This document shows, piece by piece, positions 1 through 64,000 of a DNA stretch of 64,000 nucleotides. Both the position numbers and the translations under genes were made by a program. The notes under the pieces were generated by a model. It ran no database searches. It was given only the letters and a program-made list of their open reading frames with translations, and had not been told where the DNA came from. The stretch is from Heterodontus francisci. Lineage: Eukaryota. Location: contig NW_027140807.1 in NCBI RefSeq assembly GCF_036365525.1, forward strand, positions 868,001 to 932,000, written 5' to 3'. Numbering within the stretch: position 1 is the stretch's first letter; each line of letters starts with the position of its first letter.

Positions 1-330
1 GATAGAGAGAGAGAGAGAGAGAAATAGATTGATGGATAATTAGATACATAAATAGATAGAGAGGCATTGAGAGATAGATAGAGAGAGAGAGATAAAGAGA
101 GAGAAAGAGAGACGGATAGAGAGAGAGAGAGAAATAAATAGAGATGGATAGATATATAGATAGAGAGAGACATAGAGAGATTGATAGATAGAGAGAGAGG
201 GAGAAAGAGAGACACGGATAGAGAGAGGGAGAGAGAGACAGAGACAGAGAGAGAGAGATAAAGAGAGGTAGAGAGAGAGATAGAGAGAGGGAGAAAGATA
301 GAGAGAGATGGATGGATTGATGAATGGATA
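1..330. repeat. (GA)n/(GATA)n microsatellite tract
   Basis: Purine-rich simple repeat; duplicated at ~38219-38480. Confidence 0.95.
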
Positions 331-651
331 TTGAAGGTGTGGTTTGATGTCACTGTGCTTTCTTTCTCCAAAGGGACAGTAGAGTGCGCTGTTGTACCAT
401 TATAAACATCAGAGTCTGGAAGACACTTCAACAGTGACCTGGGAACACAAGGAGTTCATTCATCACCTCGAAAACATTCCGAGCTTCACTGAGATCATGA
501 AATAAAGACAAGAAATCCTGGAACCACTCAGCGGGTCTGGCAGCATCTGTGGAAAGAGAAGCAGAGTTAACGTTTCGGGTCAGTGACCCTTCTTTCGGGT
601 CAGTAATCCTTTATTTCACTGAGATCATGACTGATCGATAACTTCCCATCG

Positions 652-995
652 CTCTCTCTCTCCAACCCTCTCTCTCCCTCTCTCCATGCCTCTCTTTCTC
701 CATCCCTCTCTCTCCCTCTCTCTCTATCCCTCTCGCTCCCACTCTCCATCCTCTCTCTTCCTGTCTCCATCCCTCTCTCTCCCTCTCCCTCTCCATCCTT
801 CTCTCACCCTCTCTCCATCCCTCTCTCTCCATCCCTCTCCATCCCTCTCTCTCCTGCACTCTCCATCCCTCTCTTTGCTCCTCTCCATCCCTCTCTCTTC
901 CTATCTCCATTCCTCTCTCTCCTTCTCTCCCCATCCATCTCTGCCTCTCTCTCCATCACTCTCTCTCCCTCTCTCTTCAACCCTCTCTTTCACTC
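652..995. repeat. CT-rich low-complexity tract
   Basis: (CT)n/ctctccatcc repeats; copy at ~38810-39155. Confidence 0.9.
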
Positions 996-1794
996 TCGCT
1001 ACCAAGCTGGTGTAAAATGAGAGAATGCCAATTAACATCCCTGTCTTTTACAGGGCAGTGACTGTCTCTCTATCTCGCTCGTTATTTTTCTACCTACATG
1101 ACTTTCCCTCGATCTCCCTATATCTCTACCTCTCTCTATAGCTGTCTGTCAACCTGACTGACTCTCTATCTATCTATCTCTCGACCTGATTATCTAGCTC
1201 TCAGTCTCTGTATGTATCAAACTCTATCTTTAGGTGATTACAGTTTGTATGAACTTATTAAACATGTTGCAGTAATGTAATAAATGACCGTCTTTTCATA
1301 GATTTTCTATATATTGACCAGTAGAAGATGTGGTTTGTCATCAATTATCTATCAAAATCCTCTATGATCTTCAACATCTGTATCACATCTACCATTAACC
1401 TTCGCTGCTCTAAGGAGAGAAACCCCCAGCTTCTCCAGTCTCTCCACAGTAACTGAAGTCCCTCATCCCTGGTAACAGATGGTTAATCTCTTTCTAACCT
1501 TCACTACACAGAGGTGAACAACTCCCCAATTCACAGGAACTAACTCAGCTCAGAACCATTAACCATCTGAGCGCTGTTTCAAACTGTTCAAAGGTGAGAC
1601 CCCTCTCCAGATACCTTCATCTCTGGGACACCTGCCTCCTGACAGCGAGTTCATAAGCTGCTGAAACCTGTTTAGCCACTTTCATCTCAGATTCCAGTCA
1701 CATTTGATGTGTTTTTCAAAGAAATTAGCAGTTCAGACCAGTGAACAATTTAACCCTTTAACTCCCATTCACCACGGAGGTTCGGCAGCAGAGC

Positions 1795-2140
1795 AGTTAT
1801 GTTACTGGACTCGTAATCCAGAGGCATGGACTAATGATCTCCAGACTTGAGTTCAATTCCCACTGGGGCAGAAATGCAATTTAAATTCAATTAATTAAAT
1901 AAATAAAAATCTATCAGAGACACTATGAGTAATCATGAACATGGAGTGTCGTAAAAAACCAACGTCTTCATTGATTACCGTCAGGGAAGGAAATCTGCCA
2001 TTCTTACCCGGTCTGGCCTATATCTGATTGCAGACCCACAGCAATGTAGTTGACTACTAACTGCCCTCTGATATGGCCTAGCAGGTATTCCCGAAGATGG
2101 TTCACTACCACCTTCTCAGATGCAATAAGGGATGGGCACA
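1795..2140 (+). mobile_element. SINE upstream of family-A V promoters (copies at ~4047, 6188, 8435, 39955, 42165, 55787)
   Basis: tRNA-like head (ttatgttactggactagtaatcc...gagttcaattccc); 3' end 'caccaccttctca..gcaataagggatgggca' matches the 3' end of the LINE fragment at 10740-11300. Confidence 0.7.
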
Positions 2141-2426
2141 CTCTCTGGGTATAGAGGGTTGTTTCCCTGAATTCTACTCTATCAAAGCGCTTTCTGACAT
2201 GTGAACATCTCCATTCAATCTCCCCCTATCCTCCTGTGTTGTATCATTCTACAACATTGCTAACCAATGTAATGGGGTGGAGCAGAGTGTCGCAGTAAGT
2301 GACTGCCAATCACAATGACAACCGGATGCTGGGTATTTATTTGGATACAATATAAAAGCCGCCTGCAAGTGTGTTGTTGAAAACTCCACACGTTCACACT
2401 TCGAGTTAGTATCGAATGAAGAAATC

Positions 2427-3261
2427 ATGTTGCATAAAGTTCTCTGTCTAATCTTGATGGCTGCACTCTTCCCACGTAAGTCAAAGTCAGAAACTGTGTC
2501 GAATAATGTATTGTAAAGTCAGCGGTGATTCTGTTCCATAACACTGCTGTGTCAGAGTCTCACTCCAGAACACTTGAGCTCAAAGTCAAAACTAACACCC
2601 CAGGTGTCAGGGCTGTGGAAGTGCTGGACTGTCACAGAGGCAGTACTGAAGGTGTGCTGCACTGTCGCAGAGGCAGTACTGAGGGAGTGCTGCACTGTCG
2701 CAGAGGCAGTACTGAGGGAGTGCAGCACTGTCACAGAGGCAGTACTGAGGGAGTGCTGCACTGTTGCAGAGGCAGTACTGAGGGAGTGCCGCACTGTCGC
2801 AGAGGCAGTACTGAGGGAGTAACTACATTGGTTGCAAGGCCCTTTCTGATGCCCTGAGGTCCTGAACAGCGATATATTAATGTAAGCCCTCTCTTTCGTG
2901 TAATGCAGCCCCTGCTCCAATCCATTATTGACTGAAATAATAATCTAATCGATGTTCCGTCCCACAGGAATACTCGCCTCCTATGTGGAACAGTCACCCT
3001 CTATCCTATCGATTTCCGCAGGAGAGTCGACAACACTCAGATGCACGCTGACCAATACTGCCTATTCCTATATGTACTGGTACAGACAACAACCAGACAG
3101 GGCACTGGAAGCTCTGTTCTATTCTGTTGGAACAGGGTCTGTCACCAATTACACGTCCGAGTCATTTAAGGCAGACAGAGCCAGCAATACACTGTTTACT
3201 TTGGCACTGAGAGACGCCGCTCCATCTCACACCGCTGTCTATTTCTGCACTTGTAGTATCG
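2427..3261 (+). CDS. TRBV: TCR beta V segment, family A #1 (leader 2427-2475, V exon 2968-3261), apparently functional
   Basis: Leader MLHKVLCLILMAALFP, gtaag/cag phase-1 splice, both canonical Cys, WYRQ, YFCTCS, followed by 23-RSS. Confidence 0.92.
2621..2818 (+). repeat. 33-bp intronic minisatellite (6 units) within a Deu-domain-like SINE remnant
   Basis: Unit gtgctgcactgtcgcagaggcagtactgaggga; 4-7 copies in every family-A intron. Confidence 0.9.
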
Positions 3262-3300
3262 CACAGTGTTTGAGAAAGCGGATCAGCAGCTGCAAAAACC
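3262..3300 (+). other. 23-RSS
   Basis: CACAGTG-23bp-GCAAAAACC. Confidence 0.95.
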
Positions 3301-3337
3301 TGCAGCGGATGAACGGGAGTTCAGTGCTCATCTTCAA

Positions 3338-3353
3338 CTGGCAGGGGGCAGCA
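3338..3353 (+). promoter_or_regulatory. Candidate CTCF site (single, CTGG variant)
   Basis: CTGGCAGGGGGCAGCA, 37 bp after the nonamer. Confidence 0.5.
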
Positions 3354-4676
3354 GTAGATTGAAGCTCATTGTTCAGATCTATCTGTCCACCTGATTGTTT
3401 ATCTCTCTGTCTCTCTATCTATCTATCACTTTACCTGGTTATCTATCTCTCTGCCTCTCTATCTATCTAACTCGATCTTTAGGTAATTACAGTTTGTGTG
3501 AACGAATTAAACATACTGCAGTAATGTAATGAATGACCATCTTTTCATAGATTTTCTATATATTGACCAGTAGATGATGTGGTTTGTCATCAATTATCTA
3601 TAAAAATCCTCTATGATCTTCAATATCTGTATCACATCTACTGTTAACCTTCTCTGCTCCAAGGAGCGAAACCCCCAGCTTCTCCATTCTCTCCACAGTA
3701 ACTGAAGTCCCTCATCCCTGGTACCAGTCTTGTTAATCTCCCTCTAACCTTCACTACACAGAGGTGAACAACTCCCCAATGCACAGAAACTATCTCAGCT
3801 CAGAACCCTGAACCATCTGAGCGCTGTTTCACACTGTTCAAAGGCGAAACCCCTCTCCAGATAACTTCATCTCTGGGACACTTGCCTCCTGACAGCGAGT
3901 TCAGAAGCTGCTGAAAACTCTTTACCCACTTTCACCTCAGACTCGAGTCACATTTAATCTGTTCTTCAAAGAAACCAGCAGTTCAGACCAGTGAACAATT
4001 TAACCATTTAACTCCCATTCACCACGGAGGTTCGGCAGCAGAGCAGTTATGTTACTGGGCTAGTAATCCAGAGGCCTGGACTAATGATCCCCAGACTTGA
4101 GTTCAATTCCCACCGGGGCAGAAATGCAATTTAAATTCAATTAATTAAATAAATAAAAATTTGTCATGGAAAGTATGAGTAATCCTGAACATGGAGTGTC
4201 TTAGAAACCCAACGTCTTCATTGATTACCTTCAGGGAAGGAAATCCGCCATTCCTACCAGGTCTGGCCTATATGTGACTGCAGACCCACAGCAATGTAGT
4301 TGACTGTTAACTGCCCTCTGATATGGCCTAGCAGGTATTCCCGAAGATGGTTCACCATCACCTTCTCAGGGGCAATAAGGGATGGGCACACTCTCTGGGT
4401 ATAGAGGGGTGTTTCCCTGAATTGTACTCTATCAATGCCCTTTCTGAAATGGGAACACCTCTATTCAATCTCCCCCTATCCTCCTGTGTTGTATCATTCT
4501 ACAACATTGCTATGCAAAGTAATGGGGTGGAGCAGAGTGTCGCAGTAAGTGACTGCCAATCACAATGACAACCGGATGCTGGGTATTTAATTGAACACAA
4601 TATAGAAACCGCCTGCAAGAGTGTTGTTGAAAACTCCACACGTTCACACATCGAGTTAGTATCGAATGAAGAAATC

Positions 4677-5444
4677 ATGTTGCATGAAGTTCTCTGTCTA
4701 ATCTTGATGCCTGCCCTGTTCCCACGTAAGTCAAAGTCAGAAACAGTGTCGAATAATGTATTGTAATGTCAGCGGTGATTCTGTCCGTAACACTGCTGTG
4801 TCAGAGTCTCACTCCAGAACACTTGAGCTCAAAGTCAAAAGTAACACCCCAGGTGTCAGAGCTGAGGGAGTGCTGCACTGTCACAGAGGCAGGACTGAGG
4901 GAGTGCTGCACTGTCGCAGAGGCAGTACTGAGGGAGTGCTGCACTGTTGCAGAGGCAGTACTGAGGGAGTGCCGCACTTTCGCAGAGGCAGTAATGAGGG
5001 AGTAACTACATTGGTTGCAAAGCCGTTTCTGATGCCCTGAGGTCCTGAACGGCGATATATTAATGTAAGCCCTCTCTTTCTTGTAATGCAGCCCCTGCTC
5101 CAATCCATTATTGACTGAAATAATAATCTAATCGATGTTCCGTCCCACAGGAATACTCGCCTCCTATGTGGAACAGTCAACCTCTATCCTATCGATTTCC
5201 GCAGGAGAGTCGACAACACTCAGATGCACGCTGAAGAATACTGGCTATCCTGCAATGTACTGGTACAGACAACAACCAGACAGGGCACTGGAAGCTCTGT
5301 TCTATTCTGTTGGAACAGGATCTGTCACCAATTACACGTCCGAGTCATTTAAGGCAGACAGAGCCAGCGATACACTGTTTACTTTGGCACTGAGAGACGC
5401 CGCTCCATCTCACACCGCTGTCTATTTCTGCGCTTGTAGTATCG
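4677..5444 (+). CDS. TRBV: TCR beta V segment, family A #2 (leader 4677-4725, V exon 5151-5444)
   Basis: Open frame, canonical Cys/Trp, YFCACS. Confidence 0.92.
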
Positions 5445-5483
5445 CACAGTGTTTGAGAAAGCGGATCAGCAGCTGCAAAAACC
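5445..5483 (+). other. 23-RSS
   Basis: CACAGTG-23bp-GCAAAAACC. Confidence 0.95.
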
Positions 5484-6808
5484 TGCAGCGGATGAACGGG
5501 AGTTCAGTGCTCATCTTCAACTGGCAGGGGGCAGCAGTAGATTGAAGCTTTCTGTTCATATCTATTTGTCCACCTGATTGTTTATCTCTCTGTCTCTCTA
5601 TCTATCTATCTCTCTACCTGGTTATCTATCTCTCTGTCTCTCTATCTATCTAACTCTATCTTTAGGTAATTACAGTTTGTATGAACTAATTAAACATACT
5701 GCAGTAATGTAATGAATGACCATCTTTTCATAGATTTTCTATATATTGACCAGTAGAAGATGTGGTTAGTCATCAATTATCTATCAAAATCCTCTATGAT
5801 CTTCAATATCTGTATCACATCTACCATTAACCTTCTCTGCTCTAAGGGCAGAAATCCCCAGCTTCTCCAGTCTCTCCACAGTAACTGAAGTCCCTCATCC
5901 CTGATACCAGTCTGGTTAATCTCCCTCTAAACTTCACTACACAGAGGCGAACAACCCCCTCATGCACAGGAACTAACTCAGCGCAGAACCATTAACCATC
6001 TGAGCGCTGTTTCACAGTGTTCAAAGTGAGACCCCTCTCCAGTTCAGAAGCTGCTGAAAACTCTTTACCCACTTTCATCTTCGACTCGAGTCACATTTGA
6101 TGTGTTCTTCAAAGAAACTCGCAGTTCAGACCAGTGAACAATTTAACCCTTTAACCGCCATTCAGCAAGGAGGTACGGTAGCAGAGCAGTTATGTTACTG
6201 GACTAGTAATCCAGAGGCCTGGACTAATGATCCCCAGACTTGAGTTCAATTCTCACCAGGGCAGAAATTGAATTTAAATTTAATTAAGTAAATAAATAAA
6301 ATCTGTAATGGAAAGTAAGAGCAATTCTGAACATGGAGTGTCGTAAAAACCCAACGTATTCATTGATGACCTTCAGGGAAGGAAATCTGCCATTCTTACC
6401 CGGTCTGGCCTATATGTGACTGCAGACCCACAGCAATGTGGTTGACTATTAACTGCCCTCTGATATGGCCCAGCAGGTAATTCCGAAGATGGTTCACCAC
6501 CACCTTCTCAGGGGCAATAAGGGATGGGCACACTCTCTGGGTATAGAGTGTTGCTTCCCTGGATTCTACTCCATCAAAGCCCTTTCTGAAATGTATTCAA
6601 TCTCCCCCTATCCTCCTAAGTTGTATCATTCTGCAACATTGCTATACAATGTAATGGGGTGGAGCAGAGTGTCGCAGTAAGTGACTGCCAATAACAATGA
6701 CAACCGGATGCTGGGTATTTAATTGGATACAATATAGAAACCGCCTGCAAGTGTGTTGTTGAAAACTCCACATGTTCACACATCGAGTTGGTATCGAATG
6801 AAGAAATC

Positions 6809-7568
6809 ATGTTGCATGAAGTTCTCTGTCTAACCTTGATGGCTGCATTCTTCCCACGTAAGTCAAAGTCAGAAACTGTGTCGAATAATGTACTGTAATG
6901 TTAGCGGTGATTCTGTCTGGAACACGCCTGTGTCAGAGTCTCACTCCAGAACACTTCAGCTCAAAATCAAGGCTGAACACCCCGGGTGTCATGACTGAGG
7001 GAATGTTGCACTGTCACAGAGGCAGTACTGAGGTAGTGCTGCACTGTCGCACAGGCAGTACTGAGGGAGTGCTGCACTGTCGCAGAGGCAGTACTGAGGG
7101 AGTGCTGCACTGTCGCAGAGGCAGTACTGATTGAGTAACTACATTGATTGCAAAGCCCTTTCTGAGGTCCTGAACGGCGCTATGTTAATGTAAGTCCTTT
7201 TTTCTTGCAATGCAGTCCCTCCTCTAATCCGCTATTGACTTAAATAATAATTTAATCGATGTTCCATTCCACAGGAATACTCGCCTCTTGTGTGGAACAG
7301 TCTCCCTCGATCCTATCGATTGCAGCAGGAGAGTCGACAACACTCAGATTCACGCTGACCAATACTGGCTGGACCTTAATGTACTGGTACAGTCAACAAC
7401 CAGACAGGGAACTGGAATCTCTGTTCTATTCTGCTACAGAAGTGACTGTTACCAATTACACGTCCGAGTCATTTATGGCAGTCAGATTCAGCGATACACT
7501 GTTTTCTTTGGCACTGAGAAACGCTGCTACATCTCACACCGCTGTCTATTTCTGCACTTGCAGTATCG
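6809..7568 (+). pseudogene. TRBV: TCR beta V family A #3, open frame but probably non-functional (leader 6809-6857, V exon 7275-7568)
   Basis: First canonical Cys replaced by Phe (TLRFTL), WYSQ; RSS degraded. Confidence 0.8.
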
Positions 7569-7607
7569 CACAGTATTTGAGAAAGCGGATCCGCAGCTGC
7601 ATCAACC
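7569..7607 (+). other. Degraded 23-RSS
   Basis: CACAGTA-23bp-GCATCAACC. Confidence 0.85.
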
Positions 7608-9064
7608 TGCAGCAGATGAACGGGATTTCAGTGCTCATCATCCACCGGCAGGTGGCATCAGTGGTTTGAGTCTCACTGCTCATTTTCCACCAGCAGGGGG
7701 CAGCAGTAGATTGAATGTCAGAGTTCATAACTGCCTGTCAACCTGCCTGTCTGTCTCTCTATCTATCTATCTCTCTACCTGGTTATCTATCTCTCTGTCT
7801 CTCTATCTATCTATCTCTCCACCTGGTTACCTATCTGTCTGTCTCTGTAACTATCTAACTATATCTTTAGGTGATTACAGTTTGTATGAACTAATTAAAC
7901 ATACTGCAGTGATGTGATGAATGACCATCTTTGCATAGATTTTCTATATATTGGCCAGTAGATGATGTGATGTGTTATCAATTATCTATCAAAATCCTCT
8001 ATGATCTTCAATATCTGTATCATATCTACCATTAACCTTCTCTGCTCCAAGGAGAGAAACCCCCAGCTTCTCCAGTCTCTCCACAGTAACTGAAGTCCCT
8101 CATCCCTGGTACCAGTCTTGTTAATCTCCCTCTAACCTTCACTACACAGAGGTGGACAACTCCCCAATGCACAGAAACTAACTCAGCTCAGAACCCTTAA
8201 CCATCTGAGTGCTGTTCCACACTGTTCAAAGGCGAAACCCCTCTGCAGATAACTTCATCTCTGGGACACCTGCCTCCTGACAGCGAGTTCAGAAGCTGCT
8301 GAAAACTCTTTACCCACTTTCACCTCAGACTCGAGTCACATTTAATGTGTTCTTCAAAGAAACTAGCAGTTCAGACCAGTGGACAATTTAACCATTTAAC
8401 TCCCATTCACCACGGAGGTTCGGCAGCAGGGCAGTTATGTTACTGGGCTAGTAATCCAGAGGCCTGGACTAATGATTCCCAGACTTGAGTTCAAATCCCA
8501 CCGGGGCAGAAATATAATTTAAATTCAATTAATTAAATAAATAAAAATCTGTCATGGAAAGTATGAGTAATCCTGAACATGGAGTGTCTTAAAAACCCAA
8601 CGTCTTCATTGATGACCTTCAGGGAAGGAAATCCGCCACTCCTACCCGGTCTGGCCTATATGTGACTGCAGACCCACAGCAATGAGGTTGACTGTTAACT
8701 GCCCTCTGATATGGCCCAGCAGGTATTTCCGAAGATGGTTCACCATCACCTTCTCAGGGGCAATAAGGGATGGGCACACTCTCTGGGTATAGAGGGTTGC
8801 TTCCCTGAATTCTACTCTATCAAATCCCTTTCTGAAATGAGAACACCTCTAATCAATCTCCCCCTATCCTCCTGTGTTGTATCATTCTACAACATTGCTA
8901 TACAATGTAATGCGGTGGAGCAGAGTGTCGCAGCAAGTGACTGCCAATCACAATGACAACCGGATGCTGGGTATTTAATTGGATACAATATAGAAACCGC
9001 CTGCAAGTGTGTTGTTGAAAACTCCACACGTTCACACATCGAGTTAGTATCGAATGAAGAAATC

Positions 9065-9931
9065 ATGTTGCACGAAGTTCTCTGTCTGATCTTGATGCCT
9101 GCCCTGTTCCCACGTAAGTCAAAGTCAGAAACAGAGTCGAATAATGTATTGTAATGTTAGGGGTGATTCTGTCCGGAACACTCCTGTGTCTGAGTCTCAC
9201 TCCAGAACACTTGAGCTCAAAGTCAAGGCTGACAAACCACGTGTCAGGACTGAGGGAGTGCTGCACTGTCGCAGAGGCAGTACTGAGGGAGTGCTGCACT
9301 TTCACAGAAGCAGTACTGAGGGAGTGCTGCACTGTCACAGAGGCAGTACTGAGGGAGTGCTGCACTGTCGCAGAGGCAGTACAGAGTGAGTTCTGCACTG
9401 TCGCAGAGGCAGTACTGAGGGACTGCTGCACTGTCGCAGAGGCAGTACTGAGGGAGTGCTGCACTGTCGAATAGGCAGTACTGACGGAGTAACTGCATTT
9501 GTTGCAAAGCACTTTCTGATGTCCGGAGGTCCTGAACGGCGCTATATTAATGTAAGCCCTTTCTTTCTTGCAATGCAGCTCCTGCTCCAATCCATTATTG
9601 ACTGAAATAATAATCTAATCGATGTTCCATTCCACAGGAATACTCTCCTCCTATGTGGAACAGTCACCCTCTATCCTATCGATTGCAGCAGGAGAGTCGA
9701 CAACACTCAGATGCACGCTGACCAATACTGACTATTCCTATATGTACTGGTACAGACAACAACCAGACAGGGCACTGGAAGCTCTGTTCTATTCTGCTGG
9801 AACAGGGTCTGTTACCAATTACACGTCCGAGTCATTTAAGGCAGTCAGAGCCAGCAATACACTGTTTACTTTTGCACTGAGAGACGCCGCTCCATCTCAC
9901 ACCGCTGTCTATTTCTGCGCTTGTAGTGTCG
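9065..9931 (+). CDS. TRBV: TCR beta V segment, family A #4 (leader 9065-9113, V exon 9638-9931)
   Basis: Open frame, canonical residues, YFCACS. Confidence 0.92.
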
Positions 9932-9970
9932 CACAGTGTTTGAGAAAGCGGATCAGCAGCTGCAAAAACC
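9932..9970 (+). other. 23-RSS
   Basis: CACAGTG-23bp-GCAAAAACC. Confidence 0.95.
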
Positions 9971-9989
9971 TGTCGTGGATGAACGGGAG

Positions 9990-10343
9990 TTCAGTGCTCA
10001 CCTTCCACTGGCAGGGGGCAGCAGTGGATTGAATCTCAGTGCTCATCTTCCACCGGCAGGGGGCAGCAGTAGATTGAATTCAGCGCTCACCATCCACCGG
10101 CAGGGGGCAGCAGTGGATTGAATCTCGGTGCTCATCTTCCACCGGCAGGGGGCAGCAGTAGATTGAATCTCAGTGCTCATCTTCCACCAGCAGGGGGCAG
10201 CAGTGGATTGAATCTCTGTGCTCATCTTCCACCGACAGGGGGCGGCAGTACATTGAATCTCAGTGCTCATCTTCCACCGACAGGGGGCGGCAGTACATTG
10301 AATCTCAGTGCTTATCTTCGACCGGCAGGGGGCAGCAGTAGAC
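9990..10343 (+). repeat. 45-bp minisatellite, 8 units, each containing a CTCF-type core
   Basis: Unit ttgaatctcagtgctcatcttccaCCGGCAGGGGGCAGCAgtaga; cores at 10008, 10053, 10097, 10142, 10187, 10232, 10277, 10322. Confidence 0.92.
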
Positions 10344-10739
10344 TGACTGCTCAATTTCTGCAACCAGGTCATGGAATCATCTTGGTTAACAGCAGAGAAG
10401 GAGACCATTCGGCCCATCTTCCCCGTACTGGCTTATTTGAAAGAACTGTCCAGTTATTGCTCTTCCCCCCACCCCCCCCCGCTACTTCCCCATAGCCCTG
10501 CACATTGTTTCCATTCACGTGTACAATCCATTGCCTTTTGAACGTTCTTGTTCAAACTGCTTCCAACACCCTTTCAGACAGTGCTCGCCACATCATAACA
10601 ACTCGCTGCTTAAATAAATCATCACTTCTCCCCCCCTCTCCCCATTAATTCATCTGCCAGTTATATTTAATCAATGTCTCTGGGTTGCCTTCTGCCTATA
10701 GAAACAGTTTCTGTCATTTACATATTTTAAAAAATTCTT

Positions 10740-11300
10740 TGATGGGATGTGTGCATCGCTGACCGGGCCAGCATCTGCTATCCATCCCAAATTGCCCTTG
10801 AGAAGGTGGTGGTGAGCTGCCTTCTTGAACCGCTGCAGTCCATGTCGGGTAGTTACAATCACAGTCCCGTAAGGAAGGGAGTTCCAGGATTTTGACCCAG
10901 TAACAGTGAAGGAACGGCGATATAGTTCCAAGTCAGGATGGTGTGTGACTTGGAGGGGAACCTGCAGGTGGTGGTGTTCCCATGCATCTGCTGTCCTTGT
11001 CCTTCTAGGTGATAGAGGTAGCGTGTTTGGAAGGTGTTGTCGAAGGAGCCTTTGGGAGTTGCTGCAGTGCATTTTGTATATAGTCCACAGTGCTACCACA
11101 GTGTGTCGGTGGTGGAGGGAGTGAATGTTTGTAGATGGGGTGCCAATCAAGCGGGCTGTTTTGTTCTGGATGGTGTCGAGCTTCTTGAGTGTTGTTGGAG
11201 CTGCACTCATCCCGGTAAGTGGAGATTATTCCATCACACTTCTGACTTGTGCCTTGAAGATGGTGGAAAAGCTTTGTAGAATCAGGAGATGAGGTACTCA
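10740..11300 (-). mobile_element. LINE 3' fragment (copy at ~44445-44990)
   Basis: Degenerate ORF2 C-terminal peptides (KLDTIQNKTARLIG, SWNSLP, FKKAAHHHLLKG). Confidence 0.8.
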
Positions 11301-12785
11301 AGACTCAACGTGCTATCTGAGTGGGTAAAACTCTCCTCTCTGAGTTAGAAGGTGCCACTCCACAGACTGGAGCCAATAAAAAGGCTGACACTTCAGTGCC
11401 TGGAACGCGTTGCCAGCGGAGGTGGCAGATGCGAACACGATATCGTCTTTTAAGATGTGTCTAGACAGATACATGAATGGGCAGGAAGCAAAGAGATACA
11501 GACCCTTAGAAAATAGGCAACATGTTTAGGTAGAGGATCTGGATCGGCGCAGGCTTGGAGGGCCGAAGGGCCTGTTCCTGTGCTGTAATTTTCTTTTTTC
11601 TTTGTTCTTTCTTTGCCAACAAACTGCAGGTAAGTCAAAACAAATCCACCGACCAAAAATTTCGGACTGAAATGCATGTTTCATACTATTTTTTCTGATT
11701 AAGCAGAATTAACGCACACAATTTTGAATGCAACACAAACGAAATAAATTGATGCTAAACCCTTTAGTAAAAGCCTGGTTTGGCCTCAACTGGTGTAGCG
11801 TGTCCACTTCTTTACATGACATTGTCGGGAGGATGGAGAGGGTGCAAAGGAGATTTAGAAGGAGGTGACAGGGCATGAGGGGTTTCAGCTATGTGGAGAT
11901 GTGGGAGAAGCTGTTCATTGGAAAAGACAAGGTTACCAAAAGTCCCAGAGCCCAATCCAGAAGGTTAGGGGTGCGATGATGGACCACACCACCACTGCTC
12001 ATTCAATCCAAAAAACATTGAAATGTTTCCCATTTCATCCATGATCTTCCCACTTCATGTAAAATGCATCTATGGAATAGTTAAGTTGTCACCCCCACTC
12101 TTGGTCTAACCTTTAACACTTCCATTGTTACCGAGTCCTGATGGATATTTAAGAAAGATAGTGAACATTTACTCTTGTAACATCTCAGCTTTTCTGAAAT
12201 GACCCTCCCAGCAATGCACACATCCCATCACTGAATACATTCAGATACAATTGGAAGTGAACAAGCTTGATAATGATGGTGGAGTGAGCATCTTTTCATG
12301 GTTATGAGGCTGCTGAGGGTGAGGCTGACACAGAAAATGGCGGTCGGGAGGAGGGTGGTAATGTGTCCTCAGATGGTAATGATGAGTGTGAGGATGGTGT
12401 CAGGATGAATGTGGTTATGATCAGGGGAGTACTGAAGGTATTGATGATACCAACACACCCGCCCATTTAATCACCTCTCCACCACAGAAGATAGTTTACA
12501 TCACATTTACTCCCTTCCTTTCTGCAACTTTCAAAGACATGAAACAGAACTGCAGGCCCAGAAACCGATGAGCTGGGGCTCAAACATTGGTCCCTCCCCA
12601 GAAATGACGAGTCCTCGGGGAGCCCATGAACAAAGAAAGAAAGCTTGGCTCCGCCTAGGAAAATGTTGAAGATGATGGAGACGGAAGCTGTAAATTCTAG
12701 TCAGTTCCCAGAACTTTGAGATACTCTACAATAAAAGTGCTCAGCCATTTCATTTAAAAGCACACGGATCCTTCACCCTCCAGAG

Positions 12786-13307
12786 ATGGCTGTGTCTCAG
12801 CTCTGGGTTGTGTTGTTGGTGTTAACGGGTAAGGAGGTGTCTGAACTGTGAGGTTACAATGATGTAGATGTGTCTCTGCTTCTCAGTCTCTGTCTGTCTT
12901 TGTCTCTCTCCTTCTCCCTCTGTATTTCTTTCTCTGTAGATAACGATATAGACATTGCCCCTGGGTTAATCTCTCTCTTTCTCTCTCTCTCTCCCTCTCT
13001 GTTTTACAGATGTGGGGGCCGTGTTGATCCAACAGACTCCCGCTTCCATATCCCATTCCCCAGGCTCTCCAGTCAGGTTCGAGTGTATTTACACTGAAGC
13101 AACAGCTAGCTCTGTTTTCAACTGGTACCGATGGCATCTGGACCGTGAGCCCGAGAACCTTTTCTATTCCTACCCCGCCAGAACGGTCACCCCCTGCGGA
13201 GAGGTGGACGGTTTCACCGCCAGGAGACCCAACAACACCCATTTTTACCTTGAGTCTCCAGCCTGTGGGTGAATCAATCAGCCGTGTATTACTGTGCCTG
13301 GAGACTG
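12786..13307 (+). pseudogene. TRBV: TCR beta V family B #1, frameshifted (leader 12786-12828, V exon 13010-13307)
   Basis: 1-nt deletion near 13256 (gagtctccagc vs gagtcctccagc in paralogs) puts YYCAW out of frame; stop at 13270-13272. Confidence 0.88.
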
Positions 13308-13346
13308 CACAGTGACTCAGAAAGGCGCCGGAGTTCAGCAAAAACT
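13308..13346 (+). other. 23-RSS (intact)
   Basis: CACAGTG-23bp-GCAAAAACT. Confidence 0.95.
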
Positions 13347-14711
13347 CTAAACATTGACAGAGCTCACTTGTGGGAGATAGACCTGTTTATCTGGGCTGTC
13401 ATTCTATCACTCTGACTATCTGTCAGTTTCTATGTCTACTGTTGAATGAACTGGCTCTTTGACAGAGTTGTCTAACTAGTTTCCATTCACTGACTAGTTC
13501 TCCATTGCACTAATAAATCTCCCCTTCATCTACTTCTCCAATTGACATCTGGAAGTTACTATTGGATGGTCTTCCACCGCCCTTTCAGTCAGTGCCCTCC
13601 ACATCATAACAATTCACTGAGGAGAAAGATTCCACTCATCTCCCACTCTGGTTCCTTTCCCAATTACCTTCAATTCTTGGTCCCTGGTTTATCGACACTC
13701 CTGACAGACGATACCACCCTCTTGATACAGTTTCTCTATCAAGACACTTCTCACCACGTCTTTCAAATCTCCCCTTACCCTCATTACTCTAATGGACGCA
13801 AGTCCCTACAAATAGGAAATGGTTGATCTTGGAACCTTTAATCATGTCTCTGATGATTCACACAGTGCAAAGGCGAGAAACCTCTCCAGATCCGTCTCTG
13901 ACTGGAACACCTGCCTCCAGACGGCGGCTTCAGCATCTGTTCAAAACTGTTAATCCACTTGTCTCTCAGAGTCTGTCGGTGTCTTTTGAAGAATTTTGAC
14001 AATGACTGCAGTTCAGTGCGGTGAAGAACTTAACCCTATAACTCCCGTTTAGCAGAAGGGGGGAAATGAAACTGTCTTGGCCCTGAAACAAGGCAGCAGG
14101 TTGACGGGTCTTATTGGATCATAGAATCATGAGGGACAAATCCAGGCCATTCAGCCCATCGATCCTGGCCTAGCTGTTTGAAAGAGCGACCTCCTCCCAT
14201 CTGTCTTCATCTTACCCTATCAACAGATTCTTCTATTCCTTTCTCACTCATGTATTTATTCAGCTCCCCTTTAACTGCATCGTCTCTATTCGACCTCAAC
14301 CCATTCCATTTGGTCTCTAATTCCACATTCGCACCGCTCCCTGGATTAAAGAACCTCCTCCTGAATTCCCAATTGGATTTATTAAGGACTACCTTACATT
14401 TATGATCCCTGGTTTTCATCCTCCCTGTCCAATTACTCCCACTCCCTGTTCTTTCTGAATAACCCTGCACTTGATCTTGCAGCTTGTCTGCCTCCTTCCC
14501 TACATTACAACAGTGACTGCACTTCAAAATGTATTTGACTGGCTGAGGCTGGAGTGAAGCAGAGTGAAGTCGGGCCGAATGGCGCGGATCTGTGCATTAA
14601 CTTCCATCTAGTTCTGCTCCACAAGCAGCAACGCGAGTCGAGTTGGAGAATAGAACCAATGACTGAAACAGGTTCATGGTCTGACACTGAAACGCCTGCA
14701 GAATCGCTGCT

Positions 14712-14744
14712 TGCAGTTACACCTGGAGCCACTAGGTGCCAGTG
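14712..14744 (+). promoter_or_regulatory. Candidate CTCF site with upstream TGCAGT module (copies ~48305-48337, ~52880-52912)
   Basis: TGCAGT-11bp-CCACTAGGTGCCAGTG. Confidence 0.6.
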
Positions 14745-15369
14745 TTACTCCACTGTCGCCGCTGCCCAGAACATGCTCAGACAGAGTGAGCTTTACCCAC
14801 AGCAGCTCCACAGGTCAACTTGGCTGCTTCTGAAATGTTTCACTTCTCAACTATTTCACACAAAATGTGCTGGAAATGGACGATGAGGTAGATGAGCTTT
14901 TAATCTGATCGTTTTGGGGGCATTAAGTGACATTAATATCTGTCCAACCTTGAAATAGTTGCACCCAAATGCCAGTTTGCAGATTTCCAGGTTCGATTTT
15001 ACAATTACATTCTCCCAGGTGTTTGTAGGAAACTAGGAGAGAGCCTGAATGTCCATCCTGACTTTAGCAACTCCCACATCTATCGTACCAAGTGTAAAGT
15101 AACATTTTCCCATGCTCCCTGTTTCCAGGTGGAATAACGGGAGATCTGGTGCTCACTTCATGTGATCAAGTGAGAGGCAGTTTTCAGAACAGAAGGCTTC
15201 ACACTGACATGTTGTGATATCCTCACACCGCTGGTGGAGGTGCTGTATTAATCAGGTCTGTTCATTGAGGAGGTGTAACTCGGTATGTTGAGGTTTCAAC
15301 AGCGGGTTTGCTTTTGCAGAATGGTGCAAAACAATAAATTAACCAGGAAGCTGGAGAGAGTTCACCTTC

Positions 15370-15990
15370 TTAGGCAGTCCCCAGTGTTGAGGATGACTTG
15401 CTTCCATTCCGGTTCCATGGGTTCTGAGATGGCTGATGAGTCCACTGAATGATCTGCAGACTATGTCACATGAGGGGCATGTGGTGCTTGTAGGATCAGG
15501 TAGGTGATTAGTTTGCAGGTTTGTGCGCTCCCTCCGATGCGTCGGCCTTACCTCTGCATGTTTCTGAACTTCCTCGAGGTGTCCGATGCCTTCCCGTTTG
15601 TCCTTTCTCCATCTGGGATGGTCAGGAGCCAGGGTCTCCCAGGAGTCGACGGGGATGCTTCATCTCTCCAGGGATGTTGTGAGGACACCTCCAAAGCATT
15701 CCCGCTGTCCTCCTGGGAGTCTCCTGCCACGACCAATTTCTGAGTAGAACTGCTGCTTTGGGGAGTCTGGTGGCAGGAATGTGAATGACATGTCCCAGCC
15801 AATGGAACTGGTTTTGGGTGTTTCGCACCCTGATGCAAGGCAGGTTGGCTTGGGCGAGGACGATGCTGTTGGACTACCTGTCTTGCCACTGGACTTGGAG
15901 GATAATGCGGAGGCACCTCTGGTGTTACTTCTCCTGTGCTTTGAGGTGTCTACTGCAGGTTCTCCAAGGTAAGGTCTATGTGGAGATGTA
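15370..15990 (-). mobile_element. RTE-clade LINE 3' fragment (copy ~48985-49600)
   Basis: RLPK..FYSEL..RRLPGGQRKRFRD and C-terminal CPSCDRVCRSYTGLISHLRTH zinc finger read in the second copy. Confidence 0.75.
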
Positions 15991-17233
15991 TTTATGAGCA
16001 GTGACTGACAGGACAAAGCAGTTCAGAGCTATCCACTGTCTAGACAAAGAACCACACACAGACTGACCTCAAACTCACGTAATTTTTCCAAGAACTCAAA
16101 GAGCAGGGCCTCATCCACAGTTTTATCGTCATGTACCTGGGTTCCAAAATTGGAATTTGCACATTTTTGGTATCCAACCTCCTTGGTTAAAACACACTGG
16201 GTGCACTGTCAACATTTCATACCTTGGTTAGACTTCATTTGGAGAACTGTGCACCGTTCCAGTCTCAGTATATTTTGATGAGATCACAACTGGAGCACTG
16301 TGCACAGTTATGGCGTCTATATACATTGGTTAGACCACATTTAGATCACGGTATAATTATACATAGCAGTAAAGATCGAACAGGCTGGGGTCCTTCTCTG
16401 GAAATGAGGGGTGCCCAGATAAGAAGTCTTTAATATTATTAATAGGTTTGATAGGGTAGACGTAGAGAAGATATTTTCACTTGAGGCCCAAGACCAGAAT
16501 TATAAGGTATAAAATAGTCACTAAAAATCCAAATTCAGGACAAACGTCATTACCCAGAGATTGGTGAGAATGGGGAACTCACCACCATAGGCAGTGGTGG
16601 AGGCAAATAGTATTCAGTGGGAAACTAGTAGAGATACGAGGCAGAAAGGACTGACAGGAGATGCTGGGAAGATGAGATAAAGATGGATGAAAGGATGTAC
16701 CTGCGGAACATCAACACCTAAATAGATCCGTTCACCTGATGCTGTGTTCTGTATTGTCTGTAATTCTATACAGTCAACGTCAGTATCTGAAAGAGGGGAG
16801 AAAGTTGGAAAGCCGATCTGGAACTTCCCAAGGAGCTCTACAGCCAATGAAGTGCTTCTGTTGAATTACAGGCATGTTAGACTTTGTTGCAAGGGGGATG
16901 GGAGTACAAGAATAAGGAAGTCGTATTACACTTTTATTGGGTCTTGGTGAGAACACACCTGGAGTACTGTGTGCACATATTTGGACAGGGATCCGAATGA
17001 TCGGGCTGCAGATTTCAATGAAACAGAACTGCAGTTCCAGAAAACGATTAACAGGCGTCTAACATTGGTCCCTCCTCGGAAATGAAAGAAAACTAGGTCC
17101 CGCCTATCTGAATGATAAAGTGATGGAGAAGGCATCTGTGAATTTCAGTCAGTGCCCAGAACTTTGAGATACTCTACAATAAAAGTGCTCAGTCACTTCA
17201 TATAAAACCACACGGATCCTTCACCCTCCAGAG

Positions 17234-17849
17234 ATGGCTGTGTCTCAGCTCTGGGTTGTGTTGTTGGTGTTAACGGGTAAGGAGGTGTCTGAACTGTGAG
17301 GTTACAATGATGTACATGTGTCTCTGCTTCTCAGTCTCTGTCTGTCTTTGTCTCTCTCCTTCTCCCTCTATATTTCTTTCTCTGTCTCTCATTATCTCTC
17401 TCTATCTCTGCCTTTATCTCTGCCTCTCTGCCTCTAACTGGTCCCCAGCGCTCTCTCTCTCTCTCTCTGCCCACTTCTACCTCTTCTTGTTGGTAACGAT
17501 AGAGACAATGTCCCTGGGTTAATCTCTTTCTCTCTCTCTCTGTTTTACAGATGTGGGGGCCGTGTTGATCCAACAGTCTCCCGCTTCCATATCCCATTCC
17601 CCAGGCTCTCCAGTCAGGATCCAGTGCGTTTACACAAAGGCAGATGTTAGCTCCGCTTTCTACTGGTACCGGTGGCATCCAGACCGGGAGCCCAAGAACC
17701 TTTTCTATTCCTACGCTACCGGAACGGTCAACACGTCCGGTGAGGTGGACGGTTTCACCGCCAGGAGACCCGACAACACCCATTTTTACCTGGAGTCCTC
17801 CAGCCTGTTAGCGAGTCAATCAGCCGTGTATTACTGTGCCTGGAGTCTG
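17234..17849 (+). CDS. TRBV: TCR beta V family B #2 (leader 17234-17276, V exon 17551-17849); open frame, defective heptamer
   Basis: MAVSQLWVVLLVLT leader, Cys, WYRWH, YYCAWS. Confidence 0.88.
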
Positions 17850-17888
17850 CAGAGTGACTCAGAAAGGCACCGGAGTTCAGCAAAAACT
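17850..17888 (+). other. 23-RSS with CAC->CAG heptamer mutation
   Basis: CAGAGTG-23bp-GCAAAAACT. Confidence 0.88.
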
Positions 17889-17924
17889 CTAAAGGGGGAG
17901 GAAAGCACTTGTGGCAGATAAACC

Positions 17925-18320
17925 TGCCTGTCTATCTCAGTGTCTTTCTGTCTCTCTGACTATCTGCGGTTTTCTGTGTCGCTTTGTGCGTCTCTGCATC
18001 TATCTATCTGTCTGTCTGTCTATCTGTCTATCGATCTGTATCTATCTCTGTCTATCTATCTTTCTATCTATCTATGTGTCTATCAATCTATCTATAAATC
18101 TATCTGTATCTATCTATCTTTGTGTTTGCCTGTCTGTCTGTCTGTCTCTCTGTCTCTATCTATCGATCTGTATCTATCTATCCATCTGTATCTATCTATC
18201 TATCCATCTGTATCTATCTATTTATCTATCTCGCTGTCCATTTTTGGTTATTTGCACCATTTATCTATCTATTTATCTCGATCATATATGTATATTTGTC
18301 ATCGATTGATCTCTCTGTCT
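17925..18320. repeat. (TCTA)n/(TCTG)n microsatellite
   Basis: Direct observation. Confidence 0.9.
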
Positions 18321-19522
18321 CTCACAGTTTCATCTTTTTGCTCTCCTTCGACTCAGAGTACATCAAAACATTATGAATTATTAAAAATGCTGCAGCAATG
18401 TGCTCAGATCCTTCTCGTTAAGGCAGCCTCTACCTGTAAAGAACAGATTCCGAGGTGGGGTAAATAGGTTCATGGTCCTGTTGAATGAGCTGTCTGTGGT
18501 ATGTGACAAGAGTTACAGACAGCTCCCTCTTGTACATGTCCCCAATGATTCATACAATGCAAAAGTGATACACCTCCCCAGATAGGACTCTCACTGGAAC
18601 ACCTGCCTCCTGACGGCGGTTTGAGCATCTGTTCAAAACAGTTAACCCACTTCTTCATGACACTGTCGCTTTTCAAAGTATCTAAGATTTCACCCCAATG
18701 TAAAACATAACCCTTGAATTGTTGTTTAGCACAGGGGAAATAAATCTTTATCTGCCTAATACAAACAAGCAACTTGATGCGTCTTATTTGTTTATAGAAT
18801 CATACAGCAGAGGCAAAGGCCATTCAGCCCATCGAGCTTGGCCCGGCTGTTCGAAAGAGCTACCCAATACAACACATATCATCCTCCTTCCATCCCTCTG
18901 CATCTTACCCTATCAGCACCTCCTTCTATACCTTTATCCCACATGTCCTCATATAGTCTCCCACTTAAATGCATCTCCACTCGTGGCCTAAACCCACTCT
19001 GTGGATGCGGGTTCCACATTCTCCCCACTCCCTGGGTAAAGTCATTGATTCTGAATTGCCTATTGGATTTATTAGTGACTGCCTTATATTGGTGACCCTC
19101 TGACCACCTCCAGGCGCATATCCATTGCCTCTCGAGGTAAGGAGGCCCAAAAGAGTTTTGCATCTCCCCTATTCAATTTCTCCCACTCCCTGCTCCTCCC
19201 CAATCGCCCTGAATTTCGTTTCAACTTCAAGGTTTTGTCCAACTGCCTTTTTGAAACTTCCTCTTGAATCTGCTTCCCTCTCACTTTCAGGCAGAGTGTT
19301 ACATATTATAACTCACTGGTTTAAACAGATACTCCTGATCTATCCCTCTGATACTGTTAGTCATGATCCTATATCTGAGTTCTCTTTTCTCTGAAGCTCC
19401 AGCAGGGGAAATAATTTCTCCCTTTGTACTCTATCAAACAGCTGTGCAGCTTGTGTAAATCATCCCATGAGCTTGCTCTGATCTATCCCTTTGATAATGT
19501 TAGTGTCTTTATCCGACTGAAG

Positions 19523-19800
19523 ATGTTGTTAAATTTGTTGGTGTTTTTCTCCTGTTGCGGTTGTTCTTGAATTTGTTGGTGGCTTTCTCCTGTTGACGTT
19601 GTTGTTGAATTTGTTGGTGTTTCTCTCTTGTTGAGGTTGTTGCTGAATTTGTTGGTGTTTCTCTCCTGTTGAGGTTGTTGTCGAATTTGTTGGTGATTTT
19701 CTCCTGTTGAGGTTGTTGTCGATCTGTTGGTGTTTCACTCCTGTTGAGGTTGTTGCTGAATTTGTTGGTGATTTTATCCTACTGAAGTTGATGTTAAATT
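19523..19800. repeat. GTT-rich degenerate minisatellite, left part (continues 23421-23742; related tract 56513-57190)
   Basis: Unit ~ctgttgaggttgttgttgaatttgttggtgtttttctc, split by the CR1 insertion. Confidence 0.85.
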
Positions 19801-19901
19801 TAACATAGAACATAGAACATACAGCACAGAACAGGCCCTTCGGCCCACAATGTTGTGCCGATCCTTTGTCCTCTGTCAAGGACAATTTAATCTATACCCC
19901 A

Positions 19902-22712
19902 TCATTCTCCTTTATCCATATACCTATCCAAAAGCCTTTTGAAAGTCCCTAAAGTTTCTGACTCAACAACTTCCCCGGGCAAGGCATTCCATGCCTCGAC
20001 CACTCTCTGGGTAAAGAACCTTCCCCTGACATCCCCCTTATATCTCCCACCCTTCACCTTAAATTTATGACCCCTTGTAACGCTTTGCTCCACCCGGGGA
20101 AAAAGTTTCTGACTGTCTACCCTATCTATTCCCCTGATCATCTTATAAACCTCTATCATGTCACCCCTCATCCTTCTCCTTTCTAATGAGAAGAGGCCTA
20201 GAATGTTCAGCCTTTCCTCGTAAGACTTATTCTCCATTCCAGGCAACATCCTGGTAAATCTCCTCTGCACCCTCTCCAAGGCTTCCACATCCTTCCTAAA
20301 ATGAGGCGACCAGAACTGCACACAGTACTCCAAATGAGGCCTTACCAAGGTCCTGTACAGCTGCATCATCACCTCACGGCTCTTAAATTCAATCCCTCTG
20401 CTAATGAACGCTAACACCCCATATGCCTTCTTCACAGCCCTATCCACTTGAGTTGCAACTTTCAATGATCTATGCACATAGACCCCAAGGTCTCTCTGCT
20501 CCTCCACATGCCCAAGAACCCTACCGTTAACCCAGTATTTTGCATTCATGTTTGTCCTTCCAAAATGGACGACCTCACACTTTTCAGGGTTAAACTCCAT
20601 CTGCCACTTTTCAGCCCAGCACTGCAACCTATCCAAGTCCCTTTGCAGACGACAATAGCCCTCCTCGGTATCCACAACTCCACCAACCTTTGTATCATCT
20701 GCAAATTTACTGACCCACCCTTCGACTTCCTCATCCAAGTCGTTAATAAAAATCACAAACAGGAGAGGACCCAGAACTGATCCCTGCGGCACGCCACTGG
20801 TAACTGGGCTCCAGGCTGAGTATTTACCATCTAAGACCACTCTCTGCCTTCTATCAGTTAGCCAATTCTTAATCCAACTGGCCACATTCCCCACTATCCC
20901 ATGCCTCCTGACTTTCTCCATAAGTCTACCATGGGGGACCTTATCAAATGCCTTACTAAAATCCATGTACACCACATCCACTGGTTTACCCTCATCCACT
21001 TGCTTGGTCACCTGCTCAAAGAATTCAATCAGGCTTGTGAGGCAAGACCTACCCCTCACAAAACCGTGCTGACTGTCCCGAATCAAGCAGTGTCTTTCCA
21101 GATGCTCAGAAATCCTATCCCTCAGCACCTTTTCCATCAACTTGCCTACCACCGAAGTAAGACTAACTGGCCTGTAATTCCCAGGGTTGTTCCTATTCCC
21201 TTTCTTGAACAGGGGCACAACATTTGCCACCCTCCAATCACCTGGTACCACCCCCGTCAGCAGAGAAGATGAAAAGATCATTGCCAGCGGCTCTGCAATT
21301 TCATCCCTTGCTTCCCATAACATCCTTGGATATACCCCGTCAGGCCCGGGAGACTTGTCTATCTTCAAGTTATTCAAAAACCCCAACACATCTTCCCTCC
21401 TAACGAGCACTTCCTCGAGCTTACCAATCTGTTTCACACCGTCCTCTTCAGTAATACACCCCTTCTCATTCGTAAATACCGAAGAGAAGTACTCATTCAA
21501 AACCTCACTTATCTCTTCCGGCTCAACACACAGTCTCCCGCTATTGTCCTTGACCGGACCTATGGTCCCCCTGGTCATCCTCATATTTCTGACATACGCG
21601 TAAAAGGCCTTGGGGTTTTCTTTTATCCTACCCGCCAAGCATTTTTCATGCCCTCTCTTAGCTCTCCTAATCCCTTTCTTCAGATCCTTCCTGGCCATCT
21701 TGTATCCCTCCAGAGCTATGCCTGTGCCCTTTTTCCTCAACTTTATATACGCATCCTTCTTCTTCCTAACAAGACTCTCAACCTCTCTTGTCAACCACGG
21801 TTCCCTCACATGACCATCCCTTCCCTGCCTGACAGGGACATGCTTATCAATGGCCCCTACTATCTGCTCCTTGAAAAAGTTCCACATTTCGACCGTGCCC
21901 TTCCCTGCCAGCATATGCTCCCAACTTATGCTCCTCAGTTCCTGCCTGACAGCATCATATCTACCCTTCCCCCAATTGTAAACCTTGCCCTGTTGCACAT
22001 ACCTATCCCTCTCCATTACCACAGTGAATGCTACAGAATTGTGATCACTATCTCCAAAGTGCTCGCCCACCAACAGCTCTATCACTTGCCCTGGTTCATT
22101 ACCTAGTACCAAATCCAATATTGCCTCCCCTCTGGTCGGGCAGTCTACATACTGAGTCAGAAAAGCTTCCTGGACATACTGCACAAACACTACCCCATCC
22201 AAACTATTCGATCTAAAGAGTTGCCAATCAATATTTGGGAAGTTGAAATCCCCCATAATTACTACCCTGTGACTTCTGCTCCTTTCCAAAATCTGTTTCC
22301 CAATCTGCTCTTCCACCTCCCTGCTGCTATTGGGGGGCCTATAGAAAACTCCCATCAAGGTGACTGCTCCTTTCCTGTTCCTGACCTCAACCCACAGTGC
22401 CTCAGTCGGCAGATCCTCCTCGAAAATTCTTTCAGCAGTTGTTACACTATTTCTAACTAACAATGCCACCCCCCCACCTCTTTTACCACCATTCCTAATC
22501 TTATGAAAACATCTATAACCAGGTACCTCCAAAAACCATTCCTCCCCCTCACCTATCCACGTTTCAGTGATGGCCACAACATCGTAGTCCCAAGTGCCCA
22601 TCCACGCCTTCAATTCACTCACCTTATTCCTGATGCTTCTTGCGTTGAAGTATACGCACTTTAACCCTTCTCCGTGCCCATCTGTCCTCTGTGACAGTGC
22701 TACCTTCCCCAA
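19902..22712 (-). CDS. LINE ORF2: APE endonuclease + reverse transcriptase (936 aa, uninterrupted)
   Basis: ITETW, GDFNFP, SDHN endonuclease motifs; DFSKAFD, GVPQGSVLGP, FADD RT motifs. Confidence 0.95.
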   Translation of the reverse strand: MGKVALSQRTDGHGEGLKCVYFNARSIRNKVSELKAWMGTWDYDVVAITETWIGEGEEWFLEVPGYRCFHKIRNGGKRGGGVALLVRNSVTTAERIFEEDLPTEALWVEVRNRKGAVTLMGVFYRPPNSSREVEEQIGKQILERSRSHRVVIMGDFNFPNIDWQLFRSNSLDGVVFVQYVQEAFLTQYVDCPTRGEAILDLVLGNEPGQVIELLVGEHFGDSDHNSVAFTVVMERDRYVQQGKVYNWGKGRYDAVRQELRSISWEHMLAGKGTVEMWNFFKEQIVGAIDKHVPVRQGRDGHVREPWLTREVESLVRKKKDAYIKLRKKGTGIALEGYKMARKDLKKGIRRAKRGHEKCLAGRIKENPKAFYAYVRNMRMTRGTIGPVKDNSGRLCVEPEEISEVLNEYFSSVFTNEKGCITEEDGVKQIGKLEEVLVRREDVLGFLNNLKIDKSPGPDGVYPRMLWEARDEIAEPLAMIFSSSLLTGVVPGDWRVANVVPLFKKGNRNNPGNYRPVSLTSVVGKLMEKVLRDRISEHLERHCLIRDSQHGFVRGRSCLTSLIEFFEQVTKQVDEGKPVDVVYMDFSKAFDKVPHGRLMEKVRRHGIVGNVASWIKNWLTDRRQRVVLDGKYSAWSPVTSGVPQGSVLGPLLFVIFINDLDEEVEGWVSKFADDTKVGGVVDTEEGYCRLQRDLDRLQCWAEKWQMEFNPEKCEVVHFGRTNMNAKYWVNGRVLGHVEEQRDLGVYVHRSLKVATQVDRAVKKAYGVLAFISRGIEFKSREVMMQLYRTLVRPHLEYCVQFWSPHFRKDVEALERVQRRFTRMLPGMENKSYEERLNILGLFSLERRRMRGDMIEVYKMIRGIDRVDSQKLFPRVEQSVTRGHKFKVKGGRYKGDVRGRFFTQRVVEAWNALPGEVVESETLGTFKRLLDRYMDKGE

Positions 22713-22792
22713 TACCTCACTACACTCTTTGTCTTTCTGAGTGGACCCACTGGTCCCTGGATTACAAGTCCGGTTCCCATCCCCCTCCCAAA

Positions 22793-23420
22793 CTAGTTTA
22801 AACCCTCCCGAACAGTACTAGCAAACCTCCCTCCCAGGATATTGGTGCCCCTCTGGTTCAGATGCAGCCCGTCCTGTTTGAACAGGTCCCATCTTCCCCA
22901 GAATGCAGTCCAATTATCCAAGAACTGGAAGCCCTCCCTCCTACACCATTCCTGCAGCCACGTGTTCAGCTGTGCTCTCTCCCTATTCCTAGCCTCACTA
23001 TCACGTGGCGCCGGCAACAAACCAGAGATAACAACTCTGTCCGTCCGAGCTTTCAGCTTCCAGCCTAACTCCCTAAACTCACTTCTAACATCTGTGCCAC
23101 CCTTCCTTCCTACGTCGTTGGTGCCAATGTGCACCACGACCTCTGGCTGCTCCCCCTCCCCTTTAAGGATCCTGAAGACGCGATCACAAACATCACGGAC
23201 CCTGGCACCAGGGAGGCAACAAACCATCCGTGCGTCTCGCCTGCGCCCACAGAACCGCCTGTCCGTACTCCTCACCATCGAGTCCCCGATGACTAGTGCT
23301 CTCCCATTCTCCCTCCTTCCCTTCTGAGCCACAGTGCAGGACCCCGTGCCAGAGGCCCGGTCACTGCAGCCTGCCCCCGATAGGCCGTCCCCCCCAACAG
23401 TATCTAAAACTGTATACTTT
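22793..23420 (-). CDS. LINE ORF1 C-terminal part, SGNH/GDSL esterase domain (5' truncated)
   Basis: VIGDS, HIGTND, DGLHL motifs. Confidence 0.88.
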
Positions 23421-23744
23421 GTTGTTGCTTCTCTCCTGTTGAGGTTGTTGTTGAAATTGTTGGTGTTTCACTCCTGTCGAGGTTGTTGTTGAATTTTTTG
23501 GAGCTTTTATCCTGTTGAGGTTGTTGTTGAATTTGTTGGTGATTTTCCACTGTTGAGGTTGTTGTTGAATTTGTTGGTGATTTTATCCTATAGAAGTTGC
23601 AGCATTTGTTGGTGTATCTCTTCTGTCGAGGTTGTTGTTGAACAAGTTGGTGTTTTACTGCTGTTGAGGTTGTTGGTGTTTTCATTCTGCTGACGTTGTT
23701 GTTGAATTGGTTGGTGATTTTTTCCTGTTGAGGTTGTTGTTGAG

Positions 23745-24470
23745 CATAAAAACAGATGGTAGGAGTTTTTACATAAAAAGCAAGGGAGTAGCTAAAGTTG
23801 ACGTTGTTTCTTTAGAGGTAAAGACAGGAAAAATCATCATGAGGAATGGGGAAATAGCAGGGGTAATGAACTAATATTTTGTGCCTGTCTTCACAGTAGA
23901 AGACACAAGTTCCATACCAGAAATAGGCAGTTATCTGGGGGCTAAAAAGAGTGAGGAAATTAAGGATATTCTTATAAAATGAGAAAAATTCTTGGAGAAA
24001 CTCGAGGGATTAAAATCTGACAAGTCCCCTGGACCAGATGGATTACATCCTAGAGTTCTAAAAGAGATAGCTGCAGAGAGAGTGGATGCGCTGGCTATGA
24101 TTTTCCAGAATTCCTTAGATTCAGGAATAGTCCCATCAGATTGAAAGCTGACAAATGTTACACGGCTTTTCAAAAAAGGAGCTAGTGAGAAATCTCAGGA
24201 TAAGGGATCAATCATTCCGGACTGAGATGAGGAGAAATGACTTCACTCAAAGGGTTGTGAATCTTTGGAATTCTCTATCCCAGAGTGTTGTGGATGCTCC
24301 TTCATTGAATACATTTGAGGCAGGGATTTTTGATCTCTCAGGAAATCAAGGGATATGGGGAGCAGGCAGGAAAGTGGAATTGGAACCCAAGATCAGCCAT
24401 GATTGTATTGTATGACGGTCAGGCTCGATGGGATATATGGTCTACAGCTGCTCCTATTTCTTGTGTTCTG
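23745..24470 (+). mobile_element. Degenerate CR1 fragment with internal deletion (copy ~30200-30980)
   Basis: KSPGPDGLHPRVLKE, FTQRVVNLWNSL remnants. Confidence 0.8.
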
Positions 24471-25374
24471 TGGGTCTCAAGTCACATGTAGGCCAGACCA
24501 GGTAAGGACGGCGGATTTCCTTCCCTAAAAGTCATGAGTGAGCCAGCTGGGTGTCAGGGCACCTTAACTGAGACTCGCTTTCAATTGCAGATTTTGTGAT
24601 GAAATAATTGTATTTATTCATTCATTGAATTTAAATTGCACCATCTGACCTGGTGGGATTCTAACGCATGTCCCCTGGAGATTCACTCTAGCCTTTGGAT
24701 TACCAGCTCAGTGACATGACATCTACACCGCCATCTGCCCCAGGCTAGTCTGGAACATGGTCCCATCGGGCTGAATAGCCTGAATTTGTGCTGCATATTA
24801 AATCTAATTCGATGTCACTAGCGACACCAGCCAAAACAATGGATAAAAAGTGGGAAGACGGAGCAATTTCAAAGCATGTCTTCAGAATGCCCATTTTATC
24901 GATTGCACTTTGCAAATCTCAGGTGCCTGTAGTTACACATTACAGCCACGAGATGGGGATGGAGCTCCACCGCAGCCTGAGTCCCACTTGCTTCTGTGAA
25001 GACTGAGTGAGCAATGCAGCAGTGACTTGACCAATCTACCTAATAGTCAATTCCACTAACTCTGAAACAGATTCAAATCATAACCATTCCACACAAAATA
25101 GACAATTGGATTTCCCCAAGTCTGCTCGTTCATAGTGAATGGTTTGAGCAACACTTGTGATATACTAAAACAGATGATCGGAAGGAAGTAAAGAGAAGCA
25201 AAGTCAGAAAACAGTGAAAGAAAAATGGAGAAGGAGGAATTTTATATAAAAACACATATTAAGGGATGTGCACATCACTGACAAGGTCAGCATTCATTGC
25301 CTATGCCGAATTGCCCTTAACTGAATGACTTGCTCGCCCATTTCAGAGGCAGTTAACAGTGAACTACATTGCTA

Positions 25375-26135
25375 TCAGGTGATTCATTTTCGCAGAAGGG
25401 AGACAGAGAGGAAATACTGACTTAATGACACAGGCCTAAAGAGTGTTCAAGGACAGAGGGACCTGGGGGTTAATGTGCATAGATCTTTGAAGGTGGCAGG
25501 ACATATTGAGATAGAGGTTCACGAAGCTTATGGGATCTTGGGATTCATGAATAGAGGTATAAAGTACAAAAGCAGGGCAGTTATGCTCAACATATATGAG
25601 GTTTTGGTTAGGCCCCAACTTGAGCATTGAGCCCGGTTCTGGTCACCACACTTTGGGAAGGATGTAAGGTCCTTGAGAGGGTGCAGAGGCGATCTACCGG
25701 GATGGTTCCAGGGATGAGAGATTTTAGCTACATGGTTAGTTTGGTGAAGCTGGGGTTGTTCTCCTTGGAGCATAGGAAATTGAGGGGAGATTTGACAGAA
25801 GTGTACAAAATGAAGAGAGGTTGCGGAAAATAGACAAAGAAAATCTGTTCCCATGAGCTGTTGGATACAAGGACTGGGGGACACAGATGTAAGGTTTTGC
25901 GGAAGAGATACAGGGGCGATGTGAGGCATATTTTGTTGACACAGCGCGTTGTAATGATGTGGAACTCACTGCCTACCTGGATGCTGGAAGCAGAGAGAAT
26001 GAATGATTTCAAAATGTAATTGGATGGGAACTTGGAGAGAAATAAACTTGCTTGGGGCATGGGACTAATTGGATTGCTGTACAGAGAGCTCACACGGACT
26101 CGAAGGGCCGAACGTGCTCCTCCTCTGCTGTTCTG
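25375..26135 (+). mobile_element. Degenerate CR1 3' fragment (copies ~31878-32390, ~54390-55150)
   Basis: QRDLGVNVHRSLKVA, LERVQRR, LGLFSLE remnants. Confidence 0.8.
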
Positions 26136-26646
26136 ACTCTGCCCTCCTCGCATTCCTGTTCACATATGCCATTGCTAATAGAATATTTTAGAATTCGCTG
26201 ACAGATCTGCAATCGACTCCCAGAATAACTGTGGTTTATTTTAAATCGATGGCTCTGATCACACGTTTGAATTTGTTATTTTATTCAGCAACTCCTGCTC
26301 TGGGCTCCCCTGCACCAACTAATACCTGATCACACCGTGGACCCTACTCAGCCCATTGAATGAAATAGAAGTAATTCCACTCATGCCCCACAATTGTTTT
26401 GTGGAACGAGGATCTGAGCGAGTTAACAACACTTCAATCTCAGATGACCGTGGACTGGAAGCTCAACAGTTGAAGCAATCCCCTGCCATGATAACTCACT
26501 TCCTCTCCCTTACTTTCAGGCTTGCAATATCCGTGACGCCATTTCCAGTCGATATGTTGCACCTTTTCCCCCATGTCTTCAACAAGAGGCGCCACATTCT
26601 TCCCACCTCTCCTGCTGCCAGACCCCATCTTGGCTACCTCACCAAG

Positions 26647-27452
26647 ATGGAATTCAAACTCCTGCTCTGGGCCTTTTCATTGCTGATGCCGCGTAAGTAA
26701 CTTCAGAATGCTATTATTGTTTCATTTAACCTGAGTTTCTTTAAGAAATACACTTAATGATCCGTATGTAATATCGTTCATTGATGTTGTCATTGTCCCC
26801 TTCATATAGAAACAGACATTGAGTTACTTTGCACTGATATTTGCTTCTATAACCGGTGCATGATCTGCCAGACAGGACCTCACTCTTATTCTTAGAAAAC
26901 TGGAATAAATTACATTTAAAACTAAATTGAGATGAGAAAAGTTGGGGAATGAACTCATTGCATAGCTTTTTCAAAGAGCTAGCACAGGCCTGCTGGGATG
27001 AACGGCCTCCTTCACATGTTGGATGATTGTCTGAGCTCATATTCGATCAGAAAATGCACTGGGATGCACTGCAGACTTTTCCTGATGTGGCTGCGTTAAC
27101 TGAATCTTGGACCCTTTCCTTTGTTCCCCCCTTCCCACTACCCTAGATTGTTGTCGATGTGCCTCAGTGTCCCAGACACCCAGTGAACTGACTGTGGGAC
27201 ATGGGGAGAGCGCAACACTGACCTGTCAGCAGAAGGACACGGAGCACATCACCATGCTCTGGTACCGCCAGCACCACGGGCAAGGCCCCCAGCTTCTGGT
27301 GACGGACGTGTCTGGGAGCAAGCCTACTTTCCAGGAAGAGTTCGAGAGGCGATTCGAGGTGGTGAGAGCTGACATTCAAAGGAGCACTCTGAAAATTCAG
27401 ACTGCAGGCCCCGGAGATAGGGCGATGTATTACTGCGCCGCCACTGAAGGAG
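26647..27452 (+). CDS. TRBV: TCR beta V family C (leader 26647-26692, V exon 27147-27452)
   Basis: MEFKLLLWAFSLLMP leader, Cys, WYRQ, YYCAA. Confidence 0.9.
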
Positions 27453-27491
27453 CACAATGCTTCAAACCCCTTCCACACTATGACAATAACC
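27453..27491 (+). other. 23-RSS
   Basis: CACAATG-23bp-ACAATAACC. Confidence 0.9.
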
Positions 27492-27904
27492 ACTCAGGTT
27501 CATTGCTACAGCTATCCTCTTCTGTTCATCTCCTCGCCGTCTCGGGGTCTGACTTTGTCTGGTTGCCTTTGCGAGTCTACATCTGTATCTTTCAGCTGCC
27601 AACCAGCTCTTATAGAGATAAATAGATGGCTCGGTAGCCTGAAAGACAGAGATATAAACAGACCAATGGATAGATACATCTTAGTATCTTAGAATATCAT
27701 CCTGTAACATTTGAATCCATCAGAAATATTACACAATATTGATCATCTGGTTAACAATTGAAATCAAAATATTGCCAGTTGTCATCGACATTCATAATCG
27801 CTGAATTGTTACAGCGCAGGAGGAGGACATTCGGCCCATCGTGTCTGCACTGGCTCTCCGAAAGAGCAATGGGTTTCACTGGGAAAGTAACAAACACAGC
27901 TTGT

Positions 27905-27938
27905 TGCAGTTGCACAATGCTGCCACTGGTCGGCGCTA
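27905..27938 (+). promoter_or_regulatory. Candidate CTCF site with upstream module
   Basis: TGCAGT-12bp-CCACTGGTCGGCGCTA; core has 3 mismatches. Confidence 0.4.
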
Positions 27939-28523
27939 TGGCTCCACGGTATTTCGCGCCACCACAGCCTTTGGCGCCGCTGATCAATGAGCCAATTCCT
28001 CTGCTTCTGCAATCTTTCCACTTTCAATGCTAAATGCAGTTAGATTTCCACTTTACAGTGATGTTACATGAACCGCCTCCACTGCCATCGAACTATCCAC
28101 CTTCTCTTCCTCCACTACTGATTTTAATTTGCAAAAGGATGTTAATAATCCCCTGTTCTGCACCGCTACCTCTGGAGACACCCAAAGCAGCTCTCGTTGC
28201 ACCGCCCCTTGTATTTTCACCCACCTTCTCCAACACAGTTCCCCACGCCTCGGCATGAAAGCAATCTCACAAAGGGAAGAGAGTGAAGATATTTGCAGAG
28301 GAGTGGAAAGTGGGGTGGAAGGAGGAACATGGAGAGAAGAAAAAAGTGGAAAGGGGCGGAAGGAAGCAAACGAAAGAATGGGGGACAACTTAAAGTTAGG
28401 GGCAGGGCTCATTGCCTTGAGATAACTTCCTCTTATGACGATCCGCTCTGCCGACACCTCATCTCTCTCCCTCCCTTAAAACCCAGAGTAACCAGCAGAA
28501 AGTCTCTCAGATCCACCGCAAAC

Positions 28524-29257
28524 ATGCCTTTCAGTTTCATCGTCTTTGTTATTTCCCTTCTGGGGCTGAGTAGGTTAAAATTCTGTCCCAATCACTCTTC
28601 TACATTTGATCAACTGAAAGGGATGATTAATGATCTCAATAAAACTCAGCGGTGGTGACTTGTTAAATCAGTAATCGATTATTTCATACAAGACAGTGAA
28701 CTCATTAATCTGTCCCCTAGTTCGGGAAGACAAGTGTTATTAATATGATGTTAACTCTTTAATGTTTGCACCCACTTGCAAACTTGTGGATTCCACAATT
28801 CTATTTTACATTTGTAAAGATCCAGGTTCTTGTAGGAAATTAGGACACAGACCGAATTTCCGTCGTTAATTCGGTGCAACACCGACGCCCATCGTCGCAA
28901 TTGTAACTCCATCGATACTAGTTCATTCCCTCTAATTTCTCTTTCTAGGTGTTTGCCGGGGTGATGTGATACATCAATGGCCTCAGTCACTGGCTGTTAA
29001 ACAACCAGGACCCGTGGAAATGAACTGTCTGCAGGAAGGAACCGTTCGCAATAACATGTACTGGCATCGTCAGTCCCCCAGCAGAGGATTCCTGTTAATC
29101 GGGTCTAACTTTCGAAGCAATGAACCTCAGTATGAAGATGGATTTAAGAGCGGGTTTGTTATTACCAGCACTCTGGACAATAAGAAATCCACTCTGACGA
29201 TCGAGAGTGTGAACGCCACGGACGAGGCGGTGTATTTCTGTGCAGCTGGTGATGGGA
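28524..29257 (+). CDS. TRBV: TCR beta V family D (leader 28524-28569, V exon 28949-29257); open frame, defective heptamer
   Basis: MPFSFIVFVISLLGL leader, IHQWP, Cys, WHRQ, YFCAAG. Confidence 0.87.
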
Positions 29258-29296
29258 CTCAGCGGTTCAGAGTCATTGGACGCCTTGACAAAAACC
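29258..29296 (+). other. 23-RSS with CAC->CTC heptamer mutation
   Basis: CTCAGCG-23bp-ACAAAAACC. Confidence 0.85.
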
Positions 29297-32200
29297 CTCA
29301 CACGTCTCCCTTCAAACGGGTGCATTTAACCCAGCATTCGGTGAAGAGCAGCCTGGCTGATCGGATGTGGAACTGCATCTGTTCAGTGCCCGTTCGAGTG
29401 GCAGAACGCCCATGTTCTAACTCCCCACAACCTCCAGACAGGCAACACACACTCTTGGTGCCCACAACTGAATAATGGCTCATAGAAATACAATTCAACA
29501 CGTACCTCAGATAGACCACACCTGGAGCACTGTGCACAATTCTCAGCTTTATATACTTTGCTTAGACGATGCCTGAAGTGCTGAGGACAGTTCAGACTTA
29601 CAAATACATTACTTAGAGCGCTTCTGGAGCCCTGTGTACAGTTCAGGTCTCCATCGACCTTGGTTGGACCAAATCCGCGGTGCTGTGTAGAGTGCCCTAC
29701 CTGCTGAGTGGTTCCAGCATTTCTTGTTTTTATTTCAGATTTCCAGCATCCGCAGTATTTTGCTTTTATTATAGTGCTGTGTAGAGTTCTGGTCTCCACA
29801 TTACACTGAGAGGTCCGAGCAGAAGTGCAAAAACGATTTACAAGAATGATACCAGAGCACAAAGGTTATAACTATCAGGAAAGATTGAAAAGTCTGGGAT
29901 TCTTTTCCCCAGTCAAGAGAAGGCTGAGGGGTGACCTGATAGAGGTGTTCAAGATTATGAAGGAATATGATAGGGTAGAGGTGAGAAGATGTCTGCACTT
30001 GTAGGGAAGGTCATGAATACATCATACTCACTAATAACTCCAAGAAATGAATTTACACAGAGTGGTGAGAATGTGGAATTCACTAGCACACAGAAATAAA
30101 TGATGTGTATAACCAGATATATGTAAATGGATGCTGGATAAAAACATTAGGGAGCAGGAAATAGCACCTCATACTGATAGGGCTGGATGAAGACATTGTT
30201 TATGTTCTTTCATCGGATGTGGGAATAAAATGTGAGAATAAGCTAACCAGCAATATAAAAACAGATGGTCGGAGCTTTTACATAAAAAGCAAGAGAGTAG
30301 CTGAAGCTGACGTTGGTCCCTTAGAGGTAAAGACAGGAGAAATCACCATGGGGAATGGGGAAATGGCAGGGGTATTGAACTCATATTTTGTGCCTGTCTT
30401 CACAGTTGAAGACACAAGTTCCATCCCAGAAATAGGCAGTTATCTGGGGCCTAAAAAGAGTGAGGAAATTAAGGATATTCATATCAATTGAGAAAAAGTT
30501 TTGGAGAAACTTGAGGGATTAAAATCTGACAAGTCCCCTGGAACAGATGGATTATATACCAGAGTTCTAAAAGAGATAGCTGCAGAGAGAGTGGGGGCGC
30601 TGGCTATGATTTTCCAGAATTCCTTAGATTCAGGAATGGTCCCATCGGATTGAAAGCTGACAAATGTTACACGGCTTTTCAAGAAATGAGGCAGTGAGAA
30701 ATCTCAGGATAAGGGATCAATCATTCCGGACTGAGATGAGGAGAAATTGCTTCACTCAAAGGGTTGTGAAACTTTGGAATTCTCTACCCCAGAGTGTTGT
30801 GGATGCTCCTTCATTGAATACATTTAAGGATGGGATTTTTGATCCCTCAGGAAATCAAAGGATATGGGGAGTAGGCAGGAAAGTGGAATTGAAGCCCAAG
30901 ATCAGCCATGATTGTATTGAATGACGGAGCAAGCTCGATGGGATATATGGTCTACACCTGCTCCAATTTCTTGTGTTCTGTGGGTCTGGAGTCACATGCA
31001 GGCTTGACCAGGTAAGGACGGCGGATTTCCTTCCCTAAAAGACATGAGTGAGCCAGCTGGGTGTCAGGTCACCTGAAGAGAGACTAGCTTTCAATTGCAG
31101 ATATTCTGATGAAATAATTGTATTTATTCATTAATTGTATTTAATTTCCACCATCTGACCTGGTGGGATTCGAACGCATGTCCCCTGGAGATTCACTCCA
31201 GCCTCTGGATTATCAGCTCAGTGACATGACAACGACACCACCATCTGCTCCAGGCTAGTCTGGAACATGGTCCCATCGGGCCGAATAGCCTGAATCTGTG
31301 CTGCATCTTCTATCTAATTCGATGTCACCAGTGTCACCAACTGAAGCAATGGATAAAAAATGGGAAGACGGAGCAATTTCAAAGCATGTCTTCATAATGC
31401 CTATTTGATCAATTGCACTTTGCAAAGCTCAGGTGCATGTAGTTACACATTATAGCCACGAGATGGGGATGGAGCTCCACCGCAGCCTGAGTACCACTTG
31501 CTTCTGTCAAGACTGAGCGAGCAATGCAGCAGTGACTTGACCAATCTACCGAATAGTCAATTCCACTAACTCTGAAACAGATTCAAATCATAACCATTCC
31601 ACACAAAATAGACAACTGGATTTCCCCAAGTCTGCTAGTTCATAGTGACTGGTTTGAGCAACACTTGTGACATACTGAAACAGATGATCTGAAGGAAGTA
31701 AAGAGGGGAAGCAAAGTCAGAAAACAGTGAAAGAAAAATGGAGAAGGAGGCATTTTAAATAAAAAACACATATTCAGGGATGTGCACATCACTGACAAGG
31801 CCAGCATTCATTACCTATGCCGAATTGCCCTTAACTGAATGACTTGCTAGCCCATTTCAGAGGCAGTTAACAGTGTTATCAGGTGATACATTTTGGCAGA
31901 AGGGAGACAGAGAGGAAATACTGACTTAATGACATAGGCCTCAAGAGTGTTCAAGGACAGAGAGACCTGGGGGTTAATGTGCATAGATCTTTGAAGGTGG
32001 CAGGACATATTGAGAGAGAGGTTCACAAAGCTTATGGGATCTCGAGATTTATAAATATAGGTGTAAAGTACAAAAGCAGGGAGATTGAGCTCAACATATA
32101 TGAGGTTCTGGTTCGGCCCCAACTTGAGTATTGAGTCCAGTTCTGGTCACCACACTTTGGGAAGGATGTAGGGTCCTTGAGAGGGTGGAAAGGAGATTTA

Positions 32201-32840
32201 CTGGAATGGTTCCAGGGATGAGAGATTTTAGCTACATGGTTAGTTTGGTGAAGCTGGGGTTGTTCTCCTTGGAGCAAAGGAAATTGAGGGGAGATTTGAC
32301 AGAAGTGCGCAAAATGAAGAGAGGTTTAGATAAAGTAGACAAAGAAAAACTGTTCCCATTAGCTGATTGTACAAAGACTAGGGGACGAAGAGGATAGGAA
32401 TAAAACAGAGAATAAAAGCTGAGAAAAACTGAAATCCGATAGGGAGTTGAGGTGAATTCTTTACCCAAAATACAGAATTCAATGCCAGCAAAACTGCTAA
32501 GACAAAGGCAGGAACAGGAAGGGGCCATTTAGGCCCGCAATTCTGTACCACCATTCAATGAGATCATGGCTGATCAGTGATCTAACTCCATATTCCCGCC
32601 TTTGTCCCATATCCCTTAATATATTTTGGATCACAAAAACCTATCCATCTCCGATTTCAAATTAACAATTGATTCAGCATCAATTTCCGTTAGCAGAAGA
32701 GAGTTCAAACCTCTCCACCCATTGTGTGTAAAAGTGTCTCCTAATTTCACTCCTGAAAGGTCTGGCTCTAAATTTTAGTCTTTGCCTCTTAGTCCTAGAT
32801 TCCCAAACCAGCGGTAATAGTTTCTCTCTATCTACTCCCA

Positions 32841-32964
32841 AAGACTAAATAAATACGACTTCAAACTGGAGACCTCCAGCCTGCGGGAGAATCACTCGGC
32901 CGTGTATTTCTGTGCCTGGAGAGATCACAGTGACTCAGAGAGATGGAGCAGTTCAACAAAAACA
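32841..32964 (+). pseudogene. TRBV: 3' relic of a family-E V segment with intact 23-RSS (32926-32964)
   Basis: FKLETSSLRENHSAVYFCAWRD then CACAGTG-23bp-ACAAAAACA; 5' part replaced by repeat DNA. Confidence 0.88.
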
Positions 32965-33359
32965 TCAAAGGCAGCAGGAAACACCTGTTACAGATAAAAT
33001 TGCTCGGTACCTTGACCTACCATTCCCTTATGCAGAGTGAAAGTGTTTATTACAATAAAAAGAGTTGAGTTATGATTGTAGTGACACACTAGATTTACAG
33101 GTACTGCCGAGGGTGCAATGAACGATTAATAAGGATGTCACGAGATTTCAGAATGTAATTATCAGGAATCAATGACAATAATCTGGGTATTCACACACTG
33201 ACCCTGTGTTTACCTTCTCCACAGGGACAGCAGAGGGGGATCCAGGACCATAGACCGGACAATGGCTTTGAGAAGTATTTAGTGAGAAAACTAATAGAGC
33301 AGGAGATCATGTAGATCCAGCTTGATAGACATCAACAGGACAAGGACACCCACTCCTTT

Positions 33360-33890
33360 AGAGAGAGACAGAGAGTGTATGTGTGTGAAAGAGAGAGCGA
33401 GATCCAGTGAGAGAGAGGAAAAACGACAGGTAGAGTTAAAGAGACTGAGACAGAGAGGGAGACAGAGATAGAGGCAAAGACAGTGAGACAGCAAGAGACA
33501 CATAATGAGAGAGAGAGAGAGAGACACTGAGAGAGAGACGGAGAGAAAGAGAGACTGAGCTAAAGAGCCTGCAACAGATAGGAAGATAGATCAAGAGAGA
33601 GACAGAAACAGGGAAATAAACTGAAGAGATAACAAGAGTAAGAGAGAGGGAGAGTCAGAGAGAAGGAGGGAATGGGAGACATAACCTCAGATACATGAGG
33701 AGACAGAGAGTCAGAGAGAAAAAGTGAGCGAAGATAGACTGAGATAGAATGGGAGAGAGAGCCTGAGAAAGGAAGAGAGTGGGAGACATAAACCTAGACA
33801 CATGAGGGGAGAGAGAGAGAGAGACAGAGAGAGAGTGCAAGAGAGCGGAAGGTAAACTGAGATAGAGATAGATAGAGAGAGAGAGAAGCA
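33360..33890. repeat. GA-rich low-complexity tract
   Basis: Direct observation. Confidence 0.85.
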
Positions 33891-34075
33891 GAATGGCAGC
33901 CAATTCAATTCTGATTTGTTGAACTGGGTGAATGGGCGTCTCCAACATTGTATCACATCCTAATGCTCTTCATGTTCCTCCCAATGATTTGAAAAGAGTG
34001 GATTTGGACCGTTACAAGACTCGAAGCTCCTGATCTCACTCCTGTGTCTATTAAGACAACAGGTTATAGTGAAAG

Positions 34076-34528
34076 ATGTATCAGTTACTGGGTCTGATAA
34101 TCCTGTTTCATTGTGAGTGAGTGTGAAATGCAAAAACTATTGTTAATAACTTTCCTCTCTTCTCCCTGTCTCCCTTTCATTCCCAGAAGTTTCCTGTTTA
34201 CTGATCTGCTCTTCTCTCCATCTCTCTCCCAGATGTGAACTCACAGACTATCCACCAGACTCCCGCCGCTGTCTCCAGATTGCGTGGAGAGGCAGTGGAA
34301 CTGAGGTGCACAGTGGAGGGCACCAGTACTGCTAGAATGTACTGGTACAGACAATACCCGGGGAAGGAGCCACTGTTGATGTTTTACTCCACTACTGCTA
34401 ACTATGTGGATCCAGAGGGGATGGTGGGCGGTTTCACCGCCGAGAGACCAACTGACTCCCAGTTCAACCTGGAGTCCTCCAGCCTGCGGGAGAATCACTC
34501 GGCCGTGTATTTCTGTGCCTGGAGTCCT
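34076..34528 (+). CDS. TRBV: TCR beta V family E #1, TRBV30-like (leader 34076-34112, V exon 34233-34528)
   Basis: MYQLLGLIILFH leader; SQTIHQ..CTVEGTS..WYRQ..FYS..YFCAWS. Confidence 0.92.
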
Positions 34529-34567
34529 CACAGTGACTCAGAGAGATGGAGCAGTTCAACAAAAACC
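34529..34567 (+). other. 23-RSS (consensus)
   Basis: CACAGTG-23bp-ACAAAAACC. Confidence 0.97.
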
Positions 34568-34844
34568 CCAAAGGCAACAGGAAACACATGTTTCAGATAA
34601 ACCCAGACGGTGCTGCATCCTGCTGGATGCTTTTGTCATTGGGAACATGTTTTTCACAAGAAGACAGGGCGGATTTAAAGAGAAAGAGATTAGATTTAGA
34701 GACAGTGGAAAATTGCGAGATAGAATTTCGAGGAATGAAACCGATATTGAGAAGTTATCGCGATCAAAGTAGTCTGAACCAGAGAAGAGAAGACTGAAGG
34801 ATAAACCTTTAGTGTTCTTAGAGAGATTCTGAAAGGGTTTAATG

Positions 34845-35611
34845 NNNNNNNNNNNNNNNNNNNNNNNNNNNNNNNNNNNNNNNNNNNNNNNNNNNNNNNN
34901 NNNNNNNNNNNNNNNNNNNNNNNNNNNNNNNNNNNNNNNNNNNNNNNNNNNNNNNNNNNNNNNNNNNNNNNNNNNNNNNNNNNNNNNNNNNNNNNNNNNN
35001 NNNNNNNNNNNNNNNNNNNNNNNNNNNNNNNNNNNNNNNNNNNNNNNNNNNNNNNNNNNNNNNNNNNNNNNNNNNNNNNNNNNNNNNNNNNNNNNNNNNN
35101 NNNNNNNNNNNNNNNNNNNNNNNNNNNNNNNNNNNNNNNNNNNNNNNNNNNNNNNNNNNNNNNNNNNNNNNNNNNNNNNNNNNNNNNAGATAGATAGGTA
35201 GNNNNNNNNNNNNNNNNNNNNNNNNNNNNNNNNNNNNNNNNNNNNNNNNNNNNNNNNNNNNNNNNNNNNNNNNNNNNNNNNNNNNNNNNNNNNNNNNNNN
35301 NNNNNNNNNNNNNNNNNNNNNNNNNNNNNNNNNNNNNNNNNNNNNNNNNNNNNNNNNNNNNNNNNNNNNNNNNNNNNNNNNNNNNNNNNNNNNNNNNNNN
35401 NNNNNNNNNNNNNNNNNNNNNNNNNNNNNNNNNNNNNNNNNNNNNNNNNNNNNNNNNNNNNNNNNNNNNNNNNNNNNNNNNNNNNNNNNNNNNNNNNNNN
35501 NNNNNNNNNNNNNNNNNNNNNNNNNNNNNNNNNNNNNNNNNNNNNNNNNNNNNNNNNNNNNNNNNNNNNNNNNNNNNNNNNNNNNNNNNNNNNNNNNNNN
35601 NNNNNNNNNNN
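34845..35611. other. Assembly gap/masked N runs (34845-35187, 35202-35611)
   Basis: N runs adjoining GATA repeats. Confidence 0.98.
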
Positions 35612-35704
35612 AGGTAGATCGATCGGAAGAGAGATAGATAGGTAAATAGATATACAGACACTGTTGTGGTTTATTCACTGACAGTGTTGTCTTTCTCCAA
35701 AGGG

Positions 35705-35720
35705 ACAGCAGAGGGCGGTG
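35705..35720 (+). promoter_or_regulatory. Candidate CTCF site 3' of family-E V (variants at 376-391, 33227-33242, 38534-38549)
   Basis: ACAGCAGAGGGCGGTG. Confidence 0.5.
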
Positions 35721-37141
35721 TAGGACCGTGATAAGTATCAGATTATTGATGATGTTTCAATAGGGACTTTGAAACTTGTCTATGAACCGCTCCTGATAAT
35801 TAAATAACTACATCCCTGTTACAGACTGGTGAACTGAACACAAGGTACCGCAGATGCTGGATGGTTTAGGTTCTGGGCGCTAAGTCACTATATTGGTGCT
35901 CGTTGCATTTCTGTGTTATAAATAAATAAGGATGGAAATGTTAATCAGATCAGACAGCCTCTGTGGAGGGAGAAAAACATTAGCATATCAGGTCGTAGAT
36001 CTTTCAACAGAACTGGAAGGATTTAGAGATCTATTAAGTTTTAAGCAGCACAAAGTCAGAGAGAGGGGGAATGGGAGAAATGCAAAAGAGATTTAATAAC
36101 AAAACTGAGGCTGGTGCAAGACAAAATGGATGTTAATGGGTCAAGTAAAGAACAAACGATGGGTCCAGAAGAGGCAGAACTGGCAGAAACACAATCATTA
36201 CCAACAAGCCTCTGTCCAAATAAACCGGAGCAGTGGTTATGATCAGAAATGGTTAAATTGGCTGTTGAGTCCAGAAAGCTGTAAAGTGTCCGATTGAAAG
36301 ATGAGGGGCTGTTCTTCGAGTTTCTGTTGAGCTTCACTGGAGCAGAGGAGGAGGTCGAGGACAGAGAGGTCAGGGTGGGAGTGGGAATGGGAATTAAAAG
36401 TGTCCACTAACCAGAATCTCAGGGTCACTCTTGCTGCCTGAATGCAGGATGTTCCACAATGCTGTCACCTTGGTGCTGTATTTGGTCTCTGCAGCTGGTC
36501 CCACTCCCCCTGCCCTTTCTAAATAACACTGCACATTTTCCCTTCAGATAATTATCCAAATTTCCTTTTGAAAGCCACGATTGAACCTGCCTCCCCCGCA
36601 CTCTCAGGTAGTGCATTCCAGATCCTCACCACTCACTGTGTCAAAACGTTTCCTCAGTTCACCTTTGGATCTTTTGCCAATTACCTTCAGTAAGTGCCCT
36701 CTGGTTATCAATACATCCGCCCATGAAACACAGAGACAGAGAGGGTGAATCAGGGAGACATAGAGAGGAAAAACTCAACGTAAAAGAACGGGACAGAGGG
36801 AGACAGAGAGAGAAATACACACACACACACACACACACACAGATACAGAGAGAGAAAGAGATTGAAAGAGTGGGAGACATAAAGCTCGATACATGCAGAG
36901 AGAGAGAGTGAGGAACAATGATTAAGAAAGAGAGAGGAAGGCGGATTGAGATCGATAGAGAGAGACATTGACAAACTACTCCACTCTGACTTGTTTACCT
37001 GGGCGTCACCATCTGTGCATCACTTCCTAATGCTCTTCCTTTTCCTCCCAATGATTTGTAAAGAGTGGGTTGGTTATTAACAACACTCATCACTCCTGCT
37101 CTCTCCCCTTTGCTGATTCAGAGGGCAGCTTAAAGTAAAAG

Positions 37142-37618
37142 ATGTATCTGTTACTGACTCTGATCACCCTGTTTCACCGTAAGGCATTTTATTGAAACAA
37201 TAATTATACTTAACATTTCTTTCGTTTTATTTTTCTTTGATTTTCTCTCTCTCTCCTCTTTCTCCCCACTGGACTGAATGTCCCTGTTTATTGATCTCCT
37301 CCTCTCCCTGTCTCTTTCCCAGATGTGAACTCACAGACTATGCACCAGACTCCCGCCGCTGTCTCCAAATTTTCTGGGGAGCAGGTGAAGCTGAAATGCA
37401 CCGTGCAGGGCACAAGTAACCCTGACATGTTTTGGTACAGACAATACCCGGGGAAGGAGCCGCAGCTGATGTTTTGCTCCCGAAGTGTACAAAGTGTGAA
37501 CTCAGAGGGGACGGTGGAGGGTTTCACCGCCGAGAGACCGAGTAACTCCGAGTTCCACCTCGAGTCCTCCAGCCTGTGGGAGAATCACTCGGCCGTGTAT
37601 TTCTGTGCCTGGAGACAT
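37142..37618 (+). CDS. TRBV: TCR beta V family E #2, TRBV30-like (leader 37142-37178, V exon 37323-37618)
   Basis: CTVQGTSNPDMFWYRQ, YFCAWR; extra Cys in LMFCS. Confidence 0.9.
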
Positions 37619-37657
37619 CACAGTGACCCAGAGAGATGGAGCAGTTCAACAAAAACC
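37619..37657 (+). other. 23-RSS (consensus)
   Basis: CACAGTG-23bp-ACAAAAACC. Confidence 0.97.
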
Positions 37658-37986
37658 CCAAAGGCAGCAGGAAACACCTGTTTCAGATAAAACCAGGCGG
37701 TGCTGCATCCTGTAGGGTGATTTCATCATTGGGTACATGTTCTTCACAAGAAGTCAGCGCGGATTTAAAGAGAAAGTGACAGGTTAGATTTCGAAGCACC
37801 GGGGAATTGCGAACTGGACTTTACGGGAACACAGAGTTTAAAGCGAACATGATAGTTTGAATATCGGGGTCTCTTTGCTCCAGAAAAGGGAAGACTGAAG
37901 GGTAAACCTTCAGCGGTCTTAGAGAGATTGTTAAAGATTTTAATATGTGAAGTGAAGATCAGAAACAACAGCGAGAGAGACAGAGA

Positions 37987-38218
37987 NNNNNNNNNNNNNN
38001 NNNNNNNNNNNNNNNNNNNNNNNNNNNNNNNNNNNNNNNNNNNNNNNNNNNNNNNNNNNNNNNNNNNNNNNNNNNNNNNNNNNNNNNNNNNNNNNNNNNN
38101 NNNNNNNNNNNNNNNNNNNNNNNNNNNNNNNNNNNNNNNNNNNNNNNNNNNNNNNNNNNNNNNNNNNNNNNNNNNNNNNNNNNNNNNNNNNNNNNNNNNN
38201 NNNNNNNNNNNNNNNNNN
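37987..38218. other. Assembly gap/masked N run
   Basis: N run. Confidence 0.98.
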
Positions 38219-40585
38219 GAGATAGATAGAGAGAGAGATAAAGAGAGAGAAAGAGAGACGGATAGAGAGAGATAGGGAAATAAATTGAGATGGATAGATA
38301 GATAGATAGAGAGAGACATAGAGAGATTGATAGATAGAGAGATAGATAGAGAGAGGGAGAAAGAGAGACACGGATAGAGAGAGGGAGAGAGAGAGACAGA
38401 GACAGTCAGAGAGAGATAAAGAGAAGTAGAGAGAGAGATAGAGAGAGGGAGAAAGATAGAGAGAGATGGATGGATTGATGAATGGATATTGAAGGTGTGG
38501 TTTTATGTCACTGCGTTTTCTTTCTCCAAAGGGACAGTAGAGTGCGCTGTTGGACCATGATAAACATCAGAGTCTGGAAGACACTTCAACAGGGACCTGG
38601 GAACACAAGGAGTTCATTCATCACCTCGAAAACATTCCGACCTTCACTGAGATCATGAAATAAAGACAAGAAATCCTGGAACCACTCAGCGGGTCTGGCA
38701 GCATCTGTGGAAAGAGAAGCAGAGTTAACGCTTCGGGTCAGTGACCCTTCTTTCGGGTCAGTAATCCTTTATTTCACTGAGATCATGACTGATCGATAAC
38801 TTCCCATCGCTCTCTCTCTCCAACCCTCTCTCTCCCTCTCTCCATCCCTGTCTTTCTCCATCCCTCTCTCTCCCTCTCTCTCCAACCCTCTCGCTCCCAC
38901 TCTCCATCCTCTCTCTTCCTGTCTCCATCCCTCTCTCTCCCTCTCTCTCCCCATCCTTCTCTCACCCTCTCTCCATCACTCTCTCTCCATCTCTCTCCAT
39001 CCCTCTCTCTCCTACACTCTCCATCCCTCTCTCTGCTCCTCTCCATCCCTCTCTCTTCCTATCTCCATTCCTCTCTCTCCCTCTCTCGCCATCCATCTCT
39101 GCCTCTCTCTCCATCATGCTCTCTCCCTCTCTCTCCATCCCACTCTCTCACTCTCGCTACCAAGCTGGTGTAAAATGAGAGAATGCCAATTAACATCCCT
39201 GTCTTTTACAGGGGCAGTGACTGTCTCTCTATCTAGCTCGTTATGTTTCTACCTACATGACTTTCCCTCGATCTCTCTATATCTCTACCTCTCTCTATAT
39301 CTATCTGTCAACCTGACTGACTCTCTATCTATCTATCTCTCTACCTGATTATCTAGCTCTCTGTCTCTGTATGTATCAAACTCTATCTTTCGGTGATTAC
39401 AGTTTGAATGAACTAATTAAACATACTGCAGTAATGTAATGAATGACCATCTTTTCATAGATTTTCTATACATTGACCAGTAGATGATGTGGTTTGTCAT
39501 CAATTACGTATCAAAATCCTCTCTGATCTTCAATATCTGTATCACATCCACCATTAACCTTCGCTGCTCGAAGGAGAGAAACCCCCAGCTTCTCCAGTCT
39601 CCCCACAGTAACTGAAGTCCCTCATCCCTGGTAACAGATGGTTAATCTCTTTCTAACCTTCACTACACAGAGGCGAACAACTCCCCAATTCACAGGAACT
39701 AACTCAGCTCAGAACCATTAAACATCTGAGCGCTGTTTCACATTGTTCAAAGGTGAGACCCCTCTCCAGATACCTTCATCTCTGGGACACCTGCCTCCTG
39801 ACAGCTAGTTCATAAGCTGCTGAAACCTGTTTAGCCACTTTCATCTTAGACTCGAGTCACATTTGATGTGTTTTTCAAAGAAATTAGCAGTTCAGACCAG
39901 TGAACAATTTAACCCTTTAACTCCCATTCACCACGCTGGTTCGGCAGCAGAGCAGTTATGTTACTGGACTCGAAATCCAGAGGCATGGACTAATGATCTC
40001 CAGACTTGAGTTCAATTCCCACTGGGGCAGAAATGCAATTTAAATTCAATTAATTAAATAAATAAAAATCTATCAGAGACACTCTGAGTAATCATGAACA
40101 TTGAGTGTCGTAAAAACCCAACGTCTTCATTGATTACCTTCAGGGAAGGAAATCTGCCATTCTTACCCGGTCTGGCCGATATCTGATTGCAGACCCACAG
40201 CAATGTGGTTGACTACTAACTGCCCTCTGATATGGCCTAGCAGGTATTCCCGAAGATGGTTCACTACCACCTTCTCAGAGGCAATAAGGGATGGGCACAC
40301 TCTCTGGGTATAGAGGGTTGTTTCCCTGAATTCTACTCTATCAAATCCCTTTCTGAAATGTGAACACCTCTATTCAATCTCCCCCTATCCTCCTGTGTTG
40401 TATCATTCTACAACATTGCTATGTAAAGTAATGGGGTGGAGCAGAGTGTCGCAGTAAGTGACAGCCAATCACAATGACAACCGGATGCTGGGTATTTAAT
40501 TGGATACAATATAGAAGCCGCCTGCAAGTGTGTTGTTGAAAACTCCACACGTTCACACATCGAGTTAGTATCGAATGAAGAAATC

Positions 40586-41420
40586 ATGTTGCATGAAGTT
40601 CTCTATCTAATCTTGATGGCTGCACTCTTCCCACGTAAGTCAAAATCAGAAACTGTGTCGAATAATGTATTGTAAAGTCAGCGGTGATTCTGTTCCATAA
40701 CACTGCTGTGTCAGAGTCTCACTCCAGAACACTTGAGCTCAAAGTCAAAACTAACACCCCAGGTGTCAGGGCTGAGGGAGTGCTGGACTATCGCAGAGGC
40801 AGTACTGCGGGTGTGCTGCAGTGTCGCAGAGGCAGTACTGAGGGAGTGCTGCACTGTCGCAGAGGCAGTACTGAGGGAGTGCAGCACTGTCACAGAGGCA
40901 GTACTGAGGGAGTGCTGCACTGTTGCAGAGGCAGTACTGAGGGAGTGCCGCACTGTCGCAGAGGCAGTACTGAGGGAGTAACTACATTGGTTGCAAGGCC
41001 CTTTCTGATGCCCTGAGGTCCTGAACGGCGATATATTAATGTAAGCCCTCTCTTTCTTGTAATGCAGCCCCTGCTCCAATCCATTATTGACTGAAATAAT
41101 AATCTAATCGATGTTCCGTCCCACAGGAATACTCTCCTCCTATGTGGAACAGACACCCTCTATCCTATCGCTTTCCGCAGGAGAGTCGACAACACTCAGA
41201 TGCACGCTGAAGAATACTGCCTATCTTACAATGTACTGGTACAGCCAACAACCAGACAGGGCACTGGAAGCTCTGTTCTATTCTGCTGCAACAGGGTCTG
41301 TTACCAATTACACGTCCGAGTCATTTAAGGCAGATAGAGCCAGCAATACACTGTTTACTTTGGCACTGAGAGACGCCGCTCCGTCTCACACCGCTGTCTA
41401 TTTCTGCGCTTGTAGTATCA
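40586..41420 (+). CDS. TRBV: TCR beta V family A #5 (leader 40586-40634, V exon 41127-41420)
   Basis: Open frame, Cys, WYSQ, YFCACS. Confidence 0.9.
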
Positions 41421-41459
41421 CACAGTGTTTGAGAAAGCAGATCAGCAGCTGCAAAAACC
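41421..41459 (+). other. 23-RSS
   Basis: CACAGTG-23bp-GCAAAAACC. Confidence 0.95.
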
Positions 41460-42793
41460 TGCAGCGGATGAACGGGAGTTCAGTGCTCATCTTCAACTGG
41501 CAGGGGTCAGCAGTAGATTGAAGCTTATTGTTCATATCTATCTGTCCACCTGATTGTTTATCTCTCTGTCTCTCTATCTATCTATCTCTTTACCTGGTTA
41601 TCTATCTCTCTGTCTCTCTATCTATTTAACTCTATCTTTAGGTAATTACAGTTTGTATGAACTAATTAAACATACTGCAGGAATGTAATGAATGACCATC
41701 TTTTCATAGATTTTCTATATATTGACCAGTAGAAGATGTGATTTGTCATCAATTATCTATCAAAATCCTCTATGATCTTCAATATCTGTATCACATCTAC
41801 CATTAACCTTCTCTGCTCTAAGGGCAGAAACCCCCAGCTTCTCCAGTCTCTCCACAGTAACTGAAGTCCCTCATCCCTGATACCAGTCTGGTTAATCTCC
41901 CTCTAACCTTCACTACACAGAGGCGAACAACCCCCTCATGCACAGGAACTAACTCAGCGCAGAACCATTAACCATCTGAGCGCTGTTTCACAGTGTTCAA
42001 AGTGAGACCCCTCTCCAGTTCAGAAGCTGCTGAAAACTCTTTACCCACTTTCATCTTAGACTCGAGTCACATTTGATGTGTTCTTCAAAGAAACTCGCAG
42101 TTCAGACCAGTGAACAATTTAACCCTTTAACCGCCATTCAGCAAGGAGGTACGGGAGCAGAGCAGTTATGTTACTGGACTAGTAATCCAGAGGCCTGGAC
42201 TAATGATCCCCAGACATGAGTTCAATTCTCACCAGGGCAGAAATTGAATTTAAATTTAATTAAGCAAATAAATAAAATCTGTAATGGAAAGTAAGAGCAA
42301 TTCTGAACATGGAGTATCGTAAAAACCTAACGTATTCATTGATGACCTTCAGGGAAGGAAATCTGCCATTCTTACCCGGTCTGGCCTATATGTGACTGCA
42401 GACCCACTGCAATGTGGTTGACTATTAACTGCCCTCTGATATGGCCCAGCAGGTAATTCCGAAGATGGTTCACCACCACCTTCTCGGGGCAATAAGGGAT
42501 GGGCACACTCTCTGGGTATAGAGGGTTGTTTCCCTGAATTCTAATCTATCAAATCCCTTTCTGAAATGTGAACACCTCTATTCAATCTCCCCCTATCCTC
42601 CTGTGTTGCATCATTCTACAACATTGCTATACAATGTAATGGGGTGGAGCAGAGTGTCGCAGTAAGTGACTGCCAATCACAATGACAACCGGATGCTGGG
42701 TATTTAATTGGATACAATATAGAAACCGCCTGCAAGTGTGTTGTTGAAAACTCCACACGTTCACACATCGAGTTAGTATCGAATGAAGAAATC

Positions 42794-43628
42794 ATGTTGC
42801 ATGAAGTTCTCTGTCTAACAATGATGCCTGCCCTGTTCCCACGTAAGTCAAAGTCAGAAACTGTGTCGAATAATGTATTGTAATGTTAGCGGTGATTCTG
42901 TCTGGAACACGCCTGTGTTAGAGTCTCACTCCAGAACACTTCAGCTCAAAATCAAGGCTGAACACCCCGGGTGTCATGACTGAGGGAGTGCTGCACTGTC
43001 GCAGAGGCAGTACTGGAGAAGTGCTGCACTGTCACAGAGGCAGTACTGAGGTAGTGCTGCACTGTCGCAGAGGCAGTACTGAGGTAGTGCTGCACTGTCG
43101 CACAGGCAGTACTGAGGTAGTGCTGCACTGTCGCAGAGGCAGTACTGAGGGACTGCTGCACTGTCGAATAGGCAGTACTGATGGAGTAACTGCATTTGTT
43201 GCAAAGCACTTTCTGATGTCCGGAGGTCCTGAACGGCGCTATATTAATGTAAGCCCTTTCTTTCTTGCAATGCAGCCCCTGCTCCAATCCATTATTGACT
43301 GAAATAATAATCTCATCGATGTTCCATTCCACAGGAATACTCTCCTCCTATGTGGAACAGTCACCCTCGATCCTATCGATTGCAGCAGGAGAGTCGACAA
43401 CACTCAGATGCACGCTGACCAATACTGCCTATTCCTATATGTACTGGTACAGACAACATCCAGACAGGGCACTGGAAGCTCTGTTCTATTCTGCTACAGA
43501 AGGGTCTGTTACCAATTACACGTCCGAGTCATTTAAGGCAGTCAGAGCCAGCGATACACTGTTTACTTTGGCACTGAGAGACGCCGCTCCATCTCACACC
43601 GCTGTCTATTTCTGCGCTTGTAGTATCG
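42794..43628 (+). CDS. TRBV: TCR beta V family A #6 (leader 42794-42842, V exon 43335-43628)
   Basis: Open frame, canonical residues. Confidence 0.92.
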
Positions 43629-43667
43629 CACAGTGTTTGAGAAAGCGGATACTCAGCTGCAAAAACC
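43629..43667 (+). other. 23-RSS
   Basis: CACAGTG-23bp-GCAAAAACC. Confidence 0.95.
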
Positions 43668-43686
43668 TGCAGCGGATGAACAGGAG

Positions 43687-44290
43687 TTCAGTGCTCATCT
43701 TCCACCGGCAGGGGGCAGCAGCAGATTGTATATCAATGCTCATTTTCCACCAGCAGGGGGCAGCAGTAGATTGAATCTCAGTGCTCATCCTCCACCGGCA
43801 GGGGGCAGCAGTGGATTGAATCTCAGTGCTCATCCTCCACCGGCAGGGGGCAGCAGTGGATTGAATCTCAGTGCTCATCTTCCACCGGCAGGGGTCAGCA
43901 GTAGATTGAATCTCAGTGCTCATCTTCCACCGGCAGGGGGCAGCAGTAGATTGAATCTCAGTGCTCATCTTCCACCGGGAGGGGGCAGCAGTAGATTGAA
44001 TCTCAGTGCTCATCTTCCACCGGCAGGGGGCAGCAGTAGATTGAATCTCAGTGCTCATCTTCCACCGGCAGGGGGCAGCAGTGGATTGAATCTCAGTGCT
44101 CATCCTCCACCGGCAGGGGGCAGCAGTGGATTGAATCTCAGTGCTCATCTTCCACCGGCAGGGGGCAGCAGTAGATTGAATCTCAGTGCTCATCCTCCAC
44201 CGGCAGGGGGCAGCAGTGGATTGAATCTCAGTGCTCATCCTCCACCGGCAGGGGGCAGCAGTAGATTGAATCTCAGTGCTCATCCTCCAC
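43687..44290 (+). repeat. 45-bp minisatellite, 13 units plus a partial, each with a CTCF-type core
   Basis: Cores every 45 bp from 43705 to 44245. Confidence 0.95.
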
Positions 44291-46255
44291 ATCATAACAA
44301 CTCGCTGCTTAAACAAATCATCACATCTCCCCCCTCCCCCCACTTATTCATCTGCCAGTTACATTTAATCAATGTCTCCTGGTTGCCTTCTGCCGAAAGA
44401 AGCAGCTTCTGTTCATTTATAGTTTTAAAATAATTATTTATTTAGATGTGAGCATCGCTGACCAGTCCAACATTTGCTATCCATCCCAAATTGCCCTTGA
44501 GAAGGTGGTGGTGAGCTGCCTTCTTGAACCACTGCAGTCCATGTGGGGTAGGTCCACCCACAGTCCTGTTAGGAATGGAGTTCCAGGATTTTGACCCAGC
44601 GACAGTGAAGGAACGGCGATATAGTTCCAAGTCAGGATGGCATGTGGCTTGAAGGAGAACCTGCAGTTGGTGATGTTCCCGTGCATCTGCTGTCCTTGTC
44701 CTTCTAGGTGTTGGAGGTCGTGGTTTTGGAAGGTGTTGTCGAAGGAGCCTTGGTGCATTGCTGCAGTGCATTTTCTATATAGTACACACTGCTGCCACTG
44801 TGCGTCGGTGGTGGAGGGGTGAAAGTTTGTGAATGGGGTGCCAATCAAGCGGGCTGTTTTGTCCTGGATGGTATCGAGCTTCTTCAGTGTTGTTGGAGCC
44901 ACACTCTAGTGGAGAGTATTCCAACACACTCCTGACTTGTACCTTATAGATGGTGGACAGGCTTTGGGGAGTCAGGAGGTGAGGTACTCAAGACTCAACG
45001 TGCGCTGCCTGAGTGGGTAGAACTGTCCTCTCTGAGTTAGAAGGACCCACTCCACAGACTGGAGCCAAGAAAAAGGCTGACACTTTAGTGCCAAAAAACT
45101 GCAGGTAAGTCAAAACAAATCCACCGAGCAAAAATGTCGTACCGAAATGCATGTTTCATACTATTTTCCCTGATTAAGCAGAATTAACGCACACAATTTT
45201 GAATGCAACACAAACGCAACAAATTGATGCTAAACCCTTTATAAAAAGCCTGTTTTGGCTTCAACCGGTGTGCTACGTCCACTTCTGTACATAACATTGT
45301 TGGGAGGATGCAGAGGGTGCAAAGGAGATTTACAAGGAGGTGACCGGGCGTGAGGGATTTCAGCTATGTGGAGGTGTGGGAGAAGCTGTTCATTGTAACA
45401 CACAAGGTTCCAAAAAGTCCCAGAACCCTATCCAGAAGGTTAGGGGTGCGATGCTGGACCACACCACTGCTCATTCAATCCACACACATTGGAATGTTTC
45501 CCATTCCATCCATGGTCTCCTCACTTCATGTCAAGTGCATCTATGGAATAGTTAACTTGTCACCCCACTCCTGGTCTAACCTTTAACATTTCCATTGTTA
45601 CCGAGTCCTGATGGATATTTAAGAAAGAAAGTGAACATTTACTCTTGTAACATCTCAGCTTTTCTGAAATGACCCTCCCAGCAATGCACACATCCCATCA
45701 CTGAATACATTCAGATACAATTGGAAGAGAACAAGCTTGATAATGATGGTGGAGTGAGCATCTTTTCATGGTTATGAGGCTGCTGAGGGTGAGGCTGACA
45801 CAGATGCTGGCGGTCGGGAGGAGGGTGACAGTGTGGCCTCAGATGGTAATGATGAGTGTGAGGATGGTGTCAGGATGAATGTGGTTATGATCAGGGGAGT
45901 ATTGAACGTATTGATGATCCCAACACACCCGCTCATTTAATCACCTCTCCACCACAGAAGATAGTTTAAATCACATTTGCTCCCTTCCCTTCTGCAACTA
46001 TCAAAGACATGAAACAGAACTGCAGGCCCAGAAACCGATGAGCTGAGGGTCAAACATTGGTCCCTCCCCAGAAATGACGAGTCCTCGGTGAGCCCATGAG
46101 CAAAGAAAGAAAGCTTGGCTCCGCATAGGCAAGTGTTGAAGATGATGGAGACGGAAGCTATAAATTCCAGTCAGTACCCAGAACTTTGGGGTACTCGACA
46201 ATACAAGTGCTCAGTCATTTCATATAAAACCACACGGATCCTTCACCCTCCAGAG

Positions 46256-46874
46256 ATGGCTGTGTCTCAGCTCTGGGTTGTGTTGTTGGTGTTAACGGGT
46301 AAGGAGGTGCCTGAACTGTGAGGTTACAATGATGTACATGTGTCTCTGCTTCTCAGTCTCTGGCTGTCTTTGTCTCTCTCCTTCTCCCTCCATATTTCGT
46401 TCTCTGTCTCTCATCTCTCTCTCTCTGCCTCTCTGCCTCTAACTGGTCCCCACCGCTCTCTCTATCTCTGTCTGTCTGCCCACTTCTACCTCTTCTTGTT
46501 GGTAACGATATGGACATTGTCCCTGGGTTTATCTCTCTATTTCTCTCTCTCTCTCTCTCCCTCTCTGTTTTACAGATGTGGGGGCTGTGTTGATCCAACA
46601 GACTCCCGCTTCCATATCCCATTCCCCAGGCTCTCCAGTCAGGATCCAATGTATTTACACAGAAGCAACAGCAGGCTCCTATTTCTACTGGTACCGATGG
46701 CATCTGGACCGTGAGCCTCAGGACCTTTTCTACTCCAGCTACGCCGGAACGGTCAACCCCTCAGGTGAGGTGGACGGTTTCACCGCCAGGAGACCCGAAA
46801 ACACCCATTTTTACCTGGAGTCCTCCAGCCTGTGGGTGAATCAATCAGCCGTGTATTACTGTGCCTGGAGTCAG
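46256..46874 (+). CDS. TRBV: TCR beta V family B #3 (leader 46256-46298, V exon 46576-46874)
   Basis: Open frame, WYRWH, YYCAWS. Confidence 0.92.
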
Positions 46875-46913
46875 CACAGTGATTCAGAAAGGCGCCGGAG
46901 TTCAGCAAAAACT
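46875..46913 (+). other. 23-RSS
   Basis: CACAGTG-23bp-GCAAAAACT. Confidence 0.95.
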
Positions 46914-49900
46914 CTAGACATTGTCAGAGCTCACTTGTGGGAGATAGACCTGTCCATCTGGGGTGTCATTCTAACACTCTGACGATCTGTCAGTTTCTAT
47001 GTCTACTGTTGAATGAACTGGCTCTTTGACAGAGTTGTCTGACCAGTTCCCATTCACTGACCAGTTCTCCATTACATTAAGAAATCTCCCCTTCATCTAC
47101 TTCTCCAATTGACATCTGGAAGTTACGATTGGATGGTCTTCCACCGCCCTTTCAGTCAGTGTCCTCCACATGATAACAATTCACTGAGGAGAAAGATTCC
47201 ACTCATCTCCCACTCTGGTTCCTTTCCCAATTACCTTCAATTCTTGGTCCCTGGTTTATCGACCCTCCTGACAGTAGATACGACCCTCTGGATACAGTTT
47301 CTCTATCAAGACACTTCTGACAACATCTTTAAAATCTCCCCTTACCCTCATTACTCTAATGGACACAAGTCTATACAAATAGGAAATGGTTGATCTTGGA
47401 ACCTTTAATCATGTCCCTGATGATTCATACAGTGCAAAGGCGAGAAACCTCTCCAGATCCGTCTCTGACTGGAACACCTGCCTCCAGACGGCGGCTTCAG
47501 CATCTGTTCAAAACTGTTAACCCACTTGTCTCTCAGTCTCTCGGTGCCTTTTGAAGAATTTTCACAATGACTGGAGTTCAGTGCGGTGAAGAACTTAACC
47601 CTTTAGCTCCCGTTTAGTACAAGTGGGGGAAGGGGGTGGGGGAGGTGTGGGTGGGGAATGAAACTGTCTTGGCCCTGAAACAAGGCAGCAGGTTGATGGG
47701 TCTTATTGGATCATAGAATAATGCAGGACAAATCCAGGCCATTCAGCCCATCGATCCTGGCCTGGCTGTTCGAAAGAGCGACCTCCTCCCATCTCTCTTC
47801 ATCCTACCCTATCAACAGATTCTCCTATTCCTTTCTCACTCATGTATTTATTGAGCTCCCCCCTTAACAGTATTGTCTCTATTCGACCTCAACCCATTCC
47901 AGTTGGTCGCGAATTCCACATTCTGACCGCTCCCTGGGTTAAAGAACCTCCTTCTGAATTCCCAATTGGATTTATTAAGGACAACCTTACATTTATGATC
48001 CCTCGTTTTCATCTTCCCTGTCCAATTGCTCCCACTCCCTGTTCTTTCTGAATATCCCTGCACTTGATCTTGCAGCTTGTCTGCCTCCTTCCCGACATTA
48101 CAACAGTGACTGCACTTCAAAATGTATTTGACTGGTTGCGGCTTGAGTGAAGCAGAGAGCTGTCTGGCCGAATGGCGCGGAAGAGTGCATAAACTTCCAT
48201 CTGGTTCTATGCCACAAGCGCAAACGGGAGTCGAGTAGGATAACAAAGCCAATGACTGATACAATTTTAGAGTCTGAGACTGAAACGCCTGCAGAATCGG
48301 TGCTTGCAGTTGCACGTGAAGCCACTAGGTGCCAGTGTTACTCTAGTGTCGCCGCTGCCCAGAACATGCTCAGACAGAGTGAGCTTTACCCACAGCAGCT
48401 CTGCAGGTCAACTTGGCTGCTTCTGAAATGTTTCACTTCTCAACTATTTCACACAAAATATTCTGGCAATGTCAAACAAATCAATGATTTGATATCAGGT
48501 AGATGATCTTTAAATCTGATCCTTTTGGGGTCATTAAGTGACATTAATATCAGTCCAACCTTGAAATAGTTGCACCCAGATGCCAGTTTGTAGATTTCCA
48601 GTTTCTATTTTACAATTACATAGTCCCAGGTGTTTGTAGGAAACTAGGAGAGAGCCTGAATGTCCATCCTGACTTTAGCACAACTCCCACATGTATCGTG
48701 CCAAGTGTAAAGTAACATTTGCCCCCCATGTTCCCTGTTTCCTGGTGGAAAACGGGAGATCTGGTGCTCACTTCATGTGATCAAGTGAGGGACAGTTTTC
48801 AGAACAGAAGGCTTCACAATGACATGTTGTGATATCCTCACACCGCTGGTGGAGGTGCTGTATTAATCAGGTCTGTTCTTTGAGGAGGTGAAACTCAGTA
48901 TGTTGAGGTTTTAACAGCGGGTTTGCTTTTGCAGAATGGTGCAAAATAATAAATTAACACGGAAGCTGGAGAGAGTTCACCTTCTTAGGCAGTTCCCCCT
49001 GGATTGAGGATGACTTGCTTCCACTCCGGTTCAATGGGTTCTGAGATGGCTGATGAGTCCAGTGTATGATCTGCAGACTCTGTCACATGATGGGCAGGTG
49101 GTGCTTTGAGGATCAGGCAGGTGAGTAGTTTGCAGGTTTGTGCGCTCCCTCCGATGCCTCGGCCTTGCCTCTGCATGTTCCTTAAGTTCCTCGAGGTGTC
49201 CAATGCCTTCCCGTATGTCCTTTCTCCAACTGGGATGTTCAGGAGCCATGTTCTCCCAGGAGTCAATGCGGATGTTTCGTCTCTCCAGGGATGCTGTGAG
49301 GACATCTCTAAAACGTTTCCGCTGTCCTCCTGGGAGTCTCCTGACACGGCTAAGTTCTGAGTAGAACTGCTTCTTTGGGGAGTCTGGTGGCAGGAATGTG
49401 AATGACATGTCCCAGCCAGTGGAGCTGGTTTTGGGTGACTCGAACCCTGACACTAGACAGATTGGTTTGGGAGAGGACGATGCTGTTGGACTACCTGTTT
49501 TGCCACTGGATTTGGAGGTTAATGCGGAGGCACCTCTGGTGTTACTTCTCTTGTGCTTTGAGGTGTCGACTGTAGGTTCTCCAAGGTAAGGTAAATGTGG
49601 AGGTGCATTTATTTACAGTGACTGACAGGACAAAGCAGTTCAGAGTTATCCACTGTCTAGACAAAGAACCACATACAGACTGACCTCAAACTCACGTAAT
49701 TTTTCCACGAACTCAAAGAGCAGGGCCTGATCCACAGTTTTATCATCATGTACCTGGGTTCCAAAATTGGAATTTGCACATGTTTGGCCTCCAACCTCCT
49801 TGGTTAAAACACACTGGGTGCACTGTGAACATTTCAGGACTCCTCATTCCTTGGTTAGACTTCATTTGGAGAACTGTGCACTGTTCCATTCTCATTATAC

Positions 49901-50866
49901 ATTGGTTAGATCACAACTGGAGCACTGAGCACAGTTCTGGCGTCTATATACATTGGTTAGACCACATTTAGATCACGGTATAATTATACATAACAGTAGA
50001 GATCGAACAGGCAGGGGTCCTTCTCTAGAAATGAGGGGTGCCCAGATAAGAAGTCTTTAATATTATTAATAGGTTTGATAGGATAGTCGTAGAGAAGATA
50101 TTTTCACTTGAGGCCCAAGACCAGAACTATAAGGTATAAAATACTCAGTACAAATCCAGACGTGAATTCAGGACAAACTTCATTACCCAGAGATTGGTGA
50201 GAATGGGGAACGAACCACCATAGGCAGTGGTGGAGGCAAATAGTATTCAGTGGGATACTAGTAGACATACGAGGCAGAAAGGATTGACAGGAGATGATGA
50301 GAAGATGAGATAAAGAGGGATGAAAGGATGTATCTGTGGAACATCAACACCTGTATAGATCCGTTCACCTGATGCTGTGTTCTATATTGTCTGCAATTCT
50401 ATATAGTCAACGTCAGTATCTGAAAGAGGGGAGAAAGTTGGAAAGCCGATCTGGAACTTCCCAAGGAGTTCGACAGCCAATGAAGTGCTTCTGTTGAATT
50501 TCAGGCATGTTGGTCTTTATTGCAAGGGGGATGGGAGTACAAGAATAAGGAAGTCGTATTACACTTGTATTGGGTCTTGGTGAGAACACACCTGGAGTAC
50601 TAGGTGCACATATTTGGAGAGAGCTCCGAATGATCGGGCTGCAGATGTCAATGACACAGAACTGCAGTTCCAGAAAGCGATTACCAGGAGTCTAACATTG
50701 GTCCCTCCCCGGAAATGAAAGAAAACTGGGTCCCGCCTATCCGAATGATAAAGTGATGGAGAAGGAAGCTGTGAATTTCAGTCAGTGCCCAGAACTTTGA
50801 GATACTCGACAATAAAAGTGCTCAGTCATTTCATATAAAACCACACGGATCCTTCACCCTCCAGAG

Positions 50867-51480
50867 ATGTCTTTGTCTCAGCTCTGGGTTGTGTTGTTGG
50901 TGTTAACGGGTAAGGAGGTGTCTGAACTGTGAGGTGACAATGATGTACATGTGTCTCTGCTTCTCAGTCTCTGTCTGTCTTTGTCTCTCTCCTTCTCCCT
51001 CTATAATTCTTTCTCTGTCTCTCATTCTCTCTCTATCTCTCTCTCTGCCTTTATCTCTGCCTCCAACTGGTCCCCACCTCTCTCTTTATCTCTCTGTCTG
51101 CCCGCCTCTACCTCTTCTTGTTGATATCTTTATTGACATTGTCCTTGGGTTTATCTCCCTCGTTCCCTCTCTGTTTTACAGAAGTGGGGGCCGTGTTGAT
51201 CCAACAGACTCCTGCTTCCATATCCCATTCCCCAGGATCTCCAGTCAGGATCCAGTGTATTTACACTGAAGCAACTGCTACGTCCTATTTCTACTGGTAC
51301 CGGTGGCATCCGGACCGTGAGCCCGAGAATCTTTTCTATTCCTACCCCGCCGGAACGGTCAACCCCTCCGGTGAGGTGGACGGTTTCACCGCTAGGATAC
51401 CCGACAACACCCATTTTTACCTGGAGTCCTCCAGCCTGTTGGCGAATCAATCAGCCGTGTATTACTGTGCCTGGAGTCAG
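50867..51480 (+). CDS. TRBV: TCR beta V family B #4 (leader 50867-50909, V exon 51182-51480)
   Basis: Open frame, WYRWH, YYCAWS. Confidence 0.92.
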
Positions 51481-51519
51481 CACAGTGACTCAGAAAGGCG
51501 CCGGAGTTCAGCAAAAACT
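51481..51519 (+). other. 23-RSS
   Basis: CACAGTG-23bp-GCAAAAACT. Confidence 0.95.
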
Positions 51520-54500
51520 CTAAACATTGACAGAACTCACTTATGGGAGATAGACCTGTCTATCTGGGGTGTCATTCTATCACTCTGACTATCTGTCAGT
51601 TTCTATGTCTACTGTTGAATGAACTGGCTCTTTGACAGAGTTGTCTAACTAGTTCCCATTCACTGACTAGTTCTCCATTGCACTAATAAATCTCCCCTTC
51701 ATCTACTTCTCCAATTGACATCTGGAAGTTACTATTGGATGGTCTTCCACCGCCCTTTCAGTCAGTGCCCTCCACATGATAACAATTCACTGAGGAGAAA
51801 GATTCCACTCATCTCCCACTCTGGTTCCTTTCCCAATTACCTTCAATTCTTGGTTCCTGGTTTATCGACCCTCCTGACAGTAGATACAACCATCTGGATA
51901 CAGTTTCTCTATCAAGACACTTCTGACCACATCTTTCAAATCTCCCCTTACCCTCATTACTCTAATGGACACAAGTCCATACAAATAGGAAATGGTTGAT
52001 CTTGGAACCTTTAATCATGTCTCTGATGATTCAGACAGTGCAAAGGCGAAACACCTCTCCAGATCCGTCTCTGACTGGAACACCTGCCTCCAGACGGCGG
52101 CTTCAGCATCTGTTCAAAACTGTTAACCCATTTGTCTCTCAGTCTCTCGGGGTCTTTTGAAGAATTTTCACAGTGACTGGAGTTCAGTGCGGTGAAGAAC
52201 TTAACCCTTTAACTCCCGTTTAGCACAAGGGGGGAAATGAAACTGGCTTGGCCCTGAAACAAGGCAGCAGGTTGACGGGTCTTATTGGATCATAGAATCA
52301 TGCAGGATAGATCCAGGCCATTCAGCCCAACGATCCTGGCCTGGCTGTTCGAAAGAGCGACCTCCTCCCATCTCTCTCTATCTTGCACCATCAGCAGATT
52401 CTTCTATTCCTTTCTCACTCATGTATTTAATCAGCTCCCCCCTTAACTGCATCGTCTCTATTCGATCTCAACCCATTCCATTTGGTCGCCAATTCTACAT
52501 TCTCAACGTTCCCTGGGTTAAAGAACCTCCTCCTGAATTCCCAATTGGATTTATTAAGGACTACCTTACATTTATGATCCCTGGTTTTCACCCTCCCTGT
52601 CCAATTACTCCCACTCCCTTTTCTTTATGAATAACGCTGCACTTGATCTTGCAGCTTGTCTGCCTCCTTACCGACATGACAACAGTGCACTTCAATATGT
52701 ATTTGACTGGCTGAGGCTTGAGTGAAGCAGGGAGCTGTCAGGCCGAATGGCGCGGATCTGTGCCCTAACTTCCATCTAGTTCTGTGCCACAAGCGCCAAA
52801 ACGAGTCGAGTAGGAGAAGATAACTAATGACTGAAACAGGTTCAGGGTCTGACACTGAAACGCCTGCAGAATCGGTGCTTGCAGTTGCAGCTGGAGCCAC
52901 TAGGTGCCAGTGTTACTCCACTGCAGCCGCTGCCGAGAACATGCTCAGACAGAGTGAGCTTTCCCCACAGCAGCTCCACAGGTCAACTTGGCTGCTTCTG
53001 AAATTTTTCACTTCTCACCTATTTCACACAATATATTCCGGCAATGCGAAAAAAAAACTCAATGATTTGACATCCCGTAGATGAGCCTTTAATATGATTG
53101 TTTAGGGGGCATTAAGTGACATTTATATCATTCCAACCTTGAAATATTTGCACCCAGATGCCAGTTTGTAGATTTCCATGTTCTATTTTACAATTACTTT
53201 CTCCCAGGTGTTTGTAGGAAACTAGGAGAGAGCCTGAATTTCCATCGTGACTTTAGCACAACTCCCACATCTATCGTGCCAAGTCTAAAGTAACATTCCC
53301 CCCGCCCCCCACTCCCGTGCTCCCTGTTTCCAGGTGGAATAACGGGAGATCTGGTGCTCACTTCATGTGATCAAGTGAGAGACAGTTTTCAGAACAGAAG
53401 GCTTCACACTGACATGTTGTGATATCCTCACTGCGCTGGTGGAGGGGCTGTATTAATCAGGTCTGTTCATTGAGGAGGTGAAACTCAGTTTGTTGAGGTT
53501 TTCAGAGCGGGTTTGGACGGATGATTTCCTTCCCGAAAAGACATGAGTGAGCCAGCTGGGTGTCAGGACACCTTAACTGAGACTAGTTTTCAATTGCAGA
53601 TTTTCTGATGAAATAATTGCATTTATTCATTAATTGAATTTAAATTCCACCATCTGACCTGGTGGGATTCTAACGCATGTCCCCTGGAGATTCACCCCAG
53701 CCTCTGGTACACCAGCTCAGTGACATGACAACTACACCACCATCTGCCCCAGGCTAGTCTGGAACGTGGGGCCATCGGGCCGAATAGCCTGAATCTGTGC
53801 TGCAATTTCTATCTAATTCGATGTCACTAGCGTCACCAGCTGAAGCAATGGATAAAAAATGGGAAGACGGAGCAATTTCAAAGCATGTCTTCATAATGCC
53901 TATTTTATCAATTGCACTTTGCAAATCTCAGGTGCCTGTAGTTACACATTACAGCCACGAGATGGGGATGGAGCTCCACCGCAGCCTGAGTCCCACTTGC
54001 TTCTGGAGAGACTGAGCGAGCAATGCAGCAGTGACTTGACCCATCTACCTAATAGTCAATTCCACTAACTCTGAAACAGATTAAAATCATAACCATTCCA
54101 CACAAAATAGACAACTGGATTTCCCCAAGTCTGCTCGTTCATAGTGACTGGTTTGACCAACACTTGTGATATACTAAAACAGATGATCTGAAGGAAGTAA
54201 AGAGGGGAAGCAAAGTCAGAAAACAGTGAAAGAAAAATGGAGAAGGAGGAATTTTATATAAAGAAGCACATATTCAGGGATGTGCACATCACTGACAAGG
54301 TCAAAATTCATTACCTATGCCGAATTGCCCTGAACTGAATGACTTGCTAGCCCATCTCAGAGGCAGTTAACAGTGAACTACATTGCTATCAGGTGATTCA
54401 TTTTGGCAGAAGGGAGACAGAGAGGAAATACAGACTTAATGACACAGGCCTGAAGAGTGTTCAAGGACAGAGGGACCTGGGGGTTAATGTGCATAGATCT

Positions 54501-56512
54501 TTGAAGGTGGCAGGACATATGGAGAGAGAGGTTCACAAAGCTTATGGGATCTCGAGATTTATAAATAGAGGTGTAGAGTTCAAAAGCAGAGAGATTGAGC
54601 GAAACATTTATAAGGCTCTTGTTCGGCCCCAACTTGAGTATTGAGTCCAGTTCTGGTCACTACACTTGAGGAAGGTTGTAGGGTCCTTGAGAGGGTGTAA
54701 AGGAGATGGATTGGGATGGTTCCAGGGATGAGAGATTTTAGCTGCATGATTCGGTTGTTGAAGCTGGGGTTGTTCTCCTTGGAGCAAAGGAAATTGAGGG
54801 GAGATTTGATAGAAGTGTACAAAATGAAGAGAGGTTTAGGTAAAGTAGACAATGAAAAGCTGTTCCCATGAGCTGATGGGTACAAGGGCTCGGGGACACA
54901 GATGTACGGTTTTGGGCAAGAGATACAGGGGTGAGGTGAGGAATATCTTGTTTACGCAGTGAGGTGTAATGACCTGGAACTCACTGCCTACCAGGGTGGT
55001 GGAATCAGAGAGAATGAATGATTTCAATATGAAAATAGACAGGAACTTGGAGAGAAATAAACTTGCTTGAGGAATGGGACAAACTGGATTTCTGTACAGA
55101 GAGCCCGCATGGACTCGAAGGGCCAAACAGGCTCCTTCTCTGCTGTTCTGCCCCCGTACCCCGCCCCCAACAAGAGGAAGCAGTTTATCTCTATCTACCC
55201 TGTCAACCCATTCAATCGTTTTAAACACCTCAGTCAGATCACCGTTTAATCTTCTCTACCTGAGGGAATAAAGAACAAGCAATGTAAACATGTTGGGTGT
55301 TGCATTTCCTTCACACTTGATTGACTGATCAAAGATATTTTCAGATTCTCCGACCACAGGAAATCGATCATAGAATCAGAGACTGGTTACAGTATAGAAG
55401 GAGGCCATTCGGCCCATCGAGTCCATGCTAGCTCTCTGCAAGATCAACCCAGCTAGTGCAACTCCTCCTATCTCCCCTGTTCATTCAATTTGTCGCCTTA
55501 ACCACCTGTAAGTTCCTCTGCACTGTTTCCTTTGCATGCTGTTGTGGAAGGACTTTGTCAGCACAATACAGCAACAGAATCGCATTGTACAGAGAGACAC
55601 AGAGACAGGAAAGGCACCGTCAGGATGTGTGGTTATCAGAGTGCAGCTGTAAATGTTTCAACATGTTCCCGGATGCAGCAAGAAAGAGAAACAGCCTGTT
55701 CTGTGGGTTTACCCTACACACATTTGTATTTTTCCACTCCTAGGGCTGAGGCAAAACAGTAGGTTAAAGGGTAAGGTAGCAAAGTGTTATGTTACTGGGC
55801 TAGTAATATAAGGGCCTGGGCTGATATCCTGGAGATGTGAATTCAAATCCCAGCATGCTAGATTATTTCTATTCCCTTCATTAGATAAAGCTGGAATTGA
55901 TGAAAAGCTGCTCTCAGTCACGGTGAACATTAACCTACTGTCTTGGACTAAAACCTCATCTGTCACAGAGAGAAGGATACCTGCCATCCTTATCCGGTCT
56001 GGCTGAAGAGGTGACTCCAGTCCCACAACAATATGGTTGATTCTTAAAGGGCCCTCTGAATTGGCCGGGCAAGACAGTCGCTCGTACAAAAGCTGTGATG
56101 GGCACAGACAGCAATGGGGGTGGGCTCATCGCCGCCTTCTCAAGGGCAGTGAGGTGGTGGGCACTGAATGCTGCATAACAGTGTCACAACCACATCCTGT
56201 GACTGAAAGCAGATAGAGAGATTCAGAAAGAAAATAGAATAGAGGCCTCAACACGGGTGTTTTTACACTGCGTGACCATTCCCCACTCCCAGACACATCA
56301 TCTGGCCTGTTTCAATCTTTCCCCTCACTGCTCCGTTGCTAACCCCAGCCTCCTCCATTCACGCGATACATGCACAGTCACTTGGGGGAGCTGCCATCCA
56401 GCATCCCTCATTAACATTCCCCAGTAACCCTCCATCCTAAACTCCCACAAAATGCTCATGTGCCTGCTGTGTTATTTCTACCAGCTTCACCAATCCCTTT
56501 CCACTCTCAATA

Positions 56513-57190
56513 TGTTGAGGGTTTTCTCCTGCTGAGGTTGTTGTAGAATTTTTTGGTGTTTTTCTCAGACTGAAATTGTTGTTTTATTTGTTGGTGCCTT
56601 CTTCTGATTGAAGTTGTTGTTGAAATTGTTGCTGTTTTTCACCTGTTGAGGTTGTTGTTGAATTTGTTGGTGTTTATCTCCTGCTGAAGTTGTTGTTCAA
56701 TTTGTTGCTGTTTTTCACCTGCTGAAGTTGTTGCTGCATTTGATGGTGTTTTTCACCTGTTGAGGTTGTTGTTGAATTTTGTGGTGACTTTTCCTGCTGA
56801 AGTTGTTGCTGCGTTTGTTGGTGTTTTTCATCTGTTGAGGTTGTTGTTGAATTTGTTGGTGTTTTTCTCCTGCTGAAATTGTTGATTTTGTTTCCTGCTA
56901 ATGTCGTTGAATTTATTGGTGTTTTTCACCTGCTGAGGTTTCTGTTGAATTAGTTGGTGTTTATCACCTGTTGAAGTTGTTGTTGAATGTTCTGGTGCTT
57001 TTTCCTGCTGAGGTTGTTGTTGAGTTTGTTGGTGTTTTTCACCTGGTGAGGTTGTTGTTGAGTTTGTTGGTGTTTTTCTCCTGTTGAAATTGTTGTTGAA
57101 ATTGTTGATTTATTTTCCTGCTAATGTTGTTGAATTTATTGGTGTTTTTCACCTGCTGAGGCTTTTGTTGATTTTTTTGGTGTTTTTCTC
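56513..57190. repeat. GTT-rich degenerate minisatellite
   Basis: Same unit family as 19523-19800. Confidence 0.88.
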
Positions 57191-57672
57191 ATGAGCTGAT
57201 GGTACAAGGACGAGGGGACATAGGTTCTTTTGCCCATGATTTCAAATCTGTGCCCCTCTGGTTACCGACCCTCCTGTCACTGCAAACAGTGTCTCATTAC
57301 TTACCCTATCAAAACCCCTCATGGTTCTGAACACCTCTATTGAATCTCCTCTTCACCTTCTCTGTGAAGAGGAAGACAGTCCTAACTCTTCCAAACTCTC
57401 CAAATAATCTACACCTCCACACATTGCACCCTTCAGGGGATTCCCGAACCTCTGGAATTGCTTGCACATTGCAAGTCATTGCTGTCCATTCAATATTCTT
57501 CACAACTAAGGAGGAACAATGTGCTTTGCATTGAGAAACAAGAGGTTCTATTGGACGGTCATGCAGTGACGGCATCTCCGCACTTCAACACCAGAGGAGG
57601 CGCAGAGGGAGGTAGAGAGGTCTGCAGAGTGTGACAAGGGGGCTGAGATAGGAGGCTTCAAATTCCCACATC

Positions 57673-57718
57673 ATGCTGTGTACTGTTTACCTACACCTGC
57701 TGTTTCTGCTGCTCCCAG
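57673..57718 (+). pseudogene. Orphan family-F leader exon with no V exon of its own
   Basis: MLCTVYLHLLFLLLP+G|gttact, same peptide as the leaders at 58500 and 61909. Confidence 0.8.
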
Positions 57719-58499
57719 GTTACTGCTCCTATTTGGAGGGTAATTCGGGAACCAGTTAATCAGCTTTGAACATCAGCAACTCTTGTTGATATGAAAAGGT
57801 TCCAATCAGGTAAATCCTTCAGAGCTTTGGTTTTGCTATTGATTTCGAGCAGATTCAGTTCTGCTCAGCGGACACCGAGCCTCCAGACATTCTCTGGTTC
57901 TTTGATGAATCACCTTCAATCCGTGTCCCATGTTTACTGACCCTTCTACCATTGCAAACAGATTCTCCTTATTTACTCTATCAAAACCCTTCCTGATTTT
58001 GAACCTCTATATCAAATCTCCTCTTAACCTTCTCTGCTCTAAGGAGGACAGTCCCAGTTTCTACATTACTAATACAGCTGTCCTATGATGGGGAAGGTTT
58101 ATACAGAGAGGTCTGGCTTAACTATCCACTCACTGGCCACCTGAAATGCTGATTGGTGAAATGAGTTCTCCCCCATGAGTTTCTACAGTCACTTCACATC
58201 ACATATCTCTCTTTAAAGTACATATTTGTCAACCGTTCCAATCTTTCTGAACATCCCCAAACCCTGCAATAGATGGGACTTTGCAAGTCAGTCCTGTGTC
58301 ATTCTAATTCTTACATTCAGACATTGGAAAGGAGGATCTGATTTGCTTGGATACACAAGGGTCGTTCTATTGGTTGCCCTTGCAATAACGTCACTTGCAC
58401 CCTAGATGACAAAGACATGTGCAGGACCAATAGGACTGCAGTGTGTGTGAGAGCGGGACGAAGCTGGAAGGTTGAAAGCACGGTTCACATTCCTGCATC

Positions 58500-59666
58500 A
58501 TGCTGTGTACTGTTTACCTCCATCTACTGTTTCTGTTGCTCCCAGGTTACTGCTCCTACTTGTAGGGAAATCCGGGACCGGATTAATCTGCTTCTGGACA
58601 ACATCAATTCTCGTTGTTGCTGAAAGTCTTCAAACAGTTCGATCACTTGGAGGATTCTTCACTGTTTGAAGCAGTGAATTGTTCTGCTCTGGAATACATT
58701 GTCTGAAAGCCGGGTGGATGCAATTGCAACCTTTTCTTTAAAAAAAAAGAGAGACCTGGATAAATTCCTGAATGGGCAATATTTGCAGGACTCTGGGTAA
58801 AGAGCAGGGGAGTTGGAATATTTGGAAAGGTTCTTCAAAAAGCTAGCACAGGGGCGATTGGCCGAAGGGCCTCCTGCTGAGCTGTATCATCTCTGGCTCT
58901 TTAAATGCCTTTCTTTTGGGTCCTAATTGTTTCTTACTCTGTTCAATAATAAATGTAACTTGCCTTGTTCGCCCTGCCCATTACCTGAAGGTTGGCCAGT
59001 CCTAGGCAGCTGATTATGGGCACATTGCCCACAATGTCAATGAGCTGACCCAGTCAGTGTCGCTGGACTGGCGGACGGTGCAAGGACATTGCAATAGAGC
59101 CAGTGTTGGCGGCGGGGAAAGTGGGCAAGCTGGCTGACTTTTGTCCTCCCCAGCAATGGGCACAGAGGCCAAGTGCAGCGATTTGGGCGCATCTGCAGGT
59201 GTGCCCAGCGGATACTGAGCCTCCAGAGATGACCGGTCTGTATGTTTGTTCAGTGAACTGATGGACTGTGGCGTGCATCGCAATTTTAAACATTAAGTAT
59301 CTCTCTGTCCTTACTGTGCCTATTTAAATGTTTGATCCGATCTGTTTCTCATGTTCCTCCACAGCTCGGTCCAGGAGTGCCCTCCTTACTCAGTGGGGGA
59401 ACCGGTTGATGGTCGCAGAGGGGACAACTGCGGAAATGCACTGTTTCCAGAATGACACCAACGAGAGTTACATGTACTGGTATCGCCAGCAGAGCGGAGC
59501 AGGGTTACAGCTCATAGTGAACTCGATTGGTACATCTGATCCCAGGCCTGAAGAGGGTTTCAAGGAGAGATTTAAAGTCACCAGACCCGATTTTAAATCC
59601 TGCAGCCTGAAAATACTGAGGGTGGATCAGACTGACAGGGCGGTGTATTACTGTGCTGCTAGTGAT
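58500..59666 (+). CDS. TRBV: TCR beta V family F #1 (leader 58500-58545, V exon 59365-59666)
   Basis: Cys, WYRQ, YYCAASD; weak donor gttact. Confidence 0.88.
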
Positions 59667-59705
59667 CACAGTGATTCAAACAGGTGCAGGGCTGGGTCAA
59701 AAACA
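59667..59705 (+). other. 23-RSS
   Basis: CACAGTG-23bp-TCAAAAACA. Confidence 0.92.
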
Positions 59706-59779
59706 TACCACCCTCTTATACTGTGAGCTGTTAGAGAGGAAAAGTCAAGTAGGGAAACATGGAAACACAGAAAATAAGA

Positions 59780-60900
59780 GCAGGAGAATTCCACAGGTTC
59801 ACCACCCTCTGAGTGTGGACATTTCTCCTCATCTCTGCTGTAAATGACATCCCCTGTATTCTGAGACTGTGACCCCTGGTTCTGGACTCCCCAGCCATCG
59901 GGAACATCCTTCCTGCTTCTAGCCTGTATAGTCCTGTTAGAATCTTAGAGGTTTCTACGAGATTCCCTCTCATTCTTTTAAACTCTAGTTAAGATAGGCC
60001 TAGTCGGCCCAATCTCTCCTCATACGTCAATCCTGCCATCCCAGGAATCAGCCTAGTAAATCTTCTTTGTACTCCCTCCATGGCAAGAACATCCTTTCTC
60101 AGATAATGAGACCAAAACTGCACACAATACTCCAGATCTGATCTCACCAAGGCTCTGTATAACTGCAGTAAGACATCCTTGCTCCTGTACTCAAATCCTC
60201 CTGCAACGAAGGCCAACATACCATTCGCCTTCCTAATTGCTTTCTGCACCTGAATGCTTGCTTTCAGCAACTGGGGTACAAGGATCCCCAGGTCTCACTG
60301 AACCTCCCCTTTCCCAGTCGATCACCATTCAGTTACTCATTGCCTTTCTGTTTTTACAACCAAAGTGGACAACCTCACATTTATCCACATTATACTGCAT
60401 CTACCATGCATTTTCCCACTCAGCCAACTTGTCCAAATCATATTGGAGTCTTTTTGCATCCTCCTCACAGCTCACATTACCCCTAGCTTTGTGTCATCTG
60501 CAGACTGGGAAATGTTACATTTAGTTCCTTCACCCAAGTCATTTATATATATTGTGAATAGCTGGGGCCCAAGCACTGATCCCTGTGATACCCCACTAGT
60601 CACTGCCTGCCTCCTGGAAAAAAGACCCACTTATTCCTACTCTCTGTTTCCTGTCTGTCAACCAATTTTCATTCCATGCCAGTATATTACCCCCAATCCC
60701 ACGTTCTGTAATATTGCACACTTACCTCTTATGTGGGACCTTATTAAAATCTTTCTGAAAATCCAAATACACCAGATCCACTGGTTCTCCCTTATCTATT
60801 CTACTTGTTAAGTCCTCAAACAACTCCAGTAGATTTGTTAAGCATGATTTCCCTTTCGGAAACAAATGCTGACTTGGTCCAATCCTGTTTATACTTTCCA
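59780..60900 (-). mobile_element. Degenerate CR1 ORF2 fragment
   Basis: LEYCVQFWS, VQRRFTRLIPG, QRVVNLWNS remnants. Confidence 0.85.
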
Positions 60901-61794
60901 GGAGAGATCATAAAGACAACTGTTCCTGGATGGAGCTTTGGGAAGTTTTCCAAACCCAGCAGAATGTGGAATATTCCAATAGATTCTAAGTGCTCCCTGA
61001 GTGACAGTTCAATATCCAAAGACTCATTTCAGTACTTTCCAAAGCAGAGGAAATAATCTCCAGAGAAGTTGAAAATCATACAGAACAGTAGAGGCTATTC
61101 GGCCCATCGTTCCTGTGCCAACATTTTAAAAGATCTACTTATTTCATCCCACGATACACTCTATCCTCAATGGGTGGCAGATATTTCCTGTTCAAATATA
61201 CATCCCAATCTCTTTTGAAAGTGACTTTTGAATCTGCTTCCACCATCCTTTCAGGCAGTGCATTCCTGATCAGAATAACTCACCAAGTGAAAGAAAAAAA
61301 CTCCTAATCTTCCCTGTTGCTCTATTAAGAATTCTTTAATTCTTGTCCTCTCTTTACCGCCCCTTCTGCCACTGCAAACAGTTTCCCCTTAATTACTCTA
61401 TCGAAACCCTTCCTTATTTTGAACCTCGATCAAATCCCCTCTTAACCTTCTCTGCTCCTCCGGAGGACAGTTCCAGTTTCTGCATTACTAACACTGCTGT
61501 CCTATGATGGGAAAAGTTTAGAAAGGGTCCCCTGGTTTGACTATCCGCTCACTGGTCTTCTGAGATACCGAGTGGTGAAATGAGGTCTCCCCCGGGAGAT
61601 TCTGCAATCAATTCAGGTGAGATATCTCTCTATAAAACACATATATGTCAACCATTCCTATCTTTATGAACATCCCCAAACATTGCAATAGATGGGACTT
61701 TGCAAGTCAATCCTGTGTAATTCTAATTCTTACACCCACAAATATGAAAGAACCATCTGCTTTGTTGGATATACAAGGAAGGTTGCCCTTGCAA

Positions 61795-61804
61795 TGACGT
61801 CACT
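61795..61804 (-). promoter_or_regulatory. CRE-type TCR V-beta promoter decamer
   Basis: TGACGTCACT = revcomp AGTGACGTCA, ~105 bp upstream of the ATG, adjacent ETS-like ACTTCCG and CCAAT; variant TAACGTCACT at 58386. Confidence 0.7.
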
Positions 61805-61908
61805 TCCGCATTGCTTCACAAAAGCAGGCTGTGCACCAATAGGACTGCAGTGTGTGTGAGAGCTGGACCAAGCTGGAAGGTTGAAAGAAGGGTTCACATT
61901 CCTGCATC

Positions 61909-62570
61909 ATGCTGTGTACTGTTTACCTCCATCTACTGTTTCTGCTGCTCCCAGGTTACTGTTCCTACTTGGAGGGAAATTCAGGCCCCAGTTAATTAGC
62001 TTTGAGACACAATTCCTGTTGATATCGAAGGGCTCCAATCAGTTAGAGATTTACTGGTTTGGTTTTGCTGTTGAGGACAAGTGTCGTTATTTAGCGCCAC
62101 TGCAGTTGTGCTCAGCGATTCTGGGAATCAGCACATGACCCCTGTGCTGGGGCGTCAGCGGGCTGATCGACTGTAGTGTGCATCGGGAGGTTTACCATTA
62201 AAGCTCTCTCTCTCTCCTCATTGTGTCTGTTCTCTTTGACCCGATCTGTTTCTCATGTTCCTCCACAGCCCGGTCCTGGAGCGCTCTCGTTACCCAGTGG
62301 GGGAACCGGCTGACGGTCGCAGAGGGGAAAACGGTGGAAATGCACTGTTTCCAGAATGACACCAGCGAGAGCTACATGCACTGGTATCGCCAGCAGAGCG
62401 GAGCAGGGTTACAGCTCATAGTGACCTCGATTGGCACCTCTGATTCCAGGCCTGAAGAGGGTTTCAAGGAGAGATTTAAAGCCACCAGACCCGATCTTAA
62501 AACCTGCAGCCTGAAAATACTGAGGGTGGATCAGACTGACAAGGCGGTGTATTACTGTGCTGCTAGTGAT
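61909..62570 (+). CDS. TRBV: TCR beta V family F #2 (leader 61909-61954, V exon 62269-62570)
   Basis: Cys, WYRQ, YYCAASD. Confidence 0.9.
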
Positions 62571-62609
62571 CACAGTGATTCAAACAGGTGCAGGGCTGGG
62601 TCAAAAACA
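62571..62609 (+). other. 23-RSS
   Basis: CACAGTG-23bp-TCAAAAACA. Confidence 0.92.
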
Positions 62610-63114
62610 TACCACCCTCTTATACTGTGAGTGTTAGAGAGAAAAACTCAAGTAAGCAGAGCTCATAAAGTCAGCTGTTCATTGATGAAACTTTGCAGAG
62701 TTTTCCATCAACTTTCAGAGTGTAGATATTTCCTGTTCAAATATATTTCCCAATCTCCTTTCTAAGTTACTGTTGAATCTGCTTCCTCCATCCTTTCAGG
62801 CATCGCATTCCTGATCAGAATAACTCAACAAGTTAAAAGAAAAATCTCTTCGTCTGTGCTGGTATTGTCTGTGTGAGTCTGCATCTCTATCTTTCAGCTT
62901 GCAAACAGCTCTCGAAGTGATAAATGGATGGCTTGGTTCTGCTGAAAGACAGAGCCATCAAAGTCCGGAAGGATAGATACATCTTATTATCTTAGAATAT
63001 CACCCTGTACCGTTTAAACCGACCATTGTTGTGTTTATCACAAATTTTACCCAATCTTGATCATCCGGTTAGCAATCAAGTTACTGCCACTTATCATCGA
63101 CATTCCTAATCACA

Positions 63115-63755
63115 GAATCAGAAAATTGGTACAGTACAGGTGGCCATTCGGCCCATTGTGTCTGAACCGGCCCTCCGAATGAGCAATTCACTCAGTCCCA
63201 TTCCCTTGCCTTCTCCCCGTAACCCTGCACATTCTTCCTTTTCATAATTCCCTTTTGAATGCCCCGATTGCACCTGCCTGCACCATGCTCTCTGGGCCTG
63301 CACTCCAGACATTAACCATCCACTTTGTGAAACAATTTTTTCCTCATGTCACTTTTACTTCTGTTTCCAATTAGTTTAAATCTGTGCCCTCTCATTGTCC
63401 ATCCTTTCACGAGTGGGAGCAGTTTCTCTCTATCTGTTCTGTCCCGACACCTCATGATTTTGACTCCCTCTATCATACCACCTCTCAGCCTTCTCTTCTC
63501 CAAGGAAAGCAATCCCAACTTCTCCAAATTATCATCATAACTGAGGTCCCTCACCCGTGGAACCATTCTCCTGAATCTTTTCCTCACTCTCTCCAATGCT
63601 TTCATTTCTTTCCTCAAGTGCAGCTCCCAGAACTGGACACAATACTCCAGCTGAGGCTGAACTAGTGTCTTGTACAAGTTCAACTTATTTCCTTGCTCTT
63701 GTACTCTATGCCCCTTTTAATAAAGCCCAGGATACTGCATGCTTTATTAACTGCT
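63115..63755 (-). mobile_element. Degenerate CR1 3' fragment
   Basis: LYKTLVQPQLEYCVQFW, LGLLSLEKRRLRG. Confidence 0.85.
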
Positions 63756-64000
63756 GTCCAGTGCCAATCATGAATAATGTTTGTGGTTAATCTGCGTCTC
63801 AGTATCTTTTTATTGACAAACCGCTAACGTATCCATCTCATTTTCAGAAATTATATTTGGATATCCCTAGGTAGAGCAATCCCCACCTTCTTGGAACGCA
63901 CTGTCTCATAACTGCGTTCAATTCAGGTACTTTGGCCTGAGGAAGGCGCAGCAGGAACTCCCAGGCGCTGGGGCCGAGCTTTCAGATGAAACTTGGGCCA

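What the first reader, a model, noticed from the sequence alone, without database searches (positions are those of the whole stretch)
9990..10343. Second CTCF-motif array (8 units) after V A#4, at the equivalent position in the duplicated block
Seen: 8 units with their own variants (CTGG, CCGG, CCAG, CCGAC..GGCGGCA). In both duplicated blocks the array follows the last family-A gene, and unit number and variants differ (8 vs 13). The second copy also lacks ~250 bp of 3' flank (10343-10590), joined at a cagtgctc..ccac microhomology. Inference: the array predates the duplication and is still turning over, possibly acting as a sub-domain boundary at the end of each family-A cluster.
Basis: partly seen in the sequence, partly recalled or inferred. 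Interest (0 to 1): 0.72.

Follow-up and report, generated by a model that had tools for sequence, protein, structure and literature searches.

The report
CTCF-site minisatellite behind shark TCR genes
Right behind the cutting signal of a shark T-cell-receptor beta gene segment lie eight head-to-tail copies of a likely binding site for the genome-folding protein CTCF; the whole gene family carries 1 to 42 copies that nearly always face the nearest joining region, so they likely help loop these segments to their partners, though binding is untested.

Summary
Observation confirmed: eight 45-bp units (9991-10340) begin 20 bp after the 23-RSS of an intact shark TRBV gene; seven fit the CTCF motif strongly. 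It is not a two-copy feature. All 149 family-A V genes recovered carry the unit at a fixed place (834 units, 1-42 per gene), and all 129 exact genome-wide matches lie beside these genes. Arrays sit at run ends because the 2.2-kb cassette duplication broke inside unit 2, so inner genes hold one unit, damaged in 59 of 60. Copy number changes faster than the flanks. 63 of 65 runs face the nearest of 21 TRBC copies, and opposite-facing motifs flank D-J-C, as in mouse Tcrb. Best reading (0.5): a V-side loop anchor amplified as a minisatellite, not a boundary. Neutral drift of copy number remains a strong rival (0.3): spacing differs from mammals, selection signal is weak, genes without a strong site stay intact. 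A second species' contigs hold the tandem unit too. New variant of known RSS-associated CTCF sites; this scan noted a similar eight-copy array before on other DNA of this genome. Binding and effect on V usage are unshown.

The parts
9065..9113 (+). Leader exon of family-A TRBV gene #4 (ATG to GT donor), in frame with the V exon
   Evidence: sequence; contigs of runs X5 and X6 carry leader-type letters joined at 9638
9245..9490 (+). 33-bp intron minisatellite without CTCF motif; 0-13 copies across family-A genes (control VNTR)
9638..9931 (+). TRBV exon, open, both Cys and Trp present; mosaic: inner-type alleles around CDR2 in a run-end chassis
   Evidence: (best hits shark TCR beta chains, 64-76%)
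9932..9970 (+). 23-RSS: heptamer 9932-9938, 23-bp spacer, nonamer 9962-9970 (one mismatch)
9971..9990 (+). 20-bp linker of fixed length between nonamer and unit 1 (141 of 149 genes at the same offset)
9991..10340 (+). The array: 8 x 45-bp units, CTCF-like 19-mers starting at 10005 (weak, C-to-T at motif position 5), 10050, 10094, 10139, 10184, 10229, 10274, 10319
10341..10591 (+). Type-1 3' flank; missing only in the block-2 copy; ends in the shared CCAC
3321..3375 (+). Single damaged unit plus a stub of unit 2 behind V A#1, joined to the TCTA-rich start of the next cassette
5504..5558 (+). Single damaged unit plus stub behind V A#2
7628..7714 (+). Two strong units behind the divergent V A#3, whose RSS is degraded
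41480..41534 (+). Single damaged unit behind the inner family-A gene of block 2
43688..44290 (+). 13-unit array plus partial 14th unit behind the last family-A gene of block 2 (RSS 43629-43667)
14726..14744 (+). Single co-directional CTCF-like motif about 1.4 kb behind a family-B V (like copies at 48319, 52894); score 13.8-13.9
35702..35720 (+). Single co-directional CTCF-like motif among family-B2 V genes; score 18.4

Best explanation
The array is a 45-bp minisatellite whose units are predicted CTCF sites, fixed 20 bp behind the recombination signal of family-A shark TRBV genes, and it likely works as a V-side cohesin loop anchor that pairs with opposite-facing sites at D-J-C and so brings the V run near the recombination centre. 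Shown: position, motif fit, orientation, family-wide distribution, copy-number turnover. Steps: (1, inferred from sequence) an ancestral family-A gene had at least two units; (2, shown by the junction) the 2.2-kb cassette duplications that built the runs broke inside unit 2, leaving inner genes one unit, which carries a C-to-T change at a near-invariant motif position; (3, shown) only genes that kept two or more units went on to expand and contract; (4, inferred from mouse Tcrb and Igh) CTCF bound to the array stalls cohesin next to the RSS, giving one strong anchor per run that also serves the inner genes 2-13 kb upstream; (5, inferred) because 40 of 63 runs lie beyond C in inverted orientation, final synapsis would be by short-range diffusion as in mouse Tcrb, not by one-way RAG scanning alone; (6, untested) unit number would tune anchor strength and V usage.
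For: Unit at a fixed offset behind 149 of 149 family-A genes examined (141 at exactly the same offset). 75 of 77 run-end genes have at least one strong unit; 57 of 77 by the stricter published core. All 129 exact genome-wide matches of a 34-letter unit pattern lie in the fetched TRB stretches: not a dispersed satellite. In 153 kb of + strand V region 56 motif hits of 7 types are co-directional with the V genes and none opposite; in 47 kb of - strand V region 12 hits of 4 types, none opposite; the D-J-C region has 1 forward and 3 reverse; 30 column-permuted matrices gave 0-6 hits per strand against 42. 63 of 65 runs face the nearest TRBC exon. The D-J-C-side motifs recur in 22, 16 and 18 exact copies. 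This matches mouse Tcrb: V CBEs convergent with CBEs flanking DJ (10.1101/2024.10.13.618029, passages), and loss of the Trbv1 CBE cuts contacts and recombination (PMC10772921, passages). High-information motif columns change less than other columns among 182 distinct units (3.5 vs 6.6 parsimony changes, one-sided p=0.03, CpG columns left out), and the motif-improving CpA variant is in 53 of 61 distinct arrays against 18 for the motif-breaking TpG. A second organism's contigs keep V-RSS-unit and head-to-tail joints, with C at motif position 5 in all 16 and 21 contigs.
Against: No binding, methylation, Hi-C or repertoire data. Co-direction of motif and V gene is partly trivial, since they duplicate together, and the types counted are few. 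Spacing to the first core is 35 bp (80 bp to the first strong core in this array), not the 17-19 bp of mouse or 19/48 bp of human (PMC6746451). First units are not more conserved than the linker (0.056 vs 0.044), unlike mouse. Genes without a strong site are not decaying: 53 of 60 have an intact V and 57 of 60 the usual RSS, while 13 of 77 array-bearing genes are broken and keep 3-19 units. On the unit tree CpA and TpG arose about equally often (4 vs 5), and alleles seen are not significantly milder than alleles unseen (p=0.19). Array length does not track distance to C (rho -0.20, p=0.10, n=67). A motif-free 33-bp repeat in the same genes varies too (0-13 copies). The scoring matrix was recalled, not fetched.
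Confidence: 0.5

Rival explanations
1. One ancestral RSS-side CTCF site (working or vestigial) fell into an ordinary minisatellite; copy number drifts by slippage and unequal exchange and has no effect on folding or V usage.
For: Copy number jumps from 1 to 42 among genes with near-identical flanks. Inner genes with a damaged site stay intact, broken genes keep long arrays. Variants are largely CpG decay products, with equal numbers of origins for helpful and harmful changes. Motif-free 33-bp and 38-bp repeats in the same locus also vary. End-of-run position is explained by the duplication junction.
Against: Mild excess conservation of high-information columns and wider spread of the motif-improving variant; 75 of 77 run ends keep a strong unit; unit kept intact in a second organism; locus-wide convergent layout with D-J-C-side motifs.
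Confidence: 0.3
2. One reading: each array is an insulator that closes a sub-domain at the end of a family-A run and shields it from the next V family.
For: Strong units are concentrated at run ends (75 of 77 vs 13 of 72 inner genes). Tandem CTCF sites insulate in either orientation (PMC7087399, passages), and predicted insulation grows with site number (PMC11828424, passages; modelled at 180-bp spacing, not 45).
Against: All units face one way, towards D-J-C, with no divergent partner; boundaries are described as divergent pairs (PMC7087399). The position follows from the cassette junction. Many arrays follow single genes, not runs, and 5 run ends have one unit. Runs are 2-15 kb, short for a folding domain (own knowledge).
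Confidence: 0.12
3. The unit is not a CTCF site in vivo (for example kept methylated at its CpG) and acts, if at all, as a G-rich exchange hotspot that drives duplication, deletion and conversion in the V family.
For: Two independent rearrangement junctions fall inside a unit: the cassette duplication and the block-2 deletion. Most units hold a CpG in the core (494 of 667 non-first 35-letter units) and its decay products imply germline methylation. V A#4 is a mosaic.
Against: Motif fit by two independent yardsticks; a second, unlinked 45-bp repeat family and single motifs show the same polarity. Breakpoints in repeats are expected under any reading.
Confidence: 0.08

Closest known systems
RSS-associated CTCF sites of mouse and human IgH VH genes (Ciccone 2019, PMC6746451: abstract, section 5, passages; VH81X CBE via review PMC7930373, passages)
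   Same: Family-specific site at a fixed distance 3' of a 23-RSS, same core (5 of 8 units within 2 mismatches of mVH-CTCF), same orientation as V transcription.
   Different: TRB not IgH; 35 bp not 17-19/48 bp; tandem 1-42 copies not one; not lost from pseudogenes and damaged in most intact inner genes; binding untested.
Mouse Tcrb V-side CBEs convergent with 5'PC/CBE1/CBE3 (10.1101/2024.10.13.618029 and PMC10772921, passages)
   Same: Same locus type; V-side motifs face D-J-C; reverse motifs before D and after C, one forward motif before D; inverted V genes beyond C.
   Different: Mouse has 18 single V CBEs and one inverted V; here hundreds of units in arrays, about 21 D-J-C copies and whole inverted V arrays.
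CTCF 'hot spots' of human IGHV (3 sites in 100 bp to 50 sites in 2.1 kb; PMC6746451, passage)
   Same: Dense co-directional CTCF clusters in a V region at a similar spacing (about 42 bp vs 45 bp).
   Different: The human clusters are not RSS-associated; here the cluster starts 20 bp behind the RSS.
CTCF-bearing tandem repeats such as DXZ4, ICCE and the 1q23.3 tRNA VNTR (search listing only); Igh 3'CBE cluster of 10 sites (PMC7930373, passage)
   Same: Tandem or clustered CTCF sites, some with variable copy number.
   Different: Kilobase units or unrelated single sites, not tied to an RSS.

Membership tests
RSS-associated CTCF site (VH type) | Core within 2 mismatches of mVH-CTCF | tested here: met
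   5 of 8 units here; 57 of 77 run-end genes have one; 1 of 60 single-unit inner genes
RSS-associated CTCF site (VH type) | Fixed distance from the nonamer within a V family | tested here: met
   141 of 149 genes at one offset, the rest within -3 to +15
RSS-associated CTCF site (VH type) | Spacer of 17-19 bp (mouse) or 19/48 bp (human) | tested here: not met
   35 bp to the first core; 80 bp to the first strong core in this array
RSS-associated CTCF site (VH type) | Same orientation as V transcription | tested here: met
RSS-associated CTCF site (VH type) | Site more conserved than the RSS-site linker | tested here: not met
   first units of 41 distinct run-end sequences: motif 0.056, linker 0.044; weak signal only across all units
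RSS-associated CTCF site (VH type) | Present at functional genes, lost at pseudogenes | tested here: not met
   53 of 60 weak-site genes intact; 13 of 77 array genes broken
RSS-associated CTCF site (VH type) | CTCF binding and effect on V usage | not testable with these tools
   no ChIP, EMSA or raw-read repertoire data
Tcrb-type convergent V / DJ CBE layout | V-side motifs face reverse motifs flanking D-J-C | tested here: met
   (motif level only)
Tcrb-type convergent V / DJ CBE layout | Loops between these sites in thymocytes | not testable with these tools
   no contact data
Domain boundary (insulator) | Divergent site pair at the border | tested here: not met
   no opposite-strand hit in 153 kb of V region
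Domain boundary (insulator) | Insulation in Hi-C | not testable with these tools
   no contact data
Minisatellite / VNTR | Head-to-tail 10-60 bp units with variable number among copies | tested here: met
   616 of 685 periods are 45 bp; 1-42 units
Minisatellite / VNTR | Length alleles among individuals | not tested
   runs held are short contigs or reduced-representation libraries

The most novel reading that the evidence does not exclude
This shark's TRB is a field of about 21 self-contained units, each a D-J-C with V arrays facing it from both sides, and it sets V usage with a heritable dial: an RSS-linked CTCF minisatellite whose 1-42 copies give each V run its loop-anchor strength. CTCF-guided V(D)J assembly would then date to the jawed-vertebrate ancestor and be tunable by repeat-length mutation.
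Probability: 0.2. Interest if true: 0.82.

Novelty: new variant of a known kind. Interest (0 to 1): 0.52.

Why it matters
CTCF control of V(D)J recombination has been tested in mice; three searches of the held library that paired CTCF or TRB organisation with sharks listed no paper on it, though subscription papers and supplements were not searched. The locus offers a natural dose series: near-identical V genes with 1 to 42 sites, and inner genes with a broken site, in deletional and inversional positions. Long-read repertoire plus CTCF profiling in one animal would test directly whether site number, distance or orientation sets V usage, and whether loop anchoring is ancestral in jawed vertebrates. 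If copy number is neutral, it is a clear case of a regulatory motif caught in a minisatellite.

Tried and rejected
Dispersed satellite or transposon piece: rejected, 129 of 129 exact matches lie in TRB stretches. Assembly artefact: unlikely, head-to-tail joints appear in contigs of runs from both organisms, though run X1 may be the source sample. Coding repeat: it lies 3' of the RSS and is removed or inverted on joining; not pursued. The two window arrays as sisters: rejected. C2233 as a plain haplotype copy of C761: not colinear, 94-99% identical, D-J-C inverted relative to the V run, so redundancy could not be settled; 61 of 77 run-end arrays are distinct. Length vs distance to C and vs deletional/inversional position: no significant link (p=0.10, p=0.08). 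Allele-level selection tests: not significant (p=0.19, p=0.09). No RNA holder is on record for the stretch; contig depth was not used to rank V genes. Inner-cassette junction had no cover in organism B's contigs: no evidence of absence. Jain 2018 (PMC6026039) is not held and is cited only through reviews; PMC6039039 was a wrong id. No other shark genome could be searched. Look-ups of earlier findings near the place and by sequence were empty. No supplements were read; Tables S1-S3 of PMC6746451 may bear on CTCF sites at mammalian TRB.

Full report
What is there. The window is C761:868001-932000 of a 6.0-Gb genome. It holds V genes with 23-RSS on the + strand; the family-A protein's four relatives among longer proteins are shark sequences, three named T-cell receptor beta chain, 64-76% identical. 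A D-D-J-C unit follows at C761:940-966 kb. The array spans 9991-10340, eight 45-bp units starting 20 bp after the nonamer of the intact V A#4. Seven units score 16.8-22.6 bits with a CTCF matrix that I recalled from memory (15.1 bits is p=2e-6 in random sequence); unit 1 scores 10.9 because of a C-to-T change at a near-invariant position. An independent yardstick from print, the mVH-CTCF core of PMC6746451 (section 5 read), gives 5 of 8 units within two mismatches and 17 hits in the window, all on the + strand.

A family-wide element. A protein search gave 149 family-A matches on seven contigs, a lower bound. I fetched all of them and found 152 pieces; three 5' halves of split genes were dropped, leaving 149 genes. 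Every one carries the unit, 141 at the same offset; 834 units in all. Of 72 genes followed by another family-A gene, 60 have one unit, 11 have two or three, one has six. Of 77 run-end or single genes, 71 have three or more, median 8, maximum 42. A 34-letter unit pattern has 129 exact matches in the whole genome and 129 in the fetched stretches, so the element is confined to these genes.

Why arrays sit at run ends. In inner genes the last full unit is followed by a stub of the next unit and then by the TCTA-rich sequence that also lies upstream of the first cassette. The 2.2-kb cassette duplication therefore broke inside the array, and inner genes inherited one unit, which cannot easily re-expand (inference). 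In 59 of 60 of these single units motif position 5 is T; only 1 of 60 passes the published core. Inner and run-end genes are largely separate lineages on the V tree (7 state changes against 33 or more in 500 shuffles, 123 distinct exons). V A#4 is an exception: its V exon groups with inner genes while its linker and array are run-end type, a likely conversion tract.

History and turnover. Arrays lie in front of two unrelated flank types. The two window arrays belong to different subclades: flanks 87% identical, no exact unit shared. The closest relatives of this array have 8, 12, 25, 8, 19 and 19 units at 97-99.9% flank identity; 49 of 61 type-1 pairs at 99-100% identity differ in number (pairs not independent). 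The 250-bp deletion is private to the block-2 copy and fuses a partial 14th unit to the flank at CCAC. Contigs of a second organism (two runs, one sample) bridge V exon, RSS and unit 1 at about 90% identity and show 45-bp head-to-tail joints; all their contigs keep C at motif position 5. Leader-type letters joined at 9638 in runs X5 and X6 point to spliced family-A transcripts in both organisms (the runs are RNA by guess only).

Locus layout. There are 21 TRBC exons, 98-100% identical in protein, on six contigs and both strands; how many are redundant haplotype copies is open. 63 of 65 runs face their nearest TRBC; 10 were set aside because a contig end was nearer and 2 lie on a contig without C. 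40 of the 63 lie beyond C in inverted orientation. In the fully read 264 kb, all V-region motif hits are co-directional with the V genes (56 hits of 7 types and 12 of 4 types, none opposite), while the D-J-C region has one forward and three reverse motifs, three of which recur in 22, 16 and 18 exact copies. This resembles mouse Tcrb, where 18 V CBEs converge on CBEs flanking DJ (10.1101/2024.10.13.618029, passages) and where the Trbv1 CBE is needed for contacts and recombination that can proceed by inversion (PMC10772921, passages).

Selection. The signal is weak. Among 182 distinct 45-mers, high-information columns show 3.5 parsimony changes against 6.6 elsewhere (p=0.03, one-sided), and the motif-improving CpA variant occurs in 53 of 61 distinct arrays against 18 for motif-breaking TpG; but the two arose 4 and 5 times on the unit tree and allele-level tests are not significant. 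First units are no more conserved than the linker. Genes with a damaged site remain intact (53 of 60), 13 of 77 array genes are broken, length does not track distance to C, and a motif-free intron repeat in the same genes also varies.

Mechanism and rivals. Most likely (0.5) the array is a V-side loop anchor, one per run, bringing the RSSs near D-J-C for diffusion-based joining; binding, looping and any dose effect are inferred from mouse. Neutral copy-number drift around an old site (0.3), a sub-domain boundary (0.12) and a non-CTCF exchange hotspot (0.08) are the rivals.

Relation to known systems. It works like the RSS-associated VH sites of PMC6746451 (abstract, section 5, passages) and the VH81X CBE (review PMC7930373 and preprint 10.1101/2020.01.01.891473, passages; the primary paper was not held), but fails three of their features (spacing, conservation over linker, loss in pseudogenes), so I do not file it as a member. 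Dense clusters of up to 50 sites in 2.1 kb are known in human IGHV but are not RSS-linked. The combination, RSS-linked and tandem, in a TRB locus, did not appear in the listings. A review states that cartilaginous fish TCR genes are in translocon form (PMC6795676, passage); salmonids have up to four TRB loci in inverted pairs (PMC10464911, passages). Earlier notes of this scan describe a like eight-copy array and RSS-side sites on other DNA of this genome; they led me to PMC6746451 and are not counted as evidence. Verdict: real, new variant of a known kind, interest 0.52.

Noticed in passing
G000 contigs C407, C761, C779, C1317, C1675, C2233: 21 near-identical TRBC exons on both strands, most with V arrays facing them from both sides: a many-unit TRB locus of several megabases, against the single translocon described for cartilaginous fish in PMC6795676. 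Haplotype redundancy not settled. Possibly of more interest than the array itself.
   Followed up: partly
G000:C761:998500-998700 (-), C2233:395160-395510 and 433330-433500 (+); L141-L146: A second 45-bp CTCF-like tandem repeat, related in its 3' half to the family-A unit but not next to any RSS; 24 exact matches, all on TRB contigs, co-directional with nearby V genes where checked.
   Followed up: partly
G000:C761:935121 (+), 935232 (-), 936527 (-), 971602 (-): Single strong CTCF-like motifs before D1 and 5 kb after the last C exon found, a layout like mouse CBE1/CBE2/CBE3; three recur in 16-22 copies.
   Followed up: partly
window 7278-7720 (V A#3) and 11 similar inner genes: A divergent inner subtype keeps 2-6 strong units but has a degraded RSS in all 12 cases: strong site with poor signal, the reverse of the other inner genes.
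   Followed up: partly
window 9640-9930: V A#4 carries inner-type alleles at V positions 119-213 in a run-end chassis, a likely gene-conversion tract over CDR2.
   Followed up: yes
window 13021-13308, 32836-32926: Family-B and B2 V genes with frameshift or 5' loss but good RSS.
   Followed up: no
window 19524-19801, 23418-23744, 56522-57188: 38-bp T/G-rich tandem repeats between V genes; one lies, inverted, just before the second CTCF-like repeat family.
   Followed up: no
G000:C761:612579-609140 and C2233:702278-705906: A family-A V exon split by a 3.4-kb insertion, present in two copies.
   Followed up: no
P0002: A database protein annotated as aldehyde dehydrogenase ends in a family-A-like germline V with read-through into its RSS, likely a mis-joined gene model.
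   Followed up: no
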